From contig CP075492.1 of NCBI GenBank assembly GCA_021613535.1, positions 7,006,001 through 7,070,000 of the forward strand: a DNA stretch of 64,000 bases, read 5' to 3'. This DNA is from Adineta vaga. Its lineage: Eukaryota; Animalia; Rotifera. The position numbers and the translations under genes were made by a program. Under the pieces are notes generated by a model, which worked only from the letters and a program-made list of their open reading frames with translations, did no database searches and was not told where the DNA came from. This document shows, in pieces, positions 1-64,000 of the stretch. The stretch's first letter is position 1. Every line of letters begins with the position of its first letter.

Positions 1-1081
1 AGTAAACCTGTATTTTTTAATTCATCTCTTGAAATATGATTATTACTACAAATTGCATGCATAAGAAATTTTTGCGAACGAGCATGATATAATTTCAACC
101 AAAGTTTATCCAAATCAACATTTTTATCATCAGGATTATTTGTTTTTCCAAGTATTAATGTTTCACACGAACTACCTGTTACAGTTGCTAAACCTTCATA
201 ACATCGACCAGCAATAATTGCTTCATAACTTCCATTTAATTTTGCTAAAGCTTCTTCAATTAAAGGAACCTTGAAAAAGAAAAAGATTTTATTCAAAAAA
301 AGAAATCAAATTCAAACCCAAAGTTGTTTTCGATGTGCCAGAGAATATGCTAAACGTTTATTTGATGTACATGGAAGACGATCATTAACGATAACTTGCG
401 TCCATTCACTATCTAAATATTTTATTAATCAATTTTTAAAAAGAAAATATTTCTTACCTTTACATAATCGAACATAATAAATTCCTTGTGGATTATATTC
501 TTTTGTAATAAGTACCTAAACATTTATTTTTTTTATAAAAAAGAATTTTTTCATAAAAAAGAATTTTTTCAAAATATATAATTTACTCTCATTAGATATT
601 TGGTTTTGGATTTCTAAAAACTGTCCATTGATTCATTGAATTTTGACTCCATTCGGATGGATTGATTTGATCAGGTCTTAACCATTGTATTTGATGATTT
701 AATGATAAATTTGTTTGTTGTTCAGGTAAAAGTGCTAATGTTGATTTCGAAAATGAATAACCATTGATATAAATCGATTGTGATGATGCTGAAAATGTTC
801 GATCATGAAATATTTGATGTGTTATTAATAAATTATAATGAAGTTTTTCGACATTTTTTAAAACAAAATCTTCATCAGATTGACGTTTCTGTTGTATTAA
901 AACACTTCGACGATAATGATTCTTTAATGGAAATTGTTTTTGTTGATTAGTCATTGGAATATAAATATTTAATTCATTCGACGTAGAATCAAAATTCAAT
1001 TGTGAATCAGTGAAATCATTTTCATTACATTCAATTAATAAATAACTTTCTTTTATTAAAAAATCAATTCGATCAATCATT
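1..1081 (-). pseudogene. Calpain-15/SOL-like (CysPc domain) gene, catalytic-Cys segment deleted and frameshifted; runs off the window start
   Basis: Spliced exons read ...WLRP..I...QWTVFRNPKP(NI*) / VLITKEYNPQGIYYVRLCK / DSEWTQVIVNDRLPCTSNKRLAYSLAHRKQLW / VPLIEEALAKLNGSYEAIIAGRCYEGLATVTGSSCE, closely matching SOL/CAPN15. The QG.LG.CW motif is absent and a stop lies at 592-594. Confidence 0.75.
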
Positions 1082-2685
1082 TTCTCCCATTCTTTACAAA
1101 TTATCAAATCAATTAAACTTAAAATAAGGATTTTATACAATATTTATTAACAAAATCTAACGTGCGACCTTTTCTTTTCAACGATATTCATGTCGAAGAA
1201 AAAAAACAAACGAAATCTTTCTCGATTTCTAATCCAATCAATGTCTTTCATGCGATATAGACAATAACATATTTTCAAGTGTTCATTTTAATGAAATTCA
1301 ATTAATAATGAATCAAACAATTGTTAGAGATATAAATAAAATACTCATATTCAAATGAATGGATTTTCAAAAAACTATTATTTTTCGCACAATATTAAAA
1401 CTTATCTAATAAGACCGTTCTTTTTTGAAAATCTATTAACTCAAGAAGGATGCACTCGTTTCCTCTTACTACCCACATGACCTCATAGGACAAAAAAACA
1501 GTAAATCGGTAATAACTCCCTCCAAAAGCGATAAGGGCACGAGCCAACTTAGGGTATTTCACTACTCACTAAGGTCTACAAAATAAAAGTAGTCCGAATT
1601 CAAAAGCTTTTTATCACCTCGAGAGATTCCCTCGCGAGACTAACCGAAAGGTATTGCACAGCTAGTATACGAAGAAGTAGTGCATGAAGTTCTTTTAATT
1701 GTCAGTCTCGCCATATTGGAGTCAGCTGAAAATGAGCGAGATATTATCTTGTCGAATAAAGACTTCAATGGATCGTATTCATACGATACTAGATTGAATT
1801 TTTTTTACGTTCGAAAACATCGTTGACATATGGTTGTCGAAATATATGATGAATAACTGATCTTGTAAAATAGCATATAATAACAATCGACTAATAATGA
1901 ATGAATTTAAGAACCAATGTGAGGAAGAATATTCACACCTAAATAATCAAATTTTTTAATTGATGTTTTATGTAATGATACATGATGACGATAGTGAGCG
2001 ATGGTTCAATTCACTGAGAACACGTAGCAAAATCTTGCATCAACAAATAAACATCATGTTTGATTATTTATTTTCTTTTTCAGTCGATTCAATCTTTTTC
2101 CTGTATACACTCACTTTATAATAGTTTTCCTTGTCAAGAAAATGAAATTCGAAAAAAAGTAGAGAGGCAACTAACATACCTGACAAATGTTGTGAAATGA
2201 AGAATAAATTGTTCCATCATATACACGTGTCGCTGTGTTTCGTAGTATTCAGATGAAGAAGACGAAAGACAAACAATATGAGAGCTCCTTTTTCTAGTCA
2301 TTGATCAAAGATAGAACAAATTCTAAACCATAACATCAATTTTTGATGCATTGTTTTACGAATCAAGATTTTACTAGTCTTATTATACATGATGCACATC
2401 ATTGCTCAGACTTAAAGACAATGAAAATCATATACTACTGATATCTAACGCTCTCTATTGGTAGCAATATCAAAGCAAGTCATTAAAAGAGATTTGTCTA
2501 TCTTTTCTTCCTATGAGTCGACAGACCTTTACAAAATCAGATTTGCTGATGAAATAAAACGAAATTAGGATGGAAAAGATCTCTCGATATTTCGTTAAAA
2601 CAAACCTAATGAAATTTCATAATTACAATAATTTTGCTATAAAAGCAAATGTATAAAAAACAAGTAAATTGATTTTAATTTAAAC

Positions 2686-4872
2686 ATGTTTAAGAATCGA
2701 TTTTATACAGGTGACAATTCTTCATCAAGTGAAGAAAATGATGGTGATACACCACAAATCAACGTTCAAAAACCCAACTTGTACGTATTTTAAAGTGAAA
2801 AAGAAAATATTTTTCGAAGTATAACGTTCTTTTATAGATTAGAAAAATGGTTTCATAGTAACAGTGATAGTGATGAAGAAGAGATTCAACATCCCGTTGG
2901 AAATATCAAAGGAAAAAGGTAATTTCATAGTTGGAATTATTACATATTTAACTTGACTATTGTAGATCCAAAGAAAATCATGTAAACCTATCAACAGCTC
3001 AACCACTCGAACAATTTCTATCGTATGTATGCACTACTTAATAATATTGTGATGAATCTTAAACTTTCATTTTGTACATATTAGTAAAAAGAAATCAACA
3101 ACTGAAAAGGAAACACTACCACGTCATACGAAGTCTCCAAAAAAACCGGAACAATCACAACCATCCGATAATATAACGGTCAACGATGATCCACAGATTG
3201 AAGATATAACTGATGCTTCCATTCTGAAGAAATTGAATGAAATTCTTTCTAAACGTAGCAAACGTGAAATTAATTATCAAGATCAATTTGAATGCTTAGA
3301 ACAACTTCGAGAACATGTCATTGAACAAAACTTAAATGTTGATAGTCTCATTCAAATTTTGATAGCTCAAATTACACTTGGTTTCGATTTTCAGCAACGA
3401 AAAAATGAATCTTCAAAATCTACTATGTGGACACGGTAAGATATTTCTTTGTATAATTATCACGTTCATTTTTCGTTCATTTTTTCAGCACACTGAATCA
3501 AATCGAAGAATTATTAAGCTATTCAACTGAAAATATCAATCGAAACGATGAAATTATCTTACCTATCATTATTCAAATGGATAAAACATTTATGGAAATT
3601 TTACGTGATATAGATGTCCATAGTCAAGAATATATTGACCGATTAAAAGATGAATCCCGTATCTCTTCAATTCTTGATCATTTTAAAATACATCTCGAAT
3701 GTATTGATAGTAGCAATGATAAAGTGTCTGAAAATCTTTGTGTTATCAATTTACATCTAATTGAACACGTTTATTATAAATACGACGCAACACCTGAACA
3801 ACCATCAATTCAATTAATTAATCATCTTTGTAAATTTATTTGCAATCATGATCAATCTAAATATTCTTTTTATCGAGCAATTCTTTGTCAAATTTATCAT
3901 TTATCATTACACAATCTTTATTACCAAGCACGTAATTTAATGCTAATGTATCATCTGCAAGATATGATTCATTCATTGGATATTTCCACTCAAATTCTAT
4001 ACAATCGTACTATGATTCAATTAGGTTTATGTGCTTTTCGTTCTGGTGAAATTCATGAAGCACATCAAGCATTAGTTGATATACAATGCAGAAATCGTAT
4101 CAAAGACCTATTGGGACAAGATGATGAAAATCGAGAACATTTATATCCATTTCATATGCATATCAATCTACAATTGATTGAATGTGTTTATTACATTTCA
4201 GCAATGCTCATTGAAATTCCATCTGTACGAAAACATCGAATTAGTAAATATTTTCATATTTTGATGTCTCAAGCTGAAAATCAAACTATTATTGGACCAC
4301 CGGAATCGATGCGTGATCATATTGTTGCTGCCTGTCATGCGTTGAAAGAAAGTAATTGGTATGAATGCGTGAACTTTTTAATCAATGATTGTATGAACCA
4401 AAAAGTACGTTTATTTTCATTTAATAAAAACAAATCTATTGATTTCTATCTAGGTATGGAAATCAATGCCGCAAAATACTGAATTATTCAAGATGTTGAT
4501 CGATAAGATTAAAGAAGCATCTTTACGAATTTATCTACTAACTTACGCCACAGTTTTCAATGATATTTCTATACTAACATTAGTTCATATGTTTGAATTA
4601 AGTAGTCAACAAGTTAATAGTATGATTGCAAAAATGATTATTGATCGAGAATTGATGGTAAGCGATTTTTTGTTGATACTGAATAGAAGAATAAATTGAT
4701 TTGTTCTTTTTAGGGATCGATCGATAAATCAACTGAATTTATTATAATGCATGAAACTAAATCATCAAGAACAGCCGAGCTATCGTATGAGCTGATGGAA
4801 AAATTATCGAAATTATATGAACAAAATGAAAAACTAAATCGTTTTCTTTTAAGAACAGTTAATAATTTTTAA
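2686..4872 (+). CDS. Divergent, shortened eIF3 subunit C paralog (PCI domain), multi-exon
   Basis: Motifs EYIDRLKDE, RAILCQIYH, QILYNRTMIQLGLCAFRSG, PFHMHINLQLIECVY, GPPESMRDH, KIKEASLRIYLLTY are characteristic of eIF3c. The exon junctions I translated join in frame, from ATG 2686 to TAA 4870-4872. Confidence 0.85.
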
Positions 4873-4965
4873 TATAAAATAAAATTTTTTTCGCTTGATT
4901 TTTTTCTTGTGTTATTTAATATATAAATCCGAAGTTTTATTTAGATGTTATATGATAGTAGATGA

Positions 4966-7103
4966 ATGATGTTTCGATTAGTTCAACACGCATTTCGTAC
5001 ATCACATCAAGTCATTAAAAGACCATTTTTATGTTCAAGTAAGTTTTTCATAGCATGATTTTCTAAAACATTTCTCTTTGTTTTCTCTAAAGATACTCGA
5101 ACGTATCTTTCCGATGCTTATCAAGCATTTGATAAATGGGATGAAACTTTATCAAGTGAAATCCTACAAAAAACCAATATTAGTATGTAGAAATTACTCA
5201 GCTCGAACTTAATTAATATCAACGTATTTTTACTCTTCTTCCCAGGTGAACTTCTAATTGATGTGGAAGATAAATTAATTCGAAAGAAATATGTTAGTTC
5301 ATTAGATATTGAAATTGTAAGTTCTCAAAGATTAGCACACTATTATATACATCGATACTATTTTAGCTTGCTGCCAAATTAACTCATGTCGATACTACTG
5401 AAGATCTTAAATTGGCAGAAACAATCCTAGAAAAGTAATAAACAGATGATTCGATGTATTTATCTCATTTGTGGTTTGTTTTAACATTTAGATTTCGTCA
5501 TACACCGGAAGCTCTAGAATTTCAACCATCATTAGCATATTCTCTTGTACGAAATTATCTTGATCTTGGTCAAAAAGAACGTTTATTACCAATTTTAAAC
5601 GAAAAAGTTCGTTTAAAAGAAAACTCAAAATAACAACTATTCATGATATATTCTTTAGGTAAAATATGGCATTTTCTTAGATCGATTTTCTGCTAATCTT
5701 TTGCTCAATGCATTTCTACTTGAAAAGAAATATAAAGGTATAAATCAATCAAATTCTTCTTCGATTTAAAAAAAGAAACCAACGAAATTAATATTTTTAT
5801 TTCCATTTCAGAAGCAGCACAGATCTGTACTGATTTAATGTTACAAGATCAAGATGATGATCAATTAACACGTGCACTTGGTTTAAATGCTTGTTATAAT
5901 TATTATTTAATAGCAACGGAAGAAGATTTTAAAAGTCAAATAATCGAAGAAGAAGATGAAGATATTGTCAAAGTTAAAGTTCAATTTGTTCGTAATATAA
6001 CGAATGATGATCATTTCGATTTGACTGATCGACGAAAATTATTGGGAAAAACAATTGCATATTTTAGTCGAGATGCAACGAATAGTCATGTTATTTCTTT
6101 ACAGGTAACATTCAGAAGAAAACAAACATATATGGAATCGAGAAAAATGTTCATTTGTTGTAGATTCTTGGTCATATTCTTTATAAAAAATTTGGTCGTG
6201 TTTGTGATGCACTTCAAACAGTATTGGATAATGATAAATTACAAATTGATGAAGGAATTGTAAGCAAAGCGATTTTTTTCTTCTACATTCTCGATTGTTA
6301 GTTGGCATTTATATAGATACAACTGTTGGAAAAAGAACTTGATGGATATGTTCATAATCCAGCAGAATTTAAAGAAAATTTACCACAAAGTCCATATCGA
6401 CGATTAGAATTGATTCCAGAAGCTGCTCGTGATATTATCAAAGTATTGAAATTGAAATTCTCTCAAAGAATAGATATAAAATATCATGTTATTTTAGGAA
6501 AAATTATTACCAAAACTTCGTCAACAAAATAAAATTGTTTCATTAGATCTTAAACAATTTGTTGAGACAAATCTAGTTGAACAAGCTACACTTGCTGATC
6601 AACGTGATACATCAAAACATGAACAACAAATAACTATTTGGGCACGCGAACGACAAGAACAACTTGATGATCAAATTCATCGTTTTGTTATTGAACAGAA
6701 AAAACTAAATCTTATGGAACGTCTTCGTCTATTAGAAGAACGTGATGAATTATTAAGTTTCTTTGAAAATGAATCACGTATTGTTATGCATACACACGAA
6801 AAGGAATTTGCTGATGAAAGTTTTGAAAGTACTCGTGCATCAGGTGAACATGAGTACTTTGAATTAGCTCGTGAACATTATCATTGGAATCGTATGGAAC
6901 CACGTCGATCATTACATTTAGACAAGAAATTACGTGATGAAGAAATGAGTGAGATACGTACTTGGTCACCATATAAATATCTTGCAGAAAATTGGAAATA
7001 TGATTTGGTAGATTATGTTCCATTAAATGAAAAAATGAGACGTCGAAAAGAAGATTTACCACCAAGTGGAAAACCTCCATATCACAAACAATTCTTTTTC
7101 TAA
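4966..7103 (+). CDS. MRPS27: Mitochondrial ribosomal protein S27 (PPR protein), multi-exon
   Basis: Presequence-like N-terminus; VSSLDIEI, KFRHTP, LVRNYL, KVKYGIFLDRFSANLLLNAFL..K.YKEAA, DDHFDL..R.LLGKT motifs. Confidence 0.8.
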
Positions 7104-7873
7104 TAGATCAGTTTTTGTTTTTCGTTTCCTATGGTTGTTTTCTACATGTAGCAAAATAAAGTGAAGAAAAGTACTTTGTTCAACACACATACTGTTCTAT
7201 TTCTTTTTCTTAACAAGAAAATCATTTCTACATATATACGTATATGTTTATGTATCGAATATAGAACAGAAAGAAAATATCTCGACTGTTATAATAAAGA
7301 TTTTTATGGCTTTGTCATGCTTTTCAATGATAATTATATTCTGTAGTTGATTCGTATAGTAAACAAACATTTGAACATCGATGATAAAATTTTTCAATTA
7401 CAAATCATTCTTGACGTCAACAACTAAAATTGAATATTTTACAATCAATGCAAGGAAGAAAACTGAGCCTTATGTGCTTCGAATTCGAAGTTTAATTGAA
7501 GTATGAGCGAGTATGGAGGTCTTACTTTTCCCATATACTCCAAACTCAAATCGACTCTGGTGTCATACATTTAATATATTCGTTTATGTTAAGATTCGCC
7601 AGCAATCGAACAATAATAAAGTTTTTCCACCTAGAAAATATCTATGATTAGGAAAAATGAAGCAAACTTATTTATATTTGGTTATGCACTATATATTCAC
7701 ATTCAAATTTATATGTCCTGATCAGTTATGGCGACGCCATCTTTTTAGTTTCTTCTAAGCATCAGGTGAAGTCATTACACAACTAACAGTAGCGGAATAA
7801 AGAAAAAAGACGTAGCAATATATTTGATCAAAAACAAGTGAACAATAACGCATAGCATATCAGTATTAAAATT

Positions 7874-9470
7874 ATGTTCACATTTACTATATTACCCATC
7901 GAACTGGTCTATCGAATTCTCGACCAGCTATCCAATTTTGATTTGTTTTGCTCGATGCAAAATGTGTGCCATAGATTCAATCAAATTCTCGATACGTACC
8001 ATCGATATCAGGTAAATCGATGCACTTCGATTATACGAATCAAATCTTTATCCTCATAAAGAAAACACCCTACCGTTCAATGTATTAAGTAGTAGTCAAG
8101 TTAGGTGATTAGTCATTTATCTATTGAAGCAAGATCAGTCGCCCATTATATTCAGTGTTCGATAACAAAAGAACAATGCTAGAGGTTGTTTTATATAAGT
8201 TAGCATAAAACTTTAATTTATCACAAGTTCAAATGTATTCATAGATTGCTGTAGAAGTCAAATCGCGCATTGATTTCAGAGATACGTCATACGAGAAACT
8301 TCATCATTTATACTGTAAAAAATGGGCGTAGAATAATGATCCTTTTAAAAAGTATACGAAAGAGTCTATGCCAGAATTTATTAGATTAATAAAAACTCTT
8401 GAAAGCTTTATTATTCAAAGCCTATTTTTTACAATGCACTAATATAGCATGCAGGGGTACCTGATAAACGAGTATGAAGTATAATATCGACGGAGTTTTT
8501 CCAAGAAGTATCATAGTACACGAGAACTATATTTAGACAATACCATATATTCATGAGATATTTACAAAAATTCTTCATTGCTCTAACGATAATATCCATC
8601 GACGTTCATTTTTATACGAATTAAATTCGTTCTCAAAACAAAGATTTTACCACAAAATAAAGTTATCCATCATATGATTTAGGTACTCGATTACAACCGC
8701 AATGACAGATTTTTGACGTTGTCAACACGTCTTTCATAAACTATCAAGATCTTTTCAACAGATTCTTTCCATTTAAAATGAATAAATCAATGAATGAAGA
8801 GACGACACTCTCAACCACTAAATAATCGCAGGTCGCATTACACATTTTTCAACATTGAATCTTATTTCATTACAGCAACTATTGAAGATGACTTCGGACG
8901 TTCATCCTCAAAAACAAGTTCTATCTTACTTCAGAATAATACTTTCCAATAATGAGCTCTCCAATGGCTCGGTCGATGTCGATTATTACTCGCAGTTGGA
9001 GAGAAACAGATAAACAACTGATTTCTCTCTAAATTTCGACATCTACTGCTAAAATTCTTGAAAAGAAACTATACTATACCGAGCAAGCCATGATCTACTA
9101 CTGAATTGCACAAAATAATCTATTCAATCACTACTAATTTTATCCAACTAAAATTCCCATGATCGCTCATTAAATCCTGCAAGATTCGCTAACGAGTAGT
9201 GAATACCCAAACATAACTTTTGTTACCTGACCATATCTCATCGTGAATGTTTTGTATCTTAAAATACCAAGCATATGCATTTTGCTAAGAAAGCGCACCT
9301 AAATTAAATAAAAGATGCCTCAAAAACCAGCTCACTTCCTTATCGAGTCACATTTTACATTCCTCTTCTTTTTATACCTATCCAATCGTTGACTAATCTA
9401 AATACTAGGCTAGAGTAAATCAGCTAGCCAGAAGCTCAGCACTTGACTGATGCTCTCCGAGTGAACAGAG
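7874..9470 (+). pseudogene. Decayed F-box + RI-like LRR gene
   Basis: Intact F-box exon (LPIELVYRILDQL...SMQNVCHRFNQILDTYHRYQ|gt). Only eroded LRR-exon remnants follow (e.g. EAQHLTDALRVNR|gt near 9430-9470). Confidence 0.5.
8311..8436. mobile_element. Possible decayed MITE (126 bp)
   Basis: Imperfect 17-bp terminal inverted repeats, tactgtaaaaaatgggc / gcctattttttacaatg (14/17 match). No clean TSD. Confidence 0.3.
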
Positions 9471-9728
9471 TAATGTTGATTATGTTTTGCTCTATATTGA
9501 ATATTCATTTAACTTTAACTTTTCATTCAGATTTGTGACATTCAGTATTGATTGCCTAGGTATACAGTGTTTGATCGCTGGATGGATGCATGACATGTTT
9601 TTTTATTGGTATGTTATGACACATTCGTTTGGTTCAATGTGGGGTAGGTGAGGGTGTGACTGAGAATGTTGGATGTTAGTGAGGACACATTATATATCGG
9701 TGTCCAAACTGTCACCCTCACCCATTTG

Positions 9729-9798
9729 GATGTATCTAAAGAGTTAGTCTATTTTTGACTTTTATGATGTTAATCTGGAACAATCAAGTTAAGTATGA
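9729..9798 (+). repeat. ~70-bp direct repeat, copy 1 (copy 2 at 17737-17805)
   Basis: gatgtatctaaagagttagtctatttttgacttttatgatgttaatctggaacaatcaagttaagtatga recurs with only a few differences at 17737. Confidence 0.9.
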
Positions 9799-10100
9799 TA
9801 GTGACCAATAATGAGGTGGAATAAATTTCAGAGAATGCCGTTGATAAAATAAGAGCGCTTAAATATGCGTTTCTAAAATTATATGTGAATTTAAATTTTA
9901 CATATCGTAATATTAGTTTTCACTCGATAAATGATCGAACAGTGAATGTGATTAGAGACAATCCTTGTATTATTTTATTTGGAGAAAATGAAATAAAACC
10001 ATATGGTTAAAATAATATATGATAGAGAAAAAGATTTCATTGACAATATTATATATTGAAATTGGATGCTACTTAGATAAGGAATTTACACTCTGAAAAT

Positions 10101-13100
10101 CTAAACATTATCACTTCTCATGAATGTTTTATAAAATGGCACAGAGATATTTGTGGGATAATATTTATAAACCATGTAAAATATCATCAGTAAAACAATA
10201 TTTTGAAGACCGTAATAGATAAATTTACACATAAGAGTATTTTGTTTAAGATATTGAATAATAGGATGTAAGCCTTCTTCACTATGAGTTTCAAATGGAT
10301 TATAATCGTTTCCGAAATACCATTTCATGAAACGATAATAAATACGAATTGGTGTGAAGAAACGTTGCAATGTATTTGGTGACACTCCATAACTAAATAT
10401 AGTGAAAGAATTATTAAGTAGAAGTCAATTCGAATGAGACTGATATCGTCATAGAAAAAACTATATGAAGTATACCTGTCAGAAAAAACCGATGTTGATA
10501 TATTATTAACAAATAAAGAACCACTCATGGTCAGTGGCGAAAAGAAACCAAGACGAGAAGCAGTTGTAATGTTTTTGATTGCTACTTTTCGATTAAATAC
10601 AATTAGATGATGCTTTATGGTTACTTTAGATGCGCGTAAAAATTTGATTTGATTAGTTTTCGGATCATAAATAGGGATATTATGAGTTTTTGTAAGACTA
10701 ATTTCATTTCCATCGATGGTTTCGATTGTATAAAACATATCTGAAATATCAAAAGAAAATCAACCGTAACTGAATCATATGATCAGTGATACTGACCTGA
10801 TTGATATGGTTCGTTGTGCATCATTAAAATAATTTCATCTTCAATGAATGAATTTTCATCTATATTGAGTGACCAAACTCGATCTCCGACTTTTAATTTT
10901 TCAATATAACGTTGTCCACCCTCAACGAGATTTATTTTATCTTTCCCATAATAACATCCACCACCTAAAATAGAAGACAAATATTCTCCATAACACATTC
11001 TACTAATCAAGATATATAAAGATATTTTGCATATGGATATAATGACATTAGTATGTAGTTTGATTAAAATTATTATATACCTGCTTGTTTTCCACAATCT
11101 GGTCCAGTCCATCCCCGTGGACAAGCGCATCCACCTGGAGTTACACAGACGCCACCATTTTTACATCCTTGGTTACAAACAGCTGAAATATTGAATTTAA
11201 CAAAATATATTGCTTTTCAAAGTAGTGTTATATAATGAAAAGGATTACGTACGCTGTGTGCAATCGTTCCCTTTCCATCCTGTCGGACATATACAGGTTC
11301 TACTACTCGAGCATGTACCTCCATTTGAACATACTGGACTACAAATAGCTAAAACATAAAAAAATTAACGTTTGGTAAAACTTAAAGTCATTGTTTTCAA
11401 AGTTTTGATTACATACGCGATTTGCAATTTGATCCTGTCCATCCTGATGAACAAGAACAAACATCAGGACTTTGACATACTCCTCCATTTAGGCATGAAG
11501 TTGTGCAGATAGCTAAAATATAACACATAAGACTACGAAGACATTCAATGAAAGCTAGCAAATACTTAACTATAAGTTAATATTGTATTTACGCTCTTAT
11601 CATTCTTATGAATATTACTTACGTATTTCACAAGTGGATCCTGACCATCCTGACGGACAACTACAAACTCCAGGAGAAGTGCACACAGCTCCATTTCGGC
11701 ATTGAGCTTTGCAAACAGCTAAAATACAGAAGAACGATTTTTGTTTTGCACTATATCTTGACTAAATGAAATCATAACTTACGAGTTTTACAATCTGATC
11801 CACTCCAATCTGCTGTGCATTGACATACACCAGGACTTTGACATATTCCATTATTTGAACATTCAGGCAAACAGATCGCTAGAATCACAAAATATGAATA
11901 GACATTAAATAGAACTTGATTTCAGATTTTCTATGGCAATATTCCTTACCTATTGCGCAGTTTGGTTGCTTCCATCCTGTTGGACATGAACATACTTCTG
12001 GTGATACACATATACCGTTGTTCAAGCAGCCTTCCGAACAGATAGCTAAAAGTATTATATTACAACTATTTATCGAATATTATGAATAATTTACAACACA
12101 TGAAAAGGTTTCGATTCAAATTCGCATTCTTGATATACATTACGTACCAGTTTTGCAATCTGTCCTTTCCATCCTGTTGTACAAGTACAAACTCCAGGAC
12201 TTGAGCAAATACCATTTGAACAAGGTGTTGAACACACGGCTAAATAAGTTTATTGATTGAACAGAAAATAATGAAATAAAAACTGATCGTTTCGGTAAAA
12301 AATGATTCTGTACATACGTGTTGTACAATGTGAATCGGTCCAGCCAGATGTGCAGTTACAAACACCAGGACTTATGCATGAACCATTATTTTGACAGAGG
12401 GAAAAACAGACAGCTAGAAAGGAAAATACATATTTCACATAGACATATGGTCTTATGAATTGATTCCGAACAGATACATACGAATTGAACAATCTGATCC
12501 ACTCCATCCTGACATACAAGAACACTTGTTGGGAGCCGCACATGACCCATTATTCAAACATGGCGAAGTACAAATAGCTAAATTAGAAGAAATGCGATTT
12601 ACATGTGATATGCAGTTACCAAAACATATAGATAGAATTCATGAATTGTAAGTAGATATACTAACGGTTTGCACAGTCTGGTCCATTCCATCCTGAAGCA
12701 CAGGTACATGTATTCGGTGATGAACAAGTACCATTATTCAAGCATCCATTTGAGCAAACAGCTAAAAATAGTAAAAATCAATTAAGAACTAGAATCGTGT
12801 ACATTTCTGATTTATAAGCATTAATACATACGAGTTGAGCAGTCGGGACCATTCCATCCGGACGTACAAGTACAAACATTCGGTGAAGAACAAGTACCAT
12901 TATTCAGACATGGCTTTGAGCAAATAGCTAAAAGAGAAAAATATATTCACTCAGAACTTCTCATTCGTCTAACATTTATACATACGTTTTTGGCAACTTA
13001 CACCTTCCCATCCTGCTGTACAGTTACAAACTTCTGGATTTGAGCAAAAACCATTCGAGCAAGGTATTGAACATATTGCTAAAACAAGAAAAACGAAATA

Positions 13101-15793
13101 ATGTTAGTGCGTGTGATTATCTTAAATAGAAGAAAAGATCACAAAAACATCTCTGTTTACATACGTGTTGTACAATCTGAATCCATCCAATTCGATGTAC
13201 ATTTACAAACTCCCGGACTGACACATGAACCATTATTTTGGCATGATGGTAAACAGATAGCTATATAAGAAAAAATATGAATTTAAATAAACGCATAATA
13301 TTCAAAATTTATTCTAAATCTATGCGTACGAATTGAACAATCTGACCCGCTCCATCCTGAGATACAAGAACACTTGTTGGGAGCCGCACATGTACCATTA
13401 TTCGAACATGACGAAGCACAAATAGCTAAATTAGAAGAAATGTAGTTTACATGTGATATTCAGTTACTAAAACATATGGATAGAATTCATGAATTGTAAG
13501 AAGATATACTAACGGTTTGCACAGTCTGGTCCATTCCATCCTGAAGCACAGGTGCATGCATTCGGTGATGAACAAGTACCATTATTTAAGCATCCATTTG
13601 CGCAAACAGCTAAAAATAATAAAAATCAATTAAGAACTAGAACCATCTATATTTCTGATTTATAAGCATTAATACATACGAGTTGAGCAGTCGGGACCAT
13701 TCCATCCCGATGCACAAGTACAAACATTCGGTGAAGAACAAGTACCATTATTCAGACATGGGTTTGGGCAAGCAGCTAAAAGACAAAATTATACTCACTC
13801 GGTGTTCCTGTTTATCTAGGATCATTACGTACGTTTTTGGCAACCTGGACCTTCCCATCCTGCTGTGCAGTTACATACTCCTGGACTTGAGCAAAAGCCA
13901 TTGAAGCAAGGTATTGAACATATTGCTAAAACAAAAAAAAACGAAATAATGTTAGTGCGTGTGATTATCTTAAGTAGATGAAAAGATCACAAAAACATCT
14001 TTGTTTACATACGTGTTGTACAATCTGAATCCATCCAATTCGATGTACATTTACAAACTCCCGGACTGATGCACGAACCATTATTTTGACATGATGGTAA
14101 ACAGATAGCTAGATAATGAAAATACAGATTTTACATAGACATACGGTCTTCTGAATTGATTCTGGACAGATACGTACGAATTGAACAATCAGATCCAGTC
14201 CATCCTGTCATACAAGAACATTGATTAGGCGCTGAACATGATCCATTATTTAAACAGCGAGAACAAGTCGCTAAGATAAGAGAATAAATATATTACGTAA
14301 ATATATCATAATCCAATGAATAAAGCAGGAACAAAATATCTCTTCAATCCGCCAAACAAGTAGAATCAATAGTAGTGATTTGGAAAGCAATACTTACGTA
14401 TTGTACAATCTGAGCCATTCCAGCCTGTTCGACATGAGCATATTCCTTCAGAGGAACATGTAGCACCATTTGAACATTGAGGCCAACAGCTACCTAGAAT
14501 TACGGATGTAAAATATAAATTTGAACTATAATTCAATGAGAAATTAGTTGATGAGACAAAAAATAGAATGTGACCTCATTAGAAACGATATGTAACATAA
14601 CGAAAACCAATGGTTACGAAAACAAAATTTGATAGTTATTAAAAGGAACGGAAAAGAAATTGAAAAAAAAACACTAGGCTTCGTATTCTAATTGAAACTA
14701 ATTACCTGAAGAGATTCGTTGAAGTGAACAAAAACTCATTTGCATTTGCAATTTTTGACCATCCGCAAACATTATTTCAAAACTTATTTTAGTATGTAAA
14801 GTATCAATAGAATGTTGAATTTTATCATCAAATGTTTTTCGACAATCGACATCAGTACTCACCTGGATAATCAATTGATATTGTCATAACTAATAAATCA
14901 CCGTTTGTACCAGGATCTTTTTGACAGTAAATATCATCAATTCTAAAATATTAAAATAAGATTTTCATAGATTACTATTGAACAAGAACAAATTGGTAGG
15001 CATACTTACAGTGCTTGTCGTTTTTGAGCACCGCTTGTCACTAACGATGGAATTAGTTTAACATTCACAACAACAATATTTGGTAAATCGATCGATTTCA
15101 TTAGCTGAAGAAAATCATTCATAAGCTCTACAGAATAAAAATCAAATGTTATTTACATTATTTGCTACATTTTTCAAATCGGAGATGTTCATCGCATGGT
15201 TCAACTTTGATTCGTTCCATAGACAAGATAATATGATGTCGAAGCTACACGATATTCATATGAATAGCATGAAAACAAAGTACATCAAAAATATACTTAA
15301 TTGAATATTTGTAACACGCTGTGTCTTATTTGGAAGATATATTGTCATAAAAACAAAGAGAGCAAGCACTCCTATTATACCCAGTGTAACCAATGGACAA
15401 CATATAGATACTTTTATTCTATATTTATAAACAATATTTCCCCATTTTCTAAACAAAAATCGAGAATATGAAAATAATTTCGAAAAAAAGATTAATTTTA
15501 CATATAAGTTTATCATCAAATACTGTGCAAGTATGGCTTATTGTAACTGTCTAGACTTACATACAATGGATAGTAATGTAATATGGTTGTAATCTTCTGC
15601 TTTTCTTTCTAATGATCTAAGGTCAGAGTGTTCCAGTCAACAAAACTTACAAAGTCGTTTCGTTAATATTTTAAAAGATATCTTTTTAGAAATAGTATTT
15701 TATAACTCACCGAAAAAAATTTTGCTCATTACCATCTTGATCGGTTGATACTTCAAGAAGATTACTCGTTGATCTCCAGAACACACTTGGCAT
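10101..15793 (-). CDS. EGF-hog: N-terminal TM + stalk + 20 EGF repeats + Hedgehog-type Hog (Hint/SRR) autoprocessing domain; this copy has frame anomalies
   Basis: ATG at 15793; [26 protein letters not shown]; 20 phase-1 exons each encoding C-x2/3-C-x-N-x-G-x-C-x5-C-x-C-x2-GW-x-G-x2-C (14493 down to 11081); then GGG|[40 protein letters not shown], and SRR-like FFTPIR...EGLHP. Confidence 0.85.
12148..14270 (-). repeat. ~848-bp tandem duplication unit (5 EGF exons + introns), about 2.5 copies
   Basis: Matching exons recur at 848-bp spacing (14178/13330/12482; 13925/13077). Several introns are near-identical between units (e.g. gaaataatgttagtgcgtgtgattatctta...gaaaagatcacaaaaacatct at ~13095 and ~13943). 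Confidence 0.9.
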
Positions 15794-16748
15794 CTGAAAG
15801 GATATATATATGTATAAATTTCATTCTATAACAATACATATTATTGCACGAAATATCACGGTGCATAATGAGACGATTACAGGACATATGACTTCCTACT
15901 TTGTTATCTAGATAAATCGAAATATACATAAAGGAGCACAATAACACCAATTTACATGCACTTTTAAAAGGGTGATTATTCATCCAGAACATGCTGTCGA
16001 CGTTAAAGGAAAATAGAGTTGGCCATGATTATATTGACATGCGACCATAAATGAAGAGAAAAAAGTAGAAACATCATATGAAGATTCGTAGATGACTCAA
16101 ACATACTGATTACCTATGTAACTATTATTCACGTATAGAGACAAGCAGGAAAAGGACAGGTAGATACAAACGAGACTATCGAACGGTAAGAAACGCCCTT
16201 TTAAACATTTTATATCATGTTTATATTATTTCCGAAGTAATACTTAGTTCCTAATAATGAATCATATTTTCTATCATACGGCTCAGTTTCATTAAATCAA
16301 AACCATAAAGATAAAGAACCGAATAAGATACAAGCAAAGTATATGTATATATATATTCATAGATCGACAAGTGAAATATTTTTAAAATGAACAGTGGCAT
16401 CAGAAGGCAGTAACAAAATGCGCTGTTTGGATGTAATCGTGAAAAACAATCATATATGTTATTTAACAAATAATATTTACATAATTTCTTTAACTATGAT
16501 ATGACGACCAATTTCAATAGTCTATATTACAAATACTAATAAATTTAAAACATAAAATGCAAAATATTCGTTCACTAAGATAAACATTTGAACATCAACC
16601 CCTGGATATGTCTCCACTATAATTTAATTCTTTTTCGTTTTTCTTTCTCTCTTTCTTCTACATACATTCACATCATATATGAACACAAACAGTTACATCT
16701 TCGTCGACTCCATATTGGGCACGTGTTTTCTTTTTTCATAATACATCA

Positions 16749-17637
16749 ATGTTGCGTTATAACTTTATTGCACTGCAGCTCATTGCACTGATCCTTGCAA
16801 TCATTGCTATCACTACTTCGTAACTCTTTTTACATAAGCATTTATTTATATACTCTCTTCTTTTTTTCCCACCCATTCTAGTTCATGGGAAAAAGTCACA
16901 TTAAAAGATGATGATGCTCTGCAAACAATCTATCATTCACCATTACTTACTGCACTCACGACTTTCACTCCTCCTATTCGTCATCAGCATTACAATGTCA
17001 CCGGTTATATTCTCACTATCAACTCAGGATTGCTCGATATTTGTGTACATCTTCAGCATTCAAATCATCTCTTCCGTCAACCTCAGCGGTGTAAACAAAC
17101 AGTAGCTCGACCTTCCATTGGTAACATTTGACACTTCATCTATCCCATTATGACCACAAGTACTGTTGAACAACCGATTTCTGTTTAGGTCTTGCTATCA
17201 TTGGAGTCATCTTTCTTGTCATTGGTATCGTTTGTACAGGTAAGATTGCATGGATTTGTCATGTATGATCCTTGAAATGGTTGATTTGTTTCGTAGGATT
17301 TGCCGATGAAGAGATGTATGATGATCGTCAAGTTCGTTGGTTATGTTATGGTTCAGCATTGAGTGTGGCATTAGCTGGTCTTCTTCTATTCACAAGTCAT
17401 TGGACATATTCGATGAGTTCTGAACTTCAACTACCAACAGCATATGTTCGATTTGGATATTCGACATATTTGATTGTGACAGCAGCAGTATTGAGTTTAC
17501 TTTCGATGAGTCTCGTTTTGTGGCGAGTAGTGAGTAGATGAATGTTGAGTAATGGATGATGATGTATTTCAATGTTAATAGTATCTTTGTAGGGTTCATT
17601 ACGATCATCATCAACGACGACGAGTGAGAAATGTTAG
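16749..17637 (+). CDS. Claudin/PMP22-superfamily tetraspan membrane protein, 5 exons
   Basis: Spliced ORF MLRYNFIALQLIALILAIIAITTSSWEK...SGLLDIC...QRC...GLAIIGVIFLVIGIVCTG...RFGYSTYLIVTAAVLSLL: four TMs, W...GL..C...C signature and FGYS motif. Confidence 0.75.
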
Positions 17638-17736
17638 ACGCCGTGTATCGAAAAAATCCAATCATCGTTTGTGAAACATTGAAACGATACTTTTTGCTTC
17701 GTGTTTTTTTTTCTATTGAATATTATTTATATTTTC

Positions 17737-17805
17737 GATGTATCTAAAGAGTTAGTTTATTTTTGATTTTATGATGTTAATCTGGAACAATAAAGTTAAG
17801 TATGA
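17737..17805 (+). repeat. ~70-bp direct repeat, copy 2
   Basis: Near-identical to 9729-9798. Confidence 0.9.
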
Positions 17806-18163
17806 ACGAAAAGAAACATCTCGCTAATGATTAATCTTTGTAATATAATTTTCATCGATCAGGTCATACTTCAAGGGCAAAAAAAATGTTTTAGTGATCT
17901 ATGCACTGTTATCATCTTAAAGAAAATAAGAGTAATTGCCTTTTTTCCAAGTAATTCTTTTGTCAATATTTATGATACTACAGAATGTAAAAAGACGAAA
18001 TTGAAAATAAGATTTTGACTTCATTGCGTATTTGAAAATCGCGGTTAGTATCAAATTACTACATGTAGCATATTGTCCTATATATATATATACGTATATT
18101 GGTTCGAACCTGTAACGATACTGCTTATACAGTAAGTTTACTCGAAACGAACCTTACACTCTA

Positions 18164-18924
18164 ATGTCTTTAAAATTAATCTTTTTCTTTATCGTGATAT
18201 TCTTGAAAGATTCTAAAGGAGTACCAGTGACTGAAGAATGCACCAATAATCCAACCATTTGTGCTTCAAATAGTTATTGTTTTCAAAATTCAAGAAACTA
18301 TTCTAGTTGTCAAAAGTCATGTCCAAAGAATTGGTCATGCAATAATGGAAGTAGGCAAAATTTCACAAAGTTATATAATTGTAATAAATTATTTTCGTTC
18401 CATTAGATATTTCATGTAGTTTTCCCGTGGAACAGATGGTGACAGAAGTTAGTCATTTGAAACATGAAGATGTGATCAGTGGTTTTGCAATTGATCAACT
18501 TTGTATTGCTAAACATGGTTGTGAATATAAATCATCGTTTGACAATCCATCTTGGTTTGATAATATTCTTGTTGCTTTCATTAAACCATACGTTGAAAAG
18601 CATGACAATTGGAATAGCGTCATTGATCACTGTCATAAAACATTTTCGAAAATTCCTATCGTAGGTAAATACTTTTGTCAACAGAAGATGGCTGAACATC
18701 ACATTACTGTGGATTTGAAGAATGCTGTGAGTAATAATGGATGTGGAACACAACATGATTGGGATGCAGTTGGTAAAATTATTGTCAGTTGCGTGAAAGA
18801 AGCAGATATTAATATTCCATTTGGTGAAAACTATGCTATTTCTGAAGTTTTTCGACAACGAAATTTAGTTCGAGAGAACTGTATCAAAACGCGAAGAGAA
18901 AAAGGATTTCAAATTGAGTTTTAA
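18164..18924 (+). CDS. Secreted Cys-rich protein: CBM1-like N-terminal module + unknown Cys-rich domain (2 exons)
   Basis: Signal peptide MSLKLIFFFIVIFLKDSKG; PTICASNSYCFQNSRNYSSC; one intron (~18351-18407) joins the 18164 and 18427 ORFs. Confidence 0.75.
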
Positions 18925-19129
18925 TTTAATTTCATTGTAATCATCATAAAATATGATACATGTGAAATAAAGTAACACAACACTTTCTGATAAAACAAAA
19001 TATATTACTCAATTTTATTTATTAAAAAAAAACTAATTTGAATATAAATCAAATTATTGAATACAACAGAAAAGAACTTTGTTTTAATGTTCAAATGATG
19101 TCAAAAACAAATCGGTTTACTACGAACAC

Positions 19130-20896
19130 TCAAACCTTACTCTCGAGATATGGAGGTATACAGGCGGATCCTGGAACGAATTGACAAATTTCTGTCGATG
19201 ATAATTCACGAGAATAAATTCTTAATTCATCAATTTTTCCTTGAAATTGAAGAAGTTGAATTGTATTGTCAACACGATTACACGCAGTTAATTCATTACA
19301 CATTCCAATCGTAACAGAACTCATATTTTGACTACCTAAATAATCATTATTACCACGAGTTTGAACTATAAAATTGCCATTTATATAAAGACGAATACCA
19401 TTTTGAGTTGAATAAGTCATACTGATATGTGTCCATTTCTCCAATAGTTCTTTGCCAAACTCGGACGAAGTGCTGTATATTCCATTTTTACTCAATGACT
19501 GGGCGATTAAATATCCGGATTTATCAAAACCTATCATTGGTACACACCAATCGCTCAAATCACTGACCTAAATCAATAATAAAAGATTAGTAATATTATC
19601 TGATTGAATATTACCTGAAGAATAGAACCAACGCGTTCATACGCATAAATCCATAATGAAAATGAGAAAGGATAATTCAATTGACTCAAGTAATAAAAAC
19701 CTGTTGTTCGAAAACATGATGGCGATAATATGTTAACTACTAATGATTGATTAGATTTACCATCTGAATCAAATGTTGTCGAAACAGAGAAAACATTGTT
19801 GATGCTATTAGGACCTGCATCATTATATGTACCATCGAACGGATAAAACGCAACAAGAGTCGCTTCATCAATAAGTTCGGTATCAGTCTTAAGACGAGAT
19901 ACAAATGTTATTTTGTCAATAAGACCATTGTTAAAAGTGAACTGGTCATCAAAGGCTGTATAACCAAATATTATTTTAGGTGAATTTTCAGCATATGGTC
20001 CTGATGCTGTTCTTTTACAGTCCAATATACCATTCAAATAGATTATTTGTTCTGATTTAGACCGATCGTATAAATAAGCAATATGATACCATTGATTTGT
20101 ATTCAATAAATTTCTACTCATTAAATCATCATCATAAAAACCTAAGTAAAGATAATCATTTTTCACTGCCAACTGTAGACATTTGTCTGTATCACGTGCC
20201 ACACAATGATTAAATATTATGAAATAATTGGATATACCATATGGTGAACTATAAGCTTCGGTGATTAAAATCCAAGCAGAAACAGTGAAACTATTTGTTG
20301 TTAAATCAAGATTTTTATTGACAATACCATATGTATCGGAGAATTTAATAGCACTACCATATCCAGCATACCCAGGTGATAACCACATTCTAGAAGAATC
20401 AGGTTCTGCAGTATCAGCCGTCGATATAAATTCGCCGTTATATTGTCCATATACATCATTGAAGTTCTTATCAAATAACCATTGAATAATTTCGGGTGTA
20501 TTAGATGATTCTATGAAAATACTTAAAATTTGTTTTTTCTCAAGAAAAAAGTACAAATGATATACGAATTTTTCGTTACATACTAGTATTGATTGTTTTA
20601 TTTGAAAAACTGAATACAACAGAAGACATATCAGTGACCATATGTACTTGTCCTTGTGAAAGATGTGCAGAAAAAAGTTCACATAGTTTCTTAGCATTAA
20701 AATAATTGCCTGTCATACATTGTGTATTATTGAAACATCGACATTTACACATTTCCAGTGTTTCTATTTCTAATAATCCATTCAATTGATCCGTAGCCAT
20801 GGATGGATCAAATTTAGCATTGTAATAAACATTCATAGGTATCATATATATTGATTTAAGAAAGACAAGGAACATCACCGTTAATTTTAAAGACAT
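19130..20896 (-). CDS. Secreted PAN/Apple + two LamG-like (ConA-like lectin/glucanase) domain protein
   Basis: Signal peptide; CKCRCFNNTQCMTGNYF....CELFS (PAN); FTVSAWI...NQWYHIAY.Y....IYLNG...GLIDKI and FSFSLWI...WTHISMTYS...LYING...FQGKIDELRIYSRELS (LamG x2). Confidence 0.85.
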
Positions 20897-21879
20897 TTTA
20901 TAAGTGAAAGTGTGAAATTCTTTTCTTTTTCTATTATTATTTTAATGTGTGTTTTGCACAGTAGTGAAGCGGTACTGGACGTCGAAGGAATGTATGAGAA
21001 AAGCGTTCTTTCTATATTTATCTGCGCATATTCAATATAGAATATGATTATAAAACACTTTCTAAATTAGATCCAGTTTTGTTCGTGTAACACCTGTTTG
21101 AAAACCATTCTGTCATTTGGATCTAATATTCAATTAATTAATAACGTAGTCGCCTTGAATATTTGCAACGATAAAGATATGGGTTGAAAAACCAATGAGA
21201 TGTTCATGTAACATAAATACGAAGTATATGACAATCCATTTATATAACACATTATACGTAACATGTATGTCCTCATAACAAAATATAATCAATTAACTAA
21301 AGTTATTTTGCATTCTCTCATGTATATTAAATTCAACTTTGAAAGTCAGTCACATTATTTCTAATTAAACAAGTAAAATAATCAGAAGACTCTATGTTAA
21401 CTAAAAATCTAGCTATTCATGTTTGTTTCCTATTCAAATCAACGCTAAATTTAACTTGTGTCAGAATTATATATCGATTCAACATATGCATATCAAAGCC
21501 ATTACTGTAGCAAAGAAAAATTCGTATTTGTTCATAAGCAGCTGAAATATTTTCTTTATGTTTTTCACTCGACACACACACACATACATAGTTATAAATA
21601 AATGACATTCTTTCGAAAGAACAACAGAAAAATCACACAACCAAACACACACGCACACTCGAACGTATATATGTATATACATAAATTGCTCTTCGATTGT
21701 TGTTCTCGAGAATAAAAATGATGATATATATCTCTAAGCTAACAAATACTTAATGACAAAGGAGAAAAATATATAGATATGAAATTCTTCATTTCATGCA
21801 AAGCGACAAGAAAAAGAATATTGCACACAAAAAATGACAATAATACTGATGAGATTCGATTTTAGTTCGTTTGTTTCTT

Positions 21880-24800
21880 CTAAGAATCCAGAAGGCATGA
21901 TTTAATTTTATCCGTCCATGTTTGAGCATCTTGAGCAGTTGCAGCAATGAAATTATAGATACGACGATTGGTATGTAACTAAAGTACAGAAAATCTTTCA
22001 CATGCAATTCTATTGGAGATGTTATTTTACCTCGAAAGCAGCTCGACTATCGAATCGTCTCAGTGCATTTGGAAATGGACCAGTATAAGGAAGAATTTCC
22101 ACTGCATCAGCTAGAAGAATAACTCCCTTTGCTGTTTGATCATCACTACTATCGTAATATCGAAGCTAAATAGAAAAATAAATTATCGATAAAATAAAAA
22201 TCTCAAATTATTTATTTCAATATGCACCTCATGTCGGACAGAATCAAGAACAAACCAACGTTCTTTCCATTGCTTTAATAGATGACCTCGCTTTCGAAGA
22301 TAACCTTCATGTGTTCGATGTTGTGGACCTGAATTATTTGCAGTTACACTTGATGATGCGAATGGATGTGTTAAACTATGATGATCATAAACACCTAGAA
22401 GTAATGCATTAAAATTTTATCTTAATCGAATTCAGCATGTGAAAATAATCAAGAGGAATTTTATTATTTCTACATATAGAGAATTAGATTCTATTTCTTA
22501 TTAGATTATGTATATAAAATATGTAGCACTATTTTACCCGCTCTCTCCAGTAAAACATCTGTAATATCTGTAAATGATTTATCGAAGAATAATAATAAAA
22601 GTACGGTAAGAATCCAAAAGATTGAAAAATTACCTGTAACACTGCCCGTTTCAAAACGACTTGAATTGACAACAATCTGAGAATCGGAAGGACCACTAGT
22701 ACCAATTCTTCGACATGGTTTACATGATGCAATCGATCGACATTTTTCGTGACAAACATTCGAACAATCACGACATTGAAGTGCCCGTATTCCATCTAGT
22801 CAAAAAAATCAAAATGTTTCTTTCTTATATAGAAAAGAAATCTTTGTGTGAATACAAACCCATGGGTGATTTCTTTGAATCAATAATCTCATCACAAAAA
22901 TCACATATTTGTGCCGATGAAAATTGCGTTGCTTCATACGTATGTGAACCATAGATTGATGATGTACGTGATGAAGAAATAGATGATGATAGTGAACGTT
23001 GTGGTTGAAGATAGTGTGATGTTGAATTCGTTCGTTTATAAGCTACATCTTGCAATGACAGTCGCTAGAAAATAAAGATTCTATTTACAAAGATCAATAA
23101 TTTTCATTGAAACATACTTGTGCCTTTTCTCTTTCAGGTTTTTCAATTTTATCCCAATAAGTTTTCCACGAATCTCCATTGATATATGCTAATGTATTTG
23201 ATATTTCCTATAAAAATAACAATAAATTCATTTTCAATCTAGTTAAACAACATTTTGTTCACATACCGAAACAATTTCATTAAAAAAATCTGGTAAACAA
23301 ATACTAATATCATCATATACAGCTGATATACATTTACTACGTTGTCGTAATTCAGCATCATTCAAATGTTCATCATGTTCAGCTACGGCAATATCAAGAT
23401 CATATGGACAACCTGTTTCTAATGTTTCACTTAAATAGAAATCCCATATATCAAGTGAATACATCTTATATGATGGACGAAGAACGCAACTATCATTTGT
23501 TGGTGAATATAGAAAATTATAAAATCTTGAACATTCTCGATTCACTTTGCTGATATAATCCCAAATATTAATTGTATTACATCGATATAAGCCTAAGGAA
23601 AACAAAGAATAGTTTTTGATAGAATAATGAATATATTCAATAAATTTACCACTGATATCATCAGCTAAAGGATCACGAGTTGTATCCACATACCAATTGC
23701 GATCTTTTTTACGTTCACAATCACAATCTAACATGAAATTTTTAAAACGATTCGATAAATGATGGTAAGCAAGAAAACGAAGATAATATTCATTAAATTC
23801 AAATTCAGTTGGAAATTGATTCCAGATCTAATAGAACAAAGTTCATAGTTTGTTTTTTCTATGTTCTTAATATGTATTTTAGTTACTTGATGGACAAGAT
23901 CGAGAAATTGAAGAAAAACAGGTGCAAAACCTGTTTTGTTTGCTGCTGTTTGATTTGATCGATGTGAAAATCGATGTCCAAAGGCAAACCATTCTCGTTC
24001 AATTAATGTTTGAAATCCTTCAAATGTTCGATAGTATGGATCAAGTAATAATTCACTGATAGAGACAAGTTGAGCAGCTGTATCCCAACCATCTTCAACA
24101 CAAATCATCACTGATGATGCATGATCTTCAATAAATTGAACAATATAAACACTGATCATGAGGATCTTTTGTAACTAGAAAAACAAACGAATTATTTATG
24201 ATTACAAAGAAAAGAGGAAATTTACTTGATAGAGCCATCGTGATTCTTCAATAAGTTTATAAAATGACATTGAATTTGGTAATGCTACTGATGAAATATC
24301 CGTTCCATTATGATTAGCATGACCATTAGATGTTTGTGCGGACATACTAGGGACACATGCACGTGTCATTTTTTTGAAACTTGCTTTAATTTGACTAACA
24401 TCATGAAATTCCAAAGGAAGAAAACAATAATTTTGAAATTGTTCAAGTCGACCGGTCTAAAAAGAAAGAAGAGTACAATCATTAGCAAAGAAGAAGTTTT
24501 TAGCAAATTGAAAATTACCCGATGTTGAGCTCGATCACCAATAATATAAAGTGGTGAACGTTTGTGTACTTGTAAAATTGATTCATTAAAATCTATATCA
24601 AAATTCGATGAACCATTCGCACCACTTGTTCCTCCACTTGTTGCTGTAGCTGGTGGTGTTGGTGAATTCATTGATGTATAACTTGCTGTTTCACTTCGTG
24701 GTAATGTATCCATATTTGAATGAGTATTAACGCTAGCTAGAAAAAATGAATTCGATGTTATCGAAAATATAAGATAAAGAAATTTTTTTTTTGAAAAAGT

Positions 24801-27800
24801 CAACATTCATTCAAAGCAATAAGCGAATGAATTGTGGTATAGGATAAAAATAATAGTAGAAGCGGATGCGATTTGGGAAAATAAGTTGGTCAACGATTTC
24901 ATATGTTTACCCATTGATTGCCGCATCGTTTCTGTCAATGTTGCACTACTCGAACTTTTGAAAATAGCAGATATACGACTTTTATTTATGAATCGACTAG
25001 TCGAAGTATTATCGGTTCCAACAGTAAATGTTTTTTCTAGAGATGCATTTGTACATATATATATATATATATATCAAATATTTATGATCATCTATAAAGT
25101 AGAAAAGAAGGAGGATAGATAACTTACTTGTTCGTGGTCGATCATAGAGAACACGTGTAGGAAGAAAATTTTGTAAACGATTTGTAGCTGAATGATGTGC
25201 TGTTTTTCGAATCGATAAGGGTGTGATATCAATCGATTCTGGCTCATCGCCATCACCTAATTCAGCTGAAAATGGCATTTTTGTTGGTGTTAGTTTTACA
25301 ATAGCATCAAAATATCGTTCTTGTTCGATACTGGCATTTGTATCACTCGATGAACCTAAAAGACAATGATGTTAGAAGACAGAATTCATTTGAAGAAAAA
25401 TCTTTACTTGTGTTCGTTTGTGGACCTTTAACCAGAAGATTAATGAAACCTTTATTACAAAAAGCAGAACCACGTAACAGAAGAGATTTTGTACGTGGAT
25501 TACGCCAAACAATAACCGGTACTCTATAATAAAATAGATATTCAATGATGAATGGAGAATTAAATCTTATCAATTTACCGTTGAAGTTTATGACAACGAG
25601 CAACTTTCTTTAGACTTTCATCAAGAATATCTTTTGGTAATACCAAAACTAAAGGATAACTGAAAAATAAAAGATAATCTAATGTAGCAAATATATTATC
25701 AAATAAAATGAATTACCTTCGACAAAATCCAAAATTTCGATTGATATGAGAAATACGAAAAGCATCATCACTGGTACCTATTAATGTACTCATCATCGGT
25801 GTTGTATTTGTTCCTCCAGCTATGGTCATATTGATACCGTTGCTATTGCTATTTCCATTCGTTATATTTCCAATTTGCTGACCATTACCATTTGTATTAT
25901 TATCATTGAGATTCGATGAAATAGGTAATGTAATCGTTGATGTTAATGATGTAACAGTTGACGTACGAATGGTTGAACGCGATGATGCAAATGTAGTGAC
26001 AATTAAACCTTGTCGAACGAAATCTTTATAAACAAAACTATCTGTAAAACGTTCAAGACTTTTGGTTTCATTTGATATGGTTGCATAACTATTTGTATCA
26101 TCAATTGCAGTCGATAATCGATCTTCATCTTCATCATCGCTATTATTACCGATAACACCTTCATCACATTCATGAATGGTTGATGGAGTTGTTAATGTGG
26201 AAATACCACTGATGGATCGATCATTACTATTTTGTAATGTTAATGATTTCGGTGAACGTGCATTTGCTAATGTTAAACTTCGTCGTGCGGGTTCAGGTGT
26301 ACGAATAAGAAGGTTCTGTTGATGTCGTGTTGAACCATTCAATGTTTTTCCACCACTCATGTTACTTGAACCATTTGATTTCAATCCAATATTTTGATGT
26401 GCTGTCAATTCTTTAGGTGGCATAAGACCTTTTTTACGTAGCACATTTCTTGCATATCGACCATATTTTCTAACAAGAGATAGATGTTGAATAATCAGTG
26501 AAGAAAGAAGAGAAAAAAAAATATAGTTTACTTGAGTGTTCCATCTTTTTGTTTGCTGATAACAGGATTATAATCACTGTATATTGAAAAGCAAAATGTT
26601 TGAAAAACTGATTCTGGATAACGTTTTTCTACAAGTTTGGTACGAAATTTTTCAACATCATCAACAAGTACTTCATCATCAAAGAAGACTTTTATCAACT
26701 AAGAAACAATGAACATCTGATTTCTTTCAAATCACAAGTAAATCAATGAACATACTTGAAATGTTGCTGATCGTAATTGAATACCATTATGTAGACAAAT
26801 ATTTGAATTATCCAAACGAAATTGACCAGAAAGTTTCTTTTCACGAATTAATGATGAAATTGGAAATGATCGAACAATCAAATAATCATTAGCAACTGAA
26901 AAAAAATGATTTTAAGATCACTTATCTAATGAAGTAATTTTAGAAGAACATACTTGCAGGATTAACTGGACGACCTTTGAAAATTAATCGATAATTTGTC
27001 ATGATTAACGCTCCTTCTGCTGGCAATAATGCATGTTGTCCAATAAAAAATTCATCTCGACCATCAGGTAAAAGATACGATCGAAGAGCGATCGATTCTT
27101 CATGCTCAAATAATTCTGGGATGGTAACAAAACGTGGTAGTAATGGTTTTGGCATTGGTGCTACTCGTCGTGTTTCACGATAGACTTTTTCCAAAACTTC
27201 AATTTGAATTTGAACAGTTTCTATGAAAGAAGAGAAAAAAACTAGTTTTTGTTTTTGAAAAACATTCAATCAAAATACATACGATAAAGTTTTGTATGAA
27301 GACTATTTTTATGTGTCGCATGGACTCCACTTTCATCACAAACTTTATCAACAAACTTCCTAACAAAACTAAGAACAAGATCAGTCACTTGATCATCATT
27401 ATTCAAATCAAAACCATGGCCACTATCGTGTGATCCAACTGTCGATGTTTCATCTGCATCTCTTACACTAAAACAAAAAAATTATGATCGAGCAAATTCA
27501 AAAACAAATTAACATACTTAAATGGATCATTTGAACTATGATAAAAATCACTTGTGACACTATCAGCATCGCCACCTGTACTATGTGAGATATGATTATA
27601 GATTGAATGTCGAATATTCGATGACGATGAAATATCTAATGGAAGTTTCATATAGACCATTAATTGAATATAATGAATAGCGAGAGCATAGAGTGTTTGT
27701 TCTTCAAGTTCTTCAATAGTACGTTGTTCTTCTGATGTTTTTTGTAAATAAAGACGCATTTGTTCAGCAGCTATTTCTAATGCTGTTTTCTCATGTACGG

Positions 27801-30800
27801 TTGTTCCATTTTGATGAGTTGAATTATCAAGTGTTGATTCAATTGAATTTGTTATTGTTGTCTTTGTAATTCAGAATAAAAGATAAAACTATAGAAATAT
27901 GTTTTAGTACTTACAGATCCTTGTTGTGTAACTGTATCAGCTGATGAAATTGATAATGAATCTGTTACACCTGAACTATCATTATGATGTTGATTATAAT
28001 CTTCATGAGATAGATATAAATTTCGTATTTGAAGTTGAACATCTGAATAGAATGACATCTCCCAAAATTGCATATTTGCCCATACAGCATGACGTTGAAT
28101 ATCTGTATAGATGAATTGTGTTGCTTCTTCACTTAATTTCTATTTAAAACAAAAGTAGAAAACATGTAGTTAACTTTGATAGAATTCTTGATACATACAC
28201 GATGAAAAGTTGTTGCTAAAGTTAATATCATATAAGCAATTCCATGTTCGTCAATTGATGAACTTGCCTAAAGAAAAGTAAGTAAATTTATTAAAAACTA
28301 GAAGTCTATAAGCAGCATAATGAAATTATACTTCAAGAGCACAATTGAGCAGATTAGCAATCATTTCAAATTGTTGATTATTTAATCTAGGTTTATTTTG
28401 TTTTTTATATGAGGCTAATTCATTACATAGAGCAATTCGTGCATCTTCATGACTTTTTATTGAATAAAATACTGCACCACTTGTCTATAAAGAGAAAGAT
28501 ATAGATAGATCTGAAATTTAAACGAAAAAAAAACTTTTCTCAACAAACTTTTTTTGCTTCAGCTATTTTATCACTGAAAATAAAACCCACACATTGTTTT
28601 AATACTTCTAAACGTCGTGCTGATTGCGATATATCAGTTCGACCATTGAGTACATGGATTGGTGTACCCAATTTTACAATACATGGTTGAGTAACTCGTG
28701 CAGAATATGGTCTACAAAGAAAACAAAACAAAACAATCGAATATGAATATTATATCGATCAAATATTTCTACCTGCTATTTTGTTGTTTTTTAATTCCTT
28801 CTTTGATTGCTGCATTGACTAATTCTTTATTGAGATGTGGAAATTCTGGTATACCATCTCGTGTGCAAATTGCTTGAGATGGTTGAGGAACTTTTTGTGT
28901 ATATGTTTGTTGTGGCGAAGGATTTTCCTAAACAATGAATGAAAAATATAGAAGAATCAATATGAATATTGATGATTTACATTCAATAAAAGTTGATTAG
29001 CTAATTCTTTGATATGTTCGAAAACAGCAAATGAATTATGTAGAGTAATTGGGTCAGTTTCACGTTTTAATTGATCATAAATAAATGCATAGACATCATC
29101 AAAGATATCACATGATCGAAATGGTGGACCACGTTCTTCAATAAACTTATGAAATGACATTGAATCAAGTACACGTAACATAAATTCATCATTAACTAGA
29201 CGGTGATGACCAAGAAAACTTGCCTTGAAAAGAAAAGAAAAGAAAATATAGATATAATGATCAATAGGAATAATTACTTTATGAAATGAAATCACTGGTT
29301 TAGGATTAATACGAATAATTAGTAGACAAGAACGATAACCAGCAAATAATTCCGAAAATAGACGAATAAATATAGCACGAATTTGTTTATCTTTGTTTGT
29401 TTCTTCTTTATATTTAGGATAATCAGCAACTAATTGACTTCCACTATCAGTTTTCATATTCATTCGACCATTTAATGGAAATGCTAAATCAGCTGCATGA
29501 ATATCCGGTTTAAGAATCTAAAATCATTCATTGTTATCTATCAATCAGAAACTCATCGAAAGATCTTTCTTTACTTGAAATAATGAACTTAAAACACGAT
29601 TATATGGTTTTTCAGGCATTGGAGCTAGTTTCACATTCTCTGTTAAATGAACACTAGCACCATCCAAATCAATCCATAAACCATCGAACTAAACAGAAAA
29701 TATTCAATATGAAAAAAACAAATTACTGAACACAAGAATTACATTAGCTAATGCTTGTAACTTTTGATCTGAATGAACACCGATTATGAAAGGAGTTGGT
29801 GCATCGAGTACTTCAATAAGATCAAATGGAAGCACAGGGATGAAAGTATAACTAGAGAAGAAATTATAATCAATAAAAGAAGAACAAGAGGAAAAATACT
29901 ATACCAATATTTAAGTGGAAATAAAAGAGATTCCACAGCTTTACAAGCTTCAGTTAATTTCCAATAGCTTTTCGAAAAGAATAAGATTTTAATATCTGAC
30001 AATGCAGCACAAAATATTGTGACAACATGATCAATTCCTAAAAATGAAATTCTAAAATTTAAATTTATATAAAATAATTGAACGTCTACCTAATTCTTTA
30101 AAAAGATTATATACAGATAGACCAGTACAAGGTACTGTCGGACTAGCTGGTGGTTGTATCACCTGTCGATCATCAGCACCGATTGAAAAGCGAAGAGCAT
30201 GTCCACCTAAATCGATTTCATAAAACGTTAATTATCTGTTTGTTTGTTTGTTTTGTTCATTATCTGATTGAATATACATACCTGGTGGTGGAACACTGAC
30301 ACTACCAAGAATATTACCAACAAGTGTTTCAATGCGAATATCTGACGAAGATTCGACATACGCCGTATAAACGATTCCCAAACAATTCTAAATTGTACAC
30401 AATAAGTTATTTTTTATGACAGTATTTCTAATTGATTAACTTACACGAAATGCTTCGAAACAATCTAGTTTTGATGTAAGTAATAAACATGTTGGTGCAT
30501 ACATCTGTGTTTTGGGTAAAAGAAATGCTGTATCATCTGCTTCATCACTACAGATCGTATTTTTATTCAGTAACGTATTGACCGTTGTTGTTGTTGTTGT
30601 TGTCGTCGTTGTTGTTGGTAAAAGAGTTTGATGAAATGTTAAACAAGCACAATAATGTCTTAAACCATCTAGATCTGTTAAAACTGATATGAAAAATGTT
30701 GGTAATTCATGCTTGGGCGTTAGAATCCATCCTTGTGGTTGACAGAAATGTATTATACGTGGATTAAATGGACAATCAGGCCAATCTTTATCAGGAAAAC

Positions 30801-30888
30801 GTTGAATAATTTTGCCACATGAACGACCACCTCGTTCTTCATCATGATCATAACCGACCACAAGAAAATAATCAGCTAAACGTTGCAT
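21880..30888 (-). CDS. SBF2: SET-binding factor / myotubularin-related pseudophosphatase (DENN, GRAM, myotubularin, C1, PH)
   Basis: [69 protein letters not shown] (inactive site), FGHRFSHR, C1 Cys pattern, PH domain GYLRKRG...[12 protein letters not shown]1 and SBF2 cannot be distinguished (invertebrates have a single ortholog). Confidence 0.92.
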
Positions 30889-30967
30889 GATAATAATTGG
30901 CAAGACAACATCTGAAAAAAGATTTCCTCGTTTCTGTTTTCAAATCTATGAATGAATCGATCAAACA

Positions 30968-31222
30968 GATGTTCTATTTGTTTCGCTACTCTACTACAAC
31001 TACGTCACCTGTGACCCTTTCTTTTCTTTCTCTTGCTATTGATTCGCGAGAAACGAACAAATCATAAATGAATGAATGCCAGAGACAAATAAACATCGAC
31101 AATGAAACATTCCTTTCCTTTCTTTTTCTTTCCTCTTATCATTGCATGCATATATATCGGTCAAATATACTATATAAACATTCTTATTATCAAATTATAC
31201 GTCATGCCGTTCCATAAATGGC
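30968..31222 (+). repeat. Diverged duplicate of the WAVE promoter/5' region, including an eroded start (ATG CCG TTC CAT AAA TGG)
   Basis: Collinear with 31817-32078: agatgttctatt..., gattcg.gagaaa.gaacaaatcataaa, acaaataaacatcga, tatatata, gtcatgccgtt. Confidence 0.8.
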
Positions 31223-31834
31223 TTATGTTTTCTCAGTAAAACTTGATATCAATAATCGAACGTTGCTTGACTTTAGCTACATATGCATTTTCAACTTTGA
31301 ATCTAACAAATAATCTCTTATTGTATGAATGCTTTCTCAAAAAATATCTAATCGAAGCACATATTCAGTTAAAGATGAGATTGTCTTTCTATATATATAT
31401 TTCAATGCGAAAAAATCAAGAACTTTGTAAGCTGTTTAATTAATGGCTCAATTAATACAAGAATGAGATCATCTTTTCGTTTAGCACCTTCCTTCATATC
31501 AGTGAATCTTTCTGATATCGTATTCCTGAAATACTTCAGTCACAAAATAAACATTTCAATGCACATAGATAACATAAAGACATCATTTGTGTTGTGAAAG
31601 ATCACACAAGATGTTTAGTTTCTGTTTAGATTATAAGATATCTAAATATCCTGAAGATAATGAGTAATGTGATTCGGATAGAAAGACCCATGTTCGCGTA
31701 TCGTCTTACTAATTCTATAGACTATTATTCATTCTTTCGGCTTTGCAATATCAGTAGAAACCTAGTGATGCTTTACTTCTCTTCTCTTTTCTTCGGACTG
31801 TCAGATTGAGTGAAAAGATGTTCTATTCGTTTCA

Positions 31835-31859
31835 CTACTACTACTACTACTACTACTAC
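31835..31859 (+). repeat. (CTA)n microsatellite
   Basis: About 8 consecutive cta units upstream of WAVE. Confidence 0.8.
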
Positions 31860-32059
31860 AGAAGTGACTGTGATTCTTTTCTTGTCTTTTTTCTTTTTAT
31901 CGATTCGTGAGAAATGAACAAATCATAAACAAGTGAATAGTAGAAACAAATAAACATCGAATCGACAAAGAATATATTCTTTGACTGACGTCACACAGGC
32001 GCGTTTTATATATATATATATATTCGATTAGTCGACAGTTAGTTATTAAACTAATTGTC

Positions 32060-33984
32060 ATGCCGTTTAATAAACGGACAATTGAACCGATTAAATTAAG
32101 TGAAGTACAAGTACCCAATGATATTCCTAATGAACTTGAATGTGTAGCGAATCATACTCTTGCGAATGTGATTCGGCAATTAAGTTCATTAAGCGCACAT
32201 GCACAGGATCTATTCGATGAATTAATCACTGATGCTGGACATATTTTTCAACGTACAGAAGCATTACATGGTCGAATCGAAAGACTTAAACTCCAAGTAA
32301 CACAATTGGATTCTAATGTTGACGAAGGTTTTCTTATTCATAAGAGTTCTAATCGAAACCATAATTTCGTATTGTTTTCTCTTTCTAGTTACTATTCAAG
32401 ATGTAAATAATCGTAAACCATTTGTTAGTGTTACTCGTATTGATCAACAAGTAGTTAATCGTGCCACAATGCCACAACCACTCCAATTACTGTATGAACA
32501 AGCTGAGCCTGCACCATCTCTTCATCTATTGAATCCATATCGGTTAGTATTTTATTTGATAAAAGCAGATAGTTATGTTTTGCTTTTATATAGAGATGAT
32601 GGTCGAGATTCAATGAAATTTTATACTGATCCATCATTCTTTTTCAATCTATGGATGCAATCTATGATTCAATTTCCACAAAATCAGCATGCACATCGAT
32701 CTGGTAAACATGAACGATTTCGATCACCGGTATGATTAATCGCAAGAAACCATTGTCATATTGATTAAAAATACGAAAATGATGTTATTCTCTTTTGTTT
32801 TGTTTAGAAAGGTTCCAAATTGCATCATCAAGAATCGATCTATGCTTCTAATCCAACGTCATCATCACAAGCTCGTCTTATTCAACAATCGTCTGAAGAA
32901 CAACAACAATATCGTAATCCACAAGAGCTTATTCGTCATCGTGGAGATTATGATTCTGTTGCTCGTACCAATATTCGATCTCAACAACAACAACAACAAC
33001 AGATTTATTCACCACCAAACCATCGACCTCTTTTACAATATCCAAATAATAATTCTCAACAACATCCAGATCTAATACAGTATGGTAGTCCAACATTGTC
33101 TTCTGCATCATCGTGTCGTGAACAACAATCCATGACAATGAATTTTAGTAGTGCGGGTACGCCGTTATCACCATCGAATGGACATAATGCAGAACAATCA
33201 CCAAGACTTAACATTCATTCACCAACAATTACTCGTCAAGCTCCTCTACCACCACCGCCGCCGCCACCATTATTAACACAATTCGAACCGAATCATGTGA
33301 TGATGCATTATCCACCAATGAAACAAATGGTCGCTAGACCATCAGCTAGTCCTCCACCTCCACCGCCTCTACCACCAAACACAGGTTTAGCAACACTTGC
33401 AACTATATCAGAATTTGATAATCTACCTCCACCACCTGCTGATTTTATCGAACGATCACCATCTCCTCCTCCACCACCACCACCACCGCCACTACCTCCT
33501 CCTTTGCCTCCTTCATTTACTTCTCAGGCACCTTCGCAGTCATCAAATATTCCACCGCCACCACCACTACCAAATTCTACGCTCCAATCATTAGTCATGC
33601 GACCTACAACGAATACAAATAGTAATACAGTGTCAGTATCTCAACGTGATGATGTTTCGATTACTTCAGAAACATCAATTCAAGATAAACGACCCTATAT
33701 TATGCGTGATCTTCATTCTGATCTACTAGATGAAATTAAAAAAGGTAAAAACAAATATCTCAATATATGTTTTCATTATTGGCAATGTTTTGTTGTATTT
33801 AGGTATTCAATTAAACAATCGTAAAAAGGAAGAAGAGAAAAAAGCAGCTGTAACAACAAAAACAAGTTCTCTCAATGTTATGGCAATTATGGAACAAGCC
33901 GCAAAATATCGTCGTGATAAAATCCGACCACAATCTGAATCAGAAAATGATGAAGAATCATCACGATGGGATGATAGTGATTGA
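32060..33984 (+). CDS. WASF: WAVE/SCAR (WASF family) Arp2/3 activator
   Basis: WHD (MPFNKRTIEP...ELECVANHTLANVIRQLSSLS...RDDGRDSMKFYTDPSFFFNLW), polyproline region, WH2 (DLHSDLLDEIKKGIQL), acidic tail with W (SSRWDDSD). Confidence 0.95.
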
Positions 33985-34673
33985 ATAAAATAACTCTTAT
34001 TTTTCGCTCTTTTTTATTCAAACAATATTGCTTCTTCTTTTCTTATATTCTCTAATTCTGTACAAATAATGTATACGTGCGTCTATCTTTTTTTGCTCTT
34101 TGTATTTATGACGTGTGAAAAATGTTTCTTTCTTAAAATAAGTAATATTCAGATGGATGATATACAATACAATCTTCGTACTAGTATTACTGATAGATGA
34201 TGCTACAAAACAAATGTAATATGATATCCAAATGATTGTCTTTATTCCATCTATCAATTACATACAAGAACAGAAGTTGTTTTTGTGATCACGATTTCTA
34301 ATAATAAGTATGAAAATATGACTTTTACTTGTGACGGGTAAATAATGCAAGTAGAATAGTTAAAGTGTTCAGAAAGATTACTACAGGAATTAAGTAAAAG
34401 CTTCTGTATATGTATCGTATTCACCGATTGGCATTTCCTGCAGAGAATGAATTGAATTCAAGTATTCTCCAATCATAATTTATCGAAATTCAAAACATTT
34501 ATATACAATTAGTTTATATATATGTGTGACGGATAAATTCGATAGAATTAAGTTTTAGAATTTTATTCGTATTAATATACACAACAAATAAACAATAACA
34601 GATTCAGATCAATGAGAGAAAATATTTTACACAGACATCACAACAAAATAGTTATATAAACGAGAAAATTCAT

Positions 34674-36825
34674 TCATGATGACGATGGTTGTAAGAGACT
34701 CATCTTTGTATAATAACGTAAACCGAGTAGAACAAAAAATGACACAGAAAAAAGTAGTATTCCAATAATAAGTGTAACTAATTCATGTGTGCCTGTTGGA
34801 ATAATGAAAAGTCTTAGACTAATTGTTGTCCAACGACTTTCTGTCCATGCTGGATATGTTGTTTGAGATAAATCATAATCATCAATAATAAAAGCTGGTG
34901 ACGTTGATCGTACAGATCGTATATATGAACGAACACAATAACCAGAATAAGATTGATCTCTATCCAAAGAAGGTAAATACCCACCAACAAATCGATACGA
35001 ACGAAAACTATCATTAAGTGCACGTTCTTTACATGTTATTTCTGTTAAATTTTGTGAATCAAATGAACGATCACGTAGAAAATAACTGAGAACATATTGT
35101 ATAAAAGGAAATGTTGGTGTTTTCGCTACAGGATAACTATTGATGGCAAATGGCATCGACGTTTGATCAAATGGTCGAAATGTATTTCCAACAGATTGAT
35201 TAGTAACATTCTGAATAAGATGACAATTGATATTTTTTAAAATACAATAAACTAAATTATTGATAATCTCCTGTTTAATCTGAACAATTCTTTGAGTACC
35301 AACAATTGATTCAAGTAATGTTTGAGCTAATGGTTCAATCAGACGTTTTATCCATCGACTAAGTTTCGTAGTCGTATTATATTCTAATGTTGATATATCA
35401 ATTGATAATGTAGATGGATCATCAAAAAATGAATGATAATAAGGATTGTTTAATTGTTTATTGTCAGCAGATGACAAGATATAAGCAGGAAATAATGAAG
35501 ATGATGTTTGTCGAAGAAATATCTGCGAAGATGCTGGTGGTAAAGGAGAATTAGATGGATTTGAATCGATCATAGGTTGATTACGACGTAGTATATCGAT
35601 AAATGTTTGATTAACTAATGATGATGGATAGGAATGAAGCTAAAATAATACGAAGAAAAACAAAAGCTCGATATGTTGAATAAAACCTTTCCTGTCTTTT
35701 CTTTAATCTTACCCAAACTTTATCCGTCATACTCAATGATTGAAGTTCAATAATCGAATGAATATGTTCTGGTTTAATACGTTGTTCATTTTTATTACCA
35801 ACTGGAAAATAATCTTTGGTCATATCATACATAAATTTAATTGAACCTGAATAATCCAATGCATCACCATCAATCGTAACAAAAATAATCTCTTTATTTT
35901 GTTTTTGAAATTCTTCTTGATATTGTCCAATCAGATGTGCAAGTGCAAGAAATGAAATAAGTGGTACAGCTGGTTGTTGAGTACCACCAGTAGATCCTTG
36001 CAATTTAATAAACATTTCAAAACTATCCGTTGTTGTTAAAATAAGAACAACTGATTTGAATTGACGTTGTTGAGGTATAGTTGTAATCATTTGAGGTAAT
36101 TTACTATAGATGTTTAAACCACCGATTGGATCACAAAATATTTCTGGAAGATCAATTAATGAATGTGCAATATCATTTCTTCTCATACATGTTTTTGATG
36201 TATGTGCTGCATTTTGAAATGTTTTCAATTCTAAACCACAAGCAGGTGATGAATGACTACTATTGAATTGTCGATAGAATTGTACTAATTGTTTGTAATC
36301 ATTTTCTTCATCGATTAACATAATTGGAAATGGAAATGAACGAAAAAATAAACCGGTTCCATGTGGATTCCAATTCACTGTTTGTGTTTGATTTAGATAA
36401 TAAGAATAACGATGATTGGGACATTGATCATCATGTGAAAAAGATGTCGGACGAGATAAATTTGATTTTAGATATAATAAAAGACCATTTAATTTTGAAT
36501 GAAGATGTGTCATTAATTGATCGATATGATTTGAATCAAATAATCTGACATTTAATACAATAATAAATGAAGTAACTGAATTGATTGTTTTACTATCTTG
36601 AAGATAAGTATTGAATTCAACATCATTATCAATCATATACATTCGACCAGAATTGCCTCTGATTGCAGATTGACAACCAATTTCATGTGTTGCATTAAGA
36701 CGACGAACACAATATCGTGCACGATCAAACGATATATACATTTCATCGCCAACACGTTTTGATTGAGAAAAAGAAATGAATAGAAGAGGCAAAACGAGGC
36801 TTATTAATAGAAATAAAAAATTCAT
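34674..36825 (-). CDS. NCSTN: Nicastrin (gamma-secretase subunit)
   Basis: Signal peptide, CVRRLNATHEIGCQS, WNPHGTGL...FPFPI, TCMRR, CDPIGG, DYSGS (DYIGS-like), SPAF, WTESRW, C-terminal TM. Confidence 0.95.
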
Positions 36826-37395
36826 AATGATCTAAAAGAAAAATAGAAATGTGGGCGTTCTTTTCTTCTTATGTAGAAAAATTCAGCTCAATGTTCAGTC
36901 GTTGACAGACAAGACATTTTATTGAGCACTCATATCAAAGAATGAGCTATCGTTGGTGGTGGTCTCCTTATATAAACCAGTAAAATAAAGATTTCAAAGT
37001 ATAAATATATATGTAAGTAATTTTTATGATGGATATCAAACATTAATTCATATCAAAGTTTGAATATACGATCATAAATTCTCTACATATAGATGTCCGC
37101 ACTAATCAATGTTACTGAATTCTATAAAATAGCAGACAAATATTAGTCTTGAATAACTGTCAGCTCTATTGTTTACAAGAAATCGAAATGATTTCTTGAA
37201 AATTTCGGTTGAATTAAATATATGGAATGATCGTTCTGCTTTTTATTTTATGAGGAAATATGACGGAGGAGAAACACAAATGATACCACTGTTCATTGTG
37301 AACATCGAAAAATAAAATCATGATTGAGATTATATAATCATTTAACACCGAGATTCAAAAAAAAAACGTTTGTTGTGAAATGCATTTGAATGGTT

Positions 37396-38978
37396 TCAAT
37401 TGATATCAACTGCCCATTTACTTGGTTTTCGACCAAACTAAATATTAAAAAGCAACAACAGGTAATTACTATTATGTAGAAAGAATGAAAAATTGCTTAC
37501 TTGAATAGCAACAATTTCATCGTGAAATCGAGTTGTTATTGGAGCTCCTAGATAAAATTATTCAGTAGATATATTACTATACAATAAATGAAAAGGCGGA
37601 CCTTCGTTCATGGTAGCTAGATCATACGATTTTCCTTCATAAACAATTCGTTCAACTGGACAAACAATTGCTGCTGTACCTGCACCAAACATTTCCAAAA
37701 GCTAATATCAAAACATAAACGTACAAAAGAAGTGTATGTACAATTCAATATATTCCTACTCGATTCTCTTGTTGTGCTTCTATAAGTTCATCCATGGTTA
37801 TCTCACGTTCAGAAACAGTCATATCTTTCTAAAATAAATTCGAATCATAATATTAGAAAAATTACTGTATTCATATTTTACCCATGTACGACCAAGATCA
37901 ATAATACTTTGACGAGTAACACCAGGTAAAATAAGTCCATTCAAAGGTGGTGTTACTAATTCAACACCACCCTTCTTATTTTTCAAGCACATAAATACAT
38001 TCATTGTACCAACTTCTGTAATATATCGTTTATCACCATACAACCATAATACTTGTTGGCAACCTTCTGCTTGAGCCATTTTATTAACATAAATAGTTGG
38101 CCCATAGTTTCTACATATTCACACGAAATTCAAAGATGAAAAAATAAATTAAAATACTGACGAGCCTGCCTTGAATGCACCCATACCACCAGGAAATGCT
38201 CGGCAATGAACAGTATCTGCTAGTAATGAAACAGGTTTAAAACCAGTTGGAAAATATGGACCAACAGGTCCTGTAATTACGAATAATAACGATTCTGATG
38301 AAGCAGCAACACCCAACGTTGGCTACATGAACTTCTTATTAAGTTAATTGTTTTAGAAAATTCAACAAAACATACTTCAGTGCCAATTAATGTTGGTCGA
38401 ATGTAAAGTGTACTTGATGTTGATCTAGGTACCCAATCAGCATCGACATGAACTAATTTTTTGATACATTCTAATAACTCATTTCCATCGAATGTCTATT
38501 CAAAGACAATTATTCTAATGAATATAATTGAATAAGAATTCTTACTGGTAAAACACTTCGTTCAGCAGTGGAAATCATTCGTTTCATATTTAAATCAGGT
38601 CGAAAGAGTCGAATTTTTCCATCAACACCACGATAAGCTTTCATACCTTCGAATAACTTGACAAAACACAAAATTTATATTGAGATGTTGAGTAAAAATC
38701 ATACGTACTTCGGTCGCATAGTGTAGTACTTTAGCACTGGGATGAATGGAAAGATCCCTTAATGGTTCAATCACTGGTTTGTCCCAGCCAGATTTATTCG
38801 TATGTTTAATTGTTAACATATGATCAGAAAAACTTGCACCAAAAACTAGTTTTTCTGGATCTGGTTTAGAATTGCCACGTTCAGTTTTCTTTATGATCGT
38901 ATCAGCAGCACGAAATGTTGAAGCCGTAGCATAACTACGTCGAGATGCCAATAGACAAAGTCTAGGTGTAAATAACAT
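37396..38978 (-). CDS. BCAT: Branched-chain amino acid aminotransferase (mitochondrial-type presequence)
   Basis: [75 protein letters not shown]. Confidence 0.95.
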
Positions 38979-39556
38979 GTCAGGAATTTCTCAATTGCAA
39001 GCAGATCTGGAATATAATACAAAAGAAATAGAGCAAATTCGAAAGAAGTAGAATTGAGATAAAGCACAAGCGATTTTTTTGAATTATTTTAATCAATGAG
39101 AATTTTAAATCAGCAATTATGGAATATGTACTTACATTATTCATGATAGATTGTAACTTACGAAAAATAATTGAACAATTCTGATAATACATGATGAAAA
39201 TTATTTTCAACAAAAAATTATTCACAATCATCTAGTGATCGTAGTCATACCTATAAATTTGCTGATCTTTTCTTTTTATCGTACGAAAATAGGCTAAGAA
39301 CTTTTAACCATTTTGAGGGTTCATGTACGCGAGTAACACGACCCTCCCTCGAAGCAGAAAATATCATCTGCATTATATGAGAAATCAGTTGAAATTTGTC
39401 AGGTGATTGAACGAATTACAATAGAGTAAGATAGATGGCGCTTAATATGGGGTTCTTCGTTCAGAGAGGTAGCACTGTAACAACTCGATAAGCAATGGTA
39501 AAATTAATATTCTTATTCTCATTCTTGTCTTGTAAACAGCCTGTTTTAAAAGGAAC

Positions 39557-40054
39557 ATGTTTCTCACTGTATCTGATCAATCAAGCACAGCACTTCATCT
39601 ACTTTTACGTATAAATAGGAATTATACAATCTTTTGGTTCATTCTCGAAATAGTTCTATTTATTTTTAAATATTATCATTTAACTTATGGTACCAATGCA
39701 TTTGGTGTAGAAATGGCAATCATATTTATGTTATGTTTCAATGAATTTATTCGACAATTTTTTGGTATTAAAGGAAATTTAATGCTTCAAACAAGTCTTC
39801 TAATTCTCTTTATTGTCTATGGTATTTTTTGTATAGTTGGCTTTATTTTCTTTCTGGTTTTACAATCCTATATTCAACGTGTGGAAATTCTTCTTTCAGG
39901 AATTGGTTTAGCATTAATTTTAGTTGAAATTTTACTTAGTATTATAACAATTATTCGTAATAGTCGAGCAATGCCTGTTTTAACAAACGAACAAAAAGTT
40001 GAACGAATGCAACAAGCAACCTTACGATTGAAATCATCGAAAAAAACAGAATAA
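39557..40054 (+). CDS. TMEM216/TMEM80/TMEM17-family ciliary transition-zone membrane protein (exact 5' end uncertain)
   Basis: SSTAL..LL..N..Y...WFILE...F.FK...L.Y; E.IR.FFG.KGNL; LQSYIQRVE; four hydrophobic segments. Confidence 0.8.
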   Translation: MFLTVSDQSSTALHLLLRINRNYTIFWFILEIVLFIFKYYHLTYGTNAFGVEMAIIFMLCFNEFIRQFFGIKGNLMLQTSLLILFIVYGIFCIVGFIFFLVLQSYIQRVEILLSGIGLALILVEILLSIITIIRNSRAMPVLTNEQKVERMQQATLRLKSSKKTE

Positions 40055-40483
40055 TATACATTCTTATAGAATTAGATCGTTAGAAGAAAATTTTGTGCAT
40101 AAAATCAATGAAATATTTCATTGACAACGAACAATGGAGATTACTATTATGGTTCACATAATATGTTAGACTCTTTGTTTTGAAAATAACATCTATGTAA
40201 CAATACAAGTCTGTTTTTCTTGCATTGATGTGAAAATAAAAGCTTCAAATGCATTGTTTTGTACGTTCACTCTCGATAGTGTAGGTAAAAGGAATCCGAC
40301 GAATCATAGATCTTATCTGGTTTCTATAGTTATATATGTGATGATATTAAAGACACATGTACAAAGAAAAAGAAAAAAAAAACAATTTCAATTTTGTCAA
40401 TAAAGAAAGAAAAACAAATGTACAGAAGAAACGTTTTTGTCGTTCACAAATTATTCAAACACTAAAATAAATCAGAAGAAAAT

Positions 40484-42963
40484 TTAAGCTGAACTCGAAT
40501 CCGATTCGATTGTAGGAATTAATTCATCATTGTGTTTCTTCGTTCGTTTACTTCCACTTTCATTATGTATTTCAGCTGCATGTTTTTTTCGCCATTTCGT
40601 ACGTCTAAAAAAATAAATCAATGATATTCAATAACAAAATGGATCAAATCAAAATTACCTATTTTGAAACCAAACCTAAAATAGAATCAATAAAAAAAAT
40701 ACTTGAATAACTTTTAGAAGAAATCACTAATTCTTACTTTAACCTGTGCTTCACTCATCGATAATTGTGAAGCAAGTCGTGAACGTTCTGTTCCGGCTAA
40801 ATATTTTGTATTTTCAAACATTTTTTCTAACGCAAAAATTTGATGACCAGTAAATGTCGGTCGACTACTTTTACGTTTCATATCTTTCAATGATTCATTT
40901 CCATTAACCATTGCCGAATAATGTGCTGCTTGAGAATTATCAATCGGAACACCTAAATAAAGATTTGTTTATAGGAAAAAGCAATTAGAATTCACGCTTT
41001 ATTGATAACCTTTAGTGAAGAGATGAAAATATAAACATACTTCAGAATGAGCTCGAGAAAGAAGAAAAAAGATTATTCAAAACGAAAGACGTGTGTATGC
41101 ACGTCGGTTCACACATTGATGATGCCATTGTCTGTCAAATGCATCTAAACATCGATCTTATTTTTTCGAGTGGATGCACTTTTGACTGTGTTTGATGACA
41201 ATTTCATGGTGTACCGCAGCAAAAATCACATGTCCATCGATCATCATAGATCTGATTAGTAATTAAATAATGACAGTGAAAGAAAAAGTGAAGAAAAGTT
41301 CTTGATCATAGGTCATTCGTTTTTATTCATTTAGTGTGCATCTACCTTACCATTAAAATGATGTCATATACATTTCTCCTCTATTTTAATGGTGTATATG
41401 TCAATACGTAATGATCATTTACCTTCGATAATATTAATTTTTCTTTCGCAAACAATATAGACATGCAATCAAGCGTGTTTTTAATATATCAAATTATGTA
41501 TACGAACATGGATTTGTGACTTTTTCAATATTTCATTCAAATGTGACATCATGATGGAATGTATATATAGATATATATTTTCATTCGCAAACTCAATCAA
41601 TCGGAAAAGAAAAGAACTGAATAGTTAGTACTTTTTTTTCTTCTAAGATAAATCAAAATTGACCACATGATTTTTGTTTAGTTTCTATGGTTCATTGATA
41701 AAATGTTGAAAGATCGATATTCTTTCAAGAACGGAAGCGGCATATGACACAATATCATATGCATCCATTTCTTATTTTGCTTTTTTTTCTCCTTTCACAA
41801 GATGTTTCGGCTCATTGCTTTTACCTTCTGGACTCTTTTGATCAATTAATCTTATTTTTGTTTTTTTCTCCTCTATCACGAATATTATGTGTTATTTATT
41901 CGTAAGAAAAAGTGTCATTTGCTGCTCATTAAATATGTGTTGATCTCATTAAAAAAAGATTCTTGCACGCATGTATCATATATCGAAGGTGTTTAATAGG
42001 GATAGAAATGAAGGTTTGACGAAAGTGTCAACAAATCAATTGAGCAACGCTACATCGATATGTCTATTCGTCACACTTAAGAAAACAATGATCTGTAATC
42101 GAGTGCCATTCGATTTTACAAAATGTCATTTGTATTTCTATGACAAATTCTCACTCTCAAATGTTTGAATTGATAGATGAAGCTGAATGTGACACTTGAT
42201 GAAAAAACGGAAATATCTTGTCATGAATTTTTTGTATTGCATAAAAAACGAGCTCAAGCAGATGTAATATGTCGGCGACAAATAGTATAAATCATCCTTC
42301 CAATCATCGAATAACCATTAAGACATAGAATATGAATAGATCGATGATTATGTATATGAGGTATTGAGCAACCTCCTCCCCCTCCTTCTTCTTATTCTCT
42401 ATACAATAGGATGCCATAAATGAGTCTGATGTAAGAGAAGCAAGAAAACAGTAGTGGCTTTTTTGATTTTATTTCTATTTACCTTTTGTCCATAGAGCAG
42501 ACGGAGGAGAAATTGTTGTTTGTGCAATAGGTATTTGTGACCAATCATCTCGTTGAAGAAAATTATTTGTTGATGGATGATGATGATGATGATTTTGTTG
42601 AATATAATTAAATTGTGTTAGATTCAATGTAGTAGGATTTGAACGTGTTAAAAGAAAATCATTTGCTAATGGTGGTGAATTTTGTGAACTTGAACTACAT
42701 GGATTAGTATCGAAAAGGAGTTTATTTGGCATTGTTGATTGAATATAAGGATGTTTTTCTATTAAATTTCCACTATTTCCTGCTGTCGTTGGTGTTGTCG
42801 ATGATGATGATGAAGCGAAAAATGATGGTATAGAATTACCCGAAAACCAAAAATTTGGTTGATGTTGATTTGATGTTGTTGCTGTTGATAACATCATCTC
42901 ATCAATTGATGATGAATTTTCAATCGGAGTCGATGATATTGTCCAACAAGGTGGTAATAACAT
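40484..42963 (-). CDS. Nkx6: NK6-class homeobox transcription factor (Nkx6/HGTX)
   Basis: [39 protein letters not shown] / VWFQNR / [11 protein letters not shown]; ~1.5-kb first coding intron. Confidence 0.9.
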
Positions 42964-44011
42964 ACTAAAAAGAACAAATGAAATATTGATTTCATTATAT
43001 GAATATAGTGTTAATGACTTACTACAAATCAACTACAATATAAACTTCAATATATTGTCTCTTTTTCTTTCAAGTAATAGATGTTATTAGTTTTTAATAC
43101 TTCGAGGATGAAAGAGAAATATCTTTATGATTAGATTTCCGTTCGAACAATTAATCAAGTATTACTTGTCGTCGCGTTCCTCTAGACTGTTTGAGTATAT
43201 ATATGTGTGAATCGCTTTTCGATAGATATTTTCATTTGTTCTTTTCTCTTTCTCGTCCTACTCGTCGTCTTTTTTTTCTCTTTACACTCAATATACATGT
43301 ATACCAATCTTTTTCTTCTCTTCATACAAACATAGAGAACGGACCAATTTTTCATTGGTCATATTCTTTTGTATATTCCTATTCGTTCTTCAACAGAAAA
43401 GAGAATCTCAACGAAGATAACATCCTTTTAGTACTATCCCAAGAGACTATTTAGATTATGCAAATATATATTCTTGTTTAATATTCAGAACTATCGATCA
43501 AATTTTTTTCAAAAAAATAAAAAAAAGAGGAAGAGATTTTCTATTTTACATACAATCAGTAACAATTAATTGATGTATATGTTCTTTTCTCTAACATAGG
43601 GTGTATAAAATAAATGGTTTCATCTAGCAAACGAATCAAATTGCAATTATGTCCATCACTCGTCGTTTTCTCTCGTATAAACAAGGCAAAACGAGTGAGA
43701 GAGAAGAAGATATGTCCAAAGAAGAAAAAGAAAACGTTGTAAGTAATGAATGCAAAAGCAACATATATCATTAAATGTCTTTAATTGTTAATTTGAATAG
43801 GGATATATATATATATATTTCGTTTTTTTTCTCGAAGTATCATTCATTATAAAATAATTTCCTTGATTTTATTTATTAGTAATCAGATAAATACGTACGA
43901 TACGAATTTATTTTAAAATCAACGTTTGTTTATTAACCAGATATTTTAGATGAGAGAAAAAAGCGACTACCTATCTAACTACAATGGATAAAAGAGTCAT
44001 TGGATGAATTT

Positions 44012-44859
44012 TCAAGCCTTTTCATCTTGTAAGACTTTTTCTTTTAAACGCATGGAAACCACATGTGCTTGATCAAAATGTGGTTGAGTTTCTTTCTTGA
44101 CACGTTCCATCCAATCTTGAACACGAGGAAATTTTTCGGTATCATAATTATAACCCGCTGATATGGGTTGCATCATTTCACACACACCTAGAAAAGATTT
44201 CAAGTTGATATTCATCATCTATTTGTTCGATAGGAATTTACCAAGTAAATCAGAAATTGTGATGTGATTACCAGCTAAATATGGTGATCGTGTTAACCAA
44301 ATATTTTCAAGATGATCCGTTGATTCTTCCCATTTCTTTTGAGATTTTTCTAATTCTTTAGAACTTGGTGGTTTACCGGTAATACGAGGAATGATAATCT
44401 AAATCAACGATAGATTGATTCAAATAAAAATTGATATTTTTCTTCAAGTTTTTCTACTTTAGTACGAAAAAGTGTTGAACCACTTAAACGTAAATTTAAA
44501 TGTTGCCAATGATTATATTCATCCACACGTGTTCGTTCTTTTAATTCCATTGGATACCAATCATATTTTTTATGTTTAGTACAAAGATATGTTAAAATAG
44601 CCACACTGAAATAGATTTCATAGGTAATATTTCATTTTTCTATCAATCAGAAAAACTACCTTTCTGTAAGAACAAAACCAGAATCATCAATCACGGGTAC
44701 TTTTCGAAATGGATTTACCTGATTGAATTCATCAGTCATATGTTCAAGTTTTCTCAAAGCAACTTCTTTCGCTTCGTATGGAATACCTGTCATTTTCAGA
44801 AATATATACAAAGCTCGACATGGCTGAGACATTAAATCATAATAAAACTTTAGTGTCAT
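44012..44859 (-). CDS. GSTT: Glutathione S-transferase, theta class
   Basis: YYDLMSQPCRA, NPFRKVPVIDDSGFVLTES, RVDEY.HWQH, YLAGNHITISDL.GVCEMMQP. Confidence 0.93.
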
Positions 44860-45272
44860 CTGGAAATAACAGTAAATGTTAGATTAAAATTCTCCAAAAC
44901 TCAACGATTGATATCGATAGATGACTGAGGAAAGAAAAAAAAGTTCTAATTTAATCAAATAATAATTATTATTAAATTTCTCTTATTTAAACGGAAAAGT
45001 CAAAAATATACATAGATTGAATAAAAACAAACAAATTTTCTCTATCAGCACATAGACGTATTAATATCGACGAAAAATTTTGATCATACAATCTAATACT
45101 ATGAAAGGAGGAAAGCATTTGAATAATCGATTTTTTGGTTTTGTTCGAAATGAAAATTACAAGAGTGAAAGAAAAGAGAGAGAAAAAAAACACTAAAAGA
45201 AAAAAAGGCAAATGAGATCAGAAGAAAAAATTGAAAACTAAAACAATGAAGGCACTGATTTCTATTTGATTA

Positions 45273-48678
<3,406 letters not shown>

Positions 48679-49239
48679 TATCTTGAAGAAAAAAGAAAAG
48701 AAGAAAAGAAATGTCAATAGAGATGTCTGTGTATCTACATAGCATCGAAAAAGGCAACAAAAAATGAGATGGGAGAGGAGAGAGAGAGAGCAAGAGAGCA
48801 GAAGAAGAAAAAAAAGGTAGACATACACACCGTATAGACGATATTTTGTTTGTCCAGTTAACACAAACGAGAGAAAAATGAATGTGAAGGCAAGATGACT
48901 ACCGATGATGAGGAGTTGTTCGATACATACGAATGAGCAATGAACATGAGAACAGAATATTGATGATGATGATAGAGAACAAGTTATGAACAAAAAATCT
49001 CATCGACAATGTGCGATATCCTCTATTTGTTTTTTTAATAGAGTAGATGTCGCTATTCTTTGGCCTATTCGATCATTCATAAAGTATATATAATCATATA
49101 TATATATAAAAACGATTGATTGTTTAATGGTTTAAAAATATCAACCTGCTCTTAATTCAATCTCGGAAACATAAAGTATATGTTTGCATCAGTTTTACTA
49201 AATTTTGATTTTTAAAATTCAATATTTCAAAGTATTTTA

Positions 49240-51804
49240 TTACTGATATAAAAAATAATTAGAAAGCGAAAACTCAACATTGTTCGACTGTATAAACGTT
49301 TCCGTTCGAGTACATTGATGATTTGGATCGCTAGCTAAAAAATATGAAAAACATCTAGTTTAAATCAAGTTTGACAATAGGTCGCTACTACTCACTATAA
49401 TCTCCATAATTAATAAACGTATTTAGAAGTTCATATTCATCAAGACCATTATATGGATTGTGATTCAGTTCTATGGTTTTTGAAATACTTTTCTTTGAAA
49501 TCCTTACATGTAAACAATTTGGTAAGGGATATAGACTAGGACGTGAAGAAAACGAAATTTCTTTGTGCACTACACCACGAATTTCTGTTGGATCTAATAG
49601 ATGATCATTCAAATATACAACAAAGCCTAAACAAACAATATTCATACAAATAAAAATGTATCGACATTGAAACTTACCATCCTTTTCACTGTCAGTATTT
49701 AATGGTACAACAATTTTATTATTACCACATATGCACAACTGTTTTGGAGTTACTTGATGTTTATCAATAGCTAATAATGTGTTACTTTTACCTTGAAAAG
49801 AAATATAGATGATGGTGATATTGGCAAAGAGAAAGACATATTCAAATCACTTTCTTCGATCAATTCTGTTTCGATACAATTGGAAATGATTTCTAATTCT
49901 TGTTGATTTGTTCGTCGACTAAGAAAAATTCTAAGTTTACATAGTTTATACAATTGATTTTCAATCGACATATTTTCTTCTTCTTCTTCTTCTTCTTCGT
50001 CTTCTCTGTTGGTCATTAATAACTCATCATCGGTTTCTTCAACGTCACTCGAATCTTGTGCATTATCTGTACTAACAATATCATCACTGGTTTTACACAA
50101 GCCAAACATGATCATTTTTAAGCTAAAACAGAAAACGATCACATTATGTTCATCATGTTGATTAATAATAATAAATCTTACGTTTTTTTACGTTGATCAT
50201 ACTCATCTTTTGTAACACAATAAAGAATACTTCGAGCATTTTTATCAAATCCATACATATTGTTAATAATAAGATCGTCAAGTGTCAATGGACAAGTACC
50301 TCTTTTTCTTTTCTTTCCACATTCTACTCGTGATTTAACTTTTGTTTCAGGTGGTACTATAACTTTTTTTGGATGTGGTTTATTGTCATAAGTTACCAAC
50401 TGAACAATAACACACAAATCATTTGAACTGCAATTAATTCCTAGTGGCCACTAAATAAGAAAACAAATAGTTTCGTTTTCATAACATGTTTTTATTTCAA
50501 ATTTTACTTCTATAGTAATATAATGTCGTTGACCATTTCTTCCCTGAATAGCAGGACATTTTTTGTTTCTTAAACAGCGAATGTATCGAGTTTTCCATAA
50601 TTTTTGTGGTTGTTCAGTGATATTTAAATTAATTAAATTCAGTTCCGATGTTATTTGTTTTACACGTGAAAGTAATTGTGAAAGGGACGAGTTCATTCTG
50701 TCTAAATCAATATGTTTTGGGATAGACGATGTTGATAATATCACAGGCGCGGAATGTTGAATCTGATGATCAAAATGAGCACGATTAAGGTCACCTGGTA
50801 CTATATTCAGAAGGATATTTAATAACGAAAGAAAAATATTGAAACATAGTTACTTGATGTGTTTTTTTCTGTAGTTTCATATAATTCTTCTCCTGTCATA
50901 TACGTATTAATCGAATGATATGCTGGCCGAAAATATGGAAATGTAGAAATTCCATTGTCGAAAAGATTCGATAAAATGTCCATAGTTTCTTGAGGAGATA
51001 CATTGACACTTTGAGATATAGTGCTTCGAAGATTTTTTAAACGTTCTTCTGAAAAATAGATTTTATATATTTATTTACTATATTTTATATTATAACATAC
51101 TGCCGGTATTTGCAGGAATAGTCATATGAGCTAACTCTGATTTCGATTGATTGACCATTAGAGTTAGATCTCCGAGCAGTTGACAACAGTAATCGAAAGC
51201 AGTCATTTCTTCTTGCTCAGTGAATGTATTTTCTGAATGAAAATATATATTATTTTTAATGAAAAGTATTTTGTAATAAATATACCTTGGTTGATAATTG
51301 TATTTGTAGTCAAAGATGGTGATACCGAATTATTTTCAGATACATCATCTAAAATTATCAATATAATACAATATGATGTGATCTTGGATCGACTCACGGT
51401 GATTTTCTTTCATAGTATGAGAATTCCAATCGTTGTTTATTGTCGAATTTGCAGAGGTAAAAATCTGTTCTGATGGTTTACTTGTTTCATATGTATATGG
51501 ATGAGAAAAAAATGTGTTTGACGATTGATTATCATTATCTACAACTCCAAATGGATACGTATCAGAAAAAATAGCAGTTTCTCCATGTTCATGCACAATA
51601 GTTGAGGCCGTGTTGATTGCAAATTGTTCGTTATTTGAGCTTTTAAAAAGAGAGTATAAATAGGTAATATATTTAAGAATATAAATACCTTGAAATAGCT
51701 GCTGATGATGTCGGATTGAACTGAGGTAAACCCTCAGTTAGATAATCAATAATTTCGCGCATACGATGAATTTTATCATCATTTTGTCTGGCTCCGCAAT
51801 CCAT
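49240..51804 (-). CDS. Divergent Rel-homology-like + IPT/TIG domain protein, multi-exon
   Basis: LNITEQPQKLWKTRY and VIVQLVTYDNKPHP resemble the NF-kB RHD (ILEQPKQRGFRFRY; VIVQLVT...LHAH); LCKLRIFL; downstream VTPKQLCICGNNKIVV is IPT-like. Gene ends come from my splice reconstruction. Confidence 0.55.
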
Positions 51805-52423
51805 ATTATGCTTTGAGAATATTTCAAGAAACAATAGTTACAGGCGATACGAGTGAAAGTTTGTTTGAGAATGAAAAGAAAAGTATGCAATATAGTTTTT
51901 GTTCTGACTTTTTTTTTAAATCAACACATATTTATCCTACTCACTACTATTTTGACTAGGCAAAAGGAAAGACAAAAAATTTCACATGACGAGCGACACA
52001 CATTACAGCACTTTTTAGTTGACTCTCTGATATGGTCTATAAATTATACATAAATAAAAAATAAGTCGATAATTAATCATGAATACAAATCTATGGTTAC
52101 CTTAGTATTTCATAAAAAAGATTATAAATACTGAATGTTACTTTTTACGACTGTTTATCGAATTATATAATTACTTATCTTTAAACTACTGCATTTTAGC
52201 AAATAAACTTGTACTAAAAGATGACTGTCAAATTTACCTTTGTAATATTCTATAATTATGATTATTTTATTCATAAAAAAGCGATAATAGAGAAATATTG
52301 TCAGAAATTATCAAAACAAAAACACACACAGATTGATCACATCAAATTTCTCAACAAATTATCTAAATAATGTATTTAGATAGCATATAAACATAATTCA
52401 CAATGATATGATAAAAAAAGGAA

Positions 52424-53596
52424 TCAATGTTTATAATCACGTTTATGTTGTGGATTTTGTCGATAACATGATTTACCATATGGACATTGAGGTTTATCAT
52501 CATCATCATCATCATTATTATTAGTAGTAATATCGTCATTCTTATTGTCTTTATCATCTTCATAATCAGAGTCACCTGGATGAGATTCTTCTGTTCTATG
52601 AGCGGGATTCTTTCGATAACATGATTTACCATATTGACAACGTGAACGAGGTTTATCATTGGATTTTTCTAAATATAAAGTCTCATTGAACGCTGAATGA
52701 TATCAATAGTATAGCGTACTTTTTTTTGGTGTAACAGAATCAAAAGTTTCTCCATTATCACTATCGATAGTGTTTGATACAGATGTTGTACCTGATGTTG
52801 ATGCTTGTTTATCTGTAAAAATATAACATTATACGATAAAATGAATCAATAAGACTTACCAAGAGTAGTTGATGATTCGTTTGTATTACTAGATTTATCT
52901 TTCTCTTCACTCACTATATGGAAAGCTCTAGATTTTGTTTTTCAGCTTATCAAGACAAAAGACTCACATTTCCGTTTAACACTAGAATTGTTTGTATTAG
53001 AAGACGAAGAAGTTGATGCTGACATCCAAGTTGGTAGTTTACGTGATTGTTTATCTACATTGATTGATTCAGATTGACTCTGAAATACAGTCGTAGAGCG
53101 ATTAAAATAAAAGTGACGAGCATACATACTGAATCTTTGTCTTGTATAGATGGTTTTAACTCAACATCGGGTTTACTATCTGCATGATTCGAAGCATGTT
53201 CATTGACACCGTTATTCGTATTTTTCGAAATACTAATACGAAAGTAAAAACTTGTTGGTAATAAACCAACTTGATCACCATCTTTCAATTCTTGTTCAAC
53301 ATCTTTCGTTAAATGTGTTGTTTTTCCATTTAATGGTCGATAAAAGACAGGATTTATATGTGTAGGTTTAATCCAAAGTGTTTCATCTTTCTTTAATACT
53401 AATTCTGCATGTTGTCGAGAAATCTTTTTATCATTACACTATCGAAATAAAGAACAATTTCTACACAAATAACTTTACAACACATGCGTGTACATACACC
53501 TAACGACGATCCACGTCCAACAATAATCTTTTCATTTTCTTTTAGAACGATACTATTACCCTCAGAGATTGGTATAAGTTCTACTTTACAGGACAT
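52424..53596 (-). CDS. APLF: Aprataxin and PNK-like factor (FHA, Ku-binding motif, two PBZ fingers)
   Basis: FHA IIVGRG...DKKISRQHAEL...HINP; KBM RKLPTWM; PBZ CQYGKSCYRKNPAH...SH and CPYGKSCYRQNPQH...YKH. Confidence 0.88.
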
Positions 53597-53817
53597 TTTC
53601 GTTTTGTAATTTCAATGATATGATGAAAGATATCTCTTTACAAATATAAACTCTTTTTCAAAAAAAGAAGTTGACATGATGAAACAACATAGGTTTTTTA
53701 CTTCCTTCAATAGAAATCTTCAATAGAGGGGGTATGCTACCAAATAGATGATAAAAAAGCGTCTCTTTATAAAGATTAATTTATTGATCTATTTCTGGAA
53801 AAAAAGAATCGTTACGA

Positions 53818-55997
53818 TTAGATAGCAATAAATGTCTTTCTACGATACATAACGCCCGCTACAATAGTCCAAAATAGAACTCCATATAGATGCATAATCA
53901 TCAATTGCCAATGTCGTGTTTCTTCAACTTGAAATTGTATAGGAAACATTTTTGAACAAACTTCATGACCAACATAAACAACGATAGAATTCATGCCTAA
54001 CCATAAAAATGGTTCACCCGTAAACCAATTACAAACATCGACGAGTATATAAAGTATAGTTAGAATAATAAATGCTAAACCAGCTAAAACAAGTATAAAA
54101 CTAAGTGACCAAAGATTTTTATTGATTGGTATCCAACTGTCTGATTGTCCACCTTTAGATAAAGCTAAACCAATTGATCCGCAAAGAACACCAGAGATAA
54201 TCCAATGTGCACAAACACGACGAATACGTGTCGCATGTGCAAAACTATGGCCAGCTTGAACACCAAGATAACAAAGTAATGTTCCAGTTAAAATACCCAA
54301 AAGACCTACAATAAATAAACTATTATTTCGATTATCACTGTTTCTATTCCTATACCTTCAGGATCATATGGTACATGTGTATCATACACCCTTTTACATG
54401 TGGGACCATTATCGATATGTGACCGTCTTAAAATTAATCGATCAATATATCCAGCAATTCCTAAAAACGATTGATTCAACGAATTTGAATCGATCTTCGA
54501 TTTTCTTCATTTACCTCCAGTACAATTTTCATATCGACCATAATAATGTTTTCCTCCAGGACCTAAATAACCTCTTGGACACTTCTCAAATTCTGGAATA
54601 AAAGTAATCAAAAGCCATGCTAGTGTAATTAATGCGATAAACACCCATTGTGGCCAAAAGTGAAATAATGTATTTGATAATTCTATTCGTAATTTTTGAT
54701 GAACATCATTACCTTAATGAAGACGTTTTCTTTATTAGAACTTGTACTTTTTCAATAATAAAACTTACCTATTGGCCATTCAGATGAATACGGTTCGTCT
54801 TCGGTATCATCAAAAATCAATACAACGATTGCTGCAATAAAATAGCATACTGCTAATCGTTGAAGAACTCCAAAAATACGGATATGAACCCATCGTTCAT
54901 TGCCACCTTGTAACATTAAACCTAAAACGAATAGTACTATAGTTCGTTGACATATTTTAAAGAAAATTGTTGTTTTTCGTAAATTTTTTGCTCGAAGCGA
55001 TCGTTGAGAAAGTACAATCGATACACCCATCATCCAAGTAAACCATGGGAAAACCATATCAGCCAATGTTAAACCGTTCCAAACTATGGACAAAAGAAAC
55101 AATCATGCATCAATCTTCAATATAACTTACTGGAATGCTTGAAAAACGGATAACCAGCACCTTAGAAAACAAAAGATATGCAATGAAGTAAAATAATATA
55201 CATGTATATAAAATCCTACCTCCATAGTTAACAAAAATCATCACCATTAATGAAAATCCTCGAAATGTATCCAATGAACGTAATCGTTTTGGTAGAACTT
55301 TTGTTATTCGAATAGAATTATTTGATAGTCGAGTTGATCCCACTAATGGTAATTCACTTCCTGTTGAAAGTGTATTGATAATATCATCATTTGGATCGTT
55401 AACAATTGCTGTAGAACTTTTTGGTAATGAAATAGTAAAATCTTTAGTTGATACTGATTGAAATCGATTTGGTAGTAATCGAGCACAACATGAACTTTGT
55501 GAAATACGTTGCCATAATTGAACGAATACAATAAATGCAAGTACAGTTCCCATTCCAATGATTAAAGGCAACCAATAATAACTTCCTTCTTTTGTCTGAC
55601 TTATCTTACAAGAAAATGCAGTGTCATTTTTAACTTCAAGTACATATGATGCATGTTCGGCAAATTTGTATGTGTCTATGTGACATGGTAATGTTTCATT
55701 TGTTACCGCCGAAATAACTTGAATATCTTGAGCATAGGTTGTACTAACTATCACTGTTTTATTGTCATTCGACTCTGCAACCGAATTATCCATAATTGTG
55801 AAATTACATTTTTCACACACAACTAAATTATATTGAATTTGAATTGGAAGAGAATCGATTCTATTAATGATAGTTAGATATGCTTCATCCATACTCAATG
55901 GATCTAACCAATCCTCAGTGATCTGTGTATAACCGCATGGAAGAAATGTTTGTATTATAAATATCATAATCCATAGATGATGAAATGATTTATACAT
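53818..55997 (-). CDS. HGSNAT: Heparan-alpha-glucosaminide N-acetyltransferase
   Basis: RLRSLDTFRG...MIFVNYGG, WNGLTLADMVFPWF..MMGVS, RIFGVLQR, CPRGYLGPGG, YDPEGLLG, PINKNLWSLSF, GMNSI..YVGHE. Confidence 0.95.
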
Positions 55998-56420
55998 TGA
56001 AGAAGTTGTCAAAAAAGAAGAATAAATGATTATCTAACAGCAGTCACCTTTGAAACTCGTTTATATTAAAAGAAAAAACAAACGATGGGTGCCCACCTAT
56101 TTCAAAGTCAACAATCTTCGCCCATTCTATGATATTCTTATCAGTTTCTTTTAATGCAATCGAAAAACACATTCATAGTTCTTTGAAGCAACAATGCATG
56201 GTTTATATTCTTATGATAGAAGGAAACATTAAGGCAACTGAAATGTTCTTGAATATAATACCCAAATTTATTCTTTTTCTTTCGTACAAAAACACGATGG
56301 ACAATTATTTTTGTGTGTAGAACAAGAAGAAAAGAGAGAAAGGAAACAATCTAAAAGTGCTGTTTCGCAATGATATTCTTAAACGTTAATTGGGAAAAGA
56401 AACCAAAAAAAAAATCTATT

Positions 56421-57240
56421 TCACGAGAAATTACTGGGCCCAGACGATTGTCCAGGAGAAGAACTGAAAAACTGAGGAATTGAAAGATCAACTTTGCCTT
56501 TTTCAAGATCAGGTGGAGCTTCTAAAAAATGATATTGATAAATATTCAATAGCAAAAAGAAGGAGCAAATGTTATTTTACCTTCCATTCCAGGTTGTGGC
56601 ATAAACATTTGACTATATCGATTAATCAATATACCTGTTCCTTCAATCATTGCAAGAATAAATCCACCGATGACGGCTGAGCCCAGCATTGCTCCTGGTC
56701 CCTCTAAAATCATCATACAATTTTGTAACCAAGTTCAAGCACATCCTACTTACGTCGAGCTTGTAAAACGGCTCCAGTGACTGCTCCACTAATAATCGAA
56801 TTCCATGGGTCTTCTTTCTTTCTCATATAAACAAAACTACAATCAACCAATGAGAAGATACATCCCCATGCACTAAAGGATGCTAGAAAAAAAACCAAAA
56901 CAAATATGAAGATCAAATCGTTTTGATTTTATAGAAACCATACCTCCTACACGTGGTGCTCGTTGTTTGACGGCATTCAAACTACCTAATAAACGTCGAT
57001 ATTGACCCTATAATAAAACGAAAATCAAGAATTATAAATTTAATCTTTACATGCGAAAATAAATTTACACTGGGAGCATGACGAAATCCTTTAATTGAAT
57101 GGAAGAGTGTACCACCAATTGCACCTAATGCAAATGCACCACCACAATCATCCACAATACGCCAAGGACTAAATAGAATAAAACCTATTTCATGCATTTC
57201 TTATCATTATAATTTTATCATACCAAGGTTCTCGATCCAT
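56421..57240 (-). CDS. TIMM17: Mitochondrial inner-membrane translocase Tim17
   Basis: [50 protein letters not shown]. Confidence 0.95.
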
Positions 57241-59304
57241 TTGATTTTTGTTCTAATTATAACTGTTCATCTAAAAATAAGAACATTAAAGATTAATTAT
57301 CAGAATTCGATACAATTATCAGATCTTTAGTACATAAAACTCAATATTATCGTCAGTTCTGTTCAAAAACTGATTAGGATCATGTATGGATTTGTTCCAT
57401 TGTTTGATCAATCCGAACAATGAACATCGATTCAGTATATGAAAACAAAAATTAAATTGGAAAATATTATTATAACTAGTATTACTTATTGAAAATAATC
57501 AAAACAAGAAAAACAACTTCTCATAGAGTGAGTTTCAAAAAAGATGATGTAGATATGTTCGTAAAAAAACGATCGAATCAGAAAATAAACAACTATGTAT
57601 TTCTCTTTTACGAAGCTAAAAGTATTGATTTCAATAGATGTCACTCTTATCCGATGGGAAAGACTTCTGAATATATATATATATATACTGTCGATGTGAA
57701 GCATTGAAAACAGAATTTATCATTATTGTGCCTTACTTTTGGATATAATCTATCAGAAATTGTTTAACCATCTGAACAAAATTCGTATTTGTAGGTATCG
57801 TTGTTTTTTTAGTTTTAACGTCAGTAAATAATTGATTATAATTCATTTTATGTTTATATATTATGTAAACAATAACTATTGAAGCACTTTTCGAGAAATA
57901 ACAGAAACGCAATGTATTAATAGTTTGGAATTGTTTTGTTCACTCTCAGAAATAAAACCCAAATGTTTCTTGAATGCAATTTGTTAGAGTTTGTTCAAAA
58001 GAATTATTGATTTCTATGATTTTCTAAGCGATTCTATAGAATTTGCCTTTCATACCTTTACTTAATATTTAAATCGATTAATTTATTCATATCAACACCA
58101 GATTTCCGCAATCCCAAGTAGCTATTATCAATAATATAATTCCGAGGTTAGCATCCAAGTTCTATGGTTCAGCTGAGATACAGATAATTTCTATAAAGAT
58201 GCTCGAGATATAGATCGTCGAATTGTTTCCATGATTTGCATTAGAATTCTTGCTCTTAACTAGTACCTATTTATCTATATGTTTCCTCGATGTACAGCAT
58301 GAGATAATCTTCATGAATTAACTACTTAGAAACAATACAATGCAAAACGTTTATGAGAAAATAAGGAATAATATTGTATTGTATAAACTTGATCTACACA
58401 TTGGCTATCAGCAAGTATACATCAATGAGAAGAATATATTTCATGGAAGAAAATATTAATACTTTTGATGCTTGATTAATCTAAGTGAATATGATTGTAA
58501 TAGGTTACAGAATTATACGATGCTAAATTCTTTTTCTTACTAACATATATACCTATTGAAAAAGAACATGAAGATATGCACAGTTATATCATCAATCGCT
58601 AGATTCTACAAAATATTTGAATATATTTTTTGGAATAATCATGAAAGTATGGTTTAAAAGACAATCATGTATTGTTTGATAACTCGTAGTAAAGATCAGT
58701 TGAAATTAAGTACGTCACAGCGAGACAATATGTAAAGCTCTACAAGTAGCTGAAAGAAAATGAATTTCTATTGTATTGAAATATAGTTTTTTCATACAGC
58801 TCTAAAGCAAACTAGGATGTATATATTGAAAAATCCTGAATATAATGTTAGACCGTAGAAAGAAAAAGATTTATTATTTGTAGCACATTTTGTATCTGAA
58901 GTTCTATTATCGAAAGGTTCATCGATGCTTTTATTTTGTGATTTCATTCAAGTCATCTAACGAAGTAAACTTATAGGATGATACAATTTGAAGCTACATG
59001 CGTGCAATGTTTATTATAATTAAGCACTTTTTTTTATAGATTCGAAAGAAATAGAACGGTGATATAATATAAAATACAAAAAAAAGAAAAGTAATGAAGG
59101 ACAAATGGAGAAAAAAAGAGGAAGAGAAAAGGAAATGTAAATGCATCACGTTGTACCATTTTCTTTTCTCTTTTTTCACTAATCAACAGACCAACACTAC
59201 GTCAAGAGAAGCAACTTGTGTCTAGTTATCATTCACTTCACTCGATTCAAACGAAAAGATTGACCAAGATGATCGATTGATTTTTACCTACTCTCCGTTT
59301 ATTC

Positions 59305-60672
59305 ATGCGTTTTAAAAGAGGAATTACTAGTTGTCGAACAACTAACTCTAAGAACCTAATACTTCTATTTGGACGGATAAGATTTACATTGTTATTTATC
59401 TTTTCCATTTACTGTATGCTCTCTTTTCATCGTTTAACTCACTCTATTCATTCGATATTCTATAATAAAAGAATTAATATTATAATGAAGATTTCGTTTC
59501 ATAAAACAACAGTAAATGCACTAAACAACATCAGCGTCACAGAACTCTCTGGTGAATATGAACAAACAATTCCTCTAGTAACAATAAACAAGACCATATA
59601 CAAGTATGATGTTGAGCAACTTTATTTTGCACTTACAACAAATACTAAACGAATACTGAAAACGATTCATTTTTTAAAATTCTGGGCGACACTTCCAGGT
59701 ATCAAATGTTTAATCGTTTTTGAAAAAGAAGATTTTTTGAAAAATAGAAATATTACAGAATTACTTATGCGTGAGGGCATTCCATGTCGAATAATAGTAT
59801 CAAACGTTAAATATTATGAAAAAAGATATCTTCAATTATTTCATTATGCTTGGGAAAGTCAAAATATGAATGAAAGTAATGCAATACAATGGTTTGCAGT
59901 AGGTGATGATGATACTATTTGGTTTATAGATAATCTATTAGATACACTACGGCAATATGATTCATCACAAAATATCTATTTAGGAAATATTTCTGATAGA
60001 AAACGTCAAATCATTTACCATGGTTCATTTTTTGCTTATGGAGGTGGTGGTATCTTATTGAGTCGTCCATTAACTTTATTATACTCAAAACACATTCATA
60101 AATCAAACTATTTTCTCAATACAAAAGCATATGGTGGTGATGGTATGATTGGAAAATATATTGCTGATATTTTGAAAGTAAATTTAACGGGAAACATTCA
60201 TTTTCTACAAATGGATCATTTCGGTGATATGACTGGTTATTTGGAAAGTGGTATCGATGGCTTTGTCTCATTTCATCATATGTACTCGTTATGGCAACCA
60301 TTTCCCAATAATTTTAAAAATGATATAAATAAAACAATGCATATTTTAAAAATTGGATATAATACATTTGAGAGAAATTTCTTAAAAAGATATGTGCGAT
60401 TTAATCGAAAATTGAATCAAACATTCTTATTAACACTAGGCTATTCATTTAGTATATTCAATCGAATTTTATCGATTACAGAACTCGATCAAGTCGAAAA
60501 TACATGGCATGGTACAGAAATGACATCAAGAATAAGTAGACCAAATGAACCTAACAAAATAACGTGGTATTTTCGAAATGTAACATACGAAATGTTTCAT
60601 GGTTCAAAACTATTACAAGCAATTTATCAAAATAAACAATTTCAAACTATAAATATGCTATTTATGAATTAG
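59305..60672 (+). CDS. Intronless GT31/Fringe-like (DUF604-type) glycosyltransferase, type II membrane
   Basis: N-terminal TM; WFAVGDDDTIWF..NL...L..YD....YLG..S; AYGGGGILLSRPL; G.GD; F.QMD..GD..GYLESG..SFHH. Confidence 0.88.
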   Translation: MRFKRGITSCRTTNSKNLILLFGRIRFTLLFIFSIYCMLSFHRLTHSIHSIFYNKRINIIMKISFHKTTVNALNNISVTELSGEYEQTIPLVTINKTIYKYDVEQLYFALTTNTKRILKTIHFLKFWATLPGIKCLIVFEKEDFLKNRNITELLMREGIPCRIIVSNVKYYEKRYLQLFHYAWESQNMNESNAIQWFAVGDDDTIWFIDNLLDTLRQYDSSQNIYLGNISDRKRQIIYHGSFFAYGGGGILLSRPLTLLYSKHIHKSNYFLNTKAYGGDGMIGKYIADILKVNLTGNIHFLQMDHFGDMTGYLESGIDGFVSFHHMYSLWQPFPNNFKNDINKTMHILKIGYNTFERNFLKRYVRFNRKLNQTFLLTLGYSFSIFNRILSITELDQVENTWHGTEMTSRISRPNEPNKITWYFRNVTYEMFHGSKLLQAIYQNKQFQTINMLFMN

Positions 60673-60843
60673 ATTTAGTTAAAATAATAATGATTCTATA
60701 TATGAAATCTAAAATGATGCAGTCATAATGCGTGAAATGCAAAGCTCGCATTTCACGTCAATCTTTATTCATCGAACCATAAAAAAATACTAGTCTTTCT
60801 AAATGCAGTAATTCGCACGAATACTAATATGTCCTTCCCATAT

Positions 60844-61079
60844 TTATTCATGTGTTACCGATCTGCTTGCCCTTGCAATCACCGGAGCTCCTGCATCAGT
60901 TGCCGGTTCAGATGAATCAGTTTTCACTGCAGGAGCGTTATTTTTCTGGGCAGAGCCTGCTGTTTCTTGATTCGATTGACTGACTCTATAGTAAGTAAAG
61001 TAGAAAATTCAATGCATATGTTTTTCAAAACTCACTCTTTAGAAGATTCGTCGTTTTTATTTTTACGTGCTTCATCCAT
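60844..61079 (-). CDS. Small (~60 aa) hydrophilic, low-complexity two-exon protein
   Basis: MDEARKNKNDESSK(E)/VSQSNQETAGSAQKNNAPAVKTDSSEPATDAGAPVIARASRSVTHE*; canonical gtgag...tag intron; GC above background. Confidence 0.5.
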
Positions 61080-61399
61080 TTTGATCAATACAGAAATGAT
61101 TGAGAGAGAGTGAAAGAAAAAAGACCTGACGACTTTTTCTATTTTGCTTAAAAATACACCACTATATATATATGTATATATTTAACTGAAAAAATTAAAC
61201 TAACAATCATTCGATGTGAAGCAAATCACGTGTGCTTTTTTGAAAGACAGAATGTAAAAACAAGGTTTGTGATTGTTTATACTGTAGGTTTTCTTCTTCT
61301 CTTAAAATAAGATGAAAGGATGAATGTTTATAATTATATGTCACGCAAAGAAATTACAGGTGAAAATCGGATTCGTCTACATTCGTTTATGAATGAATC

Positions 61400-61835
61400 C
61401 AACGACAAAACGATAGAAAATAGTTTAAGATAATAATTCAAAATTTCCATATGATTCGATGATATCTGTTCTTGCATTTCAATAAGATCATTTTTCCAAG
61501 ATTTTTGTGTTTCGTCATCAATCTTATGCTCTCACGAATTTTTTCTGCATTTTCAATAAACAAATATCTAATCGTTCATTGCATTTAATAACTAAATCAA
61601 ATTCTTTATTATCAACTAAACTCGAAATTTTTACAATACTTTCACGTGCAAGAGATCGAATAGTTTTAACATTTTCTCGATTGAATAAATCATCATTATC
61701 AAGCATTTCTATTGCCATATACTCAATATGTCTACCATTATTGACTAATGCTTGTAATAATTCTCTATATCCTTCAGCTCCGGGTATAGTTGTTTTCTTT
61801 CGTAATATAGAAGCAAAATAAACTAATAAATCTTC
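61400..61835 (-). pseudogene. Frameshifted fragment of an unknown alpha-helical protein
   Basis: DLLVYFASILRKKTTIPGAEGYRELLQALV...NERLDI continues in other frames as FIENAEKIRE and HKIDDETQKSWKNDLIEMQEQI. No clear start. Confidence 0.35.
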
Positions 61836-62045
61836 AAGAAGAAAATGATAAAAATCGAATAGAACAAAAAGAAAAAGAACGCACTGATTTACTAATCCAT
61901 AAAATTTTATATTATTGTCGATAATCTTTTTTCTTTGTATGTCAATGAAATAGAAAAGAAAAGATAATAATGAAAATACTCATGTTATAACATTATTCAT
62001 TTTTTTTAACAACCTGAAGGAGAGCACTCGAAAAAGAGAATAACA

Positions 62046-64000
62046 ATGGTGTTGTCTGTGCTTTTTATTCATCTGATTATATTTATCTGTACTATTCCGT
62101 TGGTACGAAATCAACAAACAAATAATTTCTCTTGTGAAATACGACCATCACAAGCAGATACAACAGAGAAATTACGAGCTTTACGTGCTCATTTAATTAG
62201 TTACGATCTATTTGCTTATGTCATTTTTTCTCAAGATGAACATGATAGTGAATATGTACAATTATATGATGAACGACGAGCATGGATTACAGGTTTTCTT
62301 GGTTCTGCTGGAACTGCTGTTGTTACACGAGATAATGCTGCATTATGGACCGATGGACGATATTGGACACAAGCAGAAGATGAACTTGATTGTAAAAACT
62401 GGTACCTTATGCGTCAAGGACAATCAGGTGTACCTTCATTAACTAGTTGGTTGGCAAGTCAAGTTAGTGGTACACCACCATATAATCAAGTTGGTGTGGC
62501 TGCTCAGTTTGCTTCATCAAGTTGGTGGTCAGGAGTAAATGATGTTCTTAATTCCAAGAATGCTACATTAGTAGAAGTCAGTGAACTGATTGATTTAATC
62601 TGGAAATCACCTGAAAGACCAACAGCTGCAGCTAATCCAGTTTTTCATCATTCAATCGAATATGCAGGTGAGACTTGGAATGTAAGAGTCAATACGATTG
62701 CTCAACTTGTACAAGCCAAAAAAGCAGATGCTTTTATTGTAACAGTACTCGATGAAAATGCTTGGTTATTCTGTTTACGTGGTTCTGATATTCCATATAA
62801 TCCTTTTTTTAAAGTAGAGATACAAATGTTTATTTTATATTTTTACTAAAATTTTATATTTAGTCTTATGCAATAGTTTATGCAAATGGAACAGCACATC
62901 TTTGGATGAATAAAAATCAATTAGATTCATCGGCACAGACGATATTACAAAACGTCAGCATTCATCCATACACATCATTTCTATCCGATCTACTCGTACT
63001 AGCTAATCGAAATGATATATCGAAAATATGGTTTTCATCATCTGCATCTCAAGCTATCTATAATCGAATTCCAGCTGAGAAACGTTTAATTGCGAGTAAG
63101 TCTGCTTAATTTCATAGTTATAATAAAACTATCCGAATTCATCTAGGTTCACCAGTCGAACTAAAGAAAGCAATAAAAAATCCCACTGAACAACAAGGCA
63201 TGCGTAATTGTGGTATTAGAGATAGTGTTGCACGTGTACGACATTTAGTTTGGCTTGAAGATCAATTGAATAAAAATATTTTCATTAATGAAACACGATC
63301 AGCTGATGAACTTGAACGATTTCAAAGCGAAGAACAATTATTTCAAACACTTAGTTTCGATGCAATCTCAGCATTCGGACCCAATGGTGCAATTATTCAT
63401 TACAGTCCAAAAGCAACAACAGCGGCACAAATTACTAAAAGTGGACTTTATTTACTTGATGCTGGTGCTCAATATCTTGATTGTACAACCGATGTTACGC
63501 GTACACATGTTTTCGGTACAGCAACACAAGAACAAAAGAAAGCTTATACACTTGTCTTTCAAGGTAACAACAAAAATGCTACTCTTTGCTTGGAAAACCA
63601 CTTGTTCTTTTTTTCTCTCTTTGCCAGGTTCGACTGATTTAGCCGATGCAATCTTTCCATATGGAGTCTACGGTCGAAGTCTTGATATTCTAGCTCGTCA
63701 ATCTCTTTACAAGAATTTTATGGACTATAATCATGGTACTGGACATGGCATTGGCCATTATCTTTCTGTTCACGAAGGTCCCTCATTTATTTCTATGGGT
63801 TATAGTTCAAGTGATATTCCGTTGATAGATGGCTTAGTATTTTCTGATGAACCTGGTTTCTATCTACCAGGTCAATTTGGTATTCGACTTGAAACGGATA
63901 TTATGGTGAAAAATTATACATTAAAAAATAATTATGGTGGTTCAACTGCACAATTTCTTCATTTTGAAATGTTAACCTGGGTTCCATTTGAACGAAATTT
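62046..64000 (+). CDS. Xaa-Pro aminopeptidase (aminopeptidase P, XPNPEP2-like, with signal peptide); 3' end beyond the window
   Basis: DEHDSEYV...RRAWITGF.GSAGTAVVT...ALWTDGRYW.QA, LRGSDIPYNP, GAIIHY, DAGAQY.D.TTDVTRT, HGTGHGIG..LSVHEGP, SDEPGFY...FGIRLE. Confidence 0.93.

Follow-up and report, generated by a model that had tools for sequence, protein, structure and literature searches.

An expressed bdelloid rotifer gene that joins a membrane-anchored EGF array to a Hedgehog-type Hog domain

Introduction

To our knowledge, covalent attachment of cholesterol has so far been established for Hedgehog ligands only. The Hedgehog proteins (Hh/Shh), built from a Hedge signalling domain and a Hog autoprocessing domain, enter the secretory pathway and carry a C-terminal Hint module with a G|C cleavage site, a TxxH motif and block F, followed by an SRR with ...P-x-R..., WY and LHP motifs. 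In nematodes (warthog, groundhog and quahog), cnidarians and protists, lineage-specific expansions of Hog proteins combine the Hog domain with unrelated N-terminal cargo domains and with adduct-recognition regions unlike the Hedgehog SRR, and the nematodes that bear hedgehog-related proteins seem to be without a true Hedgehog (Burglin 2008, PMC2362128). Lipid transfer by the many non-Hedgehog Hog proteins is a long-standing question.

The gene described here, from the bdelloid rotifer Adineta vaga and called EGF-Hog below, fits this known pattern of Hog proteins with novel N-termini. It shares with Hedgehog the motifs listed above, a putative SRR-like region after the Hint module and a predicted entry into the secretory pathway, and it shares with the nematode proteins the lineage-specific expansion, the unrelated cargo, a putative divergent adduct-recognition region and a host that seems to lack Hedgehog. 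An earlier note, made from the DNA sequence, had proposed a Hog-type protein with a membrane-anchored EGF array as its N-terminal cargo, and the analysis reported here supports that proposal.

Results

Gene structure and transcription

The window analysed is a stretch of 64,000 nucleotides of A. vaga contig CP075492.1. Reconstruction of exons, together with RNA contigs, placed one minus-strand gene at positions 10101-15516 of the window, possibly extending up to 15793; all the exons below lie on that strand. From a TM helix, its predicted product of about 1093-1098 amino acids runs through a stalk that contains Cys and 20 EGF repeats, each in an exon of its own, to a Pfam Hint (PF01079) module beginning at GGG|C. 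EGF-Hog is a real, expressed bdelloid rotifer gene.

The TM (signal-anchor) exon (15297..15516) is certain to be coding from 15448, and RNA contigs cover it over 15297-15457 and are spliced at 15297. The best 19-residue stretch of its helix has a mean Kyte-Doolittle hydropathy of 2.66, and basic residues lie just before the hydrophobic core. A candidate first coding exon (15711..15793; ATG 15793, 27 codons plus 2 nt) has a good GT donor at 15710-15709 and reads in frame into the TM exon; the depth of RNA contigs was zero across 15611-15793, a range that covers all of it. Translation may alternatively start at ATG 15516, contiguous with the TM exon. One weak hint alone favours exon 15711..15793: the RNA contigs that reach 15457 carry two mismatches in their final 9 nt which fit its end.

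Between the TM exon and the stalk, the RNA revealed an extra small exon (15180..15244; 65 nt in the window, 66 nt in RNA), and the earlier model, which as understood here joined these two exons directly, has to be amended at this point. RNA contigs differ from the window at 15208/15209 within it, and depth and record arithmetic gave cover of its 65 nt. As the intron that follows would start with AT in the window, the downstream boundary is only putative. Stalk exon 1 (15010..15127) holds the sequence ...SGAQKRQA... and is covered by RNA contigs according to depth arithmetic, and one RNA contig spans stalk exon 2 (14706..14942), which contains Cys, from 14703 to 14942. A Pfam scan matched no family in the stalk exons. 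Both the TM helix and the QKRQA site proposed earlier were present; the cleavage at KR that the earlier note suggested is hypothetical.

The RNA evidence consists of short-read contigs, none of which spans the whole gene. In three runs from two studies, these contigs showed the last EGF exon spliced onto Hint exon 1 at 10964|11081, so that the EGF and Hint exons belong to one transcript. About 12 further junctions were confirmed with GT..AG ends, including 14270|14398, 13609|13680, 12239|12318, 11718|11783, 11348|11417 and 11182|11253 in the EGF array and 10740|10797 and 10392|10476 in the Hint region. RNA confirmed most junctions of the exon model put forward in the earlier note; the zero-depth exon 15793-15711 is a candidate, and the reading frame as written in the window is broken at three places.

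These frame breaks are due to small indels in the window relative to all RNA contigs and to DNA contigs from 2013. In the EGF14 exon (12148..12239), the window is short of 1 nt at 12162/3 and the sixth Cys is lost; the RNA contigs read GGA TCA GAT TGC AAA ACT G, and the extra base at 12162 was also found in the 2013 DNA contig. Stalk exon 2 is short of 2 nt near 14856-14859, where all three RNA runs and the DNA run carry a two-letter insertion that restores the frame as ...IDYPGECTDVDCRK.... The small exon is short of 1 nt at 15209, which produces a stop. In the last exon, RNA contigs had the non-reference base at each of the seven listed variant sites, and the DNA contigs showed both bases at the first four.

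The EGF array

The array occupies 20 exons (11081..14493), one EGF per exon, separated by phase-1 introns of approximately 55-130 nt. A scan for the Cys pattern detected 19 intact six-Cys EGF exons of 93/96/102 nt in the window, all flanked by phase-1 introns, and the twentieth, EGF14, measures 92 nt in the window and 93 nt in the reads, where its six-Cys pattern is intact. A five-EGF block is tandemly duplicated at 12414..14108 (848 + 847 bp, EGF3-7 and EGF8-12), the copies being 90% identical in nucleotides, introns included. Because of this duplication, ambiguous RNA joints of 934-936 nt were obtained, and short-read contigs do not distinguish 20 from 15 EGFs in the mRNA; the earlier count of 20 repeats consequently holds for the exons, and for the mRNA it is 20 or 15.

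EGF_2 scored above the Pfam cut-off for all three intact repeats that were scanned, whereas the window version of EGF14 had only sub-cut-off EGF matches (best EGF_PEAR1L, E 3.9e-4). The best models for the repeats were EGF_2, EGF_Teneurin and EGF_PEAR1L, and the likeness to WIF1/Shifted/VWDE-type repeats suggested before found no specific support. A calcium-binding motif was found in none of the 20 repeats. Judged by its sequence, the rod is one of 20 non-calcium-binding repeats of the tenascin/teneurin type.

The Hog domain

The Hint profile search proposed in the earlier note matched PF01079 on two collinear exons, Hint exon 1 (10797..10964; E 2.8e-7, 30.8 bits, profile positions 11-63) and Hint exon 2 (10476..10740; E 8.9e-13, 48.7 bits, profile positions 67-161), both above the curated cut-off of 29.7 bits. 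The boundary between cargo and Hint reads ...DCGKQAGGG|CYYG, with the nucleophile Cys as first Hint residue (codon 10956-10954, as had been predicted), and GGG|CYYG aligns with GG|CFPG of human SHH (7E2I). Hint exon 1 also holds block A and the general-base position. Hint exon 2, which was aligned to residues 56-144 of 1AT0/6TYY, holds block F, motif J and the TxxH motif, whose LTKTH aligns with VTPAH of 1AT0/6TYY (T326/H329 of Drosophila Hedgehog). The C1, TxxH and block F positions align with the Drosophila and human Hedgehog C-domains. The remaining elements foreseen for this region, namely the other Hint motifs, the FFTPIR...EGLHP tail and a hydrophobic stretch at the end of the protein, were all found.

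Two catalytic positions depart from Hedgehog. The general-base Asp (D303/D46), which sterol transfer requires, is replaced by the His of LMMHNE, which aligns on the His of the engineered Drosophila Hh-C variant D303H (6TYY), a variant that retains cholesterolysis and accepts a broader range of sterols (review PMC9163320). The Cys of motif J (SCYA; C400/C143) is replaced by Val, TSVFS being aligned with ASCY. A recent paper reports a branched intermediate formed by this Cys (PMC12054796). The Hog domains of moss and red algae also lack it and have Ser, Thr or Asp in its place (PMC2362128). As read from the alignments, the catalytic set is only partly Hedgehog-like, with C1 and TxxH kept, His for Asp303 and Val for the motif-J Cys.

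The last exon (10101..10392) encodes the ARR/SRR-like region (...EGLHP), a hydrophobic C-terminal segment (hydropathy 1.63) and the stop codon. Its tail (FFTPIR...EGLHP) shares 57% identity over 56 aa with the tail of the A. vaga Hog protein P0012, the Pfam Hint match extends over the equivalent part of the tail in P0012 and P0015, and seven rotifer Hogs show conservation of both the ARR-like tail and the hydrophobic segment. This exon alone gave no direct Pfam or PDB match, and a profile built from rotifer Hog tails matched no solved Hedgehog chain. Homology of the last exon to the Hedgehog SRR is thus suggested only by transitivity through the rotifer paralogues.

Relatives in the genome and in public sequence data

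The genome assembly searched (100.8 Mb in six chromosome-scale pieces) contains at least 35 Hint loci. A six-frame search of it returned no match to the Hedge domain (PF01085), a result that does not by itself prove absence. Many independent rotifer-like metagenome contigs encode a TM, a stalk and 9-20 one-exon EGFs followed by a Hog, and the nearest of these relatives keeps SGG|C. The rotifer Hog family retains the nucleophile Cys, TxxH and block F. Most relatives have H or D at the general-base position and some have Y or Q, and the residue before the Cys is G, K, S, E or A.

The architecture had been thought undescribed. This view stands insofar as a literature search found no paper describing it or its family, but the large bdelloid family to which EGF-Hog belongs is already in public sequence data, with a one-EGF version from Adineta steineri in UniProt and the 9-20-EGF genes on the metagenome contigs.

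Discussion

The predicted protein would begin with a short tail in the cytosol and a type II signal-anchor helix, followed by the ~140-aa stalk, the 20-EGF rod and a Hog domain made of the Hint module and a putative adduct-recognition region, and it would end in the hydrophobic segment. Within the ER lumen, the Cys after Gly-Gly-Gly would attack the peptide bond before it by an N-to-S acyl shift assisted by TxxH, and resolution of the thioester would separate the EGF ectodomain from a membrane-held Hog fragment. Two features, a His or Asp at the general-base position of most relatives and the conservation of the putative adduct-recognition region, favour a hydroxyl-bearing lipid, for instance a sterol, as the agent of this resolution. 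The product would be an EGF rod that carries a TM anchor at its N-terminus and a lipid at its C-terminus; given the conserved hydrophobic segment behind the Hog domain, the uncleaved precursor, and not the product alone, would be held at both ends.

Self-cleavage with attachment of a lipid that resolves the thioester is, on the sequence evidence, the best explanation of the gene, with a probability of about 0.5. Taken separately, self-cleavage is probable, and a lipid adduct on the processed EGF fragment has chances slightly short of even. The Val at motif J, the Tyr or Gln at the general base of some relatives, the lack of a direct Pfam or PDB match for the last exon and the three frameshifts in the window speak against the favoured explanation. 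A wider proposal, that bdelloids, seemingly without a Hedge domain, use Hedgehog-type lipid transfer on a family of TM EGF arrays to make rods with a TM and a sterol ester at their ends, from which proteolysis of the stalk would release a sterol-tethered EGF ligand, is tentative and less likely than not. The protein may have a role in signalling or adhesion.

The same motifs could serve self-cleavage without lipid, the Hog domain and its C-terminal anchor acting as a self-removing ER tether or quality-control module; water would hydrolyse the thioester, and the released EGF array would be an ordinary type II surface protein whose C-terminus is free. The missing motif-J Cys, a general-base residue that differs between family members (H, D, Y, Q), the variable residue before the Cys (G, K, S, E, A) and the still unsettled addition of cholesterol by nematode Hogs (Burglin 2008, PMC2362128) are in line with this, but neither the strong conservation of the ARR-like region nor the predominance of His or Asp at the general-base site is needed for simple hydrolysis, and we regard this alternative as rather unlikely. 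If the Hog domain were instead catalytically inactive and structural, the protein would remain whole and form a hairpin, anchored in the membrane at its two ends, whose large extracellular loop is the EGF array. The hydrophobic segments at both ends and the two departures from the Hedgehog catalytic set (D303 to H, C400 to V) would agree with such a protein; however, EGF-Hog and its family have retained the nucleophile Cys, TxxH and block F, D303H is active in Drosophila Hedgehog (PMC9163320) and moss and red-algal Hogs have also replaced the motif-J Cys (PMC2362128), which makes an inactive domain quite improbable.

Two further alternatives concern the gene itself. The window copy could be a decaying allele or pseudogene with real frameshifts, the protein being made from the other haplotype only, as the three frame-breaking indels and the non-reference bases of the RNA contigs at 7/7 last-exon sites, both bases occurring in DNA contigs at the first four, might suggest. 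The sole DNA contig seen at each of the three indel sites (run X7, 2013) is nevertheless intact, and three independent indels in otherwise clean exons look more like consensus errors; this explanation is unlikely and, even if right, would leave the gene as such intact and expressed. That a separate EGF-array gene and a small Hog gene were wrongly joined is extremely improbable. No single contig spans the whole gene, as such an error would allow, but contigs of three RNA runs cross the junction of EGF20 with Hint exon 1 and cover 65-67 nt of its shorter side, the intron has GT..AG ends and preserves the phase, and the adjacency of EGF and Hog recurs in many other genomes.

Should a sterol adduct be formed, EGF-Hog proteins would join Hedgehog as the only animal protein families known to be sterol-modified, and their general base would show a natural swap between His and Asp. 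For the question of lipid transfer by non-Hedgehog Hog proteins, the EGF-Hog family is a tractable case: the cargo is well understood and easily tagged, the cleavage site is a clean Gly-Cys, the natural His/Asp variation at the general base has its counterpart in an engineered Hedgehog variant that accepts more sterols, and a conserved membrane segment lies behind the Hog domain. Bdelloid rotifers are, besides nematodes, a second animal lineage in which Hog genes have expanded greatly and no Hedge domain is detectable, and this expansion bears on how Hog domains acquire new cargo.

Compared with Hedgehog, EGF-Hog has a significant PF01079 match and PDB matches to 1AT0, 6TYY and 7E2I, but the gene has no Hedge domain (PF01085), its cargo being a TM-anchored stalk and EGF array, its general base is His and not Asp, motif J has Val and not Cys, and an extra hydrophobic segment follows the Hog domain. 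The nematode Hogs differ in other respects. EGF-Hog is unrelated in sequence to the Wart, Ground and Qua domains; as cargo it has a long array of EGFs, a recognised and widespread module, its N-terminus is a membrane anchor instead of a cleaved signal peptide, and it carries the C-terminal hydrophobic segment. The Thr-rich stalk versions T-hog and Hoglet (PMC2362128) resemble the rotifer relatives P0012, P0015 and L046.

The closest annotated relative found was the A. steineri protein A0A814JAY6 (CAF1035788.1), an unnamed 'EGF-like domain-containing protein' in UniProt with 59% identity in Hint exon 2. Both proteins have a TM, a stalk (Thr-rich in A. steineri), an EGF of the C-x3-C-xNGGxC type abutting CYYG, a Hog domain, an ARR-like tail and a hydrophobic C-terminus, but the A. 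steineri protein has one EGF instead of 20, N-terminal FG-GAP repeats, Lys and not Gly before the Cys, and an Asp, shifted by one residue, at the general-base site. Tenascin, teneurin and MEGF/PEAR1 also have long arrays of 31-32-residue EGFs without calcium-binding motifs, although they share the repeat type only and lack a Hint/Hog domain. Hedgling, the cnidarian and sponge Hedge-VWA-cadherin-EGF-TM protein (Burglin 2008, PMC2362128), is likewise a large membrane protein with a Hedgehog-derived module and EGF repeats, and it is the mirror case, Hedge without Hog, of the Hog without Hedge found here.

Transcription of the EGF-Hog gene

Contigs from four of the 17 listed sequencing runs were compared with the window over 5,693 bases, namely X1 and X3 (both 2024) and X5 (2013), which are probable RNA, and X7 (2013), which is DNA. 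The contigs of X1, X3 and X5 skip predicted introns with GT..AG ends, whereas those of X7 do not, and the three runs thus behave as RNA.

RNA contigs of all three runs cross the joint between the last EGF exon (EGF20) and Hint exon 1 (10964|11081), the shorter side being covered by 65-67 nt. Further RNA joints were confirmed within the Hog part (10392|10476 and 10740|10797) and within the EGF array (11182|11253, 11348|11417, 11718|11783, 12239|12318, 13609|13680 and 14270|14398), and a single RNA contig connects the TM exon, by way of the stalk, with EGF1. The earlier note had placed the EGF and Hint exons on one transcript from the sequence alone, with separate transcripts as the outcome that would speak against it; the RNA contigs join both. 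Membrane anchor, EGF array and Hog domain belong to one transcribed gene and lie in one frame. The EGF-Hog finding is real, and its support is stronger than the sequence by itself could provide.

Some other signals were set aside. The DNA contigs, too, have the joints 10352>10817 and 10358>10819 as well as loose ends at positions 10330 and 10845; these signals are attributed to cross-mapping of paralogous Hog genes. Spliced-leader trans-splicing at 15449 was considered and rejected, as the contigs have no loose end there.

Gene structure and growth of the EGF array

The window is AT-rich (G+C about 31%), and the introns of the gene are short (about 55-130 nt), in the manner of a small invertebrate genome. 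A minus-strand reading of 10000-16100, combined with a scan for the six-Cys pattern, gave 19 intact EGF exons. Each encodes one whole EGF in 93, 96 or 102 nt and is flanked by phase-1 introns, with clean AG/GT borders. The remaining exon (EGF14, 12239-12148), the 20th, measures 92 nt in the window and is without its sixth Cys. The array of 20 exons spans 11081-14493 on the minus strand, and its final exon closes with DCGKQA plus one base. Hint exon 1 (10964-10797, minus strand) completes the GGG and continues with CYYG, and this reading arrived at the same G|C junction as the earlier note, with the Cys codon at 10956-10954. Hint exon 2 (10740-10476) and the last exon (10392-10101), both also on the minus strand, carry a stretch of 21 residues (letters not shown); the last exon contributes a 16-residue tail segment (letters not shown) and a hydrophobic end.

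Pairwise alignment revealed that five EGF exons, together with their introns, form an 848-bp block that is duplicated in tandem at 90% nucleotide identity (12414-14108). Tandem Repeats Finder reported no repeat, the period of 848 being above its limit. The EGF array has grown by segmental duplication of a block of exons. Because the duplicated blocks are 90% identical, the EGF count in the mRNA may be read as 20 or as 15. RNA joints that skip 934-936 nt or return by 790 nt might have pointed to exon skipping or a 15-EGF isoform; however, the flanking 47-92 nt are identical between the blocks, so that these joints are ambiguous and unassignable to one copy. RNA contig depth is about 0 over 12761-12950, within the duplicated region.

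The pattern C2-x4-[S/T]-C3, which is the O-fucosylation consensus of POFUT1 known from Notch-type EGFs, is present in 12 of the 20 EGFs. The EGF exons hold 14 N-x-S/T sequons in total, mostly overlapping this site. The calcium-binding motif was found in none of the 20 EGFs of the array.

Assembly differences and the 5' end

Compared with every RNA contig and with the 2013 DNA contig (X7), the window has three frame-breaking deletions of 1, 2 and 1 nt. At the first (12162/3, 1 nt), the contigs read GGA TCA GAT TGC, so that EGF14 regains its sixth Cys. The second (2 nt, near 14856-14859) lies exactly at the point where all frames of the stalk exon run into a stop, and the third (1 nt, at 15209) lies in an extra small exon of this minus-strand gene. 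The three indels are either errors of the assembly consensus or a broken allele on the assembled haplotype; the expressed form of the gene is intact. With the indels corrected, exon arithmetic gives a frame open for 1093 or 1098 codons.

The extra exon (15244-15180, minus strand) is covered by RNA contigs, in which it measures 66 nt. It is omitted from the model in the earlier note, taken as joining the TM exon directly to the stalk exon, a junction that would also keep phase 1. The intron between the extra exon and stalk exon 1, which starts at 15127, would occupy 15128-15179 and begin with AT instead of GT in the window; this may be a non-canonical intron, an alignment slip or a further difference between the assembly and the expressed allele.

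Upstream of the TM exon, the first exon of that model (15793-15711) has zero RNA contig depth. RNA contigs reach 15457, 9 nt past the proposed acceptor, and in this extension they have two mismatches, placed as expected if the end of the proposed exon were read there. Because of both observations, translation may start either at ATG 15793, with splicing, or at ATG 15516, contiguously.

Domain identity, topology and predicted processing

Pfam and PDB searches were run one exon at a time. The Pfam Hint family (PF01079) matched Hint exon 1 (E 2.8e-7, profile positions 11-63) and, collinearly, Hint exon 2 (E 8.9e-13, profile positions 67-161), both above the curated cut-off, and the EGF exons matched EGF_2, EGF_Teneurin and EGF_PEAR1L. 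No Pfam family was matched by the stalk exons or by the last exon (exon 3).

When compared with solved structures, Hint exon 1 placed GG|CYYG on GG|CFPG of human SHH (7E2I) and LMMHNE on LFMHRN of 6TYY, the D303H variant of Drosophila Hh-C. In an 83-residue alignment of Hint exon 2 with 1AT0/6TYY, LTKTH coincided with the TxxH motif and TSVF with ASCY. The top PDB matches of exon 2, designed Kelch-like 'SAKe' repeat proteins, are spurious, being the sum of six weak repeats with an i-E-value of about 180 each. From the exon alignments to SHH, 1AT0 and 6TYY, the nucleophilic Cys and TxxH are kept, with His at the position of Asp303, the general base of Drosophila Hedgehog, and Val at that of the motif-J Cys. 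In Drosophila, D303A stops cholesterol transfer but not thioester formation, and D303H retains structure, pKa and activity while widening sterol tolerance (review PMC9163320).

The TM exon encodes a hydrophobic 19-mer (mean 2.66) preceded by basic residues, which fits a type II signal anchor that would leave the EGF array and the Hog domain lumenal. The last exon ends in a moderately hydrophobic stretch (mean 1.63). This stretch and the motifs P-I-R, YY, W-x-F/Y-G, NPF and GLHP before it are common to seven rotifer Hog proteins, and the tail of the window gene is 57% identical over 56 residues to that of the Adineta vaga protein P0012. In P0012 and another relative, P0015, Pfam Hint reaches into the equivalent part of the tail. 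A profile of this tail, which resembles an adduct-recognition region (ARR), gave a designed TM helix as its sole match among solved structures (E 2.6), and so does not link it directly to the Hedgehog SRR. Cleavage after KR in QKRQA, a bare dibasic site, is putative.

By analogy with the established Hedgehog and intein mechanism, an N-to-S acyl shift would take place at Gly-Cys in the ER, and resolution of the thioester would free the EGF ectodomain from a membrane-held Hog fragment. We infer self-cleavage of the protein with a probability of roughly three in four, and lipidation is likewise an extrapolation from that mechanism. As acceptor we tentatively propose a sterol or another hydroxyl compound rather than water, at slightly less than even odds; this is favoured because the general-base site is His or Asp in most members and the adduct-recognition region is strongly conserved. 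Resolution of the thioester by water only is a live alternative, in line with the missing motif-J Cys and with the Tyr or Gln variants at the general-base site of some relatives. The rod anchored at both ends that the earlier note envisaged would form only if a lipid were added.

Hog genes in rotifers

In the genome of the window (100.8 Mb in six pieces), 54 exon-level Pfam Hint matches were found at no fewer than 35 separate loci (for example C1:11662054, C2:8144748 and C5:10371728). The whole-genome search gave no match to the Hedge domain (HH_signal), a result that does not prove absence. Many Hog genes with no detectable true Hedgehog suggest a nematode-like situation. The nearest paralogue is 60% identical in Hint exon 2 and has three EGF exons directly upstream. 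A few kb from it, on the opposite strand, lies a run of Notch/Delta-like EGF repeats with longer C3-C4 loops (L001, 8184-9926, + strand; G000:C2:15885183-15886925), which is probably a separate gene.

Hint exon 2, searched against 1.8 billion representative proteins, had only 75 matches. The named matches that were looked up all come from bdelloids (Adineta steineri, A. ricciae, A. vaga and Rotaria socialis), as unnamed products. Their cargo varies: some have FG-GAP with one EGF, some a mucin-like, Thr-rich stalk, some a pair of EGF-like modules and some nothing recognised. The annotated proteins retrieved carry at most two EGFs, and length-windowed word searches with P0016 and P0090 as queries found no multi-EGF Hog protein of 600-1900 aa. 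A one-EGF member has a UniProt entry whose only title is the automatic 'EGF-like domain-containing protein'. The 68% homologue on ENA contigs is accompanied by two to three EGF exons.

Scanning of JGI/ENA metagenomes returned nothing with a single-exon query and 60 loci with an alignment query. At many of these loci the Hint exons are immediately preceded by 9, 11, 15 or 19-20 one-exon EGFs, with exons of about 96 nt, introns of about 50 nt and a G+C of 33-39%; one locus (L046) has a TM helix and then a Thr-rich stalk ahead of its 20 EGFs. The whole architecture is conserved across several genomes. On one metagenome contig (Ga0209914_1000208), two loci (L024 and L033) about 12 kb apart have an identical Hint exon 2, with 11 EGF exons upstream of one and none within 10 kb of the other, which suggests a recent duplication with gain or loss of cargo.

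In a tree built from the 87-residue exon only, a short alignment with modest deep support, the window gene was paired with L010 (support 97/89), a locus whose short upstream stretch holds at least four EGFs and whose junction reads SGG|CYHG. The EGF-bearing loci all fall in one half of the tree, except for a long-branch Rotaria protein with two EGF-like modules (P0037); the other half holds EGF-free relatives, including the Thr-rich P0012 and P0015. The general-base position was compared in the window (10797-10964), in the loci L010, L019, L026, L028, L044-L048, L016 and L007 and in the proteins P0002 (A. steineri A0A814JAY6 / CAF1035788.1) and P0012: it is His in most, Asp in L019/L026, L028 and P0002 (one-residue shift), and Tyr or Gln in a few.

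Comparison with known Hog proteins

Hog domains readily gain new N-termini in nematodes, cnidarians and protists, Thr-rich cargos exist among them, moss and red-algal Hog domains have another residue in place of the motif-J Cys, and cholesterol addition by Hogs other than Hedgehog is unclear (Burglin 2008, PMC2362128). Rotifers are unmentioned in that paper, which does not describe an EGF-array cargo, and a full-text literature search turned up no account of rotifer Hog genes or of an EGF-Hint architecture. The architecture is less singular than the earlier note took it to be, being one of a family already in public data without a name. The principle that Hog domains take on new cargo is known. 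The features that are undescribed, as far as we found, are the EGF array as cargo, the predicted attachment of the precursor to the membrane at both ends, the extent to which Hog genes have expanded in rotifers and the natural alternation of His and Asp, in which the His form mirrors the engineered 'general base swap' D303H of Drosophila Hedgehog.
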